64,000 bases of DNA. It comes from Longimicrobiales bacterium. Its GTDB lineage: Bacteria; Gemmatimonadota; Gemmatimonadetes; Longimicrobiales; Gaopeijiaceae. The DNA is taken from NCBI GenBank assembly GCA_965197725.1, contig CBDANQ010000017.1, forward strand, positions 1-64,000, read 5' to 3'. The notes under the pieces were generated by a model. That model was not told the DNA's origin. It did no database searches and saw only the letters and a list, made by a program, of their open reading frames with translations. The position numbers and the translations under genes were made by a program. This document shows positions 1 through 64,000 of the stretch, one piece after another. Positions within the stretch are counted from its first letter, which is position 1. Every line of letters starts with the position of its first letter.

Positions 1-65
1 GAGCGTTATTGTGCCTGCTTCACGGGCAGAAGAAGTCTTTGGCTTCATATACGAACATTGCGGGC

Positions 66-361
66 TCAACCAGCCTCATGGTGGGATTCTTTATCAACAA
101 CCACTGGGTAAGAGCACCGAGTTTCACCTCCCGGATTTGCCCGATGAGGGCACATCGAAGCGTTGACCCCTTTCAATTCATCGCTATAGCCGTCCTGAAC
201 ACAGATGCGATGGCGATAGACGAGTTCGCCACCGAACCAGGCCGCCAGGGTGAGAAGGATCACGCCCACTGCGGACCCCCACCGAGCGATCACGGAGATT
301 TGATCGGACAATCCTGGCGCATCCTCGGCTGGCATTCACCGACAAAAAAACGAAAATGAGA
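66..361 (-). pseudogene. C-terminal remnant of a DUF2231-like membrane protein, cut by the IS5 end at 362
   Basis: LTLAAWFGGELVYRHRICV resembles the GGxLVYxxGxGV end of DUF2231 proteins. An in-frame TGA lies just before ATG 335 and there is no N-terminal part. Confidence 0.55.
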
Positions 362-496
362 GGCGTTGGTGCATGGCTCCCGATTGTAGCTTCGTAATCA
401 CGCGAAGCCCCAGAACCGGAGTCAGCACCTGTGAAGTATCCGAAGCGAACTCAGTACAAGCACGCGAAGTCTCAGTATCGGGTGCGGAATTGGCCC
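362..496 (+). mobile_element. IS5-family (IS903 group) left end plus transposase N-terminal stub
   Basis: GGCGTTGGTGCATG at 362 resembles IS903-group ends. GTG 431 gives MKYPKRTQYKHAKSQYRVRNW, the typical YRVRNW start, and similarity stops right after. Confidence 0.7.
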
Positions 497-779
497 GTCA
501 GATCAGTCCGCGTAGTCGTACCTGTTGCTATCACACCGCGGGCAAGCGCTGTCGAAGCCGACGCCGTGCCGATGTTGGCAACAGGCGCTCCGGGACACCA
601 GCGACTCCTTACGAGGGGTTACTACACGGCACGACACACGGAGGTGAGGGTGACAGCCCTCACCGGAGTGCCCCCGCAGGGGCCGGGCCCGGTGGCTCTT
701 CACGATAGTGCCTTCGCGCTTATCCCGCGAAGCGGATCTGGAGTTGGCCCCGCACGGTGGACGGTTTTGGACTAGAGAT

Positions 780-1058
780 TCACGCGGCGGGGGCGTGTTC
801 CTTTTCGTAGTTAAGAGGAGACAATTGGCCGAGGGCAGAGTGCCGTCGGTGGGGATTGTACCAGGCTTCGATGAAGTCGAACACGGCCATCCTGGCCTCG
901 GCCTGATTGCGGAAGCTCTTTCGTTCGATGAGTTCGGTCTCGAGCGTGGCGAAGAAGCTCTCGCACATCGCGTTATCGTACGCGTCGCCGACCGAGCCCA
1001 TCGAGGGTCGGACGCTGGCCTCTTTGCAGCGTAGGCCGAAGGCGATCGAGGTGTACTG
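780..1058 (-). pseudogene. IS3 OrfB C-terminal half (integrase core)
   Basis: QYTSIAF...SMGSVGDAYDNAMCESFFATLE...WYNPHRRHSALG. It is separated from the N-terminal half by the IS30 insertion. Confidence 0.92.
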
Positions 1059-2685
1059 GGTGAATTCAAGCGGTCGTCGCAACACCTCGAGGAGGAGTTG
1101 CGATGGAGGCAAGCAAGCGCCGACGAGCGGATCGAGCTCTACGTCCACAGATGCGTTCACCAGGCCGTCCGCCGGTGGGACGCCGCGAGCATCGGCAGAG
1201 GTTCTGGGAAGAGGTCGCTCGAGGTCTGTCGAGCGAGGAGGCCGCCGTGGCAGCGGGTGTGTCCCCCGCTGTCGGGGTGCGCTGGTTTCGCGAATGTGGT
1301 GGCATGGCACCCCTCAATCTTCGTCCCCAGTCACGGCGCTATCTTTCGTTCGTTGAGCGAGAAGAGATCGCCGTTCTTCGAGCCCGTGGTCGTGGCGTGC
1401 GCGAGATCGCCCGGCAGTTGGGCCGCTCACCCTCGACGATCTCGCGAGAACTGGGGCGAAACGCAGCTACACGGGGAGGCAATCTCGAGTATCGGGCCAC
1501 GACCGCTCAATGGCACGCCGATCGGCGAGCGAAACGTCCCAAGCTTGCGAAGCTCGCTACGAACGGTGAACTGAGGCAGTATGTACAGGATCGCCTCGGA
1601 GGCCTGATCGCGGCTTCAGATGGTACGGCCGTGGCGGGCCCCGATGTGCGCTGGATCGGACGGCGTCGCGGTCGCCGACAAGACCGGCGGTGGGCGGTCT
1701 CGTGGAGTCCCGAGCAGATCGCCAACAGGCTACGGGTCGACTTCCCCGACGATAAGTCCATGCGTATATCGCACGAAGCCATCTACCAGGCGCTCTACGT
1801 TCAGGGCCGTGGTGCGCTGCGACGGGAGCTGACAGCGTGCCTTCGGACGGGACGCGCGCTACGGGTGCCTCGAGCTCGCACCCGCGGACGGGGCAAGACG
1901 TTCGTTCACCCCGAGATCATGCTCAGTGAGCGACCGGCCGAGGCAGACGACCGCGCCGTTCCCGGGCACTGGGAAGGCGACCTGATCCTGGGACTGGGCA
2001 GTTCGGCGATCGGAACGCTGGTCGAGCGGGCCTCCCGGTTTACGATGCTGCTCCACCTCCCCCGCCTTGACAAACACGGCGAGCCCAGGACCAAGAACGG
2101 TCCAGCGTTGGCTGGACACGGTGCCGAAGCCGTCCGGGACGCGATTGCTTCGTCGATCACGACCCTGCCCGAGCAACTCCGCCGGTCTCTGACATGGGAC
2201 CAGGGAACAGAGATGGCTCAGCACGAACGGCTTCGCATCGATACTGGCCTGGCCGTCTACTTCTGCGACCCGCAGAGCCCGTGGCAGCGCGGCACGAACG
2301 AAAACACGAACGGCCTGTTGAGACAGTACTTCCCGAAGGGCACCGACCTCAGCAGACATACCGCTGACGATCTCGCCGCCGTCGCAGCCGCTCTCAACAG
2401 CCGCCCCCGCAAGACCCTCGGTTGGAGAACTCCGGCGGAAACCTTGGAAAATCTGTTGTCATCAAAGGACCAGACCTCAACCTTGCGTTGAAATGCTCTA
2501 CCGCTCCCGTATCTCCAGCCTTCAACGACCTTCGGTCGCTTCTGACTCCCTCGGGTTGGGAGACATCAAGAACTGACTTCTTTCTGTCTGGACCCCATCG
2601 CCCTCGCCAGCCTAGTGTCCAGCAACATCGGGGCGCATGAAAACCCTTCAACACGGTACTGTTGCGACGACCGCTTGAACCTAGG
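1059..2685 (+). mobile_element. IS30-family element nested in IS3 orfB
   Basis: Perfect 20-bp inverted repeat TTCAAGCGGTCGTCGCAACA at 1065-1084 and 2660-2679. CTG is duplicated at 1056-1058 and 2686-2688, and removing the element restores HHSDQGTQYTS. Confidence 0.9.
1103..2491 (+). CDS. IS30-family DDE transposase, 462 aa
   Basis: HTH LSFVEREEI...IARQLGRSPSTISREL, then WSPEQI, SHEAIY, GHWEGD, SLTWDQG and PWQRGTNENTNGLLRQYFPKG. SD GAGGAG upstream. Confidence 0.95.
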   Translation: MEASKRRRADRALRPQMRSPGRPPVGRREHRQRFWEEVARGLSSEEAAVAAGVSPAVGVRWFRECGGMAPLNLRPQSRRYLSFVEREEIAVLRARGRGVREIARQLGRSPSTISRELGRNAATRGGNLEYRATTAQWHADRRAKRPKLAKLATNGELRQYVQDRLGGLIAASDGTAVAGPDVRWIGRRRGRRQDRRWAVSWSPEQIANRLRVDFPDDKSMRISHEAIYQALYVQGRGALRRELTACLRTGRALRVPRARTRGRGKTFVHPEIMLSERPAEADDRAVPGHWEGDLILGLGSSAIGTLVERASRFTMLLHLPRLDKHGEPRTKNGPALAGHGAEAVRDAIASSITTLPEQLRRSLTWDQGTEMAQHERLRIDTGLAVYFCDPQSPWQRGTNENTNGLLRQYFPKGTDLSRHTADDLAAVAAALNSRPRKTLGWRTPAETLENLLSSKDQTSTLR

Positions 2686-3259
2686 CTGGGTACCCTGATC
2701 GCTATGATGGATGACACCGTTCGGTCGTCGTTGCTGCAGCGCCATGTTCAGCGCGTCGAGCACGAGATCGGTCTTGAGATGCGTCTTCATCGACCATCCG
2801 ACCACATGGCGGCTCCACGCATCGACGACGACTGACAGGTACAAGAAGCCGCTCCCGGGTCGGCACGTAGGTGATGTCGGCAACCCAGAGCTGGTCCGGG
2901 CCGTGCACACTGAAGTCGCGCGCGACGAGATCGGGGGCAGGTCGAGCATCTCTGTTTCGCTTCGTCGTGCGCCACTTCCTTCGCCGCGTAGCGCCTTGTA
3001 GTCCTGCCAGCCTCATCAGACGACGCACCCGCTTGTGGTTGACCTGCCAGCCGTCGTCCCTGAGCTCGGCGTACATCCGTGGCTGGCCATACGTCTCACG
3101 GCTGAACGTGTGGATCTCACGCATCCGACCTAGCAGTCGCTCGTTCTCGACCGCGCGATGCGATGGAGGACGCTTTCTCCATGCGTAGTACCCGCTGGGC
3201 GAGACGCTCAGGACTTCGCACATCATCTGCACGCTGAACTCGGCCTGGTTGGCCCTCAC
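2686..3259 (-). pseudogene. IS3 OrfB N-terminal half with a frameshift near 2854
   Basis: VSPSGYYAW, TYGQPRM, VNHKRVRRLMR and WVADITY in one frame. GFLYLSVVVDAWSR...HHSDQGTQ in another frame. Confidence 0.9.
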
Positions 3260-3570
3260 GAACTCGAACGCTTCGGGGGCACCGAGTCGGACTCCTGAGC
3301 GAACCAGGCCGCGGCTTTTTTTAGGATCTCCCGCTCGACACGAAGCCGCTTGTTCTCACGCCGAAGCTCGCGGAGCTCCTCGCGCTCTGACGACGTCAGG
3401 CCGTCGCTTCTGACTCCCGTGTCGAGGTCCGTCTGCTTCACCCAATTGTGGATCGTCTGCGCTGTGGGCTCAAACTCCCGACTCAGCTCCTCAGGCGTGC
3501 GACCTGCTTTGACCAGCTCCACCATCTGCTGGCGGAACTCCAACGAATACGGCGGTCTCGTTCTTGGCAT
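3256..3570 (-). CDS. IS3 OrfA (HTH plus leucine zipper)
   Basis: YSLEFRQQMVELV...TIHNWVKQ...LRELRRENKRLRVEREILKKAAAWFA. Confidence 0.93.
   Translation of the reverse strand: MPRTRPPYSLEFRQQMVELVKAGRTPEELSREFEPTAQTIHNWVKQTDLDTGVRSDGLTSSEREELRELRRENKRLRVEREILKKAAAWFAQESDSVPPKRSSS
3315..3322 (-). other. A7G -1 programmed frameshift motif of IS3 orfAB
   Basis: The minus strand reads CT-AAAAAAAG-CC at LKKA, near the end of orfA. Confidence 0.8.
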
Positions 3571-3624
3571 CGTGGACTCCTCTCTCTAAAGAGAATAGGT
3601 GTCCACCGTCAGGGGCTAACTCCA

Positions 3625-3921
3625 CTCGCCGCCCTCATGGCAGACACGGGTGAGCTTCCGTCGCCGGATACGCTGGTGAATCGGTTCTACAGCGTCTCGG
3701 ACGTCTACACCTACCTGGCAGGCGCGAGCTTCGTGGAGTACGTCCACGGACAGTACGGAGCCTCAGCCGTCCGTGCGCTCTGGAGTAACGGGTGGATAGC
3801 GGGTGCGGAGAGCCTTGGGATGACTGCTGAAGCCCTGGAGCAGGCGTAGAGGGCGTCGATCTCCGAAGTAGCACCGGCACCATCATCTGCGTGGGACCGG
3901 ATTCGATCCGTCGGCTGCTAG
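3625..3921 (+). pseudogene. C-terminal remnant of a peptidase MA-like protein, truncated by IS3, with an internal stop
   Basis: YLAGASFVEYVHGQYGASAVRALW motif. TAG at 3847-3849 sits where Trp is plausible (EQA*RAS), and the frame continues to TAG 3921. Confidence 0.5.
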
Positions 3922-4001
3922 GGACCCTAGTGAGCCGTCAGATCCCCCGGGCTGCGCGTCTTCGTGGAAGGCGTGGCAGGTGGCTTGTGCAGGCGGAGGA
4001 C

Positions 4002-4067
4002 GAGGAAGAGGAAGAGGAAGAGGAAGAGGAAGAGGAAGAGGAAGAGGAAGAGGAAGAGGAAGAGGAA
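4002..4067 (+). repeat. Perfect hexanucleotide tandem repeat (GAGGAA)11
   Basis: Counted directly. One variant unit, GAGGAC, precedes it at 3996-4001. Confidence 0.98.
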
Positions 4068-4077
4068 GCAGGGTATC

Positions 4078-4592
4078 TAGCAGTCCGTGGAAGAAATAGG
4101 GTCCCAGCGGATGATGGGTGGGAGAGAAGGCAGACACGCGGGGGCTGTGTTGTTGTGCAAGAAGCGGGTTTTGGGGTCTGACGAGGCGATATTCGGCCCA
4201 AGGAAGGCGAAATAGCGCCGAATACGGCGGCACCGTCAAAAAGCGCGAGACGCGGGTTGTAACCTGAGTTGCGAGCGCAGCTGGTACGGTAGCGAGGCCC
4301 TGTAACGCACGTCGGGGGTTCCAACCCCGAACCGCTTGCGCATGAGAAGGCCGAGGTTGAAGGCCGCCGCGTGGATCAACATCCGTTTTCGAATCTCCTC
4401 CTGGCCCCGTATGTGGACGCGACGCAGCCCTCCGGTCACAAGCAAGTGCGCAAACCCCCGCTCCACCTTCTCGCCGCGCTGGCGCAGCAGCCGCATCCCC
4501 CGGTTGCCGCGTTAGTACGGGTGGCGGATCCGGCGGCGGTTGTCGTAGGTCGGCGTCTGCGCGTCCCGGTTGTTCTTCCATTTCCGGCGCCC
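4078..4592 (-). mobile_element. 3' fragment and right end of an IS1182/IS5-like element, degraded
   Basis: GRRKW...YDNRRRIR...LLRQRGEKVERGFAHL...GGLRRVHIRG...HAAAFNLGLLMR...GTP, ending TTCCACGGACTGCTAG. It has an internal stop and a frameshift. Confidence 0.75.
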
Positions 4593-4855
4593 TCCGTGAC
4601 CTGCTCGGTCTTCTCACCTGAGATCGTGAGCACGTTGTTTTCGAGCTCTATGGAGAGGTTCTCCTCCGAGAGCCCGGGCAGCTCGGCAGTGACCTCGAGA
4701 CCCTCCTTGGTCTCTGAGACGTTCACGGACGGCGTCCAGCTCCGCCGACCCGCCGACGGGTTGTCGAAGAAGCCGGCGAGCCGGTTCTGTACCTCCTCGA
4801 GGTCACGCCCAGGGGAGTAGCTCGGGTGCCGGAACTTGTATTTCGTGATGGCCAT
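4590..4855 (-). pseudogene. Hsp20/alpha-crystallin small heat-shock protein, 3' truncated and fused to the IS fragment
   Basis: WTPSVNVSETKEGLEVTAELPGLSEENLSIELENNVLTISGEK with SD AGGAGG. The ERxxGxFxR and GVL strands are missing. Confidence 0.88.
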
Positions 4856-4893
4856 GATGCCTCCTATGTGTGTGGTTCAGACGCCCGACTGAA

Positions 4894-4909
4894 AGCAATT
4901 GGCGTGCCA
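4894..4909 (-). promoter_or_regulatory. Sigma-54 (-24/-12) promoter of hsp20
   Basis: Minus strand TGGCAC-GCCAA-TTGCT matches TGGCAC-N5-TTGCW, 38 nt upstream of the ATG. Confidence 0.85.
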
Positions 4910-4926
4910 CATGAAACGAGGACCAA

Positions 4927-4981
4927 GTCTGCCAAATTGAACGACGACAAGAGGTTACAACGTCGATCGTCTGCCAAATTG
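4927..4981. promoter_or_regulatory. Pair of 13-bp direct repeats, candidate enhancer-binding protein sites
   Basis: GTCTGCCAAATTG at 4927-4939 and 4969-4981, 42 bp apart. The second copy includes the dyad GCCAA-A-TTGGC. Confidence 0.6.
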
Positions 4982-5920
4982 GCTTCTGAGCAGTGCCCTT
5001 TTCTGCCGATCAGGCAAGGTGAGCCCGAGCGCCATACGAGCCGCACCCATCGGGGGGTCGAGTTCCACGTCGACGAGGGGAAGGTCGTGGCCAGTGATCG
5101 CCATCACGAGAAAATCGCGCAAAGGGCCGCCCTGCCAGATCAGCCCACCCCAAAGCGCGAGACGAGGCTTCTGCGACCACGGCCCCGAGCGCTCGACAAC
5201 GGCCGTGAGGTGACGAGCCAGCATATCGACCGCGCGTTCGAGGATGTCTACAGCCCCCGCGTCTCCCGCAGAGGCGGCGTGAGCAACATCGGGAACCAGC
5301 GCGGCAATCTCCCGCTTGCCGGCCGAAGCGACCCAGGCGACCAGCTCGGTCGGATCGAGCAGACCGAGCCTTTCCAAGACGGACTCTCGCAGCGTCGTCG
5401 CAGTGCTCCGACCGTCTTCGGCACGGGCCACGCGCCGGAGCGCCTCCATGACCATCCAATAGCCGCTGCCTTCGTCCCCGACGTGCTGACCCCAGCCACC
5501 GACGCGGTGCATGACGCCACCTTCGTCACGGGCCCAGGCGATCGAGCCGGTGCCCGCGATCAGCATCACGCCCGGCCCGTCGCCGAAAGCGTCGTGGAAC
5601 GCCCCCTCCACGTCGGTCCCGACCTCGATCGACTGCGCGAGGCCCACCCCGGAGAGCGCTGCGGTCACCGCATCACGGGCTGCCTCTCTACCCGCCCCCG
5701 CGAGCCCGGCCCACAGCGCTTTGAGGGGTAGCTTGACGCCACCCTGCTCAGCGGCCGCCCGGACGGCGGCCGCGACCGCAGACGCGGCCTCGTCCGGAGC
5801 TTCGACGCTCACGACCGCGCCCTCTCGCTCGACCCGAGCGATCTCCGCTCCGGTATCGTCGAGAACAACTGCGCGCGTGCTGGTGCCACCGCCATCGACG
5901 CCGACCACGAATCGGCTCAC
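4955..5920 (-). CDS. BadF/BadG/BcrA/BcrD-family sugar kinase (GlcNAc/MurNAc kinase-like)
   Basis: VGVDGGGTST, IAGTGS, GGWG..GDEGSG. GTG start overlaps the upstream TGA (GTGA). Confidence 0.88.
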   Translation of the reverse strand: MSRFVVGVDGGGTSTRAVVLDDTGAEIARVEREGAVVSVEAPDEAASAVAAAVRAAAEQGGVKLPLKALWAGLAGAGREAARDAVTAALSGVGLAQSIEVGTDVEGAFHDAFGDGPGVMLIAGTGSIAWARDEGGVMHRVGGWGQHVGDEGSGYWMVMEALRRVARAEDGRSTATTLRESVLERLGLLDPTELVAWVASAGKREIAALVPDVAHAASAGDAGAVDILERAVDMLARHLTAVVERSGPWSQKPRLALWGGLIWQGGPLRDFLVMAITGHDLPLVDVELDPPMGAARMALGLTLPDRQKRALLRSQFGRRSTL

Positions 5921-7347
5921 GCGGCTCGCTTCCGGAACAGGCCCGCGAGAGAACCCGCCACCAGCGTCACCGTCGCCCCGGCCGGTACGTACCACGGCCA
6001 CGCCATGCGATCCCTCAGCACGACGACGGTCCCGATGCCGATGCCGATCCCCAGGATCACCGCGCCCTGACCCGGGCGCTTCGTGAACACACTGAGCGCG
6101 AAAGCCCCCAGCAGGCCGCCGTATACCAGCGCGGCGATGCCGAGGGCGACCTCGACCGCCGACGTGCCTTCCGACAACGGGATGAACAGGATGGCGCCGC
6201 CGATCAAGAGTGCCGCCCACACCAGCGTGAATGCTTTACCCGCGTTCAGAACGCGTGACTCGTCATCTCGGGCACCCACGAGCGGCGCCCAGAAATCGTA
6301 CGCCGTCGCAGACGCGAGTGAGTTGATGGAAGACGAAAGAGACGACATCGCGGCAGCGAAGACCCCGGCGATGAGGAGCCCGGTCAATCCGGGCGGCAAC
6401 TGCTGCACGATGAACGTCGCGAAGATCTCATCCGGGCTGTCGAATTGTCGACCGCCGTAGAAAGCCCACAGCCCCAGTCCGACCATCAAGAAGAGCAGGA
6501 ACTGGAAGATGACCGCGATGCCGCTGCCGACGAGCGCTTTCTGCGCGGCACGCTGATCGCTGCACGTGAGCAGTCGCTGCACGATGAGCTGATCGGTGCC
6601 GTGCGACGCCATCGTGAAGACCGCGCCACCGATGACACCGGCCCAGATGGTGTACGTGGTCGTCAGGCTCCACGTGAAGTCGACGACCTGCATCTTCCCG
6701 GCCGCGCCGGCGCTCGACAAGACGCCCGACCAGCCGTCCGGTAGCGCGAGCTGGAGCGCGATGATCGCGACCACGGCCCCGAGCAGGTAGAGGCACATCT
6801 GCACTACATCGACCCAAACGACTGCCTTGATGCCACCGAAATACGTGTAGGTGACGGTGAGCACACCGATCACCGCGATCGAGACCGGATACGGCCACCC
6901 CGTGATCAGCGCCAGCGGGATCGCGGTGGCGAAGAGCCGCACCGAGTCCGCCAGCAGCCGCGTGACCATGAAAATCGCGGAAGTCACCCTCCGGGCACCC
7001 AGGCCGAAACGGTCCTCGAGCAGCGCGTACGCGGTAGACAGTTCGCCACGGTAGTAGGCCGGCAGGAAGATCGCCGACACCGCGATTCGGCCAGCCAGGT
7101 ATCCCAAGGTGAGCTGCAGGAAGACGAGGCTGCCCGCGTATCCCACACCAGGGACGCTCAAGAACGTGAGCGTGCTCGTCTCAGTGGCAACGACCGAGAG
7201 CATCACCGCCACCCACGGAAGCGAGCGACTACCGAGGAAGTAGTCGCTGCCGCTCTCCTGACCTCGTCCGAGCCAAGCGCCCCAGACGGTCGTAGCGACG
7301 AGGTAGGCGGCGAGGACGACCACGTCGAGCGTTGTGAAAGCGGTCAC
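5917..7347 (-). CDS. Sodium:solute symporter (SSS), likely for amino sugars
   Basis: DYFLGSRSLPW, SVVATETSTLTF, GGIKAVVWVD, TDQLIVQRLL, AAAMSSLSSSINS. GTG start at 7347 chosen. Confidence 0.92.
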   Translation of the reverse strand: MTAFTTLDVVVLAAYLVATTVWGAWLGRGQESGSDYFLGSRSLPWVAVMLSVVATETSTLTFLSVPGVGYAGSLVFLQLTLGYLAGRIAVSAIFLPAYYRGELSTAYALLEDRFGLGARRVTSAIFMVTRLLADSVRLFATAIPLALITGWPYPVSIAVIGVLTVTYTYFGGIKAVVWVDVVQMCLYLLGAVVAIIALQLALPDGWSGVLSSAGAAGKMQVVDFTWSLTTTYTIWAGVIGGAVFTMASHGTDQLIVQRLLTCSDQRAAQKALVGSGIAVIFQFLLFLMVGLGLWAFYGGRQFDSPDEIFATFIVQQLPPGLTGLLIAGVFAAAMSSLSSSINSLASATAYDFWAPLVGARDDESRVLNAGKAFTLVWAALLIGGAILFIPLSEGTSAVEVALGIAALVYGGLLGAFALSVFTKRPGQGAVILGIGIGIGTVVVLRDRMAWPWYVPAGATVTLVAGSLAGLFRKRAA

Positions 7348-7381
7348 CGCGGGCCCCTTCCGCGCGATGGCTTCGTGTTCG

Positions 7382-9145
7382 TCATGACGAGACACCCGGC
7401 ACCTGACGCATGGAGGCGCGCGACGGTCGCAGGTTCCTGCCGATCCACCAGAAGCAAACGAAGGCAACGAAGAGCATCAGGACACCCCGGACGGTAGCGC
7501 CGAAAATGAGCTGCCCCACGCCGAAGAGAGTCGAGTAGACCGAGACGACTCCGGCCACCCAGTTCGTCCAATTGAGTGGGCCACCGTCGATCGGCTCACC
7601 GGCCAGACCGACCGTATGGGCGATCGGCCTCCAGCCTGGGCCGCCCGGTCGTACGCGCAGATAGAAGGCGCGCAGGACCCCGTCCTCTTCAGGCCGAGTG
7701 GCAAACGTGACCACGAGCCAGACGAGGGTGGACGCGCCCACCGTGGCGAGCATGATCCACGCCCACTGAATCGGATCGTCGGGGTCGAGGCCGGCGCCGA
7801 ACCAGAGCACAACGCTGACGACGAGCGATGCGATCATCGCGCTGATCTCCGACCACGCATTGATTCGCCACCAATACCATCGGAGGATGAGCACGAGTCC
7901 CGTGCCCGCCCCGATCGCGAGCAGGAACCGCCATGTGCCCTCGATGCTGGTGAGGAAGTACGTCACCACGAGCGAGGCGACCATCAACGCCGCGGTGCTG
8001 ACGCGGGCAGCGGTCACGAGCTCCCGCTCCCCGAGGTCAGGGCGGACGAAGCGTCCGTACAGGTCGTTCACCAGGTAGCTCGCGCCCCAATTCAGCTGAG
8101 TGGAGATCGTCGACATGTACGCAGCCGCGAACCCTGCCAGCACGAGGCCCGTCAGGCCCGGGGGTAGCAGGTCCATCACCGCGAGCACGTATCCCTCTTT
8201 GGGATCATCGAGCCCCGGGTAGAGGATGGTCGACGCGAGCGCGACGAGGATCCACGGCCACGGGCGCACCGCGTAGTGGGCGATGTTGAACCACAGCGTG
8301 GCAAGCACTCCGTCGCGCTCGCTGCGCGCCGCGAAGATGCGCTGCGCGACGTACCCTCCCCCACCCGGTTCCGCCCCGGGGTACCAGGTCGCCCACCAGT
8401 TCACGCCGAGGTAGACCGCCATCGTGATCGCCGGCATCCACGCGGCGCTCTCCGCCGGCAGTATCGCCAACGCGGCGTCCGTGGAGCCGTAGATATCACC
8501 GAGACTGGTCTGCATGCCGGTGATGCCGCCGACTGCCTCCACGGCGAAGACCGCAAGGATGACGGCTCCGCCGAACGCGAGACCGAACTGGAAGAAGTCG
8601 GTGACGACGACGCCCCAGAGACCCGCCAGGATCGAATACCCGGCCGCAAGCGCGAAACAGAGTACGAGCGCGGCCACGTCCGGGATGTCGAGCGCGACCG
8701 ACACGATCTCCATCATGGCCAGGTTGACCCAGCCCATGATGATGAGGTTGATGGGCAACGCCAAATAGCCGGCGCGGAATCCGCGCAGGATCGCGGCAGG
8801 CCTGCCACCGTAGCGTAGCTCGCTGAACTCGGCGTCGGTGATGACACCCGCACGCCGCCAGAGCCGCGCGTAGAAGAAGACGGTCAACATCCCGCTCATG
8901 ACCATGTTCCACCACAGCCAATTTCCGGCGACACCGTACTTTGCGACGAGCTCCGTGACCGCGAGCGGTGTGTCCACGGCGAACGTCGTGGCGACCATCG
9001 ACGTCCCTGCCAGCCACCAGGGTAGCGAGCGCCCACCGATGAAGTATTCGGTGATCGATGAGCCGGCGCGCCGCGACATGGCGACTCCGATCCCGGCGGC
9101 AAACACGAAGTAGAGTGCGATGATCGCCCAGTCGAGGAGCGTCAC
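7382..9145 (-). CDS. Sodium:solute symporter (SSS)
   Basis: EYFIGGRSLPWW, SMVATTF, GLWGVVVTD, YVAQRI, AAYMSTISTQLNWG and many TM helices. Confidence 0.92.
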   Translation of the reverse strand: MTLLDWAIIALYFVFAAGIGVAMSRRAGSSITEYFIGGRSLPWWLAGTSMVATTFAVDTPLAVTELVAKYGVAGNWLWWNMVMSGMLTVFFYARLWRRAGVITDAEFSELRYGGRPAAILRGFRAGYLALPINLIIMGWVNLAMMEIVSVALDIPDVAALVLCFALAAGYSILAGLWGVVVTDFFQFGLAFGGAVILAVFAVEAVGGITGMQTSLGDIYGSTDAALAILPAESAAWMPAITMAVYLGVNWWATWYPGAEPGGGGYVAQRIFAARSERDGVLATLWFNIAHYAVRPWPWILVALASTILYPGLDDPKEGYVLAVMDLLPPGLTGLVLAGFAAAYMSTISTQLNWGASYLVNDLYGRFVRPDLGERELVTAARVSTAALMVASLVVTYFLTSIEGTWRFLLAIGAGTGLVLILRWYWWRINAWSEISAMIASLVVSVVLWFGAGLDPDDPIQWAWIMLATVGASTLVWLVVTFATRPEEDGVLRAFYLRVRPGGPGWRPIAHTVGLAGEPIDGGPLNWTNWVAGVVSVYSTLFGVGQLIFGATVRGVLMLFVAFVCFWWIGRNLRPSRASMRQVPGVSS

Positions 9146-12100
9146 GGAGCCCGCTTTCTGATGGCTCGGTCGGTGATGGCAAGCACCGCAGCGTCGTGGA
9201 CGGCGCGCCTCAGCGGGATGTGCTTTTGATTCTCTCGCGTCGGGTGCACGCGGTTGGTGAGCAGGACGACCCAGAGGTCCAACTCGGGATCGAGCCAGAT
9301 CGACGTGCCGGTATAGCCGGTATGGCCATACGCGCTCGCCGTGATGTAGTCACCACCGGATGAACGCGCGGACGGCGTGTCCCAACCGAGCGCTCGTGAG
9401 GACGAGTCGTCGAAGCGCGTCGTGAACAGCTCGAGCACGTTCAGCTCGACCAGCCTCTGAGCGCTGGCCCTGGCGAGGGGGCACGGCTCTCCAGCGATCT
9501 CCTCCGGTCGGCACGCGGGAGAGACTCCGCCATTGAGCATCATACGTGCGAAGACGGAGAGATCGACCGCGGTACTGAAGAGCCCAGCGTGCCCCGCGAC
9601 TCCCCCCATCGCGTCGGCGTTCTCGTCGTGCACGCGTCCCCAGACCAGCTCGTGCCGCCACGTGGTATCCATCTCGGTCGCCGCGATGCGCGGTCGCAGC
9701 GTCGCGCTGGGTCGATATCGAGACTCGCGCATCCCCAGCGGCAGCCACAGCCGATCATTCAGGAAGTCGTCCAGTGATTGTTGCGCGACCTCTTCGATGA
9801 CCCAGGCCAGCGTCATGATGCCGATGTCCGAGTAGATCGTCTCGACACCGGGCTCGCGATCGAGCGGCTCATCGGCTACGGCGGCCTTATATGCTTCGAG
9901 CCCCGCAATGTCGAAAAACCAGCGCCGGAACGGAGGTAACCCGGCGCGATGAAGGAGCAGCTGACGCACCGTGACCCGGCTCTTTCGATCGTCACCTCTC
10001 GACCAATACGGCAGGTACGACACGACTGATGCGTCCAGATCGAGCAGACCGTCTCCGACCAGCATCATCGCCGCAGTGGTCGTGCCGACGACCTTGGAGA
10101 CCGACGCCATGTCCCAGATCGACGTCGTGGTGACGGGCCGGCCGCTACCGTACGCGAGCTCCCCGAATGCCTCCAGCGATACGAGCTGGCCGTGCCGTCC
10201 GATCGCCAACGCGGCCCCCGAAGCCGCCGAGTCGGCGAGCGCCGCCTCGATGATCGCGTCGACGCGTGCGAGGCCTTCGGCGGACATGCCGACGGACGCG
10301 GGGTCCGCCACGGACTGATCCTGCCCGAACGCTCGGCGATCTCCGCCGTCGACGATACCAGCGGCGAAGAGCGGATCATCGACCGTGCGGGTAACGATTC
10401 GCGTCGTCGTCTGGACCCGGTCGAGGCCGTCTCCGATTCCGGCCAGCGGCGGAATCGGGATCGGGAGCCGGCCCGTGATCGCCTGCTCGCCGAACAGCGC
10501 CCCGAGCGCGGCACGCTGCGAGACCTCGCGGTCGCCCCACGCCACCAGGTAGCTGCTCACGTCCGGCAACGCCCTCACCAAATACGGGCTCGCGAACGAA
10601 AGAAGCACGGTCGGCTTGCCGGTCGCGGTTTCGTTCACCAGAGCTCGCAAGGGCTCAGGCAACGCCTCCTCGCCCGAGCCGACGGACGGCGGCACGTACA
10701 CGCTCACGATGACCCGGCCAGCGGCCGCCACCGCCTCGGCCGCGACAGCGTACGCCGCCGCATCGCTGCGCTCGTCCAGGTGCACCTCCCGGGCCCCGGG
10801 CACGCGCTGCAACAGGCCTTGGGAGAACGCCCGGCTCGCCCACAGCCAGCTAGAGCGCGCATAGCGCACGTGTACGGTCTGAACCGGTGCATCCGCGCGC
10901 AGCGGGACCAAGCCGCCCTCATCGCGTACGAGCGTCATCGAGCGCACAGCCGCCGAGTCCGCGAGCGCCAGATGTGCTCCGGACCCGACCACCTTGTCGA
11001 CCGCGTCGAGCGATACGAAGCGGTTCCGATGGAGACCGAGCTCGGCCTTCATCTCCAGCAGCCTGCGTGCCGAGTTCTCGAGACGCGTGCGCGTCAGTCG
11101 TCCGCTCCGCGTGGCCCGCACGACCGCGCTGATCGCGGCGGGTACGTCCGTGGGCGACAGGATCACGTCGGCGCCGGCCTCGAGGGCACGCACGGAAGCG
11201 TCGCCGATCCCGTACGCGTCGGGGATCGCGCGCATCGTGAGCGCGTCCGTGAAGATCACGCCGTCGAACGCCAGGTCCGCGCGCAGCAAACCGGTGAGGA
11301 TGTCTGGCGAGAGCGTCGCGGGTGGCCCGTCGGGACCGAGCACGTTGGGCAGCGCGACGTGTGCCGTCATGATCGCGTCGACGCCCTCCTGGATCGCCCG
11401 GTCGAAAGGAACCAACTCGAGGGAGTCCAGACGCGCACGGTCAGCATCGATCACGGGAAGGCCGATGTGCGAGTCGACCGAAGTGTTCCCGTGGCCGGGG
11501 AAGTGCTTTCCGGTCGTATACGCCCCGCCTTCTTTGGCGCCGCGAATGAACGCCGCACCCAAGCGCGCCACCAGTTCGGGATCGGCTGCGAAGGATCGGC
11601 TCGCGATGACCGGGTTGTCGGCGTTGTTGTTCACGTCGAGCACCGGCGCGAAGAGCAAGTGCACGCCGCTCGCGCGTGCCTCGACGGCCGTAATACGCCC
11701 GTATTCGTACGCGAAGCGCTCGTCACCGATCGCGCCGAACGCCATCGTCGGCGGGAACGCGGTGCCACCGCCCTGTGGCAGCATGGACGGCAACGCGTAC
11801 GAGCCGTTGATGCGCATGCCCGGTCCGCCGTTCTCGAAGTCGGCGGTCACCAGCAGCGGAATCTCCGCGCGTCCCTGTAGCGCGTTGAGCTTAGCCACAT
11901 ACGCATGCGGTGTCCCGATCGAGGGGGATACGCCACCGATCCGGTCCTCTACGACCCAGCGCTCGAGCGGCTCGAAGTCCGGGCTGCTGGGCGACACGTA
12001 CCCGCCCGGAATCCACTCGATGACGAGCTGACCCACGAGCTCTTCCAGCGTCAGGCTCTCGAGCGTCTCGTCCACCCAGCGGCGGGCGTCGGCGTCGAGA

Positions 12101-12225
12101 CCGACGACGCGACCGAACGGGACCGGTACGGTGACGGGGGCTGAACCGCCGCAGGCTGTAGTGAGGGCGAGCGCCGCGACGGTCCATGCGCGCCTCGAGC
12201 ACACGCCCGTTCGCCCCCGCCTCAT
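9142..12225 (-). CDS. Lipoprotein fusing a GH3 beta-N-acetylglucosaminidase to a beta-lactamase-like serine hydrolase (NagZ-AmiE-like)
   Basis: Lipobox LTTAC and KHFPGHGNTSVDSH. The C-terminal domain has ASVSK (SxxK), YSD, GHAGLFS and GHTG. Confidence 0.92.
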   Translation of the reverse strand: MRRGRTGVCSRRAWTVAALALTTACGGSAPVTVPVPFGRVVGLDADARRWVDETLESLTLEELVGQLVIEWIPGGYVSPSSPDFEPLERWVVEDRIGGVSPSIGTPHAYVAKLNALQGRAEIPLLVTADFENGGPGMRINGSYALPSMLPQGGGTAFPPTMAFGAIGDERFAYEYGRITAVEARASGVHLLFAPVLDVNNNADNPVIASRSFAADPELVARLGAAFIRGAKEGGAYTTGKHFPGHGNTSVDSHIGLPVIDADRARLDSLELVPFDRAIQEGVDAIMTAHVALPNVLGPDGPPATLSPDILTGLLRADLAFDGVIFTDALTMRAIPDAYGIGDASVRALEAGADVILSPTDVPAAISAVVRATRSGRLTRTRLENSARRLLEMKAELGLHRNRFVSLDAVDKVVGSGAHLALADSAAVRSMTLVRDEGGLVPLRADAPVQTVHVRYARSSWLWASRAFSQGLLQRVPGAREVHLDERSDAAAYAVAAEAVAAAGRVIVSVYVPPSVGSGEEALPEPLRALVNETATGKPTVLLSFASPYLVRALPDVSSYLVAWGDREVSQRAALGALFGEQAITGRLPIPIPPLAGIGDGLDRVQTTTRIVTRTVDDPLFAAGIVDGGDRRAFGQDQSVADPASVGMSAEGLARVDAIIEAALADSAASGAALAIGRHGQLVSLEAFGELAYGSGRPVTTTSIWDMASVSKVVGTTTAAMMLVGDGLLDLDASVVSYLPYWSRGDDRKSRVTVRQLLLHRAGLPPFRRWFFDIAGLEAYKAAVADEPLDREPGVETIYSDIGIMTLAWVIEEVAQQSLDDFLNDRLWLPLGMRESRYRPSATLRPRIAATEMDTTWRHELVWGRVHDENADAMGGVAGHAGLFSTAVDLSVFARMMLNGGVSPACRPEEIAGEPCPLARASAQRLVELNVLELFTTRFDDSSSRALGWDTPSARSSGGDYITASAYGHTGYTGTSIWLDPELDLWVVLLTNRVHPTRENQKHIPLRRAVHDAAVLAITDRAIRKRAP

Positions 12226-12256
12226 CAGGGCGTCACGCTCCCCGAGGGACGTCCCG

Positions 12257-14206
12257 TCAGCGCCCGCCACCGGCGTTCCGCCTCCGTGGAATCGTCATCC
12301 CGGCACCGATGTCGAAGAGTGGCGGAATACTCACGGGCGTGCGCCCGGTGATGTCGAACTCCCCGAAGAGCGCACGCGCGGCTGCCGCTTGGCTCGCCTC
12401 CGAGCCGCTCCATCCCAGAATGTACGCCTGCACGTTCGGGAAGGACTCGATCAGGTAGGGATTGCCGAACGAGACCACGATGTGCGGGACCTCGATCCCC
12501 TTGAGGCCCTCGATGAACTCGACCACCTCTTCCGGCAGCGCGAGCGAGCCCTGGTACGAGACCGCGGTCACATACGTACTCACGATGACGAGCGCTTGCC
12601 GGCGGGCAACGCCGAGCAACCCCTGATACACAGTCGGACTCACGTCGCGATCGAGTTCGGCGGTCGACAGGCGGGGGTACGTCGCCCTCAAACGCCGGTT
12701 GAAGTACCGGCCGGCGAGCACGTCCGACGGCCGGCGGAACGAGACCGACATGACGCGGGCGGTGCGGGTCCCGAGCAGCGGCAACAGGTTCCGACCGTTC
12801 CTCAACACCGTGATCGAGCGCTCGGCGACCTCGGTCGCGAGCTCCGTGTGGCTCGGGATGCCTACGGACTCCTGTACCCGTTCGATGGAGACCTTCCGGT
12901 CGAAGTGCAGCCCGATCGCTTCCTTGGTCTGGAGCAGGCGGCGAACCGACGCGTCGATTCGCGACTCCGAGATGCGCCCGGATTCGACCGCCGCCACAAT
13001 GCCATCGACCGCACGGGCGGGCGAAGGCGGCATGAGGATCACGTCGGCGCCTGCTTCCACGGCACGCACGGCCGCCTCTTCGGCGCTCTGTTGCCGCGCG
13101 ATCGCGCGCATGTCCATCGCATCCGTGAAGAGCAACCCGTCGAACCCCATGTCCTCGCGGAGCAGCGTCGTCAAAATCGCGCGGTTCAGTGTCGAGGGAG
13201 CACGGTCGCCGTTCGAGATGCCCGGCACCGAGATGTGCGCTGTCATCACCGCACCCATGCCGGCTTCGATCGCCGCCCGGAACGGCCTCAACTCGACGGA
13301 GTCCATGCGAGCCCGATCGTGGCGAATGACGGGCAGCGCCATGTGTGAGTCGGTCTCCGTATCGCCATGACCCGGAAAGTGCTTGCCCGTCGCGATTCCG
13401 CCATTCTCCTGAATGCCTCGAACGAAGGCGACGCCCAGCTCCGCCACCTGTTCCGGATCCTCCCCAAACGAGCGCACGTTGATGATCGGGTTGTCGGCAT
13501 TGTTGTTCACGTCCAGTACCGGCGCGAACGGCACGTGGATGCCGACGGCGCGCGCCTCGACAGCCGTGACCCGGCCCATCTCGTAGGCGAGCCGGGCGTC
13601 TCCGGAAGCGCCGAGCGCCATCAACGACGGGAAGTCCGTGGCACCGCCGAGCTCGATGGTGCCCGGCATCTGGACCGCGCCACGCATGCGGAAGCCCGCC
13701 CCGGTCTCGAGGTCGGCGGCGACCAGAAGTGGAAATTCCGAGTGGTCCTGGAGGTCGTTCAGCTTCGCCGCCACTTCGGTCGGGGAGCCCACCGACATGA
13801 TCACGCCGCCGATCTGCTGGTCCTGGATGTAGCCGAGCGTGCGCTCGTGACTCGTGGTACCGTCTGGCGCGAAGTCGCCGAGCACCCACGGCATGATGAG
13901 CTGCCCAACCTTCTGGCGGAGCGTCATGCCGTCGAGCGTGCTCTCGGACCACCGTCGTGTCTCCACCGCTTCCTCTCCGGGTGCCTCCGGGTGAATCATC
14001 GGATCGAGGGGCAGGGTCCGCGGTCGGCCTCCCTCGTCGTCGGCCGGCGCCTGAGCCGTGGAGTCGAGAACCGGCGGAGGAGACGTCGCGGCCGGGGGAG
14101 ACGTCACGGCAGGAGGGGAGCCACACGAGACCAGTGCCGCCACGGCAATCCACCCTGGCAGGGTCCGAACCACGATTCGGGGTTTGGGAGTGGCTGGTAG
14201 CGGCAT
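12257..14206 (-). CDS. nagZ: GH3 beta-N-acetylhexosaminidase lipoprotein (NagZ-like)
   Basis: Lipobox LVSC, FAPVLDVNNN, RSFGED, KHFPGHGDTETDSH, TDAMDM. Start uncertain. Confidence 0.88.
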   Translation of the reverse strand: MPLPATPKPRIVVRTLPGWIAVAALVSCGSPPAVTSPPAATSPPPVLDSTAQAPADDEGGRPRTLPLDPMIHPEAPGEEAVETRRWSESTLDGMTLRQKVGQLIMPWVLGDFAPDGTTSHERTLGYIQDQQIGGVIMSVGSPTEVAAKLNDLQDHSEFPLLVAADLETGAGFRMRGAVQMPGTIELGGATDFPSLMALGASGDARLAYEMGRVTAVEARAVGIHVPFAPVLDVNNNADNPIINVRSFGEDPEQVAELGVAFVRGIQENGGIATGKHFPGHGDTETDSHMALPVIRHDRARMDSVELRPFRAAIEAGMGAVMTAHISVPGISNGDRAPSTLNRAILTTLLREDMGFDGLLFTDAMDMRAIARQQSAEEAAVRAVEAGADVILMPPSPARAVDGIVAAVESGRISESRIDASVRRLLQTKEAIGLHFDRKVSIERVQESVGIPSHTELATEVAERSITVLRNGRNLLPLLGTRTARVMSVSFRRPSDVLAGRYFNRRLRATYPRLSTAELDRDVSPTVYQGLLGVARRQALVIVSTYVTAVSYQGSLALPEEVVEFIEGLKGIEVPHIVVSFGNPYLIESFPNVQAYILGWSGSEASQAAAARALFGEFDITGRTPVSIPPLFDIGAGMTIPRRRNAGGGR

Positions 14207-14269
14207 CGCGTGGCACGACTCGGTCAGGGGGTTGTTGACGGCGTTGGGCGCGACCCCGAAGCTTGGCGT

Positions 14270-15622
14270 ATGACACGTACAAAACGAAGGCGCGCGCTCC
14301 ACCAAAGCGCTGACGGAGGGGAAGGTACCGGGTGCCGGAAAACGTCACAATCCTGCATTCTCGCCCTGTTCCTGGGTGTTACCCTCTCCGCGTGCGGCGT
14401 TCCTGGCGGCGACGCCTTTGCCGGCGCCGAAGCCCAGGCAGCCCCGACAGTGCGAGCCGGAGTTGACGTGCTGCTTTCCGACTCGCTGCACCTCGTGCGC
14501 GGGAAGCGCGTCGGCCTCGTGACCAACCACACAGGCATCTACCGGCGGGCGGTAGGCCAGGAGGCGGGCGCCCCGCAGGAGCTCGGCAGCGTGATCGACG
14601 CGCTGCACGAAGCTCCCGGCATCGAGCTCGTCGCGCTGTTCGGCCCCGAGCACGGGATTCGCGGAGAGGAGGAGGCCGGCGAACGAATCGAGAGCGGGGT
14701 CGACGAGCGGACCGGTCTACCGATTCATTCGCTATACGGCCGGACGCTGCGACCGACGCCGGAGATGCTCGAGGGCGTGGAGGTTCTCGTCTTCGACATG
14801 CAGGACGTAGGAGCACGTTACTACACCTACGTCTCCACGATGGCGTACGCGATGGAAGCCGCCGGAGAGCAGGGAGTCCCGTTCGTCGTGCTCGATCGGC
14901 CGAACCCGATCCGTGGCGACGTCGTGCAGGGAAACGTGCTCGACCCGGAGTACTCCACGGTCGTCGGGCTCTATCCCGTGCCGATGCGTCACGGGATGAC
15001 GGCGGGTGAGCTGGCTCGCATGTACGTGGGGGAGTTCGGCATCGACGTCGAGCTGCACGTCGTGCCCATGGACGGGTGGCGGCGCGACATGACGTTCTCA
15101 GATACCGGACTGCCGTGGGTGGCGCCGTCACCGAACATGCCGACGCTCGAGAGCGCGCTCGCGTACCCCGGAACATGTCTGTTCGAGGGCACTGCACTCT
15201 CCGTGGGCCGTGGCACCGACCTCGCGTTCCAGTGGGTTGGCGCCCCGTGGCTGGATGGTCCGGCGCTCGCGGAGGCCCTGAACGGATACGGCTTCGAGGG
15301 CGTGCGCTTTGAGGCGGTGACCTTCACGCCGACGAACGCGGGCGACGGGAAGTTCGACGGTCAGGAGATCCAGGGCGTTCGCCTGGTCCGCGAAAGCACG
15401 GACTACGACGCGTCGAAGGCCGCCGTCGCGATGCTGCTCGAGGCCCATGCGATGTCGGGCGATAACTGGGCTTGGCGCGAAGCCCACTTCGATCGTCTCG
15501 CGGGGACAGATGCGCTCCGCTTGGGTATCGAAGCGGGACGAGACCTCGCTGCGCTGACGACAGCGTGGGACGAAGGCGTGAGGGAATTCGAGCGGTTGCG
15601 GCGTCCCTACCTCATCTACTGA
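14270..15622 (+). CDS. namZ: DUF1343 exo-beta-N-acetylmuramidase (NamZ) lipoprotein
   Basis: RVGLVTNHTG, LFGPEHG, DMQDVGARYYTY, VLDRPNP, RHGMTAGEL, PSPNMP and lipobox LSAC. Confidence 0.92.
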   Translation: MTRTKRRRALHQSADGGEGTGCRKTSQSCILALFLGVTLSACGVPGGDAFAGAEAQAAPTVRAGVDVLLSDSLHLVRGKRVGLVTNHTGIYRRAVGQEAGAPQELGSVIDALHEAPGIELVALFGPEHGIRGEEEAGERIESGVDERTGLPIHSLYGRTLRPTPEMLEGVEVLVFDMQDVGARYYTYVSTMAYAMEAAGEQGVPFVVLDRPNPIRGDVVQGNVLDPEYSTVVGLYPVPMRHGMTAGELARMYVGEFGIDVELHVVPMDGWRRDMTFSDTGLPWVAPSPNMPTLESALAYPGTCLFEGTALSVGRGTDLAFQWVGAPWLDGPALAEALNGYGFEGVRFEAVTFTPTNAGDGKFDGQEIQGVRLVRESTDYDASKAAVAMLLEAHAMSGDNWAWREAHFDRLAGTDALRLGIEAGRDLAALTTAWDEGVREFERLRRPYLIY

Positions 15623-15677
15623 CGGATTCCCTCGGAGCAATGATGCGACGACATCTTCCCGTTTTGTCGCGACATCC

Positions 15678-16697
15678 CTACCGAACCGGAAACCGGAACT
15701 CCGTCCACAGGTCGGGGCGCCACCACCCGCCGTCGTGCACCCTGGCGAGTCGCTTTTCGAAATGGCCGAGGTCGGTGAGCAACACGGACTTGGTGGGCGC
15801 CTCGATCGGCACGAAGAAGTCCTCCCAGTGACCGAGAAGCACCCGCTCGGGACGCAGGTTCTCGACGAACGCCTCGGGGTGCCAGTCGACCTGATCGAAC
15901 GTAGCCGGTACGAAAATGGCTACGTCGACGGAGTGCTCGTCGATGAGCGCTTCCGGCGCGAAGCCTGCTGGTGCCGGTGAGACCGCGTCCTGGTAGTACA
16001 CGCGGAAGGCGACGGAACCGTCCGGATCCATGAAGTCGACGAGATAGGCGTGGGTTCGCCCTTCCAGCCACTCCGTCACCCACCGGGGCTCCGTCGCCAA
16101 GGGACGGTCGCGCGTCCCGCGGTACAGCGTGTATCCGTCGAAGTGCGCGGCGTGCTTGGAGCGGAGCCCCATCACACGCACGCCGTCACCGTAGCGGAGC
16201 CACTCGCCGACCGTGTGTTGATCACCGGCGATGTCGTTGACGACGTCCACGCGATCGCCGATCCCGGACCAGGTGCCGAGTGTGTTCTTCACGGTCAAGT
16301 TGCCGACGATGCGCGCGTCGGGCGCGTGCGCGAGCGCCACGCGCGGCACGTCCATCAGGTGATCGTAGTGCGCGTGCCCGACCAGGATCGCCTTGGCCGC
16401 GGTGACGTCGTAGCGGGACATGTAGCGGTCCACGAGCGCGGTGTCCGACTGGATCGGTAGCAGTCCGGTTCTCACCAGGCTCGGGTTCGAGAACAGCGGC
16501 GCGGCCAGCACTTGATCTTCCCCTCGTTCGATGATCCAGCCGCCGCTGCCCAAGTAGACGAAGCGCACGACATCGGCGTCGCCCGGGCCAGTCAGATCGA
16601 CGTTGGCGGTCGTGCCGGGTCCTACCGCGCCGGTGACGCAGCCCGCGAGCGAAGCCGTGACTCCGGCGAATATCAGAGCCCGCTGAGCCCCGACCAC
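15678..16697 (-). CDS. Metallo-beta-lactamase-fold hydrolase lipoprotein
   Basis: Lipobox SLAGC, GHAHYDH (HxHxDH) and C-terminal GHWEDF. Confidence 0.85.
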   Translation of the reverse strand: MVGAQRALIFAGVTASLAGCVTGAVGPGTTANVDLTGPGDADVVRFVYLGSGGWIIERGEDQVLAAPLFSNPSLVRTGLLPIQSDTALVDRYMSRYDVTAAKAILVGHAHYDHLMDVPRVALAHAPDARIVGNLTVKNTLGTWSGIGDRVDVVNDIAGDQHTVGEWLRYGDGVRVMGLRSKHAAHFDGYTLYRGTRDRPLATEPRWVTEWLEGRTHAYLVDFMDPDGSVAFRVYYQDAVSPAPAGFAPEALIDEHSVDVAIFVPATFDQVDWHPEAFVENLRPERVLLGHWEDFFVPIEAPTKSVLLTDLGHFEKRLARVHDGGWWRPDLWTEFRFPVR

Positions 16698-16698
16698 G

Positions 16699-17574
16699 TC
16701 AAGCGAGGCGCGCCCTGGCGGCGTCCTTCTCAGCTTCGACCTCCGCCCGGAAGAGGTCGGAGAGCCGCCTGGTGATCACCCCGACACCTCCGTCGCCCAC
16801 TGGAGTGCCGTCCACGCGCACACAAGGCCGCACCTCGCCCGTCGTACCCGTGAAGAAGAGCTCTTCGGCACGCCCGAGTTCCTCGACCCGGATGGGTCGC
16901 TCCTCGACCGGGATGCCGTCCGCGGCAGCCAAGTCCAGGACGACGCCGCGCGTGATGCCGGGCAGTATGTGATGGGTCGTTGGATGCGTGACGACCACGC
17001 CGTCGAAGACCCCCCAGAAATTCATGTGGGCGCCCTCGATCGCGACACCGTCACGGATCAGCAGAGCGTCATCGGCTCCGGCTTCGATCGCGTCCTGAAA
17101 CGCAAGTGCGTTGGGCAGGAGGCAGATCGTCTTCACGTCGACCCGGCTCCAGCGACGGTCCGGTACCGTCGCCACCGTGAAGCCCTGCGACCAGCGCTCG
17201 GGGGAAGGACGATCCCACGCCTTTGCGTACGCGTACACGGTCGCCTCGACGGGGTCCCTCGGGAAGTAGTGCGTGCGGGGCGCGACGCCCCGCGTGATCT
17301 GAACGTACACGAGCGACGTCTCAGCACTCTCGAGGCCGTTTTGCGCGATGAGCCTGCGTTGCACCTCTTCGAGCCCGTCGAGCGGCTGCCGAATCCTCAT
17401 CCAGCCCAGACCGTGCTCGAGACGGGCGAGGTGACGGTCCAGGCAGAACGGAGCGCCGTCGTAAAAAGGCGTCACTTCGTAGATTCCGTCCGCGAGCAGG
17501 AAGCCGCGATCGTCGGGAGAGATCCTCGCTTCGTCTTTGGGGAGAAACTCGCCGTTCAGGTAGACGATGCTCAT
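16699..17574 (-). CDS. dat: Class IV PLP aminotransferase, D-amino-acid aminotransferase-like
   Basis: DRGFLLADGIYEV, YVQITRG..PRTH, RWSRVDVKT, ILPGITR. Confidence 0.85.
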   Translation of the reverse strand: MSIVYLNGEFLPKDEARISPDDRGFLLADGIYEVTPFYDGAPFCLDRHLARLEHGLGWMRIRQPLDGLEEVQRRLIAQNGLESAETSLVYVQITRGVAPRTHYFPRDPVEATVYAYAKAWDRPSPERWSQGFTVATVPDRRWSRVDVKTICLLPNALAFQDAIEAGADDALLIRDGVAIEGAHMNFWGVFDGVVVTHPTTHHILPGITRGVVLDLAAADGIPVEERPIRVEELGRAEELFFTGTTGEVRPCVRVDGTPVGDGGVGVITRRLSDLFRAEVEAEKDAARARLA

Positions 17575-17590
17575 GTAGGCGCCAACGGCA

Positions 17591-18475
17591 TCAGGACTCT
17601 GCCTGCTTCTCCTCGAGCTCTTCGAACTCGGAAATCAGCTGCGCCTCCGGAATCGAGTCAGCTTCAGCTTCGGAGACTTCCTCGACCTCGGCGTCCTGCA
17701 CCGCGGGAGCGGACTCTTCAGCCGCCGGAGCCGGCGCGGGTTCGTCGCCGGCTTCGAGCTGCTTCGGCTCTTCGGTCGAGCCATCGCCGAGCAGACCCAT
17801 CTGGCTCTTGAGCGCGAGAAGCTTGTCCTCCACGTCCGCGCCACCGCCCGGCCCCCCGGCTTCGAGCTGCATAAACTCGGTCTCGAGCGTGTCGCCCCCG
17901 AGCGCCTGCGTGACCTCCGCGTGCGCTATGCTCTGGCGTTCCTGCTCCTCGATCTTGTCGGCCATCCGGTTGAACGCCTCGAACGCCGAGGTGTCGGACA
18001 GACCGGACATCGTCTCGTGGATGCGGCGCTGTGCCTGAGCCCGCTTCTGCTTGGCTATGAGCAGATTCCGTTTGCGCTTCGCCTCTTCGATCTTGTCGTT
18101 GAGCTGGCGCAAGGAGCCCTTGAGGTTCTCGGTCTCGGCGGCCTGTCCCTTCCAGGTCTGCTGGATCTCCTGGGCGCGCTCAGCGTGCTCCTGCTGACGG
18201 ATCAGCGCCTGCTTCGCGAGGTCGTCACGACCTTCCTTCACCGCTAGCATCGCTCGATGCTCCCAGTCGCGCGCCTGCTTCACCTCGTCATCGAGCTGCG
18301 CCTTCAGCTTGCGTTCGTCCGCAATCGCCGCTGCGACCTCGCGCTTGGCTTTCGCCAGCTGGTCGCGCATGTCGATGATGATCTGGTTCAACATCTTCTC
18401 GGGGTTTTCCGCCCTCGAGATGAGGTCGTTGATGTTGGATTTGATGAGTGTCGACAGCTTCGTAAACATGCCCAT
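17591..18475 (-). CDS. pspA: PspA/IM30 family protein with an acidic C-terminal tail
   Basis: MGMFTKLSTLIKSNINDLISRAENPEKMLNQ...GRDDLAKQAL...AFNRMADKI. Confidence 0.92.
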   Translation of the reverse strand: MGMFTKLSTLIKSNINDLISRAENPEKMLNQIIIDMRDQLAKAKREVAAAIADERKLKAQLDDEVKQARDWEHRAMLAVKEGRDDLAKQALIRQQEHAERAQEIQQTWKGQAAETENLKGSLRQLNDKIEEAKRKRNLLIAKQKRAQAQRRIHETMSGLSDTSAFEAFNRMADKIEEQERQSIAHAEVTQALGGDTLETEFMQLEAGGPGGGADVEDKLLALKSQMGLLGDGSTEEPKQLEAGDEPAPAPAAEESAPAVQDAEVEEVSEAEADSIPEAQLISEFEELEEKQAES

Positions 18476-18479
18476 GTCG

Positions 18480-18917
18480 TCAGCCCTCTGCCTCTTCGGC
18501 GCCTGTGTCGTCGGCCTCGCCATCATTGGCGACGCCGGCCAGGGCGCGGATCCGCTCCATGTGACTGGTCGCGGCGAGTTCAATCGATTCCGTCGAGGCC
18601 CGAAGTTCGTCGAAGTCGAGCGTCTCTAGTTCGAGCGTGTCACTGAGGATCAGCTCACCGTCTTCGAGACCATAGGCCCCGTGGACAACGTCCGTAGCAT
18701 TCAACTCCAAGAGCGTACGGAAGAACCCAACCTCGTCGTCCATCGACGCGGGAAGGTCCATCACCTTCATGCGAATCAGGAGAAGCGCGTCCGCATGATG
18801 CACCACGACCGGAAAACCGCTGTTGCGGCCCTGGACGAGGAACATGCCCTCATCGACCTCGTCGTACTCAAGTTCCATCCGAATCAAGAAGCTCTCGAGA
18901 TCCTCTCGGGTTACCAT
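18480..18917 (-). CDS. YbjN/CesT-like chaperone-fold protein
   Basis: Small acidic protein with FFRTLLELNATDVVHGAYGL, directly upstream of pspA. Confidence 0.75.
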   Translation of the reverse strand: MVTREDLESFLIRMELEYDEVDEGMFLVQGRNSGFPVVVHHADALLLIRMKVMDLPASMDDEVGFFRTLLELNATDVVHGAYGLEDGELILSDTLELETLDFDELRASTESIELAATSHMERIRALAGVANDGEADDTGAEEAEG

Positions 18918-19075
18918 TACCGTCTCCGTTATCTGAGTCTCCGCGGGGGCGGAGGATGGGCTTGTTCGCCTGTGGTCAACCCTACGACACTGCGCCAACC
19001 CGGTTTCTCTCCGGGCTCGCCCGCATGCTACCGGGCTCGAAAGATAAAGCGTAAGCGCCACCGATGCAGCCTTCC

Positions 19076-21991
19076 TCAACTCCCAAGCATGGGCGCCAGA
19101 TGCTGACCCGTGTAGGAGGCCTTCGTCGCCGCCACATGTTCGGGAGTGCCCTCCGCGATGATACGACCGCCACCCGATCCACCTTCTGGACCGAGGTCGA
19201 TGATCCAATCAGCGGTCTTCACGACGTGAAGATTGTGTTCGATCACGATGACCGTGTTCCCGAGCTCTACGAGCCGGTGCAGGACTTCAAGGAGGACGCG
19301 TACGTCCTCGAAGTGCAGGCCGGTCGTCGGCTCATCGAGGATGTACAGCGTCTGGCCGGTCGCCCGCTTGGAAAGCTCCGTCGCGAGCTTCACGCGTTGC
19401 GCCTCGCCGCCGGACAGCGTCGTCGCCGACTGTCCGAGGTGCACGTAGCCCAAGCCCACCTGGTGCAGGGTCTCCAGCTTCGCCTTGATGCGAGGCACGG
19501 CGGCGAAGAACTCGAGCGCGTCTTCGACGGTCATCTCCAGGACGTCGGCGATGTTGTTGCCCTTGTAGAAGACGTCGAGCGTCTCACGGTTGTAGCGCCG
19601 GCCGCGGCACACGTCGCACCGAACGTAGACGTCGGGCAGAAAGTGCATCTCGATCTTGACGAGCCCATCGCCCTGGCAAGACTCGCAGCGTCCACCCTTC
19701 ACGTTGAACGAGAAGCGCCCAGGCCCGTACCCGCGCAGTTGCGACTCGGGCAGGTTCGCGAAGAGTTCCCGAATGGGGGTGAACAGACCCACGTAGGTCG
19801 CGGGGTTCGAGCGCGGCGTTCGTCCGATCGGCGACTGATCGACATCGACGACTTTGTCGATCAACTCGATACCCTCGATGGTGTCGTGGCTTCCTGGGAC
19901 GAGTTTGCTCCGGTAGAGGTGGCGCGCCAGCGCGTGGTACAGCGTCTCGTTGACGAGCGTCGATTTTCCGGACCCGCTCACGCCAGTTACGCATACGAAC
20001 ACTCCGAGCGGGAAGCTTACGTCGAGCTTCCGCAAGTTGTGGCTGCGGGCGCCAAGCACGGTGAGCGCGCGCCCGGCGTCGACCGGTCGGCGGCGCGCCG
20101 GAACCTCGATCCGACGCTGACCGCGCAGATAGGCGCCGGTGAGCGACCTCTCTTCGGCCAGTAGCGCCTCAATCGCACCGCTCGCGACGACCTCCCCGCC
20201 GTGACGCCCCGCGCCGGGCCCGAGGTCAACGATGTAGTCAGCGTGCCGGATGGTCTCCTCATCGTGCTCGACGACCAGCACGGTATTTCCGAGATCGCGT
20301 AGGTGTTCGAGCGTGGCGAGAAGTCGCGCGTTGTCCCGCTGGTGGAGACCGATCGACGGCTCGTCGAGGATGTAGAGGACCCCCACGAGCCGACTTCCGA
20401 TCTGGGTGGCGAGCCGAATCCGCTGCGCCTCACCACCCGAGAGTGAACCGGCCGCGCGGCCCAGTGTGAGGTAGTCGAGCCCTACGTCGCTGAGGAAGCG
20501 TAGGCGTTCTCCCATTTCCTTCAGGATCGGTCCGGCGATTTCTGCGGAAAGCGGCGGGCCAGGAGCCCCGTTCCTCTTCCCCTTCTTGCCGTTCCGCTCC
20601 CCTTGCACCGGCAACGAATCGATGAAGGCGCGGGCATCCGCGATCGGAAGCTCCACGATGTCGCCCAATGAGCGCCCGCCGATCGTGACCGACCTCGACG
20701 CGGGCTTCAGGCGACTACCGTCGCACGCCCCGCAGGGGAGCGTCGACATATAGTCGTCGAGCTGGTTCCGAACCGCCTCCGACGTGGTTTCCCGGTACCT
20801 GCGATCGATGTTCGCGAGGATGCCTTCCCAGCGATCCTCGTAGTGGCCCTTGAACTTCCCGCTGCCCGACCTGTACGGGAAGCGGATTTTCATCGCGCCT
20901 GAACCGTGCATCAGGCCATGGCGCACCGACTCGTCGAGCTCTCCCCACGGCGTGTCCGCTTCGAACTCGTACGCTTCGGCCAATCCGGGGATCACAGAGC
21001 GCCGCAGGTGCCCCGATGGATCACCCCACGGGAGGATGACCCCCTCGAGGACCGAGAGGCTCGGGTCCGCGAGGAGCAGGTCAACGTTCACTTCCTTCCG
21101 AGTACCGAGACCACCGCACTCCTCGCATGCTCCGTACGGGGAGTTGAAGGAGAACTGCCTGGGTTCGAGCTCAGCGAGGTTGGTGCCGCAGTTTCCGCAC
21201 GCGTAGCGCTCGCTGAACACGTGCCCGACCGATTCGGTCCGTTTCCGGTGTTGGATCACCTCGAGCATACCGTCGCTCGTCCGAAGCGCGGTTTCCACCG
21301 AGTCAGCCAGCCGGTCGCGGTCCTCCGCGCGGATCACGAGGCGATCGACCACCACCGCGATGTCGTGGTTTTCGTAGCGGTTGAGCGCAGGCGGTTCGCG
21401 TAGGTCGTACGTTTCGCCGTCCACCCGAACCCGTACGAACCCATCCTTGCGCGCGCGCTCGAAAACAGCGGCGAACTCACCCTTCCGGCCCCGCACCAGG
21501 GGCGCCAGCACCTCGACACGCGTGCCCTCCTTCATCCTGAGCAGTGCGTCGACGATCTGACTGGCCGACTGTCGCATCACGGGTTCGCCACAGGTCGGAC
21601 AGTGCGGCGTGCCGACGCGTGCCCAGAGCAGGCGCAGGTAGTCATAGATCTCAGTGACCGTGCCGACCGTGGAGCGCGGATTCCGGCTCACCGTCTTCTG
21701 CTCGATCGAAATCGCCGGCGAGAGCCCCTCGATGGAATCGACGTCGGGCTTTTCCATCAAGCCGAGGAACTGGCGCGCATAAGCGGACAGCGACTCGACG
21801 TACCGGCGCTGCCCCTCGGCGTAGATCGTATCGAACGCGAGCGAGGACTTCCCCGAACCAGACAGTCCGGTGATCACGATGAGCCGCTCCCTCGGCAGCT
21901 CGACGTGGATGTCCCTCAGGTTGTGCTCGCGGGCGCCGCGGACGATGAGCTTCTCGCTGCTGCGCGACTCGGCGGCCTTAGATCGTACCAT
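19076..21991 (-). CDS. uvrA: Excinuclease ABC subunit A
   Basis: [21 protein letters not shown], zinc fingers, LSGGEAQR twice, GVSGSGKST. Confidence 0.98.
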
Positions 21992-22090
21992 AGCCTGACA
22001 ACCTAACCGCGAGTGCAAGTCGCGCTCAATCCTGGGGGTGCGCCACAAAATGCGGCCCGCGAGGCGAAAAAGAGGGGGGCTACGCCAGCG

Positions 22091-25000
22091 TCAGCGACCC
22101 AACTCTCTGAAGACGAACACGCCCACGACCTTCGGCGGTGGGACTCCAAAACGCCCGAAGCCGCCGCTACCGCTCCGCAGGAACCGGTCCTCGAAGAATC
22201 CCTCGACGGTGTAGTCGTCGGAGAGGGACCATTCGATTCGCGCTCCTCCCAAGAAGCTGCCGCCCGCGGCCTGCCCGAACAGGGGCCGGAAGACGATCAC
22301 GATGAATGTGTTCGGTCCCACGTACTGGCCGATCTCCACTTGCGTATTCGCGAGCGAGCCGGTGAGCCCCGAGGCGAACGCGAAGTCGCCAGCCTGCGTG
22401 ATCGACAAGTAGTCGACACCGATCCCTTGAGCGAGCACAGCCCCGATCTGGGACGCGACCGCTCCAGAGACGAAAGTCACGACGGAGCCGGCGGCCCCCT
22501 CGAGGAACGCGGTTTGCCCCGTGGCGAGCTCCGCGCTGGAGTGCCCGAAGACGAGGTAGCTCACGAGGTCGGACTGCACCAGCCCCGCCTCCTCCGTCGA
22601 AAGTGCGACCCGGGGAAGCGAGAGCGTGCCCCCGACGTTGGCACTGACCTCCAGCGGCTCACCCTCGATGCGCCGGATCCGGCTCACCGCCTGGATGTCA
22701 AGCGTCGGGTTCATGCCCGGCGTCCCGGGGAAGCCGACGGTACCGCCAGCGACCTGGAAGCGACGCCCCAGCACCGCATACGAGCCGCGCAACGCCTGTA
22801 GCTCCCCGATCATGACGAGGTCCCTGTCGCGCCGCGAGTACCGAACCTGGAGCACCCCGCCGATCTCCACGTCCATCTCGGGGGACCGAAGCCAGGTGGC
22901 CCTCGGAACGGCGAGGGTCACTTCGGCTCGCAAATAGTCGAGGAAGGGGAGGTCGCGCAACAACGGCTGGGTCAAGAAGACCGTCGTGTCGGCGCCGAAG
23001 AGACTCGGGTTCGAGAGATCCACGATCTCCGCGTTCCTCACGAACTCGTCTACGAAGATCGCGGCCTCGTCCACAGTGACGTCGCCTTGTACGAATGGGC
23101 GGCCGTATCGGCCGCTCAGAGTGAGCGCTCCGCTCACGCGACTCTCTATGTCCCTCCGCTGCACGCTCTGGAAGCCCTCGAACGTGAACTGGAGGTCGAG
23201 GCCTGGGTCTGAGACCGGATCCAAGATCAGTGTGCCGGTGACTTCGGCACGGCCGGTCGCGTTCAACGACAGGTCGACCTCGGCTGTTCGGTCCGGCTTG
23301 AGCGTCACCGTACCGTCGACCTCGGAGTGGCGAACGCCGAGCACCTCGATCGACCAGCCCCCCGTGGAAAGCGTTATAACCCCTTCGGGCTCAGGCGTCT
23401 CGGAGGTACCACCTAGGCGTACTTCCCCGGACACGGTACCGACCACGTCCTCGAGCGTCCCGAAGTACGCGAGCGCTACGGCGGCATCGAGGGAGTCAGC
23501 TACCACTCGCAGGTCCATCGGCTGCGCGACTTGCCGACGCTCGACCTCGGCCAGAGACAGATCGATCGGTACCGGGCCAACGGCGCTCAATACCCGTCGC
23601 TCACCCTCCCAGGCCTCGACGCGTACATCCGCTTCCTTGCCCCGATACTCCAACTCGCCCGAGACGCGGGTGAGCGGGACGTCCGCGAGGCTAGGCTCCT
23701 CGAGCTCGAAGCGTCCCTCGATAACCGGATCGTCGGCAGGCCCGCTCACCGACAGCGTGAGGTCGAGGTGCCCGCTCATGGCGACATTGTCGAACTCCAC
23801 TACACGGGCCACGCGCTCAACGTGCAGGCCTTCGATCACCAGGTCGAAGTCAGATACATCCGAGCGCGAAAGCGTGCCGTCGGCGGTGATCTTCATGTGG
23901 TCGTGGTCGTCCCGGCGCAGTTCGAGGCCCTCGATGGAGACCGATCGCTCGTCCCAAACCACGCGACTCGGATGCGCGAGGAAGTATACGAGCGAGTCGA
24001 GTGTCGCCGTCGCCTCTTCCAGCCGGACCGAGCCCTCCCCCGAGTCGAGGTCGAACTGGCCGCTGGCGTCGAGCCGCTCGCCTAGGCCCCGCTCGACTTC
24101 GAGCGCCACGCGTCCCCTCCGCCGAGTCATGCCGGCGTCCACATGGGCCCGCTCGAACGAGCGGCCTTGATACTCCACGCCGAACGCGTCCAGAAACACG
24201 TCCCAGTCCCCCGCGAAGTCGGGGAGCTCGTCCGCGGTCAGGTGCACACTCGCGCTGTCGACGCGGTTGTGACCGTACACGGCCCCGCGGACGTGCATAT
24301 CGAGTTCGACATCGAGCACGTCGACGGATCCCACGAGGCGTATGGTACCGTCGACCGCGCCGTACATGCGCACGTCCGCGGTGTCGGGGAGGGCCTCGAC
24401 GTCGACACCCTCGAACCTCAGGCGCGCCGACTCCAGAGCACTGAGGGTGTCCTTGGCCGTTACTGTGTCGCCGAGCAAGAGCGGGCGCAGGCCCCCGAGC
24501 GAGTCCGTCGAGAAGGTGAGCTGGGCCTCCCCGTCGAGCGGTGCGGCCATGCCGAGGCGTCCCTCGCCCGAGACCACGACGCCGCCGAGCACGGCATCCA
24601 GACTGTCGACCGTCAGGATCCCCGCCGAGGTTCTCAGGTAGGCCGTCACCGTGTCGACGTGCAGGCCCCCAATCCGCGACCGGGATGCGAACAGTGTCGC
24701 TGCCGCATCCATGGAATCAACGCGGATACCGCGGCCTTCCACCGAGAGCGTGCCGCTCCATACGGACCGAGTCGGAAGCCGGGCGCTGAACCGATCGAGC
24801 GGAACGGATTCGGCGGAAGCGTCGAATCGGTAGAACGATCCGAGCCGTCGCATGTCCACCACGCCGTCCAACCCGATCCTTCCACCCACGGCGTCGAAGT
24901 CGCCCGACACCTGAAGGTCGCGCAAGCGGCCCACGCCTCGCAGGCGGCCAGTGACCTCACCACCGAGCTCGAGATCCGGCTGCAACTGCCCCAAGATTCG

Positions 25001-26599
25001 TAGCGCGAGCGGTGCGAAATCTGCCTGCATATCCGCGATCCACTGGCCCGTTTCCGTTCGCCTCAACCCCCCGCTCACCAGCGCGCGCGAAGTCAGCAAC
25101 GAGTCTCCCTGGTGCGACGCGTCGGCAACGAATTGCAGCCCCTCATCCACCCGGCCCAACACTTCGAACGCGAGCGAACCTGATCCACCCAGGGGGACAT
25201 CCGGGGCGACGACCTCCAGCAGCTGATAGTTGAGCGGGTCCAAGCGCGCTTCGAAGGTCGTCGCCCCGGGGTTCGTCCCTCCATGCAGAGTGCCGCTGAA
25301 GTCCGCGGTCGTCGGAGAACCCCCGTACCCGGTCGGGACGAGCGTCATCCGACCGCTCGTCACCACGTCCCTCAGCGTCCCGGAGAAGCGCACTTCCCCG
25401 CTGAGCCAACCGTCGAGCGGAAGATCCCGGCCGATCCAAGGCTCGAGCCGATCGAGGGCGAGCGGGTTCGCCGTCACATCGAGAGCGTCCAACGAGATCT
25501 GTTCGCCGAGCACGACCCGGCCGCCCACTGTGACGCTGCTCGCCTCCAACTCGATGCGGACCTCGTCCAGAACGACCTCCGTCGACCCAGCGACCGCGAT
25601 GCGGGCACCGCCGCGGAACGAACCGGACGGGATGCGGTCGTCCAGCCACTTCAGGTCCTCGAGGTCGCCATCACCCTCGGTGCTCAGCGTGGCAGCGAGC
25701 GACCACGGACCATCTAGCTCACCGGGCCCCGCCGAGATCTCACCTCGCAATACCGTGCCCGGCAGACGAAACCGACCCTCGGAGACGGTGACTCCCGCTG
25801 AGCCGTACACGATCTCTCCGGACGCCTCTTCGAGGCTCACGGGCTCCGCGACGACCGCGACCTTCATGGACAGGGACGTCAGCTGGGCCGCGAAGAGCCG
25901 GGCCGCGTTGGAGAGGTCGAGTAAACCGTTCTCGAGGTCGAGGTCGAGCTCCTCGAAGGCGAGCAGCCTCAGAAGCCCTTCCCCGTCCGGCGACGGCACG
26001 GTGACACCTGTGGTGTCGTCCCCGACGGGAGTGAGCAACCGTACGGTCCCGCCCCGCACCGCAACACGGCCCAATGCGAAGGAAGCGGGCGGAGAGTCCG
26101 ACTCGGGTTGCCCACCTACGACTGGATCGACTTGTGTCTTGAGCACGCTCCGGATGTTCGGGAGCCGCTCGGAGGCGTAGTGGGAGATCTCGAGATCGAG
26201 GCCCCAAATGATGACCGAGGAGAGCCCTCGCCGCTTGGGGTCGAGAAGCTGGAACAGGGAGAAGCCAAGCTCGACGGAGTCCGCAGACAGGAAGCGGCGG
26301 CCGTCTTCCGCGTCGAGCTTGAGGCCCGTCAGCGTCGCGTGGGTCAACAAAGTGCCACTTCGAATTCCGTCCACTATCAGGTCGCCCGCAAGCGAAGCGC
26401 GCGCCCGGTCCAGCATCACGTCCAGCGCAATGCGTTGGGCGCGGCCCGTCCTCACGAGCATGACGGAGACGCCGAGCAGCGACAGAACCAGGACCGCCGC
26501 CACTGCGAACATGCGCCGGCGCCAGCTCCTCTTCGGGGCTGCCTGGTGAGGCGAGTCGGCGGACTCGGGCGCCGGCGTTGGCCGGCTCGAATCACTCAT
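22091..26599 (-). CDS. tamB: Translocation/assembly module TamB-like protein, about 1500 aa
   Basis: N-terminal TM anchor, long beta-rich body and a DUF490-like end (GSYAVLGRRF, NPTLDI, VGGTLSLP). Directly follows tamA. Confidence 0.85.
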   Translation of the reverse strand: MSDSSRPTPAPESADSPHQAAPKRSWRRRMFAVAAVLVLSLLGVSVMLVRTGRAQRIALDVMLDRARASLAGDLIVDGIRSGTLLTHATLTGLKLDAEDGRRFLSADSVELGFSLFQLLDPKRRGLSSVIIWGLDLEISHYASERLPNIRSVLKTQVDPVVGGQPESDSPPASFALGRVAVRGGTVRLLTPVGDDTTGVTVPSPDGEGLLRLLAFEELDLDLENGLLDLSNAARLFAAQLTSLSMKVAVVAEPVSLEEASGEIVYGSAGVTVSEGRFRLPGTVLRGEISAGPGELDGPWSLAATLSTEGDGDLEDLKWLDDRIPSGSFRGGARIAVAGSTEVVLDEVRIELEASSVTVGGRVVLGEQISLDALDVTANPLALDRLEPWIGRDLPLDGWLSGEVRFSGTLRDVVTSGRMTLVPTGYGGSPTTADFSGTLHGGTNPGATTFEARLDPLNYQLLEVVAPDVPLGGSGSLAFEVLGRVDEGLQFVADASHQGDSLLTSRALVSGGLRRTETGQWIADMQADFAPLALRILGQLQPDLELGGEVTGRLRGVGRLRDLQVSGDFDAVGGRIGLDGVVDMRRLGSFYRFDASAESVPLDRFSARLPTRSVWSGTLSVEGRGIRVDSMDAAATLFASRSRIGGLHVDTVTAYLRTSAGILTVDSLDAVLGGVVVSGEGRLGMAAPLDGEAQLTFSTDSLGGLRPLLLGDTVTAKDTLSALESARLRFEGVDVEALPDTADVRMYGAVDGTIRLVGSVDVLDVELDMHVRGAVYGHNRVDSASVHLTADELPDFAGDWDVFLDAFGVEYQGRSFERAHVDAGMTRRRGRVALEVERGLGERLDASGQFDLDSGEGSVRLEEATATLDSLVYFLAHPSRVVWDERSVSIEGLELRRDDHDHMKITADGTLSRSDVSDFDLVIEGLHVERVARVVEFDNVAMSGHLDLTLSVSGPADDPVIEGRFELEEPSLADVPLTRVSGELEYRGKEADVRVEAWEGERRVLSAVGPVPIDLSLAEVERRQVAQPMDLRVVADSLDAAVALAYFGTLEDVVGTVSGEVRLGGTSETPEPEGVITLSTGGWSIEVLGVRHSEVDGTVTLKPDRTAEVDLSLNATGRAEVTGTLILDPVSDPGLDLQFTFEGFQSVQRRDIESRVSGALTLSGRYGRPFVQGDVTVDEAAIFVDEFVRNAEIVDLSNPSLFGADTTVFLTQPLLRDLPFLDYLRAEVTLAVPRATWLRSPEMDVEIGGVLQVRYSRRDRDLVMIGELQALRGSYAVLGRRFQVAGGTVGFPGTPGMNPTLDIQAVSRIRRIEGEPLEVSANVGGTLSLPRVALSTEEAGLVQSDLVSYLVFGHSSAELATGQTAFLEGAAGSVVTFVSGAVASQIGAVLAQGIGVDYLSITQAGDFAFASGLTGSLANTQVEIGQYVGPNTFIVIVFRPLFGQAAGGSFLGGARIEWSLSDDYTVEGFFEDRFLRSGSGGFGRFGVPPPKVVGVFVFRELGR

Positions 26600-28872
26600 C
26601 AGAACGCCTGGCCGATCGAGATGTGGAGTTGGAAGCGTCGCCACGACAGCGCGGACGACTCGCCGAACAAGAAGCTCGGGCGGAGCACCGCGAGTTCGTT
26701 CGATCGGACGAACGGGATGCTCTCTCCATCCACGAGGATCTGGTCCTCAGGCTCGTCCTCCCCGTCTGCAAACGGCCGCAGCTGCGACGTCACGACGGAC
26801 AGGGCCTGTCCGCTCCTGAAGCGGTAGGCGAGGTCGACCCGGACCGGGCCGATCGGGCTGAGGAGGCGAATGCCAGTGCCGGGGGTCACATCGAGGTCGC
26901 TGAGGACGACCGACTCCGTCGCACCCCAAAGCTGTCCTGCGTCGACAAAAGTGACGCCTTGTAGGCGGGAGCCAAGCCTGAACCGAACCTCGAGGTTGGC
27001 CTCGAGCACTCTGGTACCGCCGGTCGGGCGGGGCATGAAGCGCCCCTCGTCCAGCCCGCTCGCGTCGCAACTGAGCTCGATCACCTGCTCGGGCGTGCAC
27101 GCGCTCCCCGCGCTCCTCTCATCCAGGAGTTGCTCCGGATCGACGGTCAGGACCCTCGGGCCGAGACGGCTTTGCGCGAAGCCGCGTACCGAGTTCGCCC
27201 CCCCCGCGTAGAACCGCTTCTGAGGGTGTACGATGTCGACACCTACACCCGCCCCGACCAGCTCGCTGAACGGCCCGGCTCCGACCCACCCGCCCCGCAC
27301 CCGGGCTGCCAGCACCCCCGAGCCTTGGCTGGCGTACCAGGTGCCTTCGGCGACCACGCGATCGTAGCGGAAGTTCGAGCCCGTCCACCAAGCCGCATGC
27401 TCGAGGTCGACGACGACGTTATAGCCGCGCGTAGGATTGAGTGGGTTGTTCGCGAGAATGCGAGTGAAGTTGACGCCTACCGGAGCGAGCCGATTGGAAC
27501 TCTCCAGGATCTCGATGTCGTCCGGGGTGCATACCAGGAATCCTGTGCAGAACAGAACGTCAGCTGCATCGAGACGCGACAACTCAGGTCGGTACGAGAG
27601 CGTCAGGGGAGTCTGCGGCCCGATCGCACGGGTCAGCGCGAGATTGAGACCAACCGCACGCCGCACGAAGACATCGGGGAGGCTCTGGCGCTCACTGAAC
27701 ACCGAAGCCACGAACGAATTGCGCGTGGAGAAGATCCACGGCTGAGCAAAATCGAGGGCGGCCAGCCAGTTCAACTCGGCGAACGAGCCGCTCCCACTCG
27801 ACGGACAGAGAATGTCGTGGAAGTCCGCGGCGAGAAGGTTCGCGACCCGGCCGCGGAGCTGCAGAATACGGCCGCCGCCCATGAAGTTGCGGGCCGTGCT
27901 TCGGGACTCGACGTCGAAACACTCCGCCGTGCTCCAACCCGCTCCGTAGCGGAGCCGGTATTGATCCCCTTCCTGGACCCGCAGAGTCACGGGAATCACC
28001 GAATCGGGAGCGGCCAAAAGGTCCCGGCGGCGGAGCTCCCACTCGGCGATGGGGATGTCGAACGGTTCCACGCGAGCACTGCTGACGATGTCGAGACCGA
28101 ACAAGCGGGTCTGCGACTCCAAGAGTTGGTCCCTTCGGAAGAGGCGACCGGTCCGAATCTGTGCGGTCCGAAGTATCGTCGACTTGCTGAGGTTCTGGTT
28201 GTCCGCGATCGTGATCACGCCGTACTCGGAGAGCGGCCCAGGGTCGACTTCGAACGTCACCGCCGAGCTGTACGGGGCGCCCGCAGGCAGCATGGAGTGT
28301 ATCAGCACCTCAGCGTAGGCATATCCGCGATTCTGAAGTCGCCGCTCGAGAGCATCGCGTGTGGCATCGAGCGCGTAGAGGCTCATTCGGTCACCAAGCT
28401 CGAGCGGCAGATCCTGCAACAGACCGTCCCCGTCCAGGCCTTCGACGCCGAGCACTCCGATACTGTCGACCACGACCGGTAGGCCCTCGACAACTGTGAA
28501 CGACACATGTGCCCGTCCGTCCAGCGTGTCGACGACCGGAGGCTCGATGTTCGTCTCACGAAACCCGCGAACCCGATACCAGGCGACCAGACGGATTCCG
28601 TCGATCGGGATCTGGGAGTCGTTCAGGTAGAAACGCTGCACCGCGAAGTCCGCGCCGAAGACGCAAAAGGGGCTGAGTACCGCCGATCGGCACTCGCTTT
28701 CTCGGGTTACGATCGCGCGGGCCAGTGAGTCGTCCGGGAACAACTCGTTCCCGTGGAAGCGGACCGAGGCGATCTCGGTGCGCCTGACCTGAGCCGAGGC
28801 AGGCGGCGGCACGAGAGACGTGGCTCCGATCAGAGCCCAGGCGAGAATCCGCCCGAGGGCGCACTGGCGCAC
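26599..28872 (-). CDS. tamA: TamA/BamA (Omp85) family outer-membrane protein
   Basis: Signal peptide, POTRA-like segments (LQNRGY), FYAGGANSVRGF, SPIGPVRVDLAY and terminal SIGQAF. Confidence 0.88.
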   Translation of the reverse strand: MRQCALGRILAWALIGATSLVPPPASAQVRRTEIASVRFHGNELFPDDSLARAIVTRESECRSAVLSPFCVFGADFAVQRFYLNDSQIPIDGIRLVAWYRVRGFRETNIEPPVVDTLDGRAHVSFTVVEGLPVVVDSIGVLGVEGLDGDGLLQDLPLELGDRMSLYALDATRDALERRLQNRGYAYAEVLIHSMLPAGAPYSSAVTFEVDPGPLSEYGVITIADNQNLSKSTILRTAQIRTGRLFRRDQLLESQTRLFGLDIVSSARVEPFDIPIAEWELRRRDLLAAPDSVIPVTLRVQEGDQYRLRYGAGWSTAECFDVESRSTARNFMGGGRILQLRGRVANLLAADFHDILCPSSGSGSFAELNWLAALDFAQPWIFSTRNSFVASVFSERQSLPDVFVRRAVGLNLALTRAIGPQTPLTLSYRPELSRLDAADVLFCTGFLVCTPDDIEILESSNRLAPVGVNFTRILANNPLNPTRGYNVVVDLEHAAWWTGSNFRYDRVVAEGTWYASQGSGVLAARVRGGWVGAGPFSELVGAGVGVDIVHPQKRFYAGGANSVRGFAQSRLGPRVLTVDPEQLLDERSAGSACTPEQVIELSCDASGLDEGRFMPRPTGGTRVLEANLEVRFRLGSRLQGVTFVDAGQLWGATESVVLSDLDVTPGTGIRLLSPIGPVRVDLAYRFRSGQALSVVTSQLRPFADGEDEPEDQILVDGESIPFVRSNELAVLRPSFLFGESSALSWRRFQLHISIGQAF

Positions 28873-28874
28873 GC

Positions 28875-29057
28875 CTACGTGTCTCCTTGCCGCGGCTCGC
28901 CCGACCGCCCGTCGACCTCCATGCCCAGGGGCTCTCGCGCGAGCAGAAGCCGGGTGAAGTAGAACGTGACGATACCGACGCTCGCCGCTACGGCGGAAGA
29001 GATGACGATGGCGCGCAAGTCCTCACCACGATCGGGGCGATTCCGGAGATAGCGCAC
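28875..29057 (-). CDS. Small single-TM hypothetical protein, 60 aa
   Basis: Fills the gap exactly, with 2-nt spacers on both sides, and has one hydrophobic helix. Confidence 0.7.
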   Translation of the reverse strand: MRYLRNRPDRGEDLRAIVISSAVAASVGIVTFYFTRLLLAREPLGMEVDGRSGEPRQGDT

Positions 29058-29059
29058 CC

Positions 29060-29920
29060 CTACGTCCCGCCCCCACCGAAGCGAGGCGCCGGCTCGGGCA
29101 TCCCGGAGCGCGCTACGGTAATCATCTCGCCTGGCTCGAAAGCTGTTCCCCGTGACTCGAAGAAGTGCGGCGTTACGCTGATCCGGTCGTCGAGTACTTC
29201 CACCACGTTAGTGCTATTCCGTCGCGTCTCCTCGCCCCTGCCCCGGCGGGACGTCGTGGTACCCGCCGTGATCAATGGGACACCGGAACCCTCTCCCGGG
29301 ATCAGGTCTCGCGACGATGCGACATGCGTCATGTGCAGATGGCCGCCTAGCACGAGGTCCACATCCATTGCCTCGATTTGCTTCAAGATGCGCTTGCCAC
29401 CCGGTATCGGTGCCACGCCATCCTTCCCCGGGGGGCTGATCAGAGGGTGGTGGATGACCAACACGCGCACGCCGCCAGGGCCAGCGTTCTCAAAATTCTT
29501 CCGAGCGAACGAGAGTTGTCCGGATGAGATGCGGCCGTTCACGATCGCCCGAAGAGGAGACGCCGAGTTCAGTCCGACGATCATCGCACCCGCGACACGC
29601 GCAACCGAGTCGCGATCGCGCGGGATCTCACGGCTCGAGTGCCAATACGGCAACAGTATCCGCTCCCAGACGCGGTACAACGGCACGTCGTGGTTGCCGA
29701 GCGTCACCACGAGCGGGACGGTGGGCAACCGTTGCAGGAATTCCCAGGCCGCCCGAAACTCACGTTGCCTGGCGCGTTGAGTCAGGTCCCCGGACACGAC
29801 GATGAGGTGCGGCTCCACTTCGAAGGCGAGCCGCCGAAACGCCTCGGCCGCCCTGGGCCGGAACGGTTTCCCGACCTGCAAGTCCGAAGCGTGCAGAATC
29901 TTCAGGGTGCTCGTTCTCAT
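29060..29920 (-). CDS. Calcineurin-like metallophosphoesterase
   Basis: SDLQ, SGDLT, GNHD, HHP, GGHLH. Confidence 0.9.
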   Translation of the reverse strand: MRTSTLKILHASDLQVGKPFRPRAAEAFRRLAFEVEPHLIVVSGDLTQRARQREFRAAWEFLQRLPTVPLVVTLGNHDVPLYRVWERILLPYWHSSREIPRDRDSVARVAGAMIVGLNSASPLRAIVNGRISSGQLSFARKNFENAGPGGVRVLVIHHPLISPPGKDGVAPIPGGKRILKQIEAMDVDLVLGGHLHMTHVASSRDLIPGEGSGVPLITAGTTTSRRGRGEETRRNSTNVVEVLDDRISVTPHFFESRGTAFEPGEMITVARSGMPEPAPRFGGGGT

Positions 29921-30765
29921 GACGCGGGAGCAGCCACGTGCTCACGCCGCACGCGAGTCATGCCGATGATTCCGGTCGCCACGATCGCCAGGCTGATGAG
30001 TTGAGCGAGTGTGAGTACTCCGAAGAAGCGGTCGTCCTTAGCCCGCAAGAACTCGACCAGGAAGCGCTCGACTCCCGCGAGCGCCAACCAGAGCATGAAA
30101 AGCCATCCGGCAGCACGACCGCCGCCGCGGATCTTCCAGAGGAAGAAGAAGATCAGCGCGCTGAGGCCGACCTCGTACAGCTGCGTCGGGTGTACGGGCA
30201 CGATCTGGCCGTACTTTTCGACCAACCCGGGGTCCACGGCAATGCCGAGGCGCTCGATGACGTCCACTCGCGTCGGCGGAGTTCCGCGCGGGAACGCGAT
30301 GCCGAGCCAAGAGTCGGTGGGACGGCCCCAGTCGTCTCCGACGAGGAAGCAGCCTATGCGCCCGACCGCATAGGCGAGCGCCAGCGCGGGCGCGATGACG
30401 TCCGCCGACCTCGGCAAGGACAGTTTCTGGCGCCTGATTTCCCAAATGACGAGGGCGGTCGCCAGCAGAAACCCCCCGTACCAGACCAGGCCACCGCGCG
30501 AGAGGAGCAACCCGGCCGGGTCGCTGGCAAGCCTCTCATGGTTGAGAAGCACATAGTAGAGCTTGGCGCCCGCGATGCCCCCCACGACACCCATGAACAC
30601 CAGGTCCCACGCCTTGTCCGGATCCTCGCCCATTTCGCGCAGGCCGGCGCGGATGACGTAGCCACCCGTGAGGAAGGCGAAAAGCATAAAGACCCCAAAC
30701 GAGGTGATCGCCTCACCGCCGAGCAGCGGGAACCAGTCCGGAAGATTGAATATGACGGGATACAT
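29917..30765 (-). CDS. lgt: Prolipoprotein diacylglyceryl transferase
   Basis: GGLVWYGG, GRIGCFL..DDWG, HPTQLYE, RFLVEFLR. Confidence 0.93.
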   Translation of the reverse strand: MYPVIFNLPDWFPLLGGEAITSFGVFMLFAFLTGGYVIRAGLREMGEDPDKAWDLVFMGVVGGIAGAKLYYVLLNHERLASDPAGLLLSRGGLVWYGGFLLATALVIWEIRRQKLSLPRSADVIAPALALAYAVGRIGCFLVGDDWGRPTDSWLGIAFPRGTPPTRVDVIERLGIAVDPGLVEKYGQIVPVHPTQLYEVGLSALIFFFLWKIRGGGRAAGWLFMLWLALAGVERFLVEFLRAKDDRFFGVLTLAQLISLAIVATGIIGMTRVRREHVAAPAS

Positions 30766-30822
30766 GTGCCTAACGTGGCGGGACGGAATGTCGACCGGAA
30801 CAGGCTAGCCGCCAGTAGCCAC

Positions 30823-31884
30823 TCACGCGACACCCCGCGCAAGGCCGGGGAAAACAAAGCCCGCCGAAGCCGACAGATCGCGGGGCGCCGCGCCACCCTC
30901 GTCGAAGCGGAACCGGGCGGCGCGGGCTACCATGGCGCCGTTGTCCGCCGAGAGTCTTGGAGACGCGAAGAAGAGCCGTCCCTCCCCCTCGAGCCTCAGT
31001 TCGAGTTCGTCGCGCAGGCGCTGGTTGGCGCTCACACCTCCACCGATCAGCACGCGACGGCAACCTGTCTCAGCCACCGCGCGCAAAGTCTTCGTGGCGA
31101 GCACATCGATCGCGGCCTCCTGGAACGCCGCTGCAACGTGCGGTCTTTGAGGCCCGAGCACGCCATCAGCGTTCAGACCACGGACGAGCTCGACTGTCGC
31201 GGTCTTCAGACCACTGAACGAGAAATCGTAATAACCGGGATCCCCAGGTCGTTGGTTACGACGCACCATGGGCCGCGGCAGTCGGTGCCGTGTGCGCTCA
31301 GCTGCCTCAGCCAAGCGCTGGATCTCCGGGCCGCCGGGATAGGGGAGATCGAGCAGCTTCGCGACCTTGTCGAACGCCTCGCCCGCGGCGTCGTCGCGGG
31401 TCTCGCCCAGCAGAACGTACTCTCCCCAGGCCAGGACATGGAGCAGCATCGTATGTCCACCCGACACCAGAAGCGCGATGAAGGGAGGCTCCGCGCGCGG
31501 GTCCTCGAGCGAGGGAGCGAACAGGTGCGCCTCCATGTGGTGAACCGCAACGAACGGGCGACCCAGCGCGAACGCAACGGCCTTCGCCCAACAGACCCCG
31601 ACGAGCAGCGCGCCGATCAATCCCGGGCCAGCCGTCGCCCCGATGAGGTCGACACGGTCTAGGGTCATCCCCGCCCGCGAGAGCGTCTCGTCCACGACAG
31701 AGTCGATCTTCTGCAGGTGGGCTCTGGCAGCGAGCTCCGGTATGACACCGCCATAAATCTCGTGATCGTCCTGCGACAGAATGACGTGGCCGAGGATGCG
31801 GTTGTCGCCATCGAGCACCGCCGCTGCGGTCTCATCGCACGACGTCTCGAGCCCCAGCACATAAGGCGCTCGCGGCTCGCTCAT
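30823..31884 (-). CDS. tsaD: tRNA N6-threonylcarbamoyltransferase
   Basis: LGLETSCDET, HHMEAH, VSGGHT, DDAAGEAFDK, FSFSGLKT, DNGAM. Confidence 0.97.
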   Translation of the reverse strand: MSEPRAPYVLGLETSCDETAAAVLDGDNRILGHVILSQDDHEIYGGVIPELAARAHLQKIDSVVDETLSRAGMTLDRVDLIGATAGPGLIGALLVGVCWAKAVAFALGRPFVAVHHMEAHLFAPSLEDPRAEPPFIALLVSGGHTMLLHVLAWGEYVLLGETRDDAAGEAFDKVAKLLDLPYPGGPEIQRLAEAAERTRHRLPRPMVRRNQRPGDPGYYDFSFSGLKTATVELVRGLNADGVLGPQRPHVAAAFQEAAIDVLATKTLRAVAETGCRRVLIGGGVSANQRLRDELELRLEGEGRLFFASPRLSADNGAMVARAARFRFDEGGAAPRDLSASAGFVFPGLARGVA

Positions 31885-32861
31885 CTTCCGTCCCTTGCGC
31901 CACCCACGTCCTGGTCCGCCGCTCTACGCACGGTGACGATGTCGGGCTCCGGCACGGCGGTGACGAGTTCCGGCACGCCTTCGAGGCGGACTCGCACTTG
32001 CCTCTCTTCGCCCTGGGCCATTCCCTGCAGCTTCTCGGGCCGCACCCAGATACGCACAAGGTTAGGGTCGAGAGCGGTGACCAGCGTTCGCGCTCCGGTG
32101 AGCTGGACCGCGATGGCGAGCGGATCGACGATCAGCTCGGCCCCGACGCCTTCGGCGTCCACCCGGACCAGCAGCGCTGGCAGAGTCCGCACGACCTGGT
32201 CTTCGACGCGAACGGTGAGCGTGGGTGTCGCGGGGACCACGATCGCGCCCACGAATCCGGTGGTGTCGATCTGCACGTTGAAGATCCCGGACTGCTCCAC
32301 CGACTGCAGGTCGAACGGCACGAGCGGCACCGAGTCCAGCCCAGCCAATCGGCTGGCCGCACCCCGGATACGCACGGAGCTCGGGCTCAACACGAGCTGG
32401 GACGCCAGCGCCAGGTGACTCGGCACTTCGCCTCGTACGCGCAGGGCTAGGGGAAGCGTCACCGTGATGGCCGGCTCGAGCGACACCCTGATGTTGGCAG
32501 GCGAGACCGACACGACCGTGAGCCCGGTTCCCTCCCCGAGCCCGACCCATTCGCGGCGCAGCGAAATGACCGTGTCGGGAGAGCCCACCGACTCGAGGGG
32601 GACGCGTAAGGTGGTGCGGGCTCGAGCGAGTCGGAAGATCTCACGAGCGGGGCCCCCGAGTCGCAGTTCCGCCACCGCGGGGGTCGGAGGACCGGCCAGG
32701 GTCCAGGCGCTGTCTGCGACCTCGACCAGAATCGGGATCGAAGAGAACGTCTCACTGTTACGGGGCTCGGTCTGCACCAGCCACCATAGGAAGATCGCGA
32801 GCCCCAGAGCGGACAGCTTCAGGCGCCAGTTGTAGAGCACGGCACCGGCTGCGCGAGCCAT
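31881..32861 (-). CDS. YbbR/CdaR-like repeat protein
   Basis: NWRLKLSALGLAIFLWWLV N-terminus followed by beta-rich repeats (PSSVRIRG, VQLTG). Confidence 0.8.
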   Translation of the reverse strand: MARAAGAVLYNWRLKLSALGLAIFLWWLVQTEPRNSETFSSIPILVEVADSAWTLAGPPTPAVAELRLGGPAREIFRLARARTTLRVPLESVGSPDTVISLRREWVGLGEGTGLTVVSVSPANIRVSLEPAITVTLPLALRVRGEVPSHLALASQLVLSPSSVRIRGAASRLAGLDSVPLVPFDLQSVEQSGIFNVQIDTTGFVGAIVVPATPTLTVRVEDQVVRTLPALLVRVDAEGVGAELIVDPLAIAVQLTGARTLVTALDPNLVRIWVRPEKLQGMAQGEERQVRVRLEGVPELVTAVPEPDIVTVRRAADQDVGGARDGR

Positions 32862-32870
32862 CGGTGGCGG

Positions 32871-33428
32871 CTAACTGCCAAGGAGCCGGCGGATGAGCTC
32901 CTCGTTCACAGGGGCATCCCACTCGGTCGGCCCCGCGATCTTCTTCACGATCATGCCTTGCCTGTCGATCACGAAGCTCTCGGGTACACCCGTTGTCTGA
33001 TAGACTCGCTGGATGTCACCCGCAGGGTTGTGGAGGATCGGGAACGTGAGCCCAAGGTCTCGGGCGAAGGCCTCCAGATCCCCCCCGGGCCGCCCCGCCA
33101 GATCCGTCTCGCCGATGCGGGCATCGACACTCACCGCGAGAATCTCGAAGTCGGTGCCCTCCAGAGCCTCGTAGAGGCGCTGCATTGCCGGCATCTCTTG
33201 TAGGCAGGGACCGCACCAAGTCGCCCACAGGTTCAACAGCACGACCTTGCCGCGGTACTGCTCAACGGTCTCGGTCGATCCATCCATGGCCGTCATTGCG
33301 AAGTCCGGCGCCACGGAGCCCGTGATGACGGGCCGATAACTCTCCCGACCCGCCCACGCCGCAGTCACCACGGCGGCAACCCCGAGCAGGGCCCAGAGAT
33401 ACGGCGAGCGAACAAAACTGCGCTTCAT
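32871..33428 (-). CDS. TlpA/ResA-like thiol-disulfide oxidoreductase
   Basis: LNLWATWCGPCLQEMP and GVPESFVIDRQG. Confidence 0.92.
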   Translation of the reverse strand: MKRSFVRSPYLWALLGVAAVVTAAWAGRESYRPVITGSVAPDFAMTAMDGSTETVEQYRGKVVLLNLWATWCGPCLQEMPAMQRLYEALEGTDFEILAVSVDARIGETDLAGRPGGDLEAFARDLGLTFPILHNPAGDIQRVYQTTGVPESFVIDRQGMIVKKIAGPTEWDAPVNEELIRRLLGS

Positions 33429-33504
33429 CAGACGTCTCGGAAAGCCTTGTGGGACAACGGTTCACCGACCCTCACGGGGCCTCGAATGCTACGGTCCAAG
33501 GGAG

Positions 33505-34338
33505 TCAATGTTCCGTCTGCCTCCCCCGCCGTCCAACGGACAGTTGAACTTCGGATCCACGCTCAAGTTCGATGTCCACCGCAGGTTCCTGCTCCACCAC
33601 GATGCCTTGGTCACGGCCGAACCGGAAGACCTCCTGCACATCGGACACCACAAGCCCGAGAGAATCGAGCAGCTGCACGGCTTCTTCCTCCGCCAGCCCG
33701 AGCACGAGAGGCATCGGAACGAGCGGTGTGCCCGTGCTGACGACCATGCGGATTCCGGCCGGCAACGCCACGATGGTATCCGCGGGCGGAAAGATCTCCA
33801 CGACGCGTCCGCGCGGTACCTCGGACTGCGCGGTATCGATCAAGACCACAAAACCACTGCTCTCCAAAACGATGCGGGCACGGTCCTCGTCGAGCATCGT
33901 TACGTCCGGCACCGACCGCATCTGCGGGCCGAGGCTGACGGTAACACGCACGGGGCTGTCGGGTGTCGCGACCTGCCCTGGAAGCGGCGACTGGCCGACG
34001 ATCAGTGCCCGGGGGACGACGGGGTGCAACAGAGAGTCGATCGCACCCAACCGGAGCCCCGCGCCCGCGAGCCGCTCGCGGGCGCTCGCGAGCCCGAGGT
34101 TACGGATATCCGGGACCTCGAACAGGTCGCCCGGCGGGGGAGGCGCGGGAAAGAGCAGTTGGGTAGAGATCACGTATCCGCCTATCCAACCGAGAATCGC
34201 TAGACCCCCGAGCGCGGCGAACAAACGCGAACCGACTTCAGGGGAACGCCAGCCGCGCTTCTTCGACTTAGCGGCAGCCCGCGAGGGACGTCTACCCCGC
34301 CCACCGCGCCGCCGAGCGAGCGAGCCGCCGAGCCTCAT
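33505..34338 (-). CDS. Membrane-anchored protein with three PASTA domains and no kinase domain
   Basis: Basic N-terminus and a TM helix, then VPDIRNL / VPDVTML / MPLVLGL repeats with QSP, QEP and VSLG. Confidence 0.88.
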   Translation of the reverse strand: MRLGGSLARRRGGRGRRPSRAAAKSKKRGWRSPEVGSRLFAALGGLAILGWIGGYVISTQLLFPAPPPPGDLFEVPDIRNLGLASARERLAGAGLRLGAIDSLLHPVVPRALIVGQSPLPGQVATPDSPVRVTVSLGPQMRSVPDVTMLDEDRARIVLESSGFVVLIDTAQSEVPRGRVVEIFPPADTIVALPAGIRMVVSTGTPLVPMPLVLGLAEEEAVQLLDSLGLVVSDVQEVFRFGRDQGIVVEQEPAVDIELERGSEVQLSVGRRGRQTEH

Positions 34339-35642
34339 GTGCTCCTCCTCAGGCGAGCTGCGAAGGCCCCGTCGAAGCCCGTCTCGTGGGGGTTCACGAC
34401 CAGCCTCCCCCGATCATCGAGGAAGTGGGCGTGCACGGCTTCTGTGGCCTCGACATGGAAGTCGCCGTTTTCGACCAGGAAGGCATCGATCTGCTCTTCA
34501 TTCTCTTCCGGCTCGAGCGCACACGTCGAGTATACCAGGAGTCCGCCTGGCGAGACGATCCGGCCTGCCGCCCCCAGCAGCTCCGCCTGCAAAGCGGCGA
34601 GTTCCCGCACGGACGATGGCGTCAGGCGCCAACGGGCGTCGGGGTGCCTGGCGAAGGTCCCTGTCCCCGTGCACGGCACGTCGAGAAGCACCACGTCGGC
34701 ACGCGTGATGGGCGGGTGCCGAGCATCCGCGACCACGCAACCCAGACGCTGTCCCGTCCTGTGCATGTTCTCCCGAATCATACGCATGCGTGATTCCGAG
34801 CGGTCGGCGGCCAGTGTGAAAGAGGCGCGCCCCGCGACTGCGAGCGCCTTGCCGCCGGGGGCAGCACAAAGATCTGCAACCTTCGTGCCCGCCCCCACAT
34901 CGGCATACTTGCTGACCAGACGCGCCGCAGGGTCTTGCACGATCGACCGGGGCAGCGCCCGGAGTGCGGCGAGGGGACTCGGTCCGGGTTCGAGCTCCAC
35001 GCAGTCGGTCCCAAGACCCACCTCCGTAGCCTCGATGCCCGCTTCGGCGAGTCGGGCCACGGCCTCCGGCGCCGGATGCTCCAGCGGCACCAGATAGAGC
35101 GCTCGCCGGGCGTTGTTGGCCGTGACGAGAGCCTCCACAACGGGAGCCGGCCAGCGGGCGAGCCAGCGGTCGACGAGCCAGCGGGGATGGGACCCCCATG
35201 TAGCGAGGTAGTCGGCGCGCGCCGTCCCTGGGTCAGGGAAAAGCTCGGCCCCGTCTCCGGCGTCGGCCACGCAGCGCAGCACGGCGTTGACCAGGCCGCC
35301 AGCCCCCTTCCCCGCGACTGCGCCCGCGTGATCCACCGACTCGGACACCGCGGCGTACGGCGGTACCGATCCCATGTAGAGGAGTTGATAGGCTCCTAGG
35401 CGCAGCACCTCAAGCACCCTCGGGTCGAGCGAGTCGACGCCGCGATGCACACAGCGAGACACCAACTGATCGATCCGGCCGCGCAGCCGCGTGACCCCGT
35501 ACGAGAGTTCGTGTGCGAACCCTCGGTCCTTCGGCTCGAGTTCGGAGACCGTCGCGGCGAGCGCGACGTCGAGCCGACGTCCGCGCTCGACCTGTTCTCT
35601 GATTCGGAACGCCGCGAGGCGCCCGGGACCAAGAGAGGTCAG
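34335..35642 (-). CDS. rsmB: 16S rRNA m5C967 methyltransferase, probable CTG start
   Basis: NusB-like DRGFAHELSYGVTR and LRLGAYQL, then SHPRWL, DLCAAPGGK, DVPCTGTG, YSTCAL. The frame is open 59 codons upstream of the first TTG (35465). Confidence 0.92.
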   Translation of the reverse strand: MTSLGPGRLAAFRIREQVERGRRLDVALAATVSELEPKDRGFAHELSYGVTRLRGRIDQLVSRCVHRGVDSLDPRVLEVLRLGAYQLLYMGSVPPYAAVSESVDHAGAVAGKGAGGLVNAVLRCVADAGDGAELFPDPGTARADYLATWGSHPRWLVDRWLARWPAPVVEALVTANNARRALYLVPLEHPAPEAVARLAEAGIEATEVGLGTDCVELEPGPSPLAALRALPRSIVQDPAARLVSKYADVGAGTKVADLCAAPGGKALAVAGRASFTLAADRSESRMRMIRENMHRTGQRLGCVVADARHPPITRADVVLLDVPCTGTGTFARHPDARWRLTPSSVRELAALQAELLGAAGRIVSPGGLLVYSTCALEPEENEEQIDAFLVENGDFHVEATEAVHAHFLDDRGRLVVNPHETGFDGAFAARLRRST

Positions 35643-36427
35643 TCGAGCATCCCCCTCGTGGGCGACGACGGAACGGCGATCTCCCGGGATGGCATTCGCC
35701 CCGCCAGGAACGCCAGACGACCCGCGGCAACAGCGTGCCGCATCGCGTGGGACATGCGCACCGGATCGTCCGCAGCCGCCAGCGCGGTGTTCATGAGCAC
35801 ACCGTCAACGCCCTGCTCCATCGTCACGCATGCGTCGGACGCGGTTCCGACGCCCGCATCGACGATCACGGGCGCCTCGAGCCGCCGCTTGATCTCGCGA
35901 ATGAAATACGGGTTCACAACGCCGAGCCCACTTCCAATCGGGCTGGCAAGCGGCATGACCGCGACGCAGCCGGCGTCCTCGAGGCGGAGCGCGGTGATGA
36001 GGTCATCATTCGTATACGCCATCACCTTGAACCCCTCTTCAGCGAGGGTCTTTGCGGCTTCGAGCGTCGCCTGCACATCGGGCAGCAACGTCGTCTCGTC
36101 GCCGATCACTTCGAGCTTTACGAACTCGTTGAAGCCCGCTGCTCGGGCCAGACGAGCGTACCGAATGGCGTCTTCGGCCGTATAACATCCAGCTGTATTG
36201 GCGAGCAGGAAGAACTCATCGGGGCTTAGGTGGTGGAGAATCGCCTCTTCCTTCGTGCGGTCGAGGTCGACCCGGCGCACGGCGACCGTCACCATCTCGG
36301 CGCCGCTCGCCCTGATGGCCTCCACCATGACATCGTTGCTCTCATACTTGCCGGTGCCGACGATCAGCCGGGACGTGAACTCCAGGCCACCGATGTCGAG
36401 GGGGCCGTCCAGGGCTCGCGTGGCCAT
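35639..36427 (-). CDS. thiG: Thiazole synthase
   Basis: SRLIVGTGKY, NTAGC, KLEVIGD, MPLASPIGSG, DAGVG. Confidence 0.97.
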   Translation of the reverse strand: MATRALDGPLDIGGLEFTSRLIVGTGKYESNDVMVEAIRASGAEMVTVAVRRVDLDRTKEEAILHHLSPDEFFLLANTAGCYTAEDAIRYARLARAAGFNEFVKLEVIGDETTLLPDVQATLEAAKTLAEEGFKVMAYTNDDLITALRLEDAGCVAVMPLASPIGSGLGVVNPYFIREIKRRLEAPVIVDAGVGTASDACVTMEQGVDGVLMNTALAAADDPVRMSHAMRHAVAAGRLAFLAGRMPSREIAVPSSPTRGMLD

Positions 36428-36433
36428 GTTGGC

Positions 36434-36652
36434 CTAGCCCCCGCCCACGAAGTGCACGAGCTCGATCGTGTCACCTTCGCGGACCTGGTGTTCGTCGTAC
36501 GCGTCGCGGCCCAGAATCTCCTTGTTGAGCTCCACGACAACCATTCCGGGGTGCAGCTCGAGCGACTCGATTAGCGTGTGGACCGTTTGCCCTGGCTCGA
36601 TGTCGTGATCCTTGCCGTTCAATCGCACCTGAATCGTGTGGGTCGCGCTCAC
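36434..36652 (-). CDS. thiS: Sulfur carrier protein
   Basis: Ubiquitin-like, VELN, ends in VHFVGGG. Confidence 0.95.
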   Translation of the reverse strand: MSATHTIQVRLNGKDHDIEPGQTVHTLIESLELHPGMVVVELNKEILGRDAYDEHQVREGDTIELVHFVGGG

Positions 36653-37281
36653 GTCAAATCTCCTAGAACGGAAAGATACTCGCCCACCGCCCGGGCAGGA
36701 TCGTCCGCGCCCCAGATACCGCGGATCACCGCCACTCCGTGCCCCCCCGCGTGCAGCACTGTCGAAACGCGGTCAGGGGTCACACCTCCAATGCCCAAGA
36801 GCGACAGCCCCTTGGCGACCTCTGCCACCTCGGTGAGCGAAGCGGGGCCACCCCCTGCGTACCCCTGATGGGTCGGCGTCGGATAGAGTGTACCCACGAA
36901 GGCGTAATCCGCACCGTCTTGGCTGGCCTCGATAGCTTCTCGTGCGTCGTGCACGGAGATCCCGACGGGGACGGCCGAACCGACGAGCGCCCGAGTTTGG
37001 GCCACGGAGAGTGACCGACGGCCGAGATGCACACCAGCCGCCCCGGTTGTGAGCGCGACGTCGACACGGTCGTTGACGAAGACGCGGGCGCCTGACTCGT
37101 CGAGCGTGACCAGCTCACGAACCAATTCGTGGAGCCTTCGCCCATCTGTCCTCGGACCACGCACGTGAAGAGCCAACGCGTCGCCACCTGCCTCCAGCAG
37201 AGCCCACGCGACATCCAGGAAGTCGGTTCTGGTCAGCACCAGGTCGTCCGTGACGACGTGGAGCCGTGGCACGCCAATCAC
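36649..37281 (-). CDS. thiE: Thiamine-phosphate synthase or TenI-like
   Basis: VNDRVDVA, GVHLG, SVH, YPTPTH, GIGG, GVAVIRGI. The HVR and TPTH variants leave TenI possible. Confidence 0.78.
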   Translation of the reverse strand: MIGVPRLHVVTDDLVLTRTDFLDVAWALLEAGGDALALHVRGPRTDGRRLHELVRELVTLDESGARVFVNDRVDVALTTGAAGVHLGRRSLSVAQTRALVGSAVPVGISVHDAREAIEASQDGADYAFVGTLYPTPTHQGYAGGGPASLTEVAEVAKGLSLLGIGGVTPDRVSTVLHAGGHGVAVIRGIWGADDPARAVGEYLSVLGDLT

Positions 37282-38219
37282 TCGAAGCGCTGTCCCTGTT
37301 CGACCCCACGCCCGTTGATCCAGTCACGCGCCTGCATCCGCCGTTTCCCTGGAGGTTGAACCTCGGTTATCAGAACACCTCCGTCCGGCGTCGCGACCAG
37401 GACACCCTGGGCCGGATCAACGGCGAGCACCGTGCCCGGCTCGAGCGGCGGCGCTACGACGCGATGCGGAACCGTGCGCGGCCGGAAGAGCTTCACGTTG
37501 CGGCCCCCCAGCATTGACCACGCTCCGGGCACCGCGTCCATCGCGCGGACGTGCCGCACAACGTCCGTAGCGGGCCGATTCCAATCGACGCGTGCGACGT
37601 TCCTGTCGATCTTGGGCGCGAACGTGGCCGCCTCATCGTTCTGCTCGACCTCTTGTGCACCGCCCGCGCTCAGCAGCGTGAGCGCCTCGAGCAGAGCCTT
37701 CGCACCTGACTCTGAGAGTCGTACAGAAAGCTCCGAAGCGGTCTCATCCTCAAGGATTGGTTCCTTGACCTGATGGATGATCGCGCCCGCGTCCATCGCG
37801 GCGACCATGCGCATGATCGTCACGCCGGTCTCTCGGTATCCCCTCGCGATCGCCCAATTGATGGGCGCCGCACCGCGCAGTGCCGGTAGCAGAGACGCGT
37901 GCACGTTGATCGAGCCCAGTGGCGGGAGGTCGAGCACCTCGGGTCTGAGGATGTGGCCGTACGCCACCACGACGGACATGTCCGGAGCAAGCGCGCCAAT
38001 GGATTTCAAGAACTCCTCGCCTCGCGGTCGTTCAGGTGTGAGGACTTGGAGACCGTGCTCGAACGCGACCTGTTTCAGCGCCGAAGGCTGAAGCCTGCGC
38101 CCCCGGCCCGCCGGGCGATCCGGCTGAGTCACGACGCCGACCACCTCAAGCCCCTCGTTGTGCAAGGCGCGCAGAGACGGCACCGCGAACGCTGATGTGC
38201 CCCAGAAGAGAATGCGCAT
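37278..38219 (-). CDS. fmt: Methionyl-tRNA formyltransferase
   Basis: VVTQPDRPAGRG, INVHASLLPALRGAAPI, MDAG. Confidence 0.96.
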   Translation of the reverse strand: MRILFWGTSAFAVPSLRALHNEGLEVVGVVTQPDRPAGRGRRLQPSALKQVAFEHGLQVLTPERPRGEEFLKSIGALAPDMSVVVAYGHILRPEVLDLPPLGSINVHASLLPALRGAAPINWAIARGYRETGVTIMRMVAAMDAGAIIHQVKEPILEDETASELSVRLSESGAKALLEALTLLSAGGAQEVEQNDEAATFAPKIDRNVARVDWNRPATDVVRHVRAMDAVPGAWSMLGGRNVKLFRPRTVPHRVVAPPLEPGTVLAVDPAQGVLVATPDGGVLITEVQPPGKRRMQARDWINGRGVEQGQRFE

Positions 38220-38242
38220 GGACGGCTGGCTCGTCCGGTATC

Positions 38243-38758
38243 TCACGACTCGGCCTCAGCCCGCAGCTTCTTCCACTTTTTCATGAGCATGCGCCGCTTG
38301 AGCGCGCTGACGCGGTCCACGAAGAGGATGCCGTCGAGATGATCGATTTCGTGCTGCAACGCACGGGCGAGGAGGTCCTCGGCCTCGACCCTGATGGGTA
38401 GACCATCCGGGTCCACTCCCTCGACGTGAACGTCGGAGGCGCGCTCCACGACTTCCTCGAGGCCCGGGATGCTGAGACACCCCTCCGCTGACTTGTCCGT
38501 CTCCTCGCTGTGCCAAACGACGCGCGGGTTGATCAGCGCCAGGCGCACGTCTGGCTCCTCGTCCCTGCGCAGGTCGATCACGATGACCCGCTTGGAGATC
38601 CCGATCTGAGGCGCCGCGAGCCCGACGCCCTCCGCGTGATACATGCTCTCGTACAGGTCCCGCACAAGAGTCAGGAGGTCGCGATCGAAGTCCGTGACCT
38701 CCAGGGCCTCCTCCCGGAGTACGGGGTCGCCCATCAACACGATCTCACGTACCGCCAT
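38243..38758 (-). CDS. def: Peptide deformylase
   Basis: GVGLAAPQ, EGCLS, QHEIDH. Confidence 0.97.
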   Translation of the reverse strand: MAVREIVLMGDPVLREEALEVTDFDRDLLTLVRDLYESMYHAEGVGLAAPQIGISKRVIVIDLRRDEEPDVRLALINPRVVWHSEETDKSAEGCLSIPGLEEVVERASDVHVEGVDPDGLPIRVEAEDLLARALQHEIDHLDGILFVDRVSALKRRMLMKKWKKLRAEAES

Positions 38759-38777
38759 CGGTCCCGCTCTGCCCTCC

Positions 38778-40309
<1,532 letters not shown>

Positions 40310-40317
40310 TCACACGC

Positions 40318-41394
40318 TCACCGCGGAATAGCGGGCCGACACACCACTGCCATGGCGTCGCCATATGAATAGAAACGATATGGACCAGCAATGGCCTCCT
40401 CGTACGCGGCCATCGTGCGCTCGTATCCGCCGAGCGCGGCAACCAGCATCAGCAACGTCGACCGCGGCAGATGAAAGTTCGTAAGCAGGCAGTCGACGAC
40501 CTTGCACGCGTAGGGCGGGTGGATGAACAGGTCCGTAGACCCGCTACCAACTCTGACGACGCCGTCTGCCGAAGCGACCGACTCGAGGGTTCGCACTGCG
40601 GTCGTCCCGACTGCCCACACCCTCCCGCCGGCCACCCGCACCGCGTTGATGCTCGCGGCGGCAGCGTCCGAGACCACATACCGCTCGTGGTGCATATCGT
40701 GCAGCGCTGGATCGTCCGCCTCGACGGGCCGAAACGTGCCGGCGCTGACGTGCAGCGTAATCGCCGCTCGGGAAACTCCCTTGGCCTCGAGTGCGCTCAA
40801 TAGCTCGTCGGTGAAGTGGAGGCCCGCTGTAGGCGCGGCGACCGACCCCGCTTCGCGCGCGTACACGGTCTGGTAACGTTCGCGATCGAGCGGCTCATCC
40901 TCCCGGTCGATGTAGGGAGGCAGCGGCACATGTCCGTGTCGCTCCAACGCCGCCGCGACCGAGCTATCGGTGATGAGCCGCACGAGACGCCCACCGCCCG
41001 GAGCCGAATCCACGATCTCCACGGCCAATTCGTCCGCGATCACGACCGTACGCCCCGGCTTGAGCTTGCCTCCGGGACGCACCAGAGCCTCCCACAGGTA
41101 GGGGTCGTCCTCTTCCGGTGCAGGCCGCATGAGAAGGACCTCAGCCGGCGCGCCAGTGGGTTTCCGCCCCAAAAGCCGCGCCGGTAGCACCTTGCTCTCG
41201 TTCACGACCAGCACGTCGCCAGGCTCGAAGAGCTCCACCACGTCGTGGAAGCGGCGGTGCTCGGAAGGCGCGCCGCCCGGTGGAACGACGAGTAAACGGC
41301 TCTCGTCCCTTCGCGCGGCGGGATACCTCGCGATCCGGTCAGCGGGAAGCTCGTACTCGTAATCAGAGACGAGTGAGCCGTCACGGCGAAGCAA
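40318..41394 (-). CDS. queA: SAM:tRNA ribosyltransferase-isomerase
   Basis: PLPPYI, YQTVYA, GSVAAPTAGLHF, TNFHLP, FYSYGDAM. Confidence 0.97.
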   Translation of the reverse strand: MLRRDGSLVSDYEYELPADRIARYPAARRDESRLLVVPPGGAPSEHRRFHDVVELFEPGDVLVVNESKVLPARLLGRKPTGAPAEVLLMRPAPEEDDPYLWEALVRPGGKLKPGRTVVIADELAVEIVDSAPGGGRLVRLITDSSVAAALERHGHVPLPPYIDREDEPLDRERYQTVYAREAGSVAAPTAGLHFTDELLSALEAKGVSRAAITLHVSAGTFRPVEADDPALHDMHHERYVVSDAAAASINAVRVAGGRVWAVGTTAVRTLESVASADGVVRVGSGSTDLFIHPPYACKVVDCLLTNFHLPRSTLLMLVAALGGYERTMAAYEEAIAGPYRFYSYGDAMAVVCRPAIPR

Positions 41395-41395
41395 A

Positions 41396-42439
41396 CTATT
41401 CTTCGACGAAGAGCGTGCCCTGCGGACTCTCCTGCCCGTCGGGAATGGTGTAGCCGAAGCGACGGAACGCGCGCGGCGTCGCGACCCTACCCTGAGGCGT
41501 GCGCATCAGGAAGCCCTCCATGATCAGGAACGGCTCGTACACCTCCTCGAGCGTCGTCGCATCTTCCCCCATCGCGACCGCGAGCGAGGTCAAGCCGACC
41601 GGGCCCCCCTCGAATTTCTCGATGAGCGTCTTCAACACACGTGCATCCATCTCGTCGAGACCGTACTCGTCGACGTCGAGCATGCGCAGCGCGTCCTCCG
41701 CGACGCTCAGGTCGATGCGGCCATCCGCCCTGACCTGCGCGAAATCCCGGACACGGCGGAGCAGGCGGTTGGCCACGCGGGGGGTACCGCGTGCGCGTTT
41801 CGCGAGCTCGGCGGCCCCGTCGTCGGACACCTCGATGCCGAGGATTTTCGCGCTGCGCAGCACGATCGTGGTGAGCTCGTCGGGCGGGTAGTAATTGAGG
41901 CGCTGCACGATGCCGAAGCGGGCCCGCATCGGCGCGGTGAGCCGGCCGAACCGGGTCGTCGCGCCCACCAGAGTGAACTTCTCGATCTTCATCTTCATCG
42001 TCTGGGCCTTGGGACCGTCGGACAGCCGGATGTCGACGTGCCAATCCTCCATCGCCGGGTAGAGGAACTCCTCGATGATAGGACGAAGGCGGTGGATCTC
42101 GTCGATGAAGAGAATGTCCCCCGCACGCTGATTGGTGAGGATGCCTACCAGGTCGGACGGCTTCTCGAGCACCGGGCCGGACGTGGTCTTGATGTTCACC
42201 CCCATCTCGCGCGCGATCAGCGCCGCCAGCGTGGTCTTGCCGAGCCCGGGTGGGCCGTGAAAGAGAAGATGATCGAGCTCTTCTCGACGCTGCTTCGCGG
42301 CTTCGATCGTGATCGAAAGCGCCTCGCGCACCTTGGCCTGCCCGATGAACTCTGCGAGGCGGTGCGGGCGAATCGTCGGCTCTGTGTGCGCGTCGTCCGC
42401 AAGCGTCTCAGGCGTGGTGATGTGGGTGTGCTCGGTCAT
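41396..42439 (-). CDS. ruvB: Holliday junction helicase
   Basis: [34 protein letters not shown]. Confidence 0.98.
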
Positions 42440-42460
42440 GGCAGGGAATGTAAGTCCGCG

Positions 42461-43045
42461 TCAGCCGCTCGCGAGTGCCTGTCGGATCAAGTCCTCGGTC
42501 GAGTCGGGGGCGCCTCTTTCGAGCACGCTGCGCACCGCTTGATCCGCATCGGTAAAGGAGTAGCCGAGCGCCACGAGCGCATGCACCGCCTCCTGCGCTC
42601 CACCGTTCTGCCCGGCCGTACTCGGGGTCGGGATCGCGAGATCGGTGACCCTGTCAGCGAGCTCCAGCGCGATCTTCTCGGCCTTCTTCTTGCCGATGCC
42701 GCTGATCTGCTGAAGCGCAGCCGTATCCTTCTCGACGAGTGCGCGGGCCAGCCGCTGGGCCGAGTACGTCGACATCATCGCGAGTGCGAGCTTGGCTCCA
42801 ACTCCGGACGCGGTGAGCAAGCGCCGGAACAGCGTGCGCTCGTGCGCCTCAATGAAGCCGTAGAGCGCGACCGAGGTGTCGGTCACGACCTGAAGTGTTC
42901 TCAACTCCAGCGCGGTACCCGGCCCGGGGAGCCGCTGGAGCACGGTGAGCGGCACCTCGACCTCGTAGACCACGCCACCCCGGGTCTCGAGCTCGATCCG
43001 GTCGGTGTCACGGGTGAGCAGAATCCCGTGCAGGCGCGAGATCAT
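42461..43045 (-). CDS. ruvA: Holliday junction binding protein
   Basis: MISRLHG, LYGF, SGVGAK, GIGKKKAEKI, ALVALGY. Confidence 0.96.
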   Translation of the reverse strand: MISRLHGILLTRDTDRIELETRGGVVYEVEVPLTVLQRLPGPGTALELRTLQVVTDTSVALYGFIEAHERTLFRRLLTASGVGAKLALAMMSTYSAQRLARALVEKDTAALQQISGIGKKKAEKIALELADRVTDLAIPTPSTAGQNGGAQEAVHALVALGYSFTDADQAVRSVLERGAPDSTEDLIRQALASG

Positions 43046-43551
43046 GCGGGGAAGCTCCCCATCAGAGCGTGGCACAGCGCGGCCGCGATCCCATCCGCCG
43101 CGTCAGCCGGAGTCGGCGCGTCTTTCAATCGGAGCCGCTGCTTCACCATGAATCCGACCTGGTCTTTGGTAGCGTTGCCGGAACCGACCACTACCTTCTT
43201 GATCTGCCGAGGAGCGTACTCGGCAATCGGGATTTGACGCAGGGCCACGGCGAGCAGGATCGCCCCGCGGGCGTGCCCGAGCTTGAGCGCGCTCTGCGCA
43301 TTCTTGCCGTGGAAGACGTCCTCGACCGACACCGCGAAGGGTTCGTGTCGCTCGATGAGGCCGGCGACACCCTCGAAGATCTCACGAATTCGGTTCGCCA
43401 GGGTCTCTCTGGTGGAGGTCCGGATGACCCCGCACTCCACCAGCGAGACGGCGCCGCCACTTCGGCGAGCGACGACGCCGTACCCTGTGGCCGCCGTACC
43501 CGGGTCGATGCCGAGGATGATGACTTCTTCCGAGCTTCGTCCGTCGGTCAC
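43042..43551 (-). CDS. ruvC: Crossover junction endodeoxyribonuclease
   Basis: ILGIDPG, LGHARG, GSGNATK, DAADG. Confidence 0.96.
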   Translation of the reverse strand: MTDGRSSEEVIILGIDPGTAATGYGVVARRSGGAVSLVECGVIRTSTRETLANRIREIFEGVAGLIERHEPFAVSVEDVFHGKNAQSALKLGHARGAILLAVALRQIPIAEYAPRQIKKVVVGSGNATKDQVGFMVKQRLRLKDAPTPADAADGIAAALCHALMGSFPA

Positions 43552-43573
43552 GTGCGCGGGAGCTCAGCGCGCG

Positions 43574-44320
43574 TCACATCGCCTCGGCGAGAACCGCCTC
43601 GTCGATATCAGCGTTGGAATGAACCTTTTGCACGTCGTCGAGATCGTCGAGCCAGTGGAGCAGCTTCAGCAGCTTCACGGCGTCCTTGCCGGTCACTGCC
43701 GTCTCGTTCTTCGCAATCCGCGTGAGCTCGGCCGAGGTGGTGTCGATCCCGGCCTCCTTGAGGCCGGCCTGAACGCTCATGAAGTCGGCGGGCTCAGCCG
43801 TGACGACGAACTCGTCGCCATCGTCCGTGACATCCTCCGCGCCCGCGTCGATCGCCGCCTCGAAAACCGAGTCCTCGCTGAAGCGAGAGGCGTCGATGGT
43901 AAACACGCCCTTCCGGTCGAACTGCCAGGCGACCGAACCGTCGGTGCCGAGGCTACCGTCGAACTTCGTTAGCGCGTGGCGCACGTCCGCGACCGTGCGG
44001 TTGGTGTTGTCCGTGAGACACTCGATGAAGAGCGCCACACCGCTCGGGCCGTAACCCTCGTAGGTGGTCTCCTCGTAGTTCACGCCCTCGAGCTCGCCCG
44101 TGCCTTTCTTGATCGCCCGCTCGATGTTCTCGGCAGGCATCGAGTTGGCTTTCGCGGTGTCGACCGCGAGACGGAGGCGCGGGTTGTACTCGGGGTCGCC
44201 GCCGCCGTCGCGCGCCGAGACAGTGATCTCTCGGATGAGCTTGGTGAAGAGGGCCCCGCGCTTTGCGTCGTTGACGCCCTTCTTGCGCTTGATCTTGGAC
44301 CACTTGTTATGGCCGGACAC
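43574..44320 (-). CDS. yebC: YebC/PmpR family protein
   Basis: MSGHNKWSKIKRKK, YEGYGP, TDNTNRT, DDVQKV. Confidence 0.96.
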   Translation of the reverse strand: MSGHNKWSKIKRKKGVNDAKRGALFTKLIREITVSARDGGGDPEYNPRLRLAVDTAKANSMPAENIERAIKKGTGELEGVNYEETTYEGYGPSGVALFIECLTDNTNRTVADVRHALTKFDGSLGTDGSVAWQFDRKGVFTIDASRFSEDSVFEAAIDAGAEDVTDDGDEFVVTAEPADFMSVQAGLKEAGIDTTSAELTRIAKNETAVTGKDAVKLLKLLHWLDDLDDVQKVHSNADIDEAVLAEAM

Positions 44321-44459
44321 GAGTCCTCCGGATGTCCTGCTATCGATGCATCGGCTCGGGAGTCAAAAGTACGCCGTGGTGCGGTGGCGGATCAATCGTG
44401 CGGCGTACTGGTCGTTGCACCGGGATACGGCGAAGGGGTGCTTCTGCTGAAAGTGAAAC

Positions 44460-46066
44460 CTAACGCCGAGATGTCACCGACAAGCGAGGAGGAACCCGTG
44501 CTTTCGTCGCTTGCTCCAGCACATACGCGTAGCCGAGCAGCTCGGCCTCGGTCCACAGATCCCCGATGAACGCGAGCACGAACGGCGTGCCGTCCTCGTG
44601 GTAGCTGTACGGCACAGTCACGAGGGGTACGCCGAAGTCGTTGATGATGTTGCTCGGCAGCTCCGGCCAGTTGTTCGGCTTGTAATCCGGACGCTCCGGA
44701 TCTTCGATCAGATCGCGGTTCGGCGCGCCTGCCTGGGGGAAGAAGAGCCCGTCCAGGTCGTGCTCTTCGAGCACGCCGCGATACAGCTCACGCATCCGCA
44801 TGCGCCATGCCTGGAAGGCATCCCCGGCTTCGGTCGCACTCGGCCTCGCAGGCGGCGCCGGGCCGCGCCCGCCTCGCCCACCTCGCCCACGTCCCTGCCG
44901 GAACTCCTGGCCGCTCAGAGCCTCCCATTCCTCGACGCTACTGAACGAAGCGTTCCGCCCGAGCCCCCGCATGTACATGAGCATGTCGTACGCGCCCTGC
45001 GAGGGGACCCGGGGGCGCTCGCGATACAACTCTATGAAGCCGCTCCCCTCGAACGGATCCTCCATGACCTCGGCACCAAGACCTTCTAGCGTTGCAACCG
45101 CTTCGCGGTACTCAGCCTCAGTGAGCGGATCGAGCGGGAGCCACTGGTTGCGCCAGCCAGGACCCACGAGCCCGAAGCGCTTCCCCTCGAGCGTCGCACG
45201 GTCGAGCGAGGCGAGGTAGCCACCCTCGGGCATGTGCCCCACCGCCGCGTACGTCGCTGGGTCCTCGGACGTGGGACCCGCGATCACATCGAGCGTCCTG
45301 GCGGCATCCCGCACCGTGCGAGCCAACGGGCCTACCACGTCGACGTACGTTCCGCTCACAGGCACGATGCCCTCAATGGGAGCGAGACCGTATGTGGGCT
45401 TCACTGCGACGAGCGCCTGAGCGGACGCTGGGTTTTGCAGCGAACCACCCGTCTCGGTCCCGAGCCCGAGCACCGCGAAGCTCGAGTTGATCGCGGTCGC
45501 GGTCCCCCCGCTCGACCCACCCGGGACCTTGTCCACGTTGTACGGGTTCAGCGTCACCCCGGCGACAGTGCTTTCGGTACGCGTCCCGTGGCCGGCGAAG
45601 TCGGGCAGGTTCGTTTTTCCGAGGATGATCGCACCGGCCGCCTGGAGGCGGTCGACCACGGCCGCGTTGTCGTCGGGGATCATGTCGACGCCACCGGTCG
45701 CACTGCTGAAACCTTCGAAGCCCGCCGTGGTGACTCGTCCGGCCTGGTCGATGTTGTCCTTGATGACTACCGGCACGCCGTGCAGCGGGCCGACCGGCCC
45801 CGAAGAGGCGTATCGTTCGTCGAGCTCAGCGGCGGCGAGCAACGCGTCTGGGGGTTCATCGAGATGAACGCGTTGTAGGAGTCCTCGTACTGTTCGATGC
45901 GATCGAGGAACGCATGCGTGAGCTCCACAGCCGTGTATTCCCCGTCGGCGTATGCGGCGTGGATCTGGTCGACGGTGAGTTCCACGACATCGGTCGACTG
46001 AGCGGCGGCAAGCGCAGGGTACGCACACATCGCCCCCGCCAAGACCCACCAACGCATCGCCCGCAA
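44460..46066 (-). pseudogene. Secreted amidase-signature enzyme with a frameshift at 45850-45854 (pseudogene or sequencing indel)
   Basis: The signal peptide and N-terminus (..YNAFISMNP) are in one frame. DALLAA..LHGVPVVIKDN, GGSSGG and GTETGGS are in another, with the shift in a G5 run. Confidence 0.82.
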
Positions 46067-46068
46067 AC

Positions 46069-47703
46069 TCAGCTCCCGTCCTGCCCCGAGCCATCTTCGG
46101 AGATCGGCCGGGTGCGGATCGTCGGATACTCGATCCCGAGCTGCTCGAGATACGTGTCGAAGCGCGTGGCGTCGACGTAGAAGGGGCGCATTTGGGGGCG
46201 CCAGCGCGCCATGACGTCCTCGTTCAGCCAGATAGCAGGGTGGTCAGTCGGCGCGATGAACGGTATGTATTCCGTCTCAACGGTCTGAACGTCGTTGAAG
46301 TAGTCCCAAGCGGCTTCGACGGTCTCCCCATCGAGGAAGAGGTTGAGCAGTGTCAGAGCCTGGACCTTCGCGCCCGCGACCCCACCCTTGTGTGCGATCG
46401 GGGTCGCCATCGCGATTCCGTTCGCCCAGTTGTGCCCGGGACCACCACTCATGTTCGCCGGATAGCGGAGCGTCACGGTCGGCATGTTCCAGGAAACGTC
46501 GCCGATGTCGTCCGAGCCGCCGCCGAGGGACTGTGACAGGTCGACCGGACCGATAGGAGAGCTGATCGAGTCCGAGAGGCCCGTGACCTCGACCCCCATC
46601 TCGGCCTGGAACGCCTCGGCGAAGCGCCGGTCGTCGTCGCTCCACTCCGGCATGCCAACGCGCTCGATGTTGGCGTGGGTGACCTCCGCGACCGGCCTGC
46701 TGAAGTGCCTACCCCAGGCCGATCCGACGGTCATGATCGTGTCGACCTGGGTGCCCGTCATGAGGGCCGCGCCCTGGGCCATCAGGACCGCGGCATCGTA
46801 TTGCTCCTTGGTGAACTCGTAGTCACGCTCCCGGAAGTAGAACCAGATCGTCGCGGTCTGAGGAACCACGTTGGGCTGGTCGCCACCCTCGACGATGATG
46901 TAGTGCGACCGCGCCGCCGGCCGCAGGTGCTCGCGCTTGAACTCCCACGCCTGCGCCATGAGCATGATGCCGTCGAGCGCGGAGCGACCCCGCCAGGGTG
47001 ACCCCGCCGAGTGAGCGGTTTCGCCGGTGAAGCGGAACTGAACGGACCAAAGCGCGTTCCCTCCAGCCTGCCCCCAGCTCATGCTAAAGCCGTCCGAGAC
47101 GTGCGCAAAGAGATTGACGTCGACGCCGTCGAAGGTCCCCTCACGTACGAAGAACGCCTTCGACCCGAGCTGCTCTTCCGCGATGCCGGGCCACAGGAGC
47201 AGCGTGCCGTCGATGTTCTCGCGCTCCATCAATTCCTTCACGACCAGAGCGCCCACGATGTTGACCGCCTGACCCGAGTTGTGCCCCTCGCCGTGCCCCG
47301 GTGCCATCGGAACGATCGCTTCGCGATACGCGACGCCCGGCTTCTGGTTCGACTGCGGGATCCCGTCGACGTCCGAGCCCATCGCGATCACCGGCGATCC
47401 CGTGCCGTTCGACCAGCGGGCTGTCCACGCACTCGGCATACCGGCGACACCCAACTCGATCTGGAAGCCCTCTGTCTCGAGTAGCTCGGTCAGGTAGCGC
47501 TGGCTCTCGAACTCCTGCATCCCGAGCTCACCGAACGAAAAGAGATGATCGATGATCTGCTGCACTTGCTGGGCCCGGGCCTGGACCATCCGCTCCGCCT
47601 CGTCCTTGAGCCCGGCCAGGCGAGAGTCGGCCTGCGCGGCGGCGTCCGGGGCGGTGGCGGTCGCCGTGGCCCCGAAGAGCACGAGAAGAATCAATCGGCG
47701 CAT
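46069..47703 (-). CDS. Secreted M20 amidohydrolase (AbgB-like)
   Basis: Signal peptide, GELGMQEF, GHGEGHN, AEE, GRSALD, PNVVP, GSDDIGDVSW. Confidence 0.88.
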   Translation of the reverse strand: MRRLILLVLFGATATATAPDAAAQADSRLAGLKDEAERMVQARAQQVQQIIDHLFSFGELGMQEFESQRYLTELLETEGFQIELGVAGMPSAWTARWSNGTGSPVIAMGSDVDGIPQSNQKPGVAYREAIVPMAPGHGEGHNSGQAVNIVGALVVKELMERENIDGTLLLWPGIAEEQLGSKAFFVREGTFDGVDVNLFAHVSDGFSMSWGQAGGNALWSVQFRFTGETAHSAGSPWRGRSALDGIMLMAQAWEFKREHLRPAARSHYIIVEGGDQPNVVPQTATIWFYFRERDYEFTKEQYDAAVLMAQGAALMTGTQVDTIMTVGSAWGRHFSRPVAEVTHANIERVGMPEWSDDDRRFAEAFQAEMGVEVTGLSDSISSPIGPVDLSQSLGGGSDDIGDVSWNMPTVTLRYPANMSGGPGHNWANGIAMATPIAHKGGVAGAKVQALTLLNLFLDGETVEAAWDYFNDVQTVETEYIPFIAPTDHPAIWLNEDVMARWRPQMRPFYVDATRFDTYLEQLGIEYPTIRTRPISEDGSGQDGS

Positions 47704-47886
47704 GGGAAGCTACGTACGTGAGTTGAGGACCCCCGAAGGGCACCGGTCCAGCATCGGGGTCAGGGGGCTGCAGGATGCCCCATCACCGGCCGAGGTGCAA
47801 TCCCCGTCGCCCGATGATGGCCGCGCCAACCCCAGCTCTTCCCTTGAATGGCTCTAAGGAATCGCCTAGTATCAGCCAACCGTAGT

Positions 47887-47901
47887 TGAGAACGACTCTC
47901 A
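47887..47901. promoter_or_regulatory. Fur-box-like 7-1-7 dyad
   Basis: TGAGAAC-G-ACTCTCA versus consensus TGATAAT-N-ATTATCA, 29 nt upstream of apbE. Confidence 0.6.
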
Positions 47902-47930
47902 CTCGCAATCTCTTTGCGTGAGGATTCACA

Positions 47931-48986
47931 GTGGCTCCTCCCATTTTCTCGGCCCTGGCGCTCGTCGCCACCCTTCAGGCCGCCCCGACCGACTCGTCAC
48001 AGCTGGTCGTGCGGGAGGCATGGGTGATGGGCACGAGGCTCGGAGTGGTCGTGGAAGCAGCCTCAGTGGCCGAGGCGAGGAAGGCCACTGAGAACGTCAT
48101 CCGTGAGGTCGAACGGCTCGAGCGCATCTTGAGCACCTGGGATCCGCAGAGCGAAATGCACGCGGTCAACACCAGGGAGGTCGGCAGACCGATCGCCCCA
48201 GGTGCGGAACTCGCGTTCTTGCTCGCCGAGGCAGAGCGATACTCCCGTATCTCGGCGGCCGCCTTCGACGCTCGAATCGGAGCGCTCGTGGACGCGTGGG
48301 ACCTCCGCGGCGCTGGAGTCGTGCCGAGGGCGGGAGCGCTGCTGGCAGCCCGCAAAGCGACTGGGTCGAGTTCGATCTCGGTCGACGAGCGCACCGGTAT
48401 CGTCACGCGACACGTGGCCACCGCCTGGATCGACACTGGAGGCTTCGGAAAGGGAGCCGCACTTCGCGCTGCGGCCCATCGACTCGACTCGGTAGGTGTA
48501 GACCGGGCTCTCATCGACCTCGGCGGACAATTGTGGGCGCACGGGAGCGCGGATAAGCCATGGTCCGTGTACGTCGCTCACCCTACACAACGCGAACGTC
48601 CGGTCGCGCGACTCGACATCCACGGCGTTTCGGTCGCCACGAGCGGTACATCCGAACGCTTCATCGAGATCGACGGCGTGCGCTGGGGACACATCCTCGA
48701 CCCTCGGACCGGGCACCCTTCACCGGCATGGGGAAGCGTGACCGTCGTCAGCGCCGACCCGCTCGAAGCCGATGCCCTGGCCACCGCCCTCTATGTCATG
48801 GGCCCGCAGGCAGGTATGGCATGGGCCTCGGGTCACCCTGAGTTGGATGCGCTCTTCCTGGAGGCGGAGGGCAGTGCGTTGACCGCTACTTGGACTCGAG
48901 GCATGGAGCAGTGGTTGATCGACCCTCCCGTCTCCTCGACGCCTCACCCACAGACGCAAACAGAGCAAGACGCGAACCACCGATGA
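47931..48986 (+). CDS. apbE: FAD:protein FMN transferase
   Basis: MGT, DTGGFGKG, DLGG, ATSG..ERF, HILDPRTG, ADALATAL and a signal peptide. Confidence 0.93.
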   Translation: MAPPIFSALALVATLQAAPTDSSQLVVREAWVMGTRLGVVVEAASVAEARKATENVIREVERLERILSTWDPQSEMHAVNTREVGRPIAPGAELAFLLAEAERYSRISAAAFDARIGALVDAWDLRGAGVVPRAGALLAARKATGSSSISVDERTGIVTRHVATAWIDTGGFGKGAALRAAAHRLDSVGVDRALIDLGGQLWAHGSADKPWSVYVAHPTQRERPVARLDIHGVSVATSGTSERFIEIDGVRWGHILDPRTGHPSPAWGSVTVVSADPLEADALATALYVMGPQAGMAWASGHPELDALFLEAEGSALTATWTRGMEQWLIDPPVSSTPHPQTQTEQDANHR

Positions 48987-50266
48987 AGTGCATGGAAGCG
49001 TTGCCTTGCCGAGTGGCGAGCGCGTTCGCCGCCCTACTCATTTCGGTCGCGCCCGCACCGCGACTCGACGCACAAGACGCCGACTCTGTGCGCCTCGCGG
49101 CGCTGGAGCGCAGGATCGAGGCGGTCACGCGCGAGCTGGAGCGCATGCAGCTCGGCCGCGACGTCGTCGAGGCGGATTCTTCGATCCAGGGCCTCGGGCC
49201 CGCAGCTTCGAAGGTCTACCGGGTGAACCAGGGAGTCTCCCTCGGCGGCTACGGTGAGTTCCTATACGAGAACTTCGCAGCGGAACGGGAAGACGGCTCC
49301 CGTTCTGGCGCCCTCGACAGGCTCGACGCGCTGCGAGCGATCCTGTACGTCGGCTACAAGTTCAATGATCGTCTGCTCTTCAACTCGGAACTCGAGATCG
49401 AGCACGCTAAAGAAAGCTTCCTCGAGTTCGCGTACCTCGACTACCTGTTGACCGACCACGTCGGCGTTCGCGCTGGAATGCTGCTCGCGCCGTTGGGTCT
49501 GGTGAACGAGCTGCACGAGCCGCCCGTCTTCCTCGGCACCGAGCGCCCGGTTACCGAGAACCGGATCATCCCCACAACGTGGAGGGAGAACGGCATCGGC
49601 CTCTTCGGTAGCAGAGACGCTTTCTCCTGGCGCCTCTACCTGATGAACTCCTTCAACGGCGCCAAGTTCAGCGCTGCGGGCCTTCGGGGCGGTCGACAAA
49701 AGGGCGGAAAGGCGCTCGCCGAGGACATGGGCGTCGCGGGCCGCCTCGACTATACGGGTACGCCCGGGTTGCTTCTCGGCCTCTCGGCGTACAGTGGAGA
49801 GACGGCTCAAAGTCAGGAACTCAACGGCCAGGCCGTGGGCGGCCGTGTCCGCATCTTGGACGCGCACTTGGACTACAAGAGACGCGGTTGGGACGTTCGG
49901 GCGCTTGTCGCCGGCGCACAAGTGAGCGACGTAGCGGCGATGAATGCGCTCAACGGCCTGGAGGGAGCGGAAGGCATCGGAACGGACATGCTGGGCTGGT
50001 ACGTACAGGCGGGCTACGACGTGTTGCGCACCTCCCCCTCCGCCCATCAACTGATCCCTTACGTGCGCTACGAGAGGGTGAACACCCAGCGCGGGGTCGC
50101 GCAGGGCTTCTCGGCGAATCCGGCGAACGACCTCACAGTGACGTCCATCGGCGTGGCGTGGAGGCCGATTCCGCAGGCGATCGCCAAGCTCGGGTATCAA
50201 ATCCATTCGACAGCCGCGGACACCGGTGTGAACCAGGTGAATTTCTCGTTGGGATGGCTCTTTTGA
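48983..50266 (+). CDS. Outer-membrane porin with a short N-terminal coiled coil (OprO/OprP-like fold)
   Basis: Signal peptide, LAALERRIEAV, GGYGE, NSELEIEH, NELHEP, IIPTTW and terminal LGWLF. Confidence 0.82.
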   Translation: MKCMEALPCRVASAFAALLISVAPAPRLDAQDADSVRLAALERRIEAVTRELERMQLGRDVVEADSSIQGLGPAASKVYRVNQGVSLGGYGEFLYENFAAEREDGSRSGALDRLDALRAILYVGYKFNDRLLFNSELEIEHAKESFLEFAYLDYLLTDHVGVRAGMLLAPLGLVNELHEPPVFLGTERPVTENRIIPTTWRENGIGLFGSRDAFSWRLYLMNSFNGAKFSAAGLRGGRQKGGKALAEDMGVAGRLDYTGTPGLLLGLSAYSGETAQSQELNGQAVGGRVRILDAHLDYKRRGWDVRALVAGAQVSDVAAMNALNGLEGAEGIGTDMLGWYVQAGYDVLRTSPSAHQLIPYVRYERVNTQRGVAQGFSANPANDLTVTSIGVAWRPIPQAIAKLGYQIHSTAADTGVNQVNFSLGWLF

Positions 50267-50814
50267 CGTGCCTAAGGGTGGCGGCCGCGACCATCGCGGC
50301 GCTGGCTTGTGCTCCCTCGGTCTCGGCGCAGACGCTGACCCAAAACGAGGCGTTGACTCTGGCATTCGGGGACGCGCAGGTCGAGCGACGCACCGCGTTC
50401 TTGGATGACGACGAGATCTCGCGCGCGTCGGCGCTCGCGGGTCCCGACGTGAACGTCGAAGCGACCGTGGTGAGCTACTACGTCGCGCAGCGCGCGGCAG
50501 AGCCGGCCGGCGTAGCCTACTTCGACGCCGACCGAGTGCGCACGCTCCGGCAGGTGCTGATGATCGTGGTCGGTACCGATGGCCGGGTTGCTCGTGTCGA
50601 GACCGTCAGCTTCAGAGAACCGCCGGAGTACCGAGCCCCGGACGGATGGCTCATGCAGTTCCGCGGTCGTGTGCTCGATGACCAGCTCTCTCTCAAAGCA
50701 GGCATCGCCAACATCACCGGCGCCACGTTGACCGCCGGAGCGGTGACGCGAGCAACGCGCCGCGTAATGGCGCTCCACGCGATCATCGACCCCTTCGGTG
50801 CAAACGCGCGATGA
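50254..50814 (+). CDS. Exported FMN-binding domain protein (flavinylation target)
   Basis: Signal peptide, FREPPEY and NITGATLT, which matches [ST]GA[ST]. Confidence 0.85.
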   Translation: MALLTCLRVAAATIAALACAPSVSAQTLTQNEALTLAFGDAQVERRTAFLDDDEISRASALAGPDVNVEATVVSYYVAQRAAEPAGVAYFDADRVRTLRQVLMIVVGTDGRVARVETVSFREPPEYRAPDGWLMQFRGRVLDDQLSLKAGIANITGATLTAGAVTRATRRVMALHAIIDPFGANAR

Positions 50815-51368
50815 CCCGATTCCAGCGCTGGTTCCTGTACGGCTCGACGGCCGCGACCGCCGCGAGTGGCATCGCATACTTCGCCATGAAGCGCTTGCTC
50901 GAGCCCTCGGACCCGTGGGCAGTGATCAGCCACCCGCTGGAGCCCTGGGCACTCAAGGCACACATCCTCAGCGCACCACTGATGCTCTTCGCCGTGGGTC
51001 TGATCACGACACAACACATCTGGCGGAGCCTCAAGTCCAGCCTCCCGACCGGACGGCGCAGCGGCCAGCTCGCGTCGTATGTCCTCGGACCGCTCGTGCT
51101 GAGCGGATACCTGATCCAGGCGCTGACGTCGCCGCTGACGCTCGAGGTGCTCGCCTGGACGCACCTGGTGCTCGGGGTCATCGGCGCGGGGGCGATCGGC
51201 GTTCACCGGGAGGCGCTTCACGGGCATCGGAGACAGCGGAAGGGAGCGCTGCCCGTGCTGCAGCTTCCCCCCCAGCTGGAATCGCCGGAGACCGACCGCG
51301 TTAGTACTCCATTGGGGGGCGGCGCAGGTGCCAGTCGGTCTCGGACTGAAACGCCTGCGCGACGTTGA
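50811..51368 (+). CDS. Four-TM His-containing membrane protein (DUF4405/cytochrome b-like)
   Basis: Hydrophobic helices with KAH, QH, WTH and GVH. ATGA-coupled to the FMN-binding gene. Confidence 0.65.
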   Translation: MTRFQRWFLYGSTAATAASGIAYFAMKRLLEPSDPWAVISHPLEPWALKAHILSAPLMLFAVGLITTQHIWRSLKSSLPTGRRSGQLASYVLGPLVLSGYLIQALTSPLTLEVLAWTHLVLGVIGAGAIGVHREALHGHRRQRKGALPVLQLPPQLESPETDRVSTPLGGGAGASRSRTETPARR

Positions 51369-52938
51369 GGATCTTATCGTCGGCGAAGAGGTCCCCCACG
51401 ATCGTCGTCGTTAGCGGCATCGTCGTCGGGCTGTCCGCGTCGGGATTCCGAACACCGAAGTCATACGGCACGATCACGGCCGGATGGCCGGTATCGTTGG
51501 TGAGACCGACCGCCCCGGAGCCGCTCACGAACATGTCGAAACCGTCCATCGCCTCGGCCATCTCCTGCATGAGGATGAGCCGGCGACGCTGGCCGTTGAT
51601 GTAGTCGAGGGCGCGTATGTCCCGTCCACGGCGGAATCGACCGCGCCGGCGCAGCTCGGCAGGTTCGAGGTCTTGGGGCAGCGGCTCGGGCTCCACGCCA
51701 TCCGGGGCGATGTGATAGTCGAACGCCGCCGCTGACTCGGCGCCGAGCTGGTTCATTCTGGCGCTCGGTAGCTCGTTCATCTCTCTGAGGTCGGCGCCGA
51801 GGTCGGACAGCTTCTCGAGGAATGCCTCTGGCGCGTCCTCGTCGAAGGCGATGCGCACGGTGCTCAGGTCCACTCTCCGGTCGTAGACGAAGGGCGCGGT
51901 TATCGTCGTGGGATCTTTCTCGCTCGCGCCGTGGATGGCGTTGAAGACCAAGGCGCAATCCTCAATGGAACGGCACATCGGCCCCGTCTTGTCCATGCTC
52001 CACGAGAGCACCATGGCGCCGTAGCGCGTGACCCTACCGAAGGTTGGCCGCAGCGCGCTCAACCCGTTGCGCCGTGAGGGTGAAACGATCGAGCCACGCG
52101 TCTCAGTACCGATGCCGAACGCGACGCACGCGGCGGCGGTCGCCGAACCTGGACCGGCCGAGGAACCGCTCGAGCCTTCCTCGATGTTCCAGGGGTTCTT
52201 GGTGCGACCGCGGTACCAACGATCGCCCTGCGCGAGCTCACCCGTGGCGAGCTTGGCGATCAGCACTGCACCGGCCTCTCTCAGCCGCACCACGAGCTCA
52301 GCGTCTTCCTCGATGACCTGGTGCTGGAACTCGGCGGAGCCCCACGTCGTGCGAGCACCGGTAACGGAGAATAGATCTTTAACGCCGTACGGAATGCCGT
52401 GCAGCGGTCCACGCCAGTTGCCCTGACGAAGATCGGCATCGGCCTGCTGCGCTGCCTCGCGGGCACGATCTTCTAGGATCGAGACCGCGCACAGGAGGAC
52501 CGGATCGTAGCGATTGATGCGCTCGAGATAGATCTCGGTGAGATCGACCGACGAGATGTAACCATCCCGAACGAGCGCGGACAACCGATTCACAGGCTGG
52601 AACGCCAGGTCCTCCTCGTTGCTCGGGACCGGACCGGCCCACGCCGGAATGTCGATTGGCGTGCGCTCGAACATCGCGGGGCCGTGCTCCCGCCACAGCT
52701 TCTCCATGAGCGAGCCGGTTCCGCCCGGATACGCCTGGAAGACGACGGCGGGGTGTTCGCCCTGGCCCAGCGGTTCAGGAGGGGGGCCCTGCTGTTGCTG
52801 TCGCAGGATTGCGGCGGCGAGCGCGGGCTCGGATGCCGCGAGAGACACAGGGTCGATCGCGCCGGCTGCGGCGGCTGCGGCGGCCACTCTCAGGAAGTCG
52901 CGGCGTCGCATGTCCCCGCCGGTGCCGTTCGCGCTCAT
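51301..52938 (-). CDS. Tat-exported amidase-signature enzyme
   Basis: MRRRDFL Tat motif, LHGIPYGVKD, GSSGSSAG, GTETRGSIVSP. Confidence 0.9.
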   Translation of the reverse strand: MSANGTGGDMRRRDFLRVAAAAAAAGAIDPVSLAASEPALAAAILRQQQQGPPPEPLGQGEHPAVVFQAYPGGTGSLMEKLWREHGPAMFERTPIDIPAWAGPVPSNEEDLAFQPVNRLSALVRDGYISSVDLTEIYLERINRYDPVLLCAVSILEDRAREAAQQADADLRQGNWRGPLHGIPYGVKDLFSVTGARTTWGSAEFQHQVIEEDAELVVRLREAGAVLIAKLATGELAQGDRWYRGRTKNPWNIEEGSSGSSAGPGSATAAACVAFGIGTETRGSIVSPSRRNGLSALRPTFGRVTRYGAMVLSWSMDKTGPMCRSIEDCALVFNAIHGASEKDPTTITAPFVYDRRVDLSTVRIAFDEDAPEAFLEKLSDLGADLREMNELPSARMNQLGAESAAAFDYHIAPDGVEPEPLPQDLEPAELRRRGRFRRGRDIRALDYINGQRRRLILMQEMAEAMDGFDMFVSGSGAVGLTNDTGHPAVIVPYDFGVRNPDADSPTTMPLTTTIVGDLFADDKILNVAQAFQSETDWHLRRPPMEY

Positions 52939-53151
52939 GTGCCTGCTCCTCCGTCCTGTGAAGTCGGCCGCGTTCGCACGGTCGAATACTCGATCCCCGC
53001 CGTCGAGGAACCGGTCGAGAAGCGTGAGCGCCTCAACCTTGGAGCCAGCCAACGAGCCTTTGTGCACCACAGGCGCGAATCCGGGACCGCGGGCCCCGGG
53101 AAGGGCAGCATGCGTCCGATGTTCAGCGCTGGCAAGCCGTAGCGGAGCGCC

Positions 53152-53953
53152 TCACGATCCCTTCGTGGGGACGAAGGCGACGATGCGAAGTGGACCCCCG
53201 CTGCCGCCCTCGATCTTCATGGGGAGTGCGACGACAGGCAGCGCTTCCAGGTTCGCAACGTTCTCGAAGCCGGCGACGTTCTCGGCATACAGGATCACGT
53301 GCGTCCGGAAGTCGGCAGACTGGCCGTAGTCGATACTCGGCGTGTCGATTCCCACCGCAACGATGCCCCGGTTAGCAACCAACCAGCTGGCCGCCTCCCC
53401 ACCAATGCCTGGAAAGTGCAACTCGGGTACCGCCTCGGGACCGACGATGTCGGTCCCGAGGTAGGCGGTCCGGTCCGTCCAACGGGCTCCCCAACCCGTG
53501 CGCACGAGCAGTATGCCTCCGTCCGGCAACACTCCGTGCTCGTCCTCCCACGTGGTCAGATCGTCGACCGTGAGCAGGTAGTCCGGCGTCGCGTGCTCCG
53601 ACACGTCCACGACCGCCGCCGGCCCGATCAACCCGGTCAGCGGAATCCGGTCCGCGGTGAGCCGCCCTTCCGCAAAGTGGATAGGCGCGTCGAGATGCTT
53701 GCCTCCGTGCTCCACCGATGAGAACGCGTACGACGCGTAGAACCAGCCACCCTCCACGGACACCGTACGACTGCTCGTCGAGCTGGAACCCGGCGGTATC
53801 GGTCGGCCAATAGATCGTCGACTCGGAAAACGAGTGCGTGAGGTCGACCCAGCGGCCGCCGGTGCCATCGAAGACCGGAGAGAAGTCGGAGGAGCCCCCT
53901 GCGGCCTCACAGGCGGCGAGTCCAAATAGAGCAAGGACCCGAAACGCACTCAT
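53152..53953 (-). pseudogene. Cyclase/KynB-family metal hydrolase lipoprotein, frameshifted near 53758
   Basis: Lipobox LAAC and VDLTH..IYWP in one frame. EHGGKHLDAP.HF, GIDTPSID, EN and GGSGGPLR in another. Confidence 0.85.
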
Positions 53954-54014
53954 CCGCCTGCCACCTCCATCAGCAGTACGGCGAGGGTTCTACGCATGTG
54001 GAGCTCCAAGCCTT

Positions 54015-55003
54015 TTAAAGCGAGAAGGAGAAAGAGGCTCCGTTACCCGGGTCGCCTTCTGCCCAGATGTCTCCCCCGTGACGGCGGGCGATGCGTGAGG
54101 CGGTCGCGAGCCCGAGCCCGGTTCCCGCGAACTCCTCGTCGGTATGCAGCCGTTCGAACGCCTCGAAGATCCGTTCGCGGTGCACGTTGTCGAACCCGAT
54201 CCCGTTGTCCTTGATGTGGAAGACGTTCCGAACTGCCCCGCGCTCTGTGGTCATTTCGATGATCGCACGCTCCTCCCGGGCGGTGTATTTCCACGCGTTC
54301 TGCAAGAGGTGCACGAGGAGAAGGCGAACCATCGCGGGGTCTCCGTACGCCCGTAGGTCGGCGCGAACCGTGAAGGTGACGTCGCGGTCGGGTGCGAGCG
54401 CCGCGAGCTCGTCCATGATCTTCCGGGCCATCGCCGAGATATCCACCTCTTCGGCGAATATCTCCCGACGGGTCACGTCCGCGAGGTCTCGAAGGTCGTC
54501 GATGATGTGCTTCGCCCGCAGGCCCGAATTGCGTATCCGGCGCAGGAGATCCTCTTGTTGATCGGTGAGCGGTCCGACGTCCTTGTGGAGCAAGACCTGG
54601 CTAAACTGGGAGATGCTGATCAGCGGTTCCTTGAGGTCGTGTGAGACCGTCGAACTGAACACCTCGAGTTCCTTGTTCGCTTTAGCGAGCTCCTCGTTGG
54701 CGACCTCGAGTTCCGAGACGCGGGCCTCCAACTCTTGGTTGAGCACGCTGATCCGGTCTTCGGCCGCTCGTGGTTCGGAGATGTCCTCGATCATCGCCGG
54801 CCCGGCAGCGGTTTCCCCGAGGTCGTTTCGGATGTAGGTGGCCGTGGGTCTACCAGGAGATCGCAGAAGCGTTGGTTCACCCGCTGGAAGCGGAAGTCCG
54901 GCCCAACCGTAGCTAGCGCCAGCGGACCCATCTCAAAGACCCGATCGAATACCTGATCGATCTCTCGAAGAGCCGCGACGCCATTGCGTGAGTTCTCCGT
55001 CAT
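54015..55003 (-). pseudogene. PAS sensor histidine kinase with an internal PAS deletion and frameshift; kinase core intact at 54015-54794
   Basis: PAS start RFQRVNQRFCDLL is joined out of frame to the PAS end TATYIRNDLGE..MIEDI. Then SHDLKEPL, NAWKY, DNGIG, FERL, GTGLGLA. Confidence 0.8.
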
Positions 55004-55124
55004 GACACACCCTGGGGAGCGCGTTCCTTACTGTTCGAGTGTCGCGTGTAGAGCCCGTCCGCGAAAGTTGAGATTCCGGGTCCGTCTGCCTGCACCGGCT
55101 CGAGGAGGTCTGTCGGAGGGGCGG

Positions 55125-55520
55125 CTAAGCCCGTTCTCTCTCGGCACGGGCCGTGTCGCTGATCTCGGCGAGCAGCTCGTTGAGCCTCCGCTCGATTCCG
55201 CCCGCGAGCCTCTTCGCTTCCTCCGGCTCCAGCTTTCCGCTCGCCATGAGGTGGCAGGTCGTGTAGAAGTCTCGGAAGTGCTTGAGCAACTCTTCGAGGT
55301 GGCCGCGCACCACGACGTCTGCGCGACGGTCGGCGGCGCCCACCCTCGACGAATTCTTACCGCTTCCTACGGCACCTCCGACGAGCGCCCGCTGCGCGAG
55401 CAGCAGCGCGGGAAGAAGGCCCAGACCAACCCGCACCCATCGGTCATCGACCAGCACGATCGCAAACGCCATGACCGCCAGCATGAAAAAGACCGTCGGT
55501 TTGTCGTTCTGCGGTTCCAT
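55125..55520 (-). CDS. Hypothetical two-TM membrane protein
   Basis: Two N-terminal hydrophobic helices, a helical C-terminus and GAGG upstream. Confidence 0.7.
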   Translation of the reverse strand: MEPQNDKPTVFFMLAVMAFAIVLVDDRWVRVGLGLLPALLLAQRALVGGAVGSGKNSSRVGAADRRADVVVRGHLEELLKHFRDFYTTCHLMASGKLEPEEAKRLAGGIERRLNELLAEISDTARAERERA

Positions 55521-55591
55521 GGGTCAGCCTCAAGTCTGAGTGGCGAGGAAAACAGGGTCGCATGCCGAGCGTCCGTTGCCGACCCCTAATA

Positions 55592-56824
55592 TTACTGCTT
55601 TCCCTGGAACGCCTCCAAGAGTCCGAGTACGTGGTCGATGTCAGCCTCCGTGTGGTCCGCGTTAATCTGGGTGCGGATCTCTTCGTCTCCCCGGGGCACC
55701 ACCGGGTACGTCAAACCGGTAGCGAGGACCCCGTTGTCGTACAGGTACTGGACGAGATCTCGCGTCTTCTGAGTGTCACGGACCATGAGCGGAACAACCG
55801 GATGCTCGCCCGGGATCGTCTCGATCCCGATCCGGCCCAGCCCGTCCTCGAAGCGTTTCGTCAACGACCGCAAGCGCTCGAGTAGTGCGACACCCTCATC
55901 ACTGTCGACGATTTCGAGAGAACGAAGCGCCGCGGCCGCTTCGCCCACCGTGATCGGGTTCGAGTAGATGTACATCTGCGAGGATTCCCGTAGAAACTGG
56001 ATCGTCGCCGCGTTTGCCGTCACGTAGCCGCCGTTCACTCCGAACGCTTTGCCGAGCGTGCCCACGAGGATGTCGACGGGAGCGCTGCCCGTGTGCTCCT
56101 CCGCTCCCCGGCCCGTGCGCCCGAAGGAGCCGACCCCGTGAGAGTCGTCGACGATGCTCACGACGTTCTCCTCGTAGTCCGCGTCATGGCGGACACACGC
56201 ATCCATGATCCGGTCTACGGGCGCGTGGTCGCCACGCATCGAGAAGACGCCGTCGGTCACGACGAGCGCCCGCTTCGCCCTTCCCTTCCAGTCCTGGAGC
56301 GCAGCGTCGAGCGCCGCGACGTCATTGTGCGAGTAGATCGCCTTGCCCGCCGGCCGACTCAGCCGCATCGCGTTGATGATGCAGTTGTGGTTGAGCTCGT
56401 CCGAGATCAGAACGGTCTCGGGCGTGACGAGGGGCGTCAGCGTGGAGACCACCGTGGCGTAGGCGGACGAGAAGATCATCGCCGCGTCCCGCGTGTGGAA
56501 GTCGGCGAGCTTCGCCTCAAGCGCTACGTGGGCTTGATACGTGCCGGAGATGAAGCGGACCGCCCCGGGGCCCGCCCCAAAATTTCGCGTTGCCTCTTCC
56601 TCGGCCGCGATGACCTCAGGCCGGAGACCCATGCCGAGATAAGAGTTGGAGTTGAGGCGGATGAACTCCTTGTCGCCCTCGCCCTGCAGGTGGACGCGCG
56701 GGCCACGATCAGCCTGTGCCGGCTTCACGGCGACCACGACGGTCTCCGTTCCCTTTGCGGTGCCCGTCCGCTCCAGGCTGGTGACGTGCGCATTCAGAAG
56801 GGTGCTCAGTCGATCGACAGGCAT
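55592..56824 (-). CDS. kbl: Glycine C-acetyltransferase (2-amino-3-ketobutyrate CoA ligase)
   Basis: NSYLG, AVRFISGT, SDELNH, TDGVFSM, DDSHG, GTLGKA. Adjacent to tdh. Confidence 0.9.
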   Translation of the reverse strand: MPVDRLSTLLNAHVTSLERTGTAKGTETVVVAVKPAQADRGPRVHLQGEGDKEFIRLNSNSYLGMGLRPEVIAAEEEATRNFGAGPGAVRFISGTYQAHVALEAKLADFHTRDAAMIFSSAYATVVSTLTPLVTPETVLISDELNHNCIINAMRLSRPAGKAIYSHNDVAALDAALQDWKGRAKRALVVTDGVFSMRGDHAPVDRIMDACVRHDADYEENVVSIVDDSHGVGSFGRTGRGAEEHTGSAPVDILVGTLGKAFGVNGGYVTANAATIQFLRESSQMYIYSNPITVGEAAAALRSLEIVDSDEGVALLERLRSLTKRFEDGLGRIGIETIPGEHPVVPLMVRDTQKTRDLVQYLYDNGVLATGLTYPVVPRGDEEIRTQINADHTEADIDHVLGLLEAFQGKQ

Positions 56825-56828
56825 GGCT

Positions 56829-57770
56829 TCACTCTTCTCTCAGCTGCATGAGCATGTCTCGGGTCGTCGCCGCGACGTCGAAGGCCGGCTCCCAGCCCCA
56901 CTCCCGTCGAGCGGCTGAGTCGTCGACACGGTCAGGCCACGACTCCGCGATCGACTGCCGAACCGGATCGATGTCGTAGTCGATGGTGAAGTCGGGCAGG
57001 TGCTTCCGGATCGCGGCGGCCAGCGTTTCAGGTGCCAGTTGCATGGCCGTCACGTTGAACGCATTGCGGTGGGTGAAGTTCGTCGCATCGGCCTCCATGA
57101 TGCCGATCGCCGCGCTCACCGCGTCTGGCATGTACATCATGTCGAGCTGGCTGTCGGGCCCGAGGAAACAAGTGTACTGCCCATGCGCGACGGCCTCATG
57201 GAAAATGTCGACCGCCCAGTCGGTCGTGCCCCCACCGGGCGGCGCACCGTACGAGATCAACCCGGGATACCGAACGCCGCGCGTGTCCACTCCGAAGCGC
57301 TGGTGGTAGTAGTCGCACAGAAGTTCACCGGCCACCTTGGTGATCCCGTAGATCGTGGCCGGCCGCATGAGCGTATCCTGCGGCGTTCGGTCCTTGGGCG
57401 TGTCCGGCCCGAACACCCCGATCGAGCTCGGCGTGAACACCGCGCATTTCTGTTCGCGGGCCACGTGGAGAACCGATTCCAGGCTAGCCATGTTCACGTG
57501 CCAGGCGAGGCGTGGGTCCCGCTCTCCCACGGCGGAAAGGATTGCCGCGAGGTGGTACACCGTGTCCGCGTCGTGGCGCATCACAGCCTGGCCGACTGCC
57601 CTGGCATCCGTGGTATCGAGCAACTGAAAAGGGCCGGACTCCGTGATCTCCGAACCGAGGTGGCGCACGTCGGTGGCGAGGACCCTGGAGGCCCCGTACC
57701 GCTCACGGAGGACTGGCAATAGCCACGAACCGATCTGCCCGCCGGCGCCGGTCACGAGGATTCGATTCAC
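56829..57770 (-). CDS. tdh: SDR-type L-threonine 3-dehydrogenase
   Basis: GAGGQIG, HLAAILSAVGE, PSSI, YGITK, PGGGTTD, MMYMPD, RQSIAESWP. Confidence 0.9.
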   Translation of the reverse strand: MNRILVTGAGGQIGSWLLPVLRERYGASRVLATDVRHLGSEITESGPFQLLDTTDARAVGQAVMRHDADTVYHLAAILSAVGERDPRLAWHVNMASLESVLHVAREQKCAVFTPSSIGVFGPDTPKDRTPQDTLMRPATIYGITKVAGELLCDYYHQRFGVDTRGVRYPGLISYGAPPGGGTTDWAVDIFHEAVAHGQYTCFLGPDSQLDMMYMPDAVSAAIGIMEADATNFTHRNAFNVTAMQLAPETLAAAIRKHLPDFTIDYDIDPVRQSIAESWPDRVDDSAARREWGWEPAFDVAATTRDMLMQLREE

Positions 57771-57889
57771 GTCGCGGAGGCCTTGCTCATGAGGTCATGT
57801 CACTCCTCTTCGGTCTGTCGCGGAGCGCCATTGTCGCGCGGGGGTGGGGAGGAATCAAGCGGGCACGGACGGACCCTCGAAATCTGGGC

Positions 57890-57915
57890 GTTACCTTCTC
57901 GCGACTTCGACCGTC
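57890..57915 (+). promoter_or_regulatory. Candidate ECF sigma promoter
   Basis: GTTACC-N16-CGTC, close to the ECF AAC/CGT-type pattern, about 55 nt before the first gene of the ECF locus. Confidence 0.55.
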
Positions 57916-57968
57916 TTGTCTCTGACGCCCACCCAACAACAGAGCGTCCAACCCTACGGAGACAAGAC

Positions 57969-59054
57969 ATGAAGACCCTGAAACGCAACCCGACGCTGGC
58001 CTTCCTCGGCATCTTGGCCGTGGCCGCGTGTGAGGATGGCACGCCCACGGCACCGATCGTGGACGAACTGTTCACCCTGGACGAGACGATCGAACTGGAG
58101 GTGCTCGCGAGCAAGGCGAATATCGCCGTCGCGCTAGAGCTCGCCGACGCGAGTAACAACGTCGCCAGTAGCCGCGGAGACGTTCGCGCCCAGGACGGTC
58201 GGGACTTCCACGACCGCGCGCGGCTGCGCTTCACAGACGCACAAGACGATCTGGCGCGCGGCAATCGTCGGGCGGCGCTCGACAAGGCCCGGGACGCTCG
58301 GCGGCTCGTCGTGCGCGCGATCGAGGCCACGGGAGGCGGTCGTGCCGTCGCCGCTATGGTCGAGAGGCTGGAGGCCACCGCTTCCACGATCGGCGAGGAT
58401 GTCGACTCCTTCGACAATCCGACTGACGTGGCGAGCGAGCTCAATCGGCTGGCGGTCTCGGCTCGCGACGCGCTCTCGCGCGGTGACACCACGCGTGCCG
58501 GCGAGCGCGTGATCTTCGGTGATCAGCGCACGCATGACCGCCGAGCCAACGACCGAAGCGGCCGTGACCGCAGAGGCCACGACCGGGGGAGTGACGTAGG
58601 CCCGCGCCGCGCGGAGCTCGCCATCGAGCTGGGCGCGACGGCGGTCGCGCTCGCTGAGCGGCTCTTGGAGAACGACGTCATCAACGACGTACGATCGAGG
58701 TTTCTCGCGACCGCTCACGAACTGCTCAAGAAGGCCCGAGCCGCGTACGCCGAGGGCCACTATGGCCGCGCTGTGCACTTCGCGGAGGCCGCAAGCTGGG
58801 CGGCGCTCAAGCCAGTGGTCCTCCCGGGCGGCATCACCGAAGAGGAGATGCGCGCGATGATCGACCTGGCGAACTCGCTCCACGAGGAGGCCCGAGCCGC
58901 GCTCGGCGACGCTCCGACCGAGATGCAGATCGCGATGTTCGAGCGGGCTGGACGGCTCATCGAGCTCGGCGAGAAGATGGTCGCGGAAGGCAAGCAAAGA
59001 GGCGTGGGACCCCTGTGGAGGGGTGCCGTGATCTCGAGTTGGCTGATCGGCTGA
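57969..59054 (+). CDS. Alpha-helical lipoprotein of unknown function
   Basis: MKTLKRNPTLAFLGILAVAAC lipobox, SD GGAG, Ala/Arg/Glu-rich helices and a DR-rich linker. Confidence 0.8.
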   Translation: MKTLKRNPTLAFLGILAVAACEDGTPTAPIVDELFTLDETIELEVLASKANIAVALELADASNNVASSRGDVRAQDGRDFHDRARLRFTDAQDDLARGNRRAALDKARDARRLVVRAIEATGGGRAVAAMVERLEATASTIGEDVDSFDNPTDVASELNRLAVSARDALSRGDTTRAGERVIFGDQRTHDRRANDRSGRDRRGHDRGSDVGPRRAELAIELGATAVALAERLLENDVINDVRSRFLATAHELLKKARAAYAEGHYGRAVHFAEAASWAALKPVVLPGGITEEEMRAMIDLANSLHEEARAALGDAPTEMQIAMFERAGRLIELGEKMVAEGKQRGVGPLWRGAVISSWLIG

Positions 59055-59115
59055 CGATTGGGTTCGGGCGTCGTCCCCGCTGGGGGGGCGGCGCCTGTCC
59101 CGATATCTTCCGTCC

Positions 59116-59667
59116 ATGGTGTCACCTGTGGAACGAACCGATGCGCAGGTCGTCCGCGATGTCTTGGCCGGAGACCGCGACGCTTATCGGCTCTTGGTGC
59201 GCAGGTACGGGGACGTGCTCTACGGCCACGCACTGCGGATGGCGGCGAGTCAGGACGACGCGGCCGACCTCGTGCAGCGTGCCCTGGTGCAGGGTTTCCA
59301 GAAACTCCGGACGTGTCGCGATGCCGACCGCGTCGGGGCCTGGCTCTTCCGCATCCTGGCCAACCTCTGCAAGGACCACATCCGTAGCCCGCGGCGCAGT
59401 GACATTTCCCTCACCGCCATGGCGGGCGTGCTTCGCGGCCGCTCCGACCCGGCATCGGATGCGGAGGGAGCGGAGGTGCGGAGCCGCGTGTGGGGTGCGC
59501 TCGACGCGCTCACGCCGGAGCAGCGTGAAGCGTTCGTGCTCAAGCACGTCGAGGGCCGGTCGTACGAGGAGATCGCTGCGGTGATGGACCTCTCGGTAGC
59601 AGCGCTGAAGATGAGGGTACACCGCGCACGCCAGGCGCTGCGCGGACTCTTGGAGGAATTCGCATGA
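59116..59667 (+). CDS. ECF-type RNA polymerase sigma factor
   Basis: DAADLVQ, AWLFRILANLC, LTPEQREAFVL, SYEEIA, KMRVHRAR. Confidence 0.95.
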   Translation: MVSPVERTDAQVVRDVLAGDRDAYRLLVRRYGDVLYGHALRMAASQDDAADLVQRALVQGFQKLRTCRDADRVGAWLFRILANLCKDHIRSPRRSDISLTAMAGVLRGRSDPASDAEGAEVRSRVWGALDALTPEQREAFVLKHVEGRSYEEIAAVMDLSVAALKMRVHRARQALRGLLEEFA

Positions 59668-60299
59668 CTGACGACCTGGATCGCTACCTCGACGGTGAGG
59701 TCGGAGCCGACGCGCTCGGTGCCACGTCCCGCGCCGATGCGGAAGCGTGGAACCGAATGGTCGAGTCCTTCCGCACTACCGCACCACGTGCGGTGGCGCC
59801 GGCCTGGCTCGAGCAAAAGGTCATGGGCGACATCGAAGCGCTGCCTCGCCCAGGGGCGTTGGCAAGAGCATTCGAGTGGCTCATGAACCCGACGCCCGTG
59901 CGCGTGTCGCCCCTCGCGACGGCGCTGGTGCTCGCGGCGTTCGCCGTCGTGCTCCTACTGCCCCAGGCCACGCCTGAGGTCGCTCGCCAAACGCCAGGCG
60001 TTGCGACGGCTGCCGGGGGCGCCGAACCCGTCGTATACGTCCAGTTCGTGCTGGAGGCTCCGGGGGCCACGTCGGTGTCGCTCGCCGGTGACTTCTCGGA
60101 TTGGGAGGCGTCGGTCACGCTTGCCGATCAAAACGAGGACGGCCTCTGGACTGCGCGTGTCCCCGTACGCCCCGGTGTTTACGGGTACATGTTCCTGATC
60201 GACGGAACTGAATGGCAGACCGATCCTCGGGCCGACCGCTACCAAGACGACGGTTTCGGCAACCGCAACGCGGTGCTCGCCGTTGCCGCGAGCGAGTAG
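59664..60299 (+). CDS. Putative anti-sigma factor with a TM helix and a C-terminal CBM48/AMPK glycogen-binding-like domain
   Basis: ATGA-coupled to the sigma gene. LDRYLDGE, TM, then APGATSVSLAGDFSDW...GLW...PGVYGYMFLIDG..W..DP...DDGFGNRNAVL. Confidence 0.85.
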   Translation: MTDDLDRYLDGEVGADALGATSRADAEAWNRMVESFRTTAPRAVAPAWLEQKVMGDIEALPRPGALARAFEWLMNPTPVRVSPLATALVLAAFAVVLLLPQATPEVARQTPGVATAAGGAEPVVYVQFVLEAPGATSVSLAGDFSDWEASVTLADQNEDGLWTARVPVRPGVYGYMFLIDGTEWQTDPRADRYQDDGFGNRNAVLAVAASE

Positions 60300-60300
60300 G

Positions 60301-61467
60301 ATGAGAAGCGCACCCGCCTCCCTCGTCATCGTCGTCCTGGCACTCGCGGGACCAGCGCCGGCGCTCTCCCAAAGCGAGGTCACCGTTGAGCTGGGAGCCT
60401 CGCAGGTAGGACCACCGTCAGGCGCCGACGCCGCGGCCGCGCGTTTCGCCGTCGGAGGCGTCCGGGCTTCAAGATATTCGAGCAATGGATCGGGATTGTT
60501 CACTTCGGTTCTGGTGGGCCGCTCGTTCGGCGCAACGACCGGGGCAGACTTCCTCTCCGGCACATTGGGCGGAACCCTGCGGCAGGACTGGGGCGGCGCC
60601 TGGACCGGTGGTTTCGACGTGCAAGCCCTCGGCTTCGAGGTGCGTGCGCCGTTCCCCTATCGGGCGCTCGCCGCCGAGGGAGGCCCGACGTTGCGGTACA
60701 GATCGGGGCGAGTTTCCGTGAAGGTTGACGGCCTGGTAGGTATCGGAACGTCCCGCCTTCAGCTCCGTAGGCGCTCCGATTCTCCGGTGGTGCGCACGAT
60801 CGACCATAATCTCTGGCGCGTGGGCGGGACCACCGAGCTCCTGGTCCGGTCCGGCAACACGTGGTTCGGCCTCGAGGGTGGCGTGCATCACACGAGCGGA
60901 GGTACGTACGCGACGGGCGGACTGAGGTTGATCCTGGGCGGGACGCAAGCTGCGGCGGAGCTGCGCATCGACGCGTGGGACACGCCCGGGGGCACCGAGA
61001 CGACCGGCGGCCTCGCCATCGTCATTCCGGTGACAGGCAGGTGGAGCTTGCGCGGCTTCTTTGGCAGGAGCGAGCCGGATCCGATGACGCTCGCCGAGCC
61101 AGGGAGCGGGAGCGGGGGCCTGCTGCTGGGGCGTACCGTGTACCGCGGCGGGACCACCACACGGAGAGCGTCCCTCTACCAGGTCGTCGGCAGCACCGAC
61201 ACCGGCGCTCGCGTCAGAATCAGCGTCATGGCTCCGGCGACGGCCACCCGCGTCGAAGTCATGGGCGACTTCAGCCTGTGGAACCCCGTGCCCATGTCGC
61301 GCGCGAGAGACCGATGGACCGCGGTGCTCGAGATCGGCAACGGAACCCATCACTTCGGGTTCCTGGTCGATGATGAATGGTTTGTACCGGACGATGCGAG
61401 CGATGTCGTTCCGGACGAGTGGGGCCGCCGGAGCGCGACCCTGGTAATCGAAGGAGTCGGATCATGA
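60301..61467 (+). CDS. Exported predicted beta-barrel protein with a C-terminal CBM48-like domain
   Basis: Signal peptide and Gly-rich alternating strands, then VEVMGDFSLW..PM....W......GTHHFGFLVDDEW...DEWG. Confidence 0.75.
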   Translation: MRSAPASLVIVVLALAGPAPALSQSEVTVELGASQVGPPSGADAAAARFAVGGVRASRYSSNGSGLFTSVLVGRSFGATTGADFLSGTLGGTLRQDWGGAWTGGFDVQALGFEVRAPFPYRALAAEGGPTLRYRSGRVSVKVDGLVGIGTSRLQLRRRSDSPVVRTIDHNLWRVGGTTELLVRSGNTWFGLEGGVHHTSGGTYATGGLRLILGGTQAAAELRIDAWDTPGGTETTGGLAIVIPVTGRWSLRGFFGRSEPDPMTLAEPGSGSGGLLLGRTVYRGGTTTRRASLYQVVGSTDTGARVRISVMAPATATRVEVMGDFSLWNPVPMSRARDRWTAVLEIGNGTHHFGFLVDDEWFVPDDASDVVPDEWGRRSATLVIEGVGS

Positions 61468-62138
61468 CACGCACCGCACTGACGCTGCTCACGCTTGCCG
61501 TACTCATGACGCCTGCCATGCACGCGCAGGAGTCTGCGCGGGAGAGAGCCCAGCGCACGCTCCCGGCTTCCGTCTTCGAGAACGTGTCGGCGCTGGCCGC
61601 CGACGTGAGCTCTTCGGGGATTCTCGACGAGCCGCTCTTCAACAAAGCCCTCGAGGGCGTGGCCAAGCGCGTGCCCGTGGCTCGGATCATGCCCGTGATC
61701 GAGGCGTACGCCGGGCGGCTCGGGGAGGCGCGGAACGCGTTTGGACCCACTGCGACGGTCCCGTTGCTCGTTGCCGGAGCCGACGCGCTCCAGCGGGGCG
61801 TCTCGTCCGATGCGCTCCGTTCACTCGACTCCGAGGCGGCCCGCTCGCCGATGGCGGTATTGGTACTAGCCGAACTCCATGAGACCGGCGTCCCCACGGA
61901 CCGGGCGTTGGCCGTGCTTTGTGAGGCGACCGCCCGACGGACTCGAGAGGACCGGATGCTCGACATCCCGGCCGACGTGCGGCGCCTCATCCGCCAGGGT
62001 CGCCCACCCTCGGACGCCGCCGACCAAGTGCGTCGCGGACTTCAGAGAGGGCGCGGCAACGGCGACGTCGGCCCGCCTGTGCCTCCCGGATCCGAGCCCA
62101 CGGACCGCGCCACGCGTACGCGGACGCGCGGACGGTGA
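61464..62138 (+). CDS. Exported helical hypothetical protein
   Basis: SD AAGGAG, ATGA coupling, signal peptide ..AMHA-Q, PLFNKALEGVAK and a Pro/Arg tail. Confidence 0.8.
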   Translation: MTRTALTLLTLAVLMTPAMHAQESARERAQRTLPASVFENVSALAADVSSSGILDEPLFNKALEGVAKRVPVARIMPVIEAYAGRLGEARNAFGPTATVPLLVAGADALQRGVSSDALRSLDSEAARSPMAVLVLAELHETGVPTDRALAVLCEATARRTREDRMLDIPADVRRLIRQGRPPSDAADQVRRGLQRGRGNGDVGPPVPPGSEPTDRATRTRTRGR

Positions 62139-62230
62139 GCCAGAACTTCGGGCTCCTCACGCGGTGAAGAGGAGCGTCCCCGACGCGACGGCAAGCCACC
62201 GCGTCCGTTCAAGATCGGTCACCGGGCAGA

Positions 62231-62292
62231 TCAGTCGCCTGCCTCCAGGTAGATCTCCCCGCCCCTGTCGCGGAACTCCGTAGCCATGTCAA
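62231..62292 (-). pseudogene. thiC: Probable 3' scar of phosphomethylpyrimidine synthase
   Basis: DMATEFRDRGGEIYLEAGD* resembles the ThiC C-terminal motif (xMSxxFRxxGGEIY) as I recall it. It begins right at the frdD stop. Confidence 0.55.
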
Positions 62293-62643
62293 CTAGCCAA
62301 CCCCCCAGAGCAGGTAGGCGCCGACGACCGTGCCCGCCGTCGCGATCCCGTAGGTCACCACTGCGATGAGCTGGTTGAGATGGGAGAGCTGAAGACCGTC
62401 GTAGAGCGTGTACCGGAACCGGTGCGCCCAGTGGAACCAGCACAGCGAGACAAGAACCAACAGACCCAGCCGCGTCAGCGGGTGTCTCACCAGCGCTTGA
62501 AGGTCCCCAAAAGCGGCGCCCTCCACCCACCCGAGGGGCAGGGCAATGAATAGCACTAGGATCAGCGCCGGAAGAAAGAGCGCCGAGGCCATCCCCCCAC
62601 CACCGAACAGTACCCAGATGATGGGCTCCCTGGACCGCCGCAT
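62293..62643 (-). CDS. frdD: Fumarate reductase subunit D
   Basis: RSREPIIWVLFGGGGM..AL..P and WFHWAHR. Confidence 0.9.
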   Translation of the reverse strand: MRRSREPIIWVLFGGGGMASALFLPALILVLFIALPLGWVEGAAFGDLQALVRHPLTRLGLLVLVSLCWFHWAHRFRYTLYDGLQLSHLNQLIAVVTYGIATAGTVVGAYLLWGVG

Positions 62644-63056
62644 CACGACCTCCAGATCAGTACCCAGGCCACGAAACCCGTGCACACGACCCATGCCGCG
62701 TAGTGGCCGAGGAGCACAGCCGAGGCAGGCACCATCCGACCTCCGATCTTCACGACGATCGCCATGGGGGCCAGGTTGAGCCAGGTAATCGTGTGGAAGA
62801 GCACAACGAAGAGCACGAGCACATGAGCCGCGAGCACGACCGGGCGCGAAAGCCAGTCCATGACCTCCAAATATGCGCCTTCTCCCCGATCCAACGCGAG
62901 CACGAGCACCACTAGAAGGACGGCCGAGTAGGCGACTAATACGCTGGTCAGCTCGCGGCCGATGAACGCCGCATACGATCGCTTGCGTAGCCACCAGAAG
63001 ATCGGAACCTCACTCCGGTACCACTTGGGGTGGTACGGCCGGTGCTCGGGGTTCAG
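62643..63056 (-). CDS. frdC: Fumarate reductase subunit C, probable CTG start
   Basis: [17 protein letters not shown] and [10 protein letters not shown]. Confidence 0.88.
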
Positions 63057-63796
63057 GATGACCCCCCCGGCATGAGCAGAGATCTGAAGAAGTCCAGGGT
63101 GGCGGAAACCTTGTAGCGCTGGATGGCTTCGGCCGGGTCCACGTTCTTGGGGCAGACCTCCGAGCACTCGCCGACCAGTGTACACCCCCAGATCCCGTCG
63201 TGCTGAGAGAGCACGTCCATCCTCTCCTGAGCGCCCTCATCACGGGAGTCCAAGTTGTAGCGCTGAGCGAGCGCGATGGCTGCCGGACCGATGAAGTCGG
63301 GCTCGATGCGGTAGATGGGGCAGGCGGAATAGCACAGCATGCAATTGATGCACATCGAATACTGCTTGTACTCGGCGAGCTCCGCCGGCGTCTGTAGGTA
63401 TTCCCCCTCATCGAGAGGCTTCTCTTCGTCCCGAACGATCCAAGCCTTTACGTCTGTGAGCTTGCCCATGAAGTCCGTGATGTCTCCGACCAGATCGCGG
63501 ATCACGGGAAAGCCCGTGAGTGGCTCGATTCGGATGGGACCGGGGAGCAGGCTCTCCAGGTACGTGGCGCACGTCAGCACGGGACGCCCGTTGGCCATCA
63601 TGCCGCAGCTTCCGCACACACCCATTCGGCACGCCCATCGGTAGGACAGACTCCCGTCGAGATCGTCCTTGATGTAGTTGAGCGCGTCGAGGATCATCCA
63701 CTCCGGGTGGAACGGGACCTCGAAGCTCTCGAACGTGGGCTCCGTTTCGTCTTCGGGTCGGTAACGGAACACTTCTACAGTAACGGCTTCAGGCAT
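63053..63796 (-). CDS. frdB: Fumarate reductase iron-sulfur subunit
   Basis: [32 protein letters not shown]. Confidence 0.95.
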
Positions 63797-63803
63797 CGGA
63801 CGC

Positions 63804-64000
63804 CTACCTCCCGTAGACTCTTTCGCCCGGTGGCCATTTCGTGACGGTCACCGGTTTGAACTCGACTCCTGGGCTGCCCTCCTGCGAGCGGTAGGCCAGG
63901 GAGTGAGCGAGGAACTCGTCGTCGTCGCGCTCGGGATAGTCGGTCCTTTGGTGTGCTCCTCGGGACTCCGTGCGGGCCCGAGCCGACTCCAGGACAACGC
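63804..64000 (-). CDS. frdA: Fumarate reductase flavoprotein, C-terminal part (runs off the window)
   Basis: My translation: [27 protein letters not shown]...[12 protein letters not shown]. Confidence 0.9.

Follow-up and report, generated by a model that had tools for sequence, protein, structure and literature searches.

A conserved ECF sigma factor operon of Gemmatimonadota with CBM48 domains on its anti-sigma factor and on a predicted outer-membrane barrel, and a helical protein as their likely adaptor

In the FecI-FecR-FecA system and the TonB-dependent transducers of Pseudomonas, a sigma factor, an inner-membrane anti-sigma factor and an outer-membrane barrel operate as a unit, and the signalling domain of FecA-type transducers lies N-terminal to the barrel; in a study of cell-surface signalling in Pseudomonas, the transducers reportedly protect the anti-sigma factor from proteolysis. 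RpoE-RseA-RseB of E. coli and AlgU-MucA-MucB of Pseudomonas are autoregulated operons that combine a sigma factor and a single-pass anti-sigma factor with a periplasmic cap, and RseB protects RseA. The SigI-RsgI pairs of Clostridium thermocellum are polysaccharide sensors that control cellulosome enzymes, although SigI is not a typical ECF sigma factor. To our knowledge, the outer-membrane-to-sigma relays known so far depend either on receptors energised by TonB or on proteases that recognise misfolded proteins.

An anti-sigma factor that belongs to the type considered here has been described for ECF278s1 of Desulfovibrio and Syntrophobacter (Casas-Pastor et al. 2021, PMC7826278). It is encoded at position +1, spans the membrane once and carries a periplasmic AMPK glycogen-recognition domain; the predicted promoter elements are GTGAC (-35) and GTATA (-10), and the available part of the description cites no experimental study.

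The present locus lies in a window of 64,000 nucleotides (contig CBDANQ010000017.1, positions 1 to 64,000) from the Longimicrobiales genome GCA_965197725.1. The initial annotation described five co-oriented genes with ATGA overlaps and a 1-nt gap, a layout borne out by the ORF coordinates (Table 1): the sigma and anti-sigma genes overlap by ATGA at 59664-59667, the barrel and HEL genes do so at 61464-61467, and the 1-nt gap between anti-sigma and barrel genes falls at 60300. As in ECF278s1, the single-pass anti-sigma factor is encoded at +1 and bears an AMPK glycogen-recognition domain (PF16561) on what is predicted to be the extracytoplasmic side; here its gene is ATGA-coupled to the sigma gene. 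The -35 element, GT[GT]AC, matches GTGAC, whereas the -10 element, GTCT[AT], differs from GTATA. This comparison covers anti-sigma architecture and promoter description; the phylum is a different one, and the ECF278s1 description, in its available part, names no barrel, HEL or lipoprotein. The statement in the initial annotation that no characterised system shares this architecture holds in the experimental sense, but a CBM-bearing anti-sigma factor, with the same glycogen-sensing guess, is already in print for ECF278s1 (PMC7826278). The barrel, HEL and their fusions were not found described in the literature searched, a body of text that excludes most subscription papers.

Table 1. Features of the operon, in window coordinates
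Feature	Position	Strand	Basis or detail
Predicted ECF promoter	57890..57917	+	GTTAC (-35), 18 nt, GTCTT (-10)
Predicted lipoprotein, 361 aa	57969..59054	+	Lipobox Cys21; alanine-rich, likely helical
GC-rich hairpin, lipoprotein/sigma intergenic	59057..59104	+	Folding energy, recurrence in relatives
ECF sigma factor, 183 aa	59116..59667	+	Pfam Sigma70_r2, r4_2; TIGR02937
Predicted single-pass anti-sigma factor, 211 aa	59664..60299	+	AMPK1_CBM PF16561; one hydrophobic segment
Predicted 14-stranded barrel with C-terminal CBM48, 388 aa	60301..61467	+	AlphaFold2; PF16561
HEL (224 aa), predicted to be all-helical and exported	61464..62138	+	AlphaFold2 model

The sigma factor matches both Pfam regions strongly (Sigma70_r2, E 2e-14; r4_2, E 2e-17), and TIGR02937 is also above cut-off. 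Pfam scans of the five encoded proteins found neither a glycoside hydrolase nor a TonB-dependent receptor, in agreement with the initial annotation, which had also recognised a CBM48/AMPK-type domain in two of them. PF16561 indeed scores above cut-off in both: in the anti-sigma factor at residues 134-209 (E 2e-10), in the barrel protein at residues 315-378 (E 2e-9). These are the only two matches genome-wide, and each keeps the two binding tryptophans. In the anti-sigma factor, the CBM48 (about 60033-60290), whose fold is assigned by profile only, stands C-terminal to a single hydrophobic segment (residues 78-107, about 59895-59984) and is predicted to face the periplasm. Its conserved residues are W147 (205/205), W184 (193/205), F198 and N202 (170/205). 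The N-domain is predicted to be cytoplasmic. HxxxCxxC, the motif of zinc anti-sigma factors (ZAS), occurs in 0 of 170 anti-sigma N-terminal segments, and no FecR domain was matched by Pfam at E up to 1. Signal peptides were judged by eye, without a predictor, and the signal regions of HEL and the lipoprotein score under the hydropathy threshold used. The earlier proposal that both CBM48 domains face the periplasm agrees with the predicted topology.

The suggestion that 60301-61467 encodes an outer-membrane barrel is likewise supported by modelling. The AlphaFold2 model (mean pLDDT 88.8) has 14 long strands (residues 23-284; about 60367-61152) followed by a beta-sandwich (residues 293-385), the CBM48 (about 61177-61455), and contains no plug domain, unlike the large TonB-dependent barrels. 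Its best structural matches by VIA-align, at 9% identity, are CymA (PDB 4d5b; Z 19.9, rmsd 3.4, 242 residues aligned) and OmpG (2f1c; Z 18.9, rmsd 3.5, 228 aligned), and all three are predicted or known to share a 14-strand, monomer-type fold; among the rows compared, no CBM48 tail is reported for CymA or OmpG, whereas the present barrel carries one. The CBM48 resembles 4aef (Z 13.2) and the AMPK CBMs (Z about 11.7), and Foldseek also supports the fold match. The barrel protein has 203 homologues, and its family conserves a G-x4-D-P loop motif (G255 92%, D260 92%; n=128).

The genes co-occur elsewhere, as had been anticipated. A census of the phylum took in 100 untruncated loci, where the anti-sigma gene is accompanied by HEL in 99, by the sigma factor in 98 and by a second CBM48 in 83; gene order varies, but the component set persists. 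A second HEL lies directly behind the barrel in 6 of 208 loci, two regions hold barrel-CBM48 and HEL without an anti-sigma factor, and 16 of 208 loci retain sigma factor, anti-sigma factor and HEL without a barrel, which indicates that the barrel is not always needed. A plasmid search returned six records, all matching the CBM part only.

HEL itself is modelled as all-helical (pLDDT 96.9), with a conserved core (61530-62048), in which the motif K-A-x-E-G-x-A-K stands, and with a tail rich in Pro, Gly and Arg. Neither HEL nor the lipoprotein has a Pfam family above cut-off; a fold search with HEL returned nothing beyond designed repeats and helical bundles of a generic kind (Z 8.1 at best), with no clear natural match, and atlas searches with both proteins returned unnamed Gemmatimonadota clusters together with one automatic DUF4197 name at 0.89. 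With E limited to 1e-10, HEL matches 2104 clusters. Five natural proteins, from at least two clusters, join signal, HEL, barrel and CBM48 in one chain: the HEL profile scores 148-155 bits, the barrel-type CBM 88-96 bits, and for the middle part hhalign shows homology with the barrel family (probability 96.8, E 2.5e-10). Such fusions are few and possibly stem from one or two lineages.

Structure prediction of HEL with the barrel CBM48 gave a complex score of 0.54 against 0.02 for the best control, with 100% contact agreement between runs and partner pLDDT of at least 75, which lends weak support to binding. Solved pairs came up to the mark in 116 of 157 cases and mismatched pairs in 2 of 215; however, only 18 of the 157 solved pairs, and both passing mismatches, fell between the mark and 0.60, and a pass at the level of 0.54 will be false in most cases except where the pair was likely beforehand. 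An underpowered co-evolution analysis (117-172 paired rows, effective depth 99-116) placed no pair of interest above clade-shuffled controls. A slight excess between sigma and anti-sigma factors was set aside as a likely artefact of overlapping DNA in the chosen segments. Gene linkage, fusions and the weak complex prediction point to HEL as a partner rather than a bystander, and its likely role is that of adaptor to the CBM48 domains.

The operon is preceded by a promoter-like motif, GT[GT]AC-N18-GTCT with -10 variants GTCT[AT] and [GC]TC[TAC]. An initial enumeration of bipartite motifs had found no excess over shuffles; the motif was first spotted by eye and then tested on training and held-out loci. 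It stands 5' of the operon's leading gene in 31 of the 38 loci used for training (mean of 1.3 in shuffles) and reaches at least 14 bits in 70 of 98 held-out loci, against 1 of 98 coding controls. The operon's site, excluded from training, is the best in its genome (24.6 bits; next, 20.7). Judged from this pattern, the promoter is likely recognised by the operon's own sigma factor. A wide regulon is not supported by the genome sequence, where matrix matches above 11, 14 and 17 bits number 375, 95 and 14, against 406-468, 98-121 and 15-28 in shuffles; the top matches besides the operon are, by crude ORF calls, mostly intragenic or without a clear target, and the strict pattern shows no excess in 16 PF16561-positive over 12 negative genomes. 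Weaker or spacer-variant sites may exist.

The first gene of the operon, that of the lipoprotein, is likely its main output. The lipobox Cys21 is kept in at least 90% of 30 relatives; the family is lineage-specific (2 of 100 genome loci) and has no PDB relative with E < 0.01; matches to HEPN/AbiV were weak, below cut-off, and were rejected. In other lineages, DUF4382 lipoproteins adjoin the operon (10 of the 22 hand-picked proteins scanned). The hairpin that follows the gene folds at -41.4 kcal/mol (z -4.1) and has no U tail, and no terminator-like site was found there. A hairpin of different sequence occurs at the equivalent place in all four relatives folded (z -3.4 to -5.5). The element of this operon probably acts on mRNA stability or attenuation, to the advantage of the lipoprotein message. 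RNA runs matched in small shares, by way of relatives' contigs that cover flanking genes too.

Together, these observations suggest that this conserved ECF operon likely activates itself and that the CBM48 domains of the anti-sigma factor and the barrel likely dock the secreted HEL rather than glycogen, a reading that we hold to be about evenly balanced between right and wrong. At rest, HEL would sit on the anti-sigma CBM48 and shield the anti-sigma factor, by analogy with RseB and RseA, and the barrel CBM48 would provide a second dock that retains HEL at the outer membrane. A change at the barrel, perhaps a pore ligand or a different state of assembly, would move HEL from one dock to the other; the anti-sigma factor, once uncapped, would then be cut by a site-1 protease and afterwards by an RseP-type protease, and the freed sigma factor would transcribe the operon, including the lipoprotein gene, from GT[GT]AC-N18-GTCT. 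M50 (RseP-family) proteases are encoded in the genome. On the side of docking, HEL is the anti-sigma factor's most constant partner (99 versus 83 of 100 for the second CBM48); on the other side are the kept tryptophans, CymA as closest match, GH13 co-occurrence, the weak complex score and the barrel-less loci.

The proposed module shares with FecI-FecR-FecA the unit of sigma factor, anti-sigma factor and barrel. Because HEL lies N-terminal to the barrel in the fusions, the position that the signalling domain of FecA-type transducers takes, it may correspond to a signalling domain that has become detached, and it is located where it could touch the anti-sigma factor. The module differs in the 14 strands, the missing plug and FecR domain, a putative signalling protein that is usually separate, and the CBM48 docks. 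With RpoE-RseA-RseB it shares an apparently autoregulated operon, a single-pass anti-sigma factor, a co-encoded candidate periplasmic cap and the presence of the site-2 protease family. HEL, however, is all-helical without an RseB/MucB family match, though it may still work in an RseB-like manner, and the folded CBM48 as periplasmic part of the anti-sigma factor, the dedicated barrel and the lack of any large regulon found are further differences. Like SigI-RsgI, it has an anti-sigma factor with an extracytoplasmic module of carbohydrate-binding type; unlike there, no glycoside hydrolase target is seen.

The initial annotation had proposed alpha-glucan sensing, and maltodextrins or cyclodextrins might enter through a CymA-like barrel, bind the CBM48 domains and possibly displace HEL, freeing the sigma factor; the same idea has been put forward for ECF278s1 (PMC7826278). 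When residues were mapped through an alignment to AMPK beta-2, the equivalents of W100 and W133, the AMPK aromatic sandwich, proved to be retained in both CBM48 families (W327 132/132 and W360 125/132 in the barrel domain), and the site asparagine is kept in the anti-sigma domain as N202. The tryptophan pair fits sugar binding equally well. Yet the position of AMPK K126, a residue whose mutation is reported to lower glycogen binding markedly (PMC2642990), holds lysine or arginine in none of the 200 anti-sigma domains and in one of the 132 from barrels (lost from 200/200 and 131/132), against 5 of 5 ParA-CBM48 fusions from the same phylum, and some CBM48s, in one subfamily, are reported to have lost starch binding (PMC8040265). 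CymA, a passive cyclodextrin channel (PMC8049027), is the best barrel match, but it and OmpG are 1 Z unit apart and both match by strand number; the match was rejected as proof of substrate. GH13 is found in 33 of 42 PF16561-positive genomes versus 0 of 13 negative ones, and within the source genome's family in 4 of 4 versus 0 of 13, kin that are not independent. Against this, GH13, GT5, phosphorylase, GH57, GH31, GH15 and GH77 were all missing from the source genome (88.9% complete), GH13, GT5, GH57 and GH31 were absent from four other operon-bearing genomes (94-96% complete), and the neighbours and co-promoter genes are lipoproteins and housekeeping genes without amylases or sugar transporters (22 proteins Pfam-scanned, the rest judged by eye). 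With the AMPK lysine missing and none of the seven alpha-glucan enzyme families found in the genome, glucan sensing is doubtful; we consider this route unlikely, and what the locus passes on is probably a signal from the envelope, not the presence of starch.

Less probable again, in our estimate, is a version in which a different ligand, be it a non-alpha glycan, a lipid-linked sugar or a peptide, is taken up by the barrel and sensed in the aromatic clefts, with HEL as a chaperone or co-sensor and not a competing ligand. The kept cleft with its changed polar residues, the CBM48 subfamily without starch binding and the conserved loop motif of the barrel would fit, but genes for catabolism or transport do not recur among the operon's neighbours, and both the fusions and the weak complex score make HEL a physical partner of the barrel CBM48. 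Direct pairing of the two CBM48 domains across the periplasm, from barrel to anti-sigma factor without an adaptor, had also been suggested in the initial annotation. The domains are paralogous, share a predicted compartment and are often encoded by adjacent genes; the constant partner, however, is HEL (99 versus 83 of 100 for the barrel), barrel-less loci retain it, and the fusions join HEL to the barrel. No evidence for such pairing was found among gene linkage, fusions and complex prediction, which favour HEL, and we regard it as very improbable. Of the earlier interpretation, the architecture, barrel and co-occurrence stand, while alpha-glucan sensing and CBM48 pairing are weakened.

The docking of HEL by both CBM48 domains would, if true, add a further route from the outer membrane to a sigma factor, one in which an adaptor shuttles between two CBM48 docks and a small barrel takes part. 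Tentatively, and with more doubt than belief, the locus may exemplify a TonB-independent class of cell-surface signalling, in which a small 14-strand barrel is the receptor and two repurposed glycogen-binding folds pass a detachable HEL, which some lineages carry as a fusion with the barrel, between the membranes to control an ECF sigma factor across much of the phylum. The module is small, with four core genes and one defined promoter, and can be rebuilt in a laboratory strain. For Gemmatimonadota at large, many of the proteins annotated as 'glycogen-binding domain' or CBM48 are probably signalling parts, not evidence of starch or glycogen use.

Reading of the open frames bears out the five co-oriented genes of the initial annotation, with their coordinates and the overlaps or 1-nt gap that couple the last four (see table). 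The sigma gene matches Pfam and TIGR profiles of ECF sigma factors. The candidate anti-sigma factor has a single hydrophobic segment (residues 78-107) followed by an AMPK1_CBM/CBM48 domain, and Pfam finds a second such domain, as had been proposed, at the end of the 388-aa protein; these are the only two PF16561 (AMPK1_CBM) matches in the host genome (3.0 Mb, 88.9% complete). The closest named relatives are Gemmatimonadota, to which the host therefore presumably belongs.

The 388-aa protein, previously suggested to be an outer-membrane barrel, is modeled by AlphaFold2 (119 homologues) as 14 long strands with a C-terminal beta-sandwich (mean pLDDT 88.8). Its top structural match is CymA (Z 19.9, rmsd 3.4, 242 aligned), with OmpG scoring similarly (Z 18.9, rmsd 3.5, 228 aligned), and its C-terminal tail resembles an amylase N-domain and AMPK CBMs. 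Since barrels of even strand number have both termini in the periplasm, both CBM48 domains are predicted to be periplasmic, in agreement with the earlier proposal.

PF16561 is present in 194 of 301 Gemmatimonadota genomes, a tally that takes in one unpublished genome on which no other result rests, and in 4/47 of the window's own family. From 120 regions fetched around listed PF16561 matches, and therefore selected by that domain and including kin that are not independent, 13 truncated regions, five ParA-CBM48 fusions and two regions lacking the anti-sigma factor were left out. Among the remaining 100 loci, 99 encode the predicted exported all-helical protein (HEL, 224 aa) and 98 the sigma factor; 83 have a second CBM48 and 79 a barrel-profile match, so that the genes do co-occur elsewhere. 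The window's lipoprotein family occurs in two. Gene order varies over 208 loci (80 metagenomic), the barrel lying 5' or 3' of HEL, divergent, or missing; 16 are barrel-less three-gene loci, and six carry an extra HEL behind the barrel. The module is real, phylum-wide and experimentally uncharacterised.

HEL belongs to a large protein family and yields a confident helical-domain model, for which structure searches gave no clear natural fold match. Long proteins with the layout signal peptide-HEL-barrel-CBM48 number two among its best 150 representatives, and three more relatives (72-84% identity) share it; profiles confirm all three parts. Complex prediction weakly supports HEL with the barrel CBM48 (score 0.54, best control 0.02; 100% of contacts agree between runs, partner pLDDT at least 75), the score mark being met by 116/157 solved and 2/215 mismatched pairs, of which 18 solved pairs and both mismatches score 0.60 or below. 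We nevertheless give this score some weight because the fusions made the pairing likely beforehand. That HEL is an adaptor common to two CBM48 docks has, in our judgment, about an even chance of being correct, while direct pairing of the two CBM48 domains, raised in the initial annotation, is very improbable.

The initial annotation suggested that these domains could sense alpha-glucans. The glycogen site of AMPK requires W100, K126, W133, L146 and T148 (available part of PMC2642990). When these residues were transferred through a beta-2 alignment, both CBM48 domains of the locus were found to retain W100 and W133 equivalents, the sugar-binding aromatics expected of them. The closest barrel fold, CymA, is a cyclodextrin channel, and GH13 is matched in 33/42 PF16561-positive genomes (several partially) versus 0/13 PF16561-negative members of the window's family. 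However, lysine or arginine at the K126 position occurs in 0/200 anti-sigma and 1/132 barrel CBM48 domains, yet is kept in 5/5 ParA-CBM48 fusions of the same phylum; seven alpha-glucan enzyme families have zero matches in the 88.9% complete host genome; and four of the nine GH13-less PF16561-positive genomes also lack GT5, GH57 and GH31. Alpha-glucan sensing is therefore possible but doubtful. Some CBM48 domains do not bind starch (available part of PMC8040265). Recognition of some other ligand here is, in our judgment, unlikely.

In the adaptor reading, HEL would cap and shield the anti-sigma factor, and the barrel would hold or let go of HEL. Proteolysis would then free sigma, leading to expression of the operon with its lipoprotein; we infer both the signal and the direction of the switch. 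M50 proteases are present. Anti-sigma capping is the principle of RseA-RseB, and FecA-type systems perform cell-surface signalling; the proposed switch resembles a cross of the two, although the locus itself qualifies as neither type. The claim of a novel architecture stands in part: ECF278s1 anti-sigmas already carry an AMPK glycogen-recognition domain, for which the authors guess glycogen sensing (PMC7826278, supplement), whereas no description of barrel-CBM48, HEL or their fusion was found in the literature searched. In the available part of that source, the predicted -35 of ECF278s1 is like that of the locus motif, but the -10 differs.

Features of the window and of regions fetched around PF16561 matches (L numbers)
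Feature	Location	Strand	Remarks
Barrel-like protein with signal peptide (48890-50266), then FMN-binding-like and small membrane proteins, presumably	48890-51368	+	possibly an iron or electron-transfer unit
Presumed glycine C-acetyltransferase and threonine dehydrogenase	55592-57770	-	divergent from operon; pair also upstream in L001, L002, L004
Promoter motif copy	57890-57917		top-scoring site of host genome
Predicted lipoprotein	57969-59054	+	
ECF sigma factor	59116-59667	+	
Anti-sigma candidate	59664-60299	+	
Predicted barrel-CBM48	60301-61467	+	
HEL	61464-62138	+	
Presumed fumarate reductase/succinate dehydrogenase operon (iron-sulphur subunit, small membrane anchors)	62231-64000	-	converges on operon's 3' end
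Sigma-70 region 2 only	L052:7365-7703; L055:4570-5034		short; operon divergent; alike in L084, L086, L089, L099
HEL and barrel-CBM48 in one 756-codon frame	L068:4220-6487	-	signal-like segment between; either fusion or lost stop codon
One family, barrel absent or shrunk to CBM remnant	L071:6053-6919	-	also L070, L074, L075 (the last without HEL match or clear promoter); possible decay of module
ParA/Soj-family ATPase with C-terminal CBM48	L079:6375-7478	-	by Pfam; L080, L158, L159, L160 by sequence; a separate, probably cytoplasmic use of CBM48
DUF4382 lipoprotein beside operon			L005, L048, L052, L053, L054, L066, L072, L076, L077, L078

A promoter motif, GT[GT]AC-N17-19-[GC]TC[TAC], lies 5' of the first gene in 31 of the 38 loci from which it was itself derived (shuffle mean 1.3). 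In a held-out test on 98 loci outside training, scores of at least 14 bits were reached in 70, against 1/98 coding controls. A conserved hairpin separates the lipoprotein and sigma genes. Divergent motif copies face lipoprotein-like genes, small exported proteins and proteins with sigma region 2 only; the latter, candidate sigma-mimic anti-anti-sigma factors, have a copy in front of their genes in several loci. DUF4382 lipoproteins repeatedly adjoin the operon (10/22 proteins scanned). From its upstream sequence, the operon may be autoregulated by its own sigma factor and, as motif scans found no genome-wide excess of the promoter, the output of the switch seems to be mostly local in this host.
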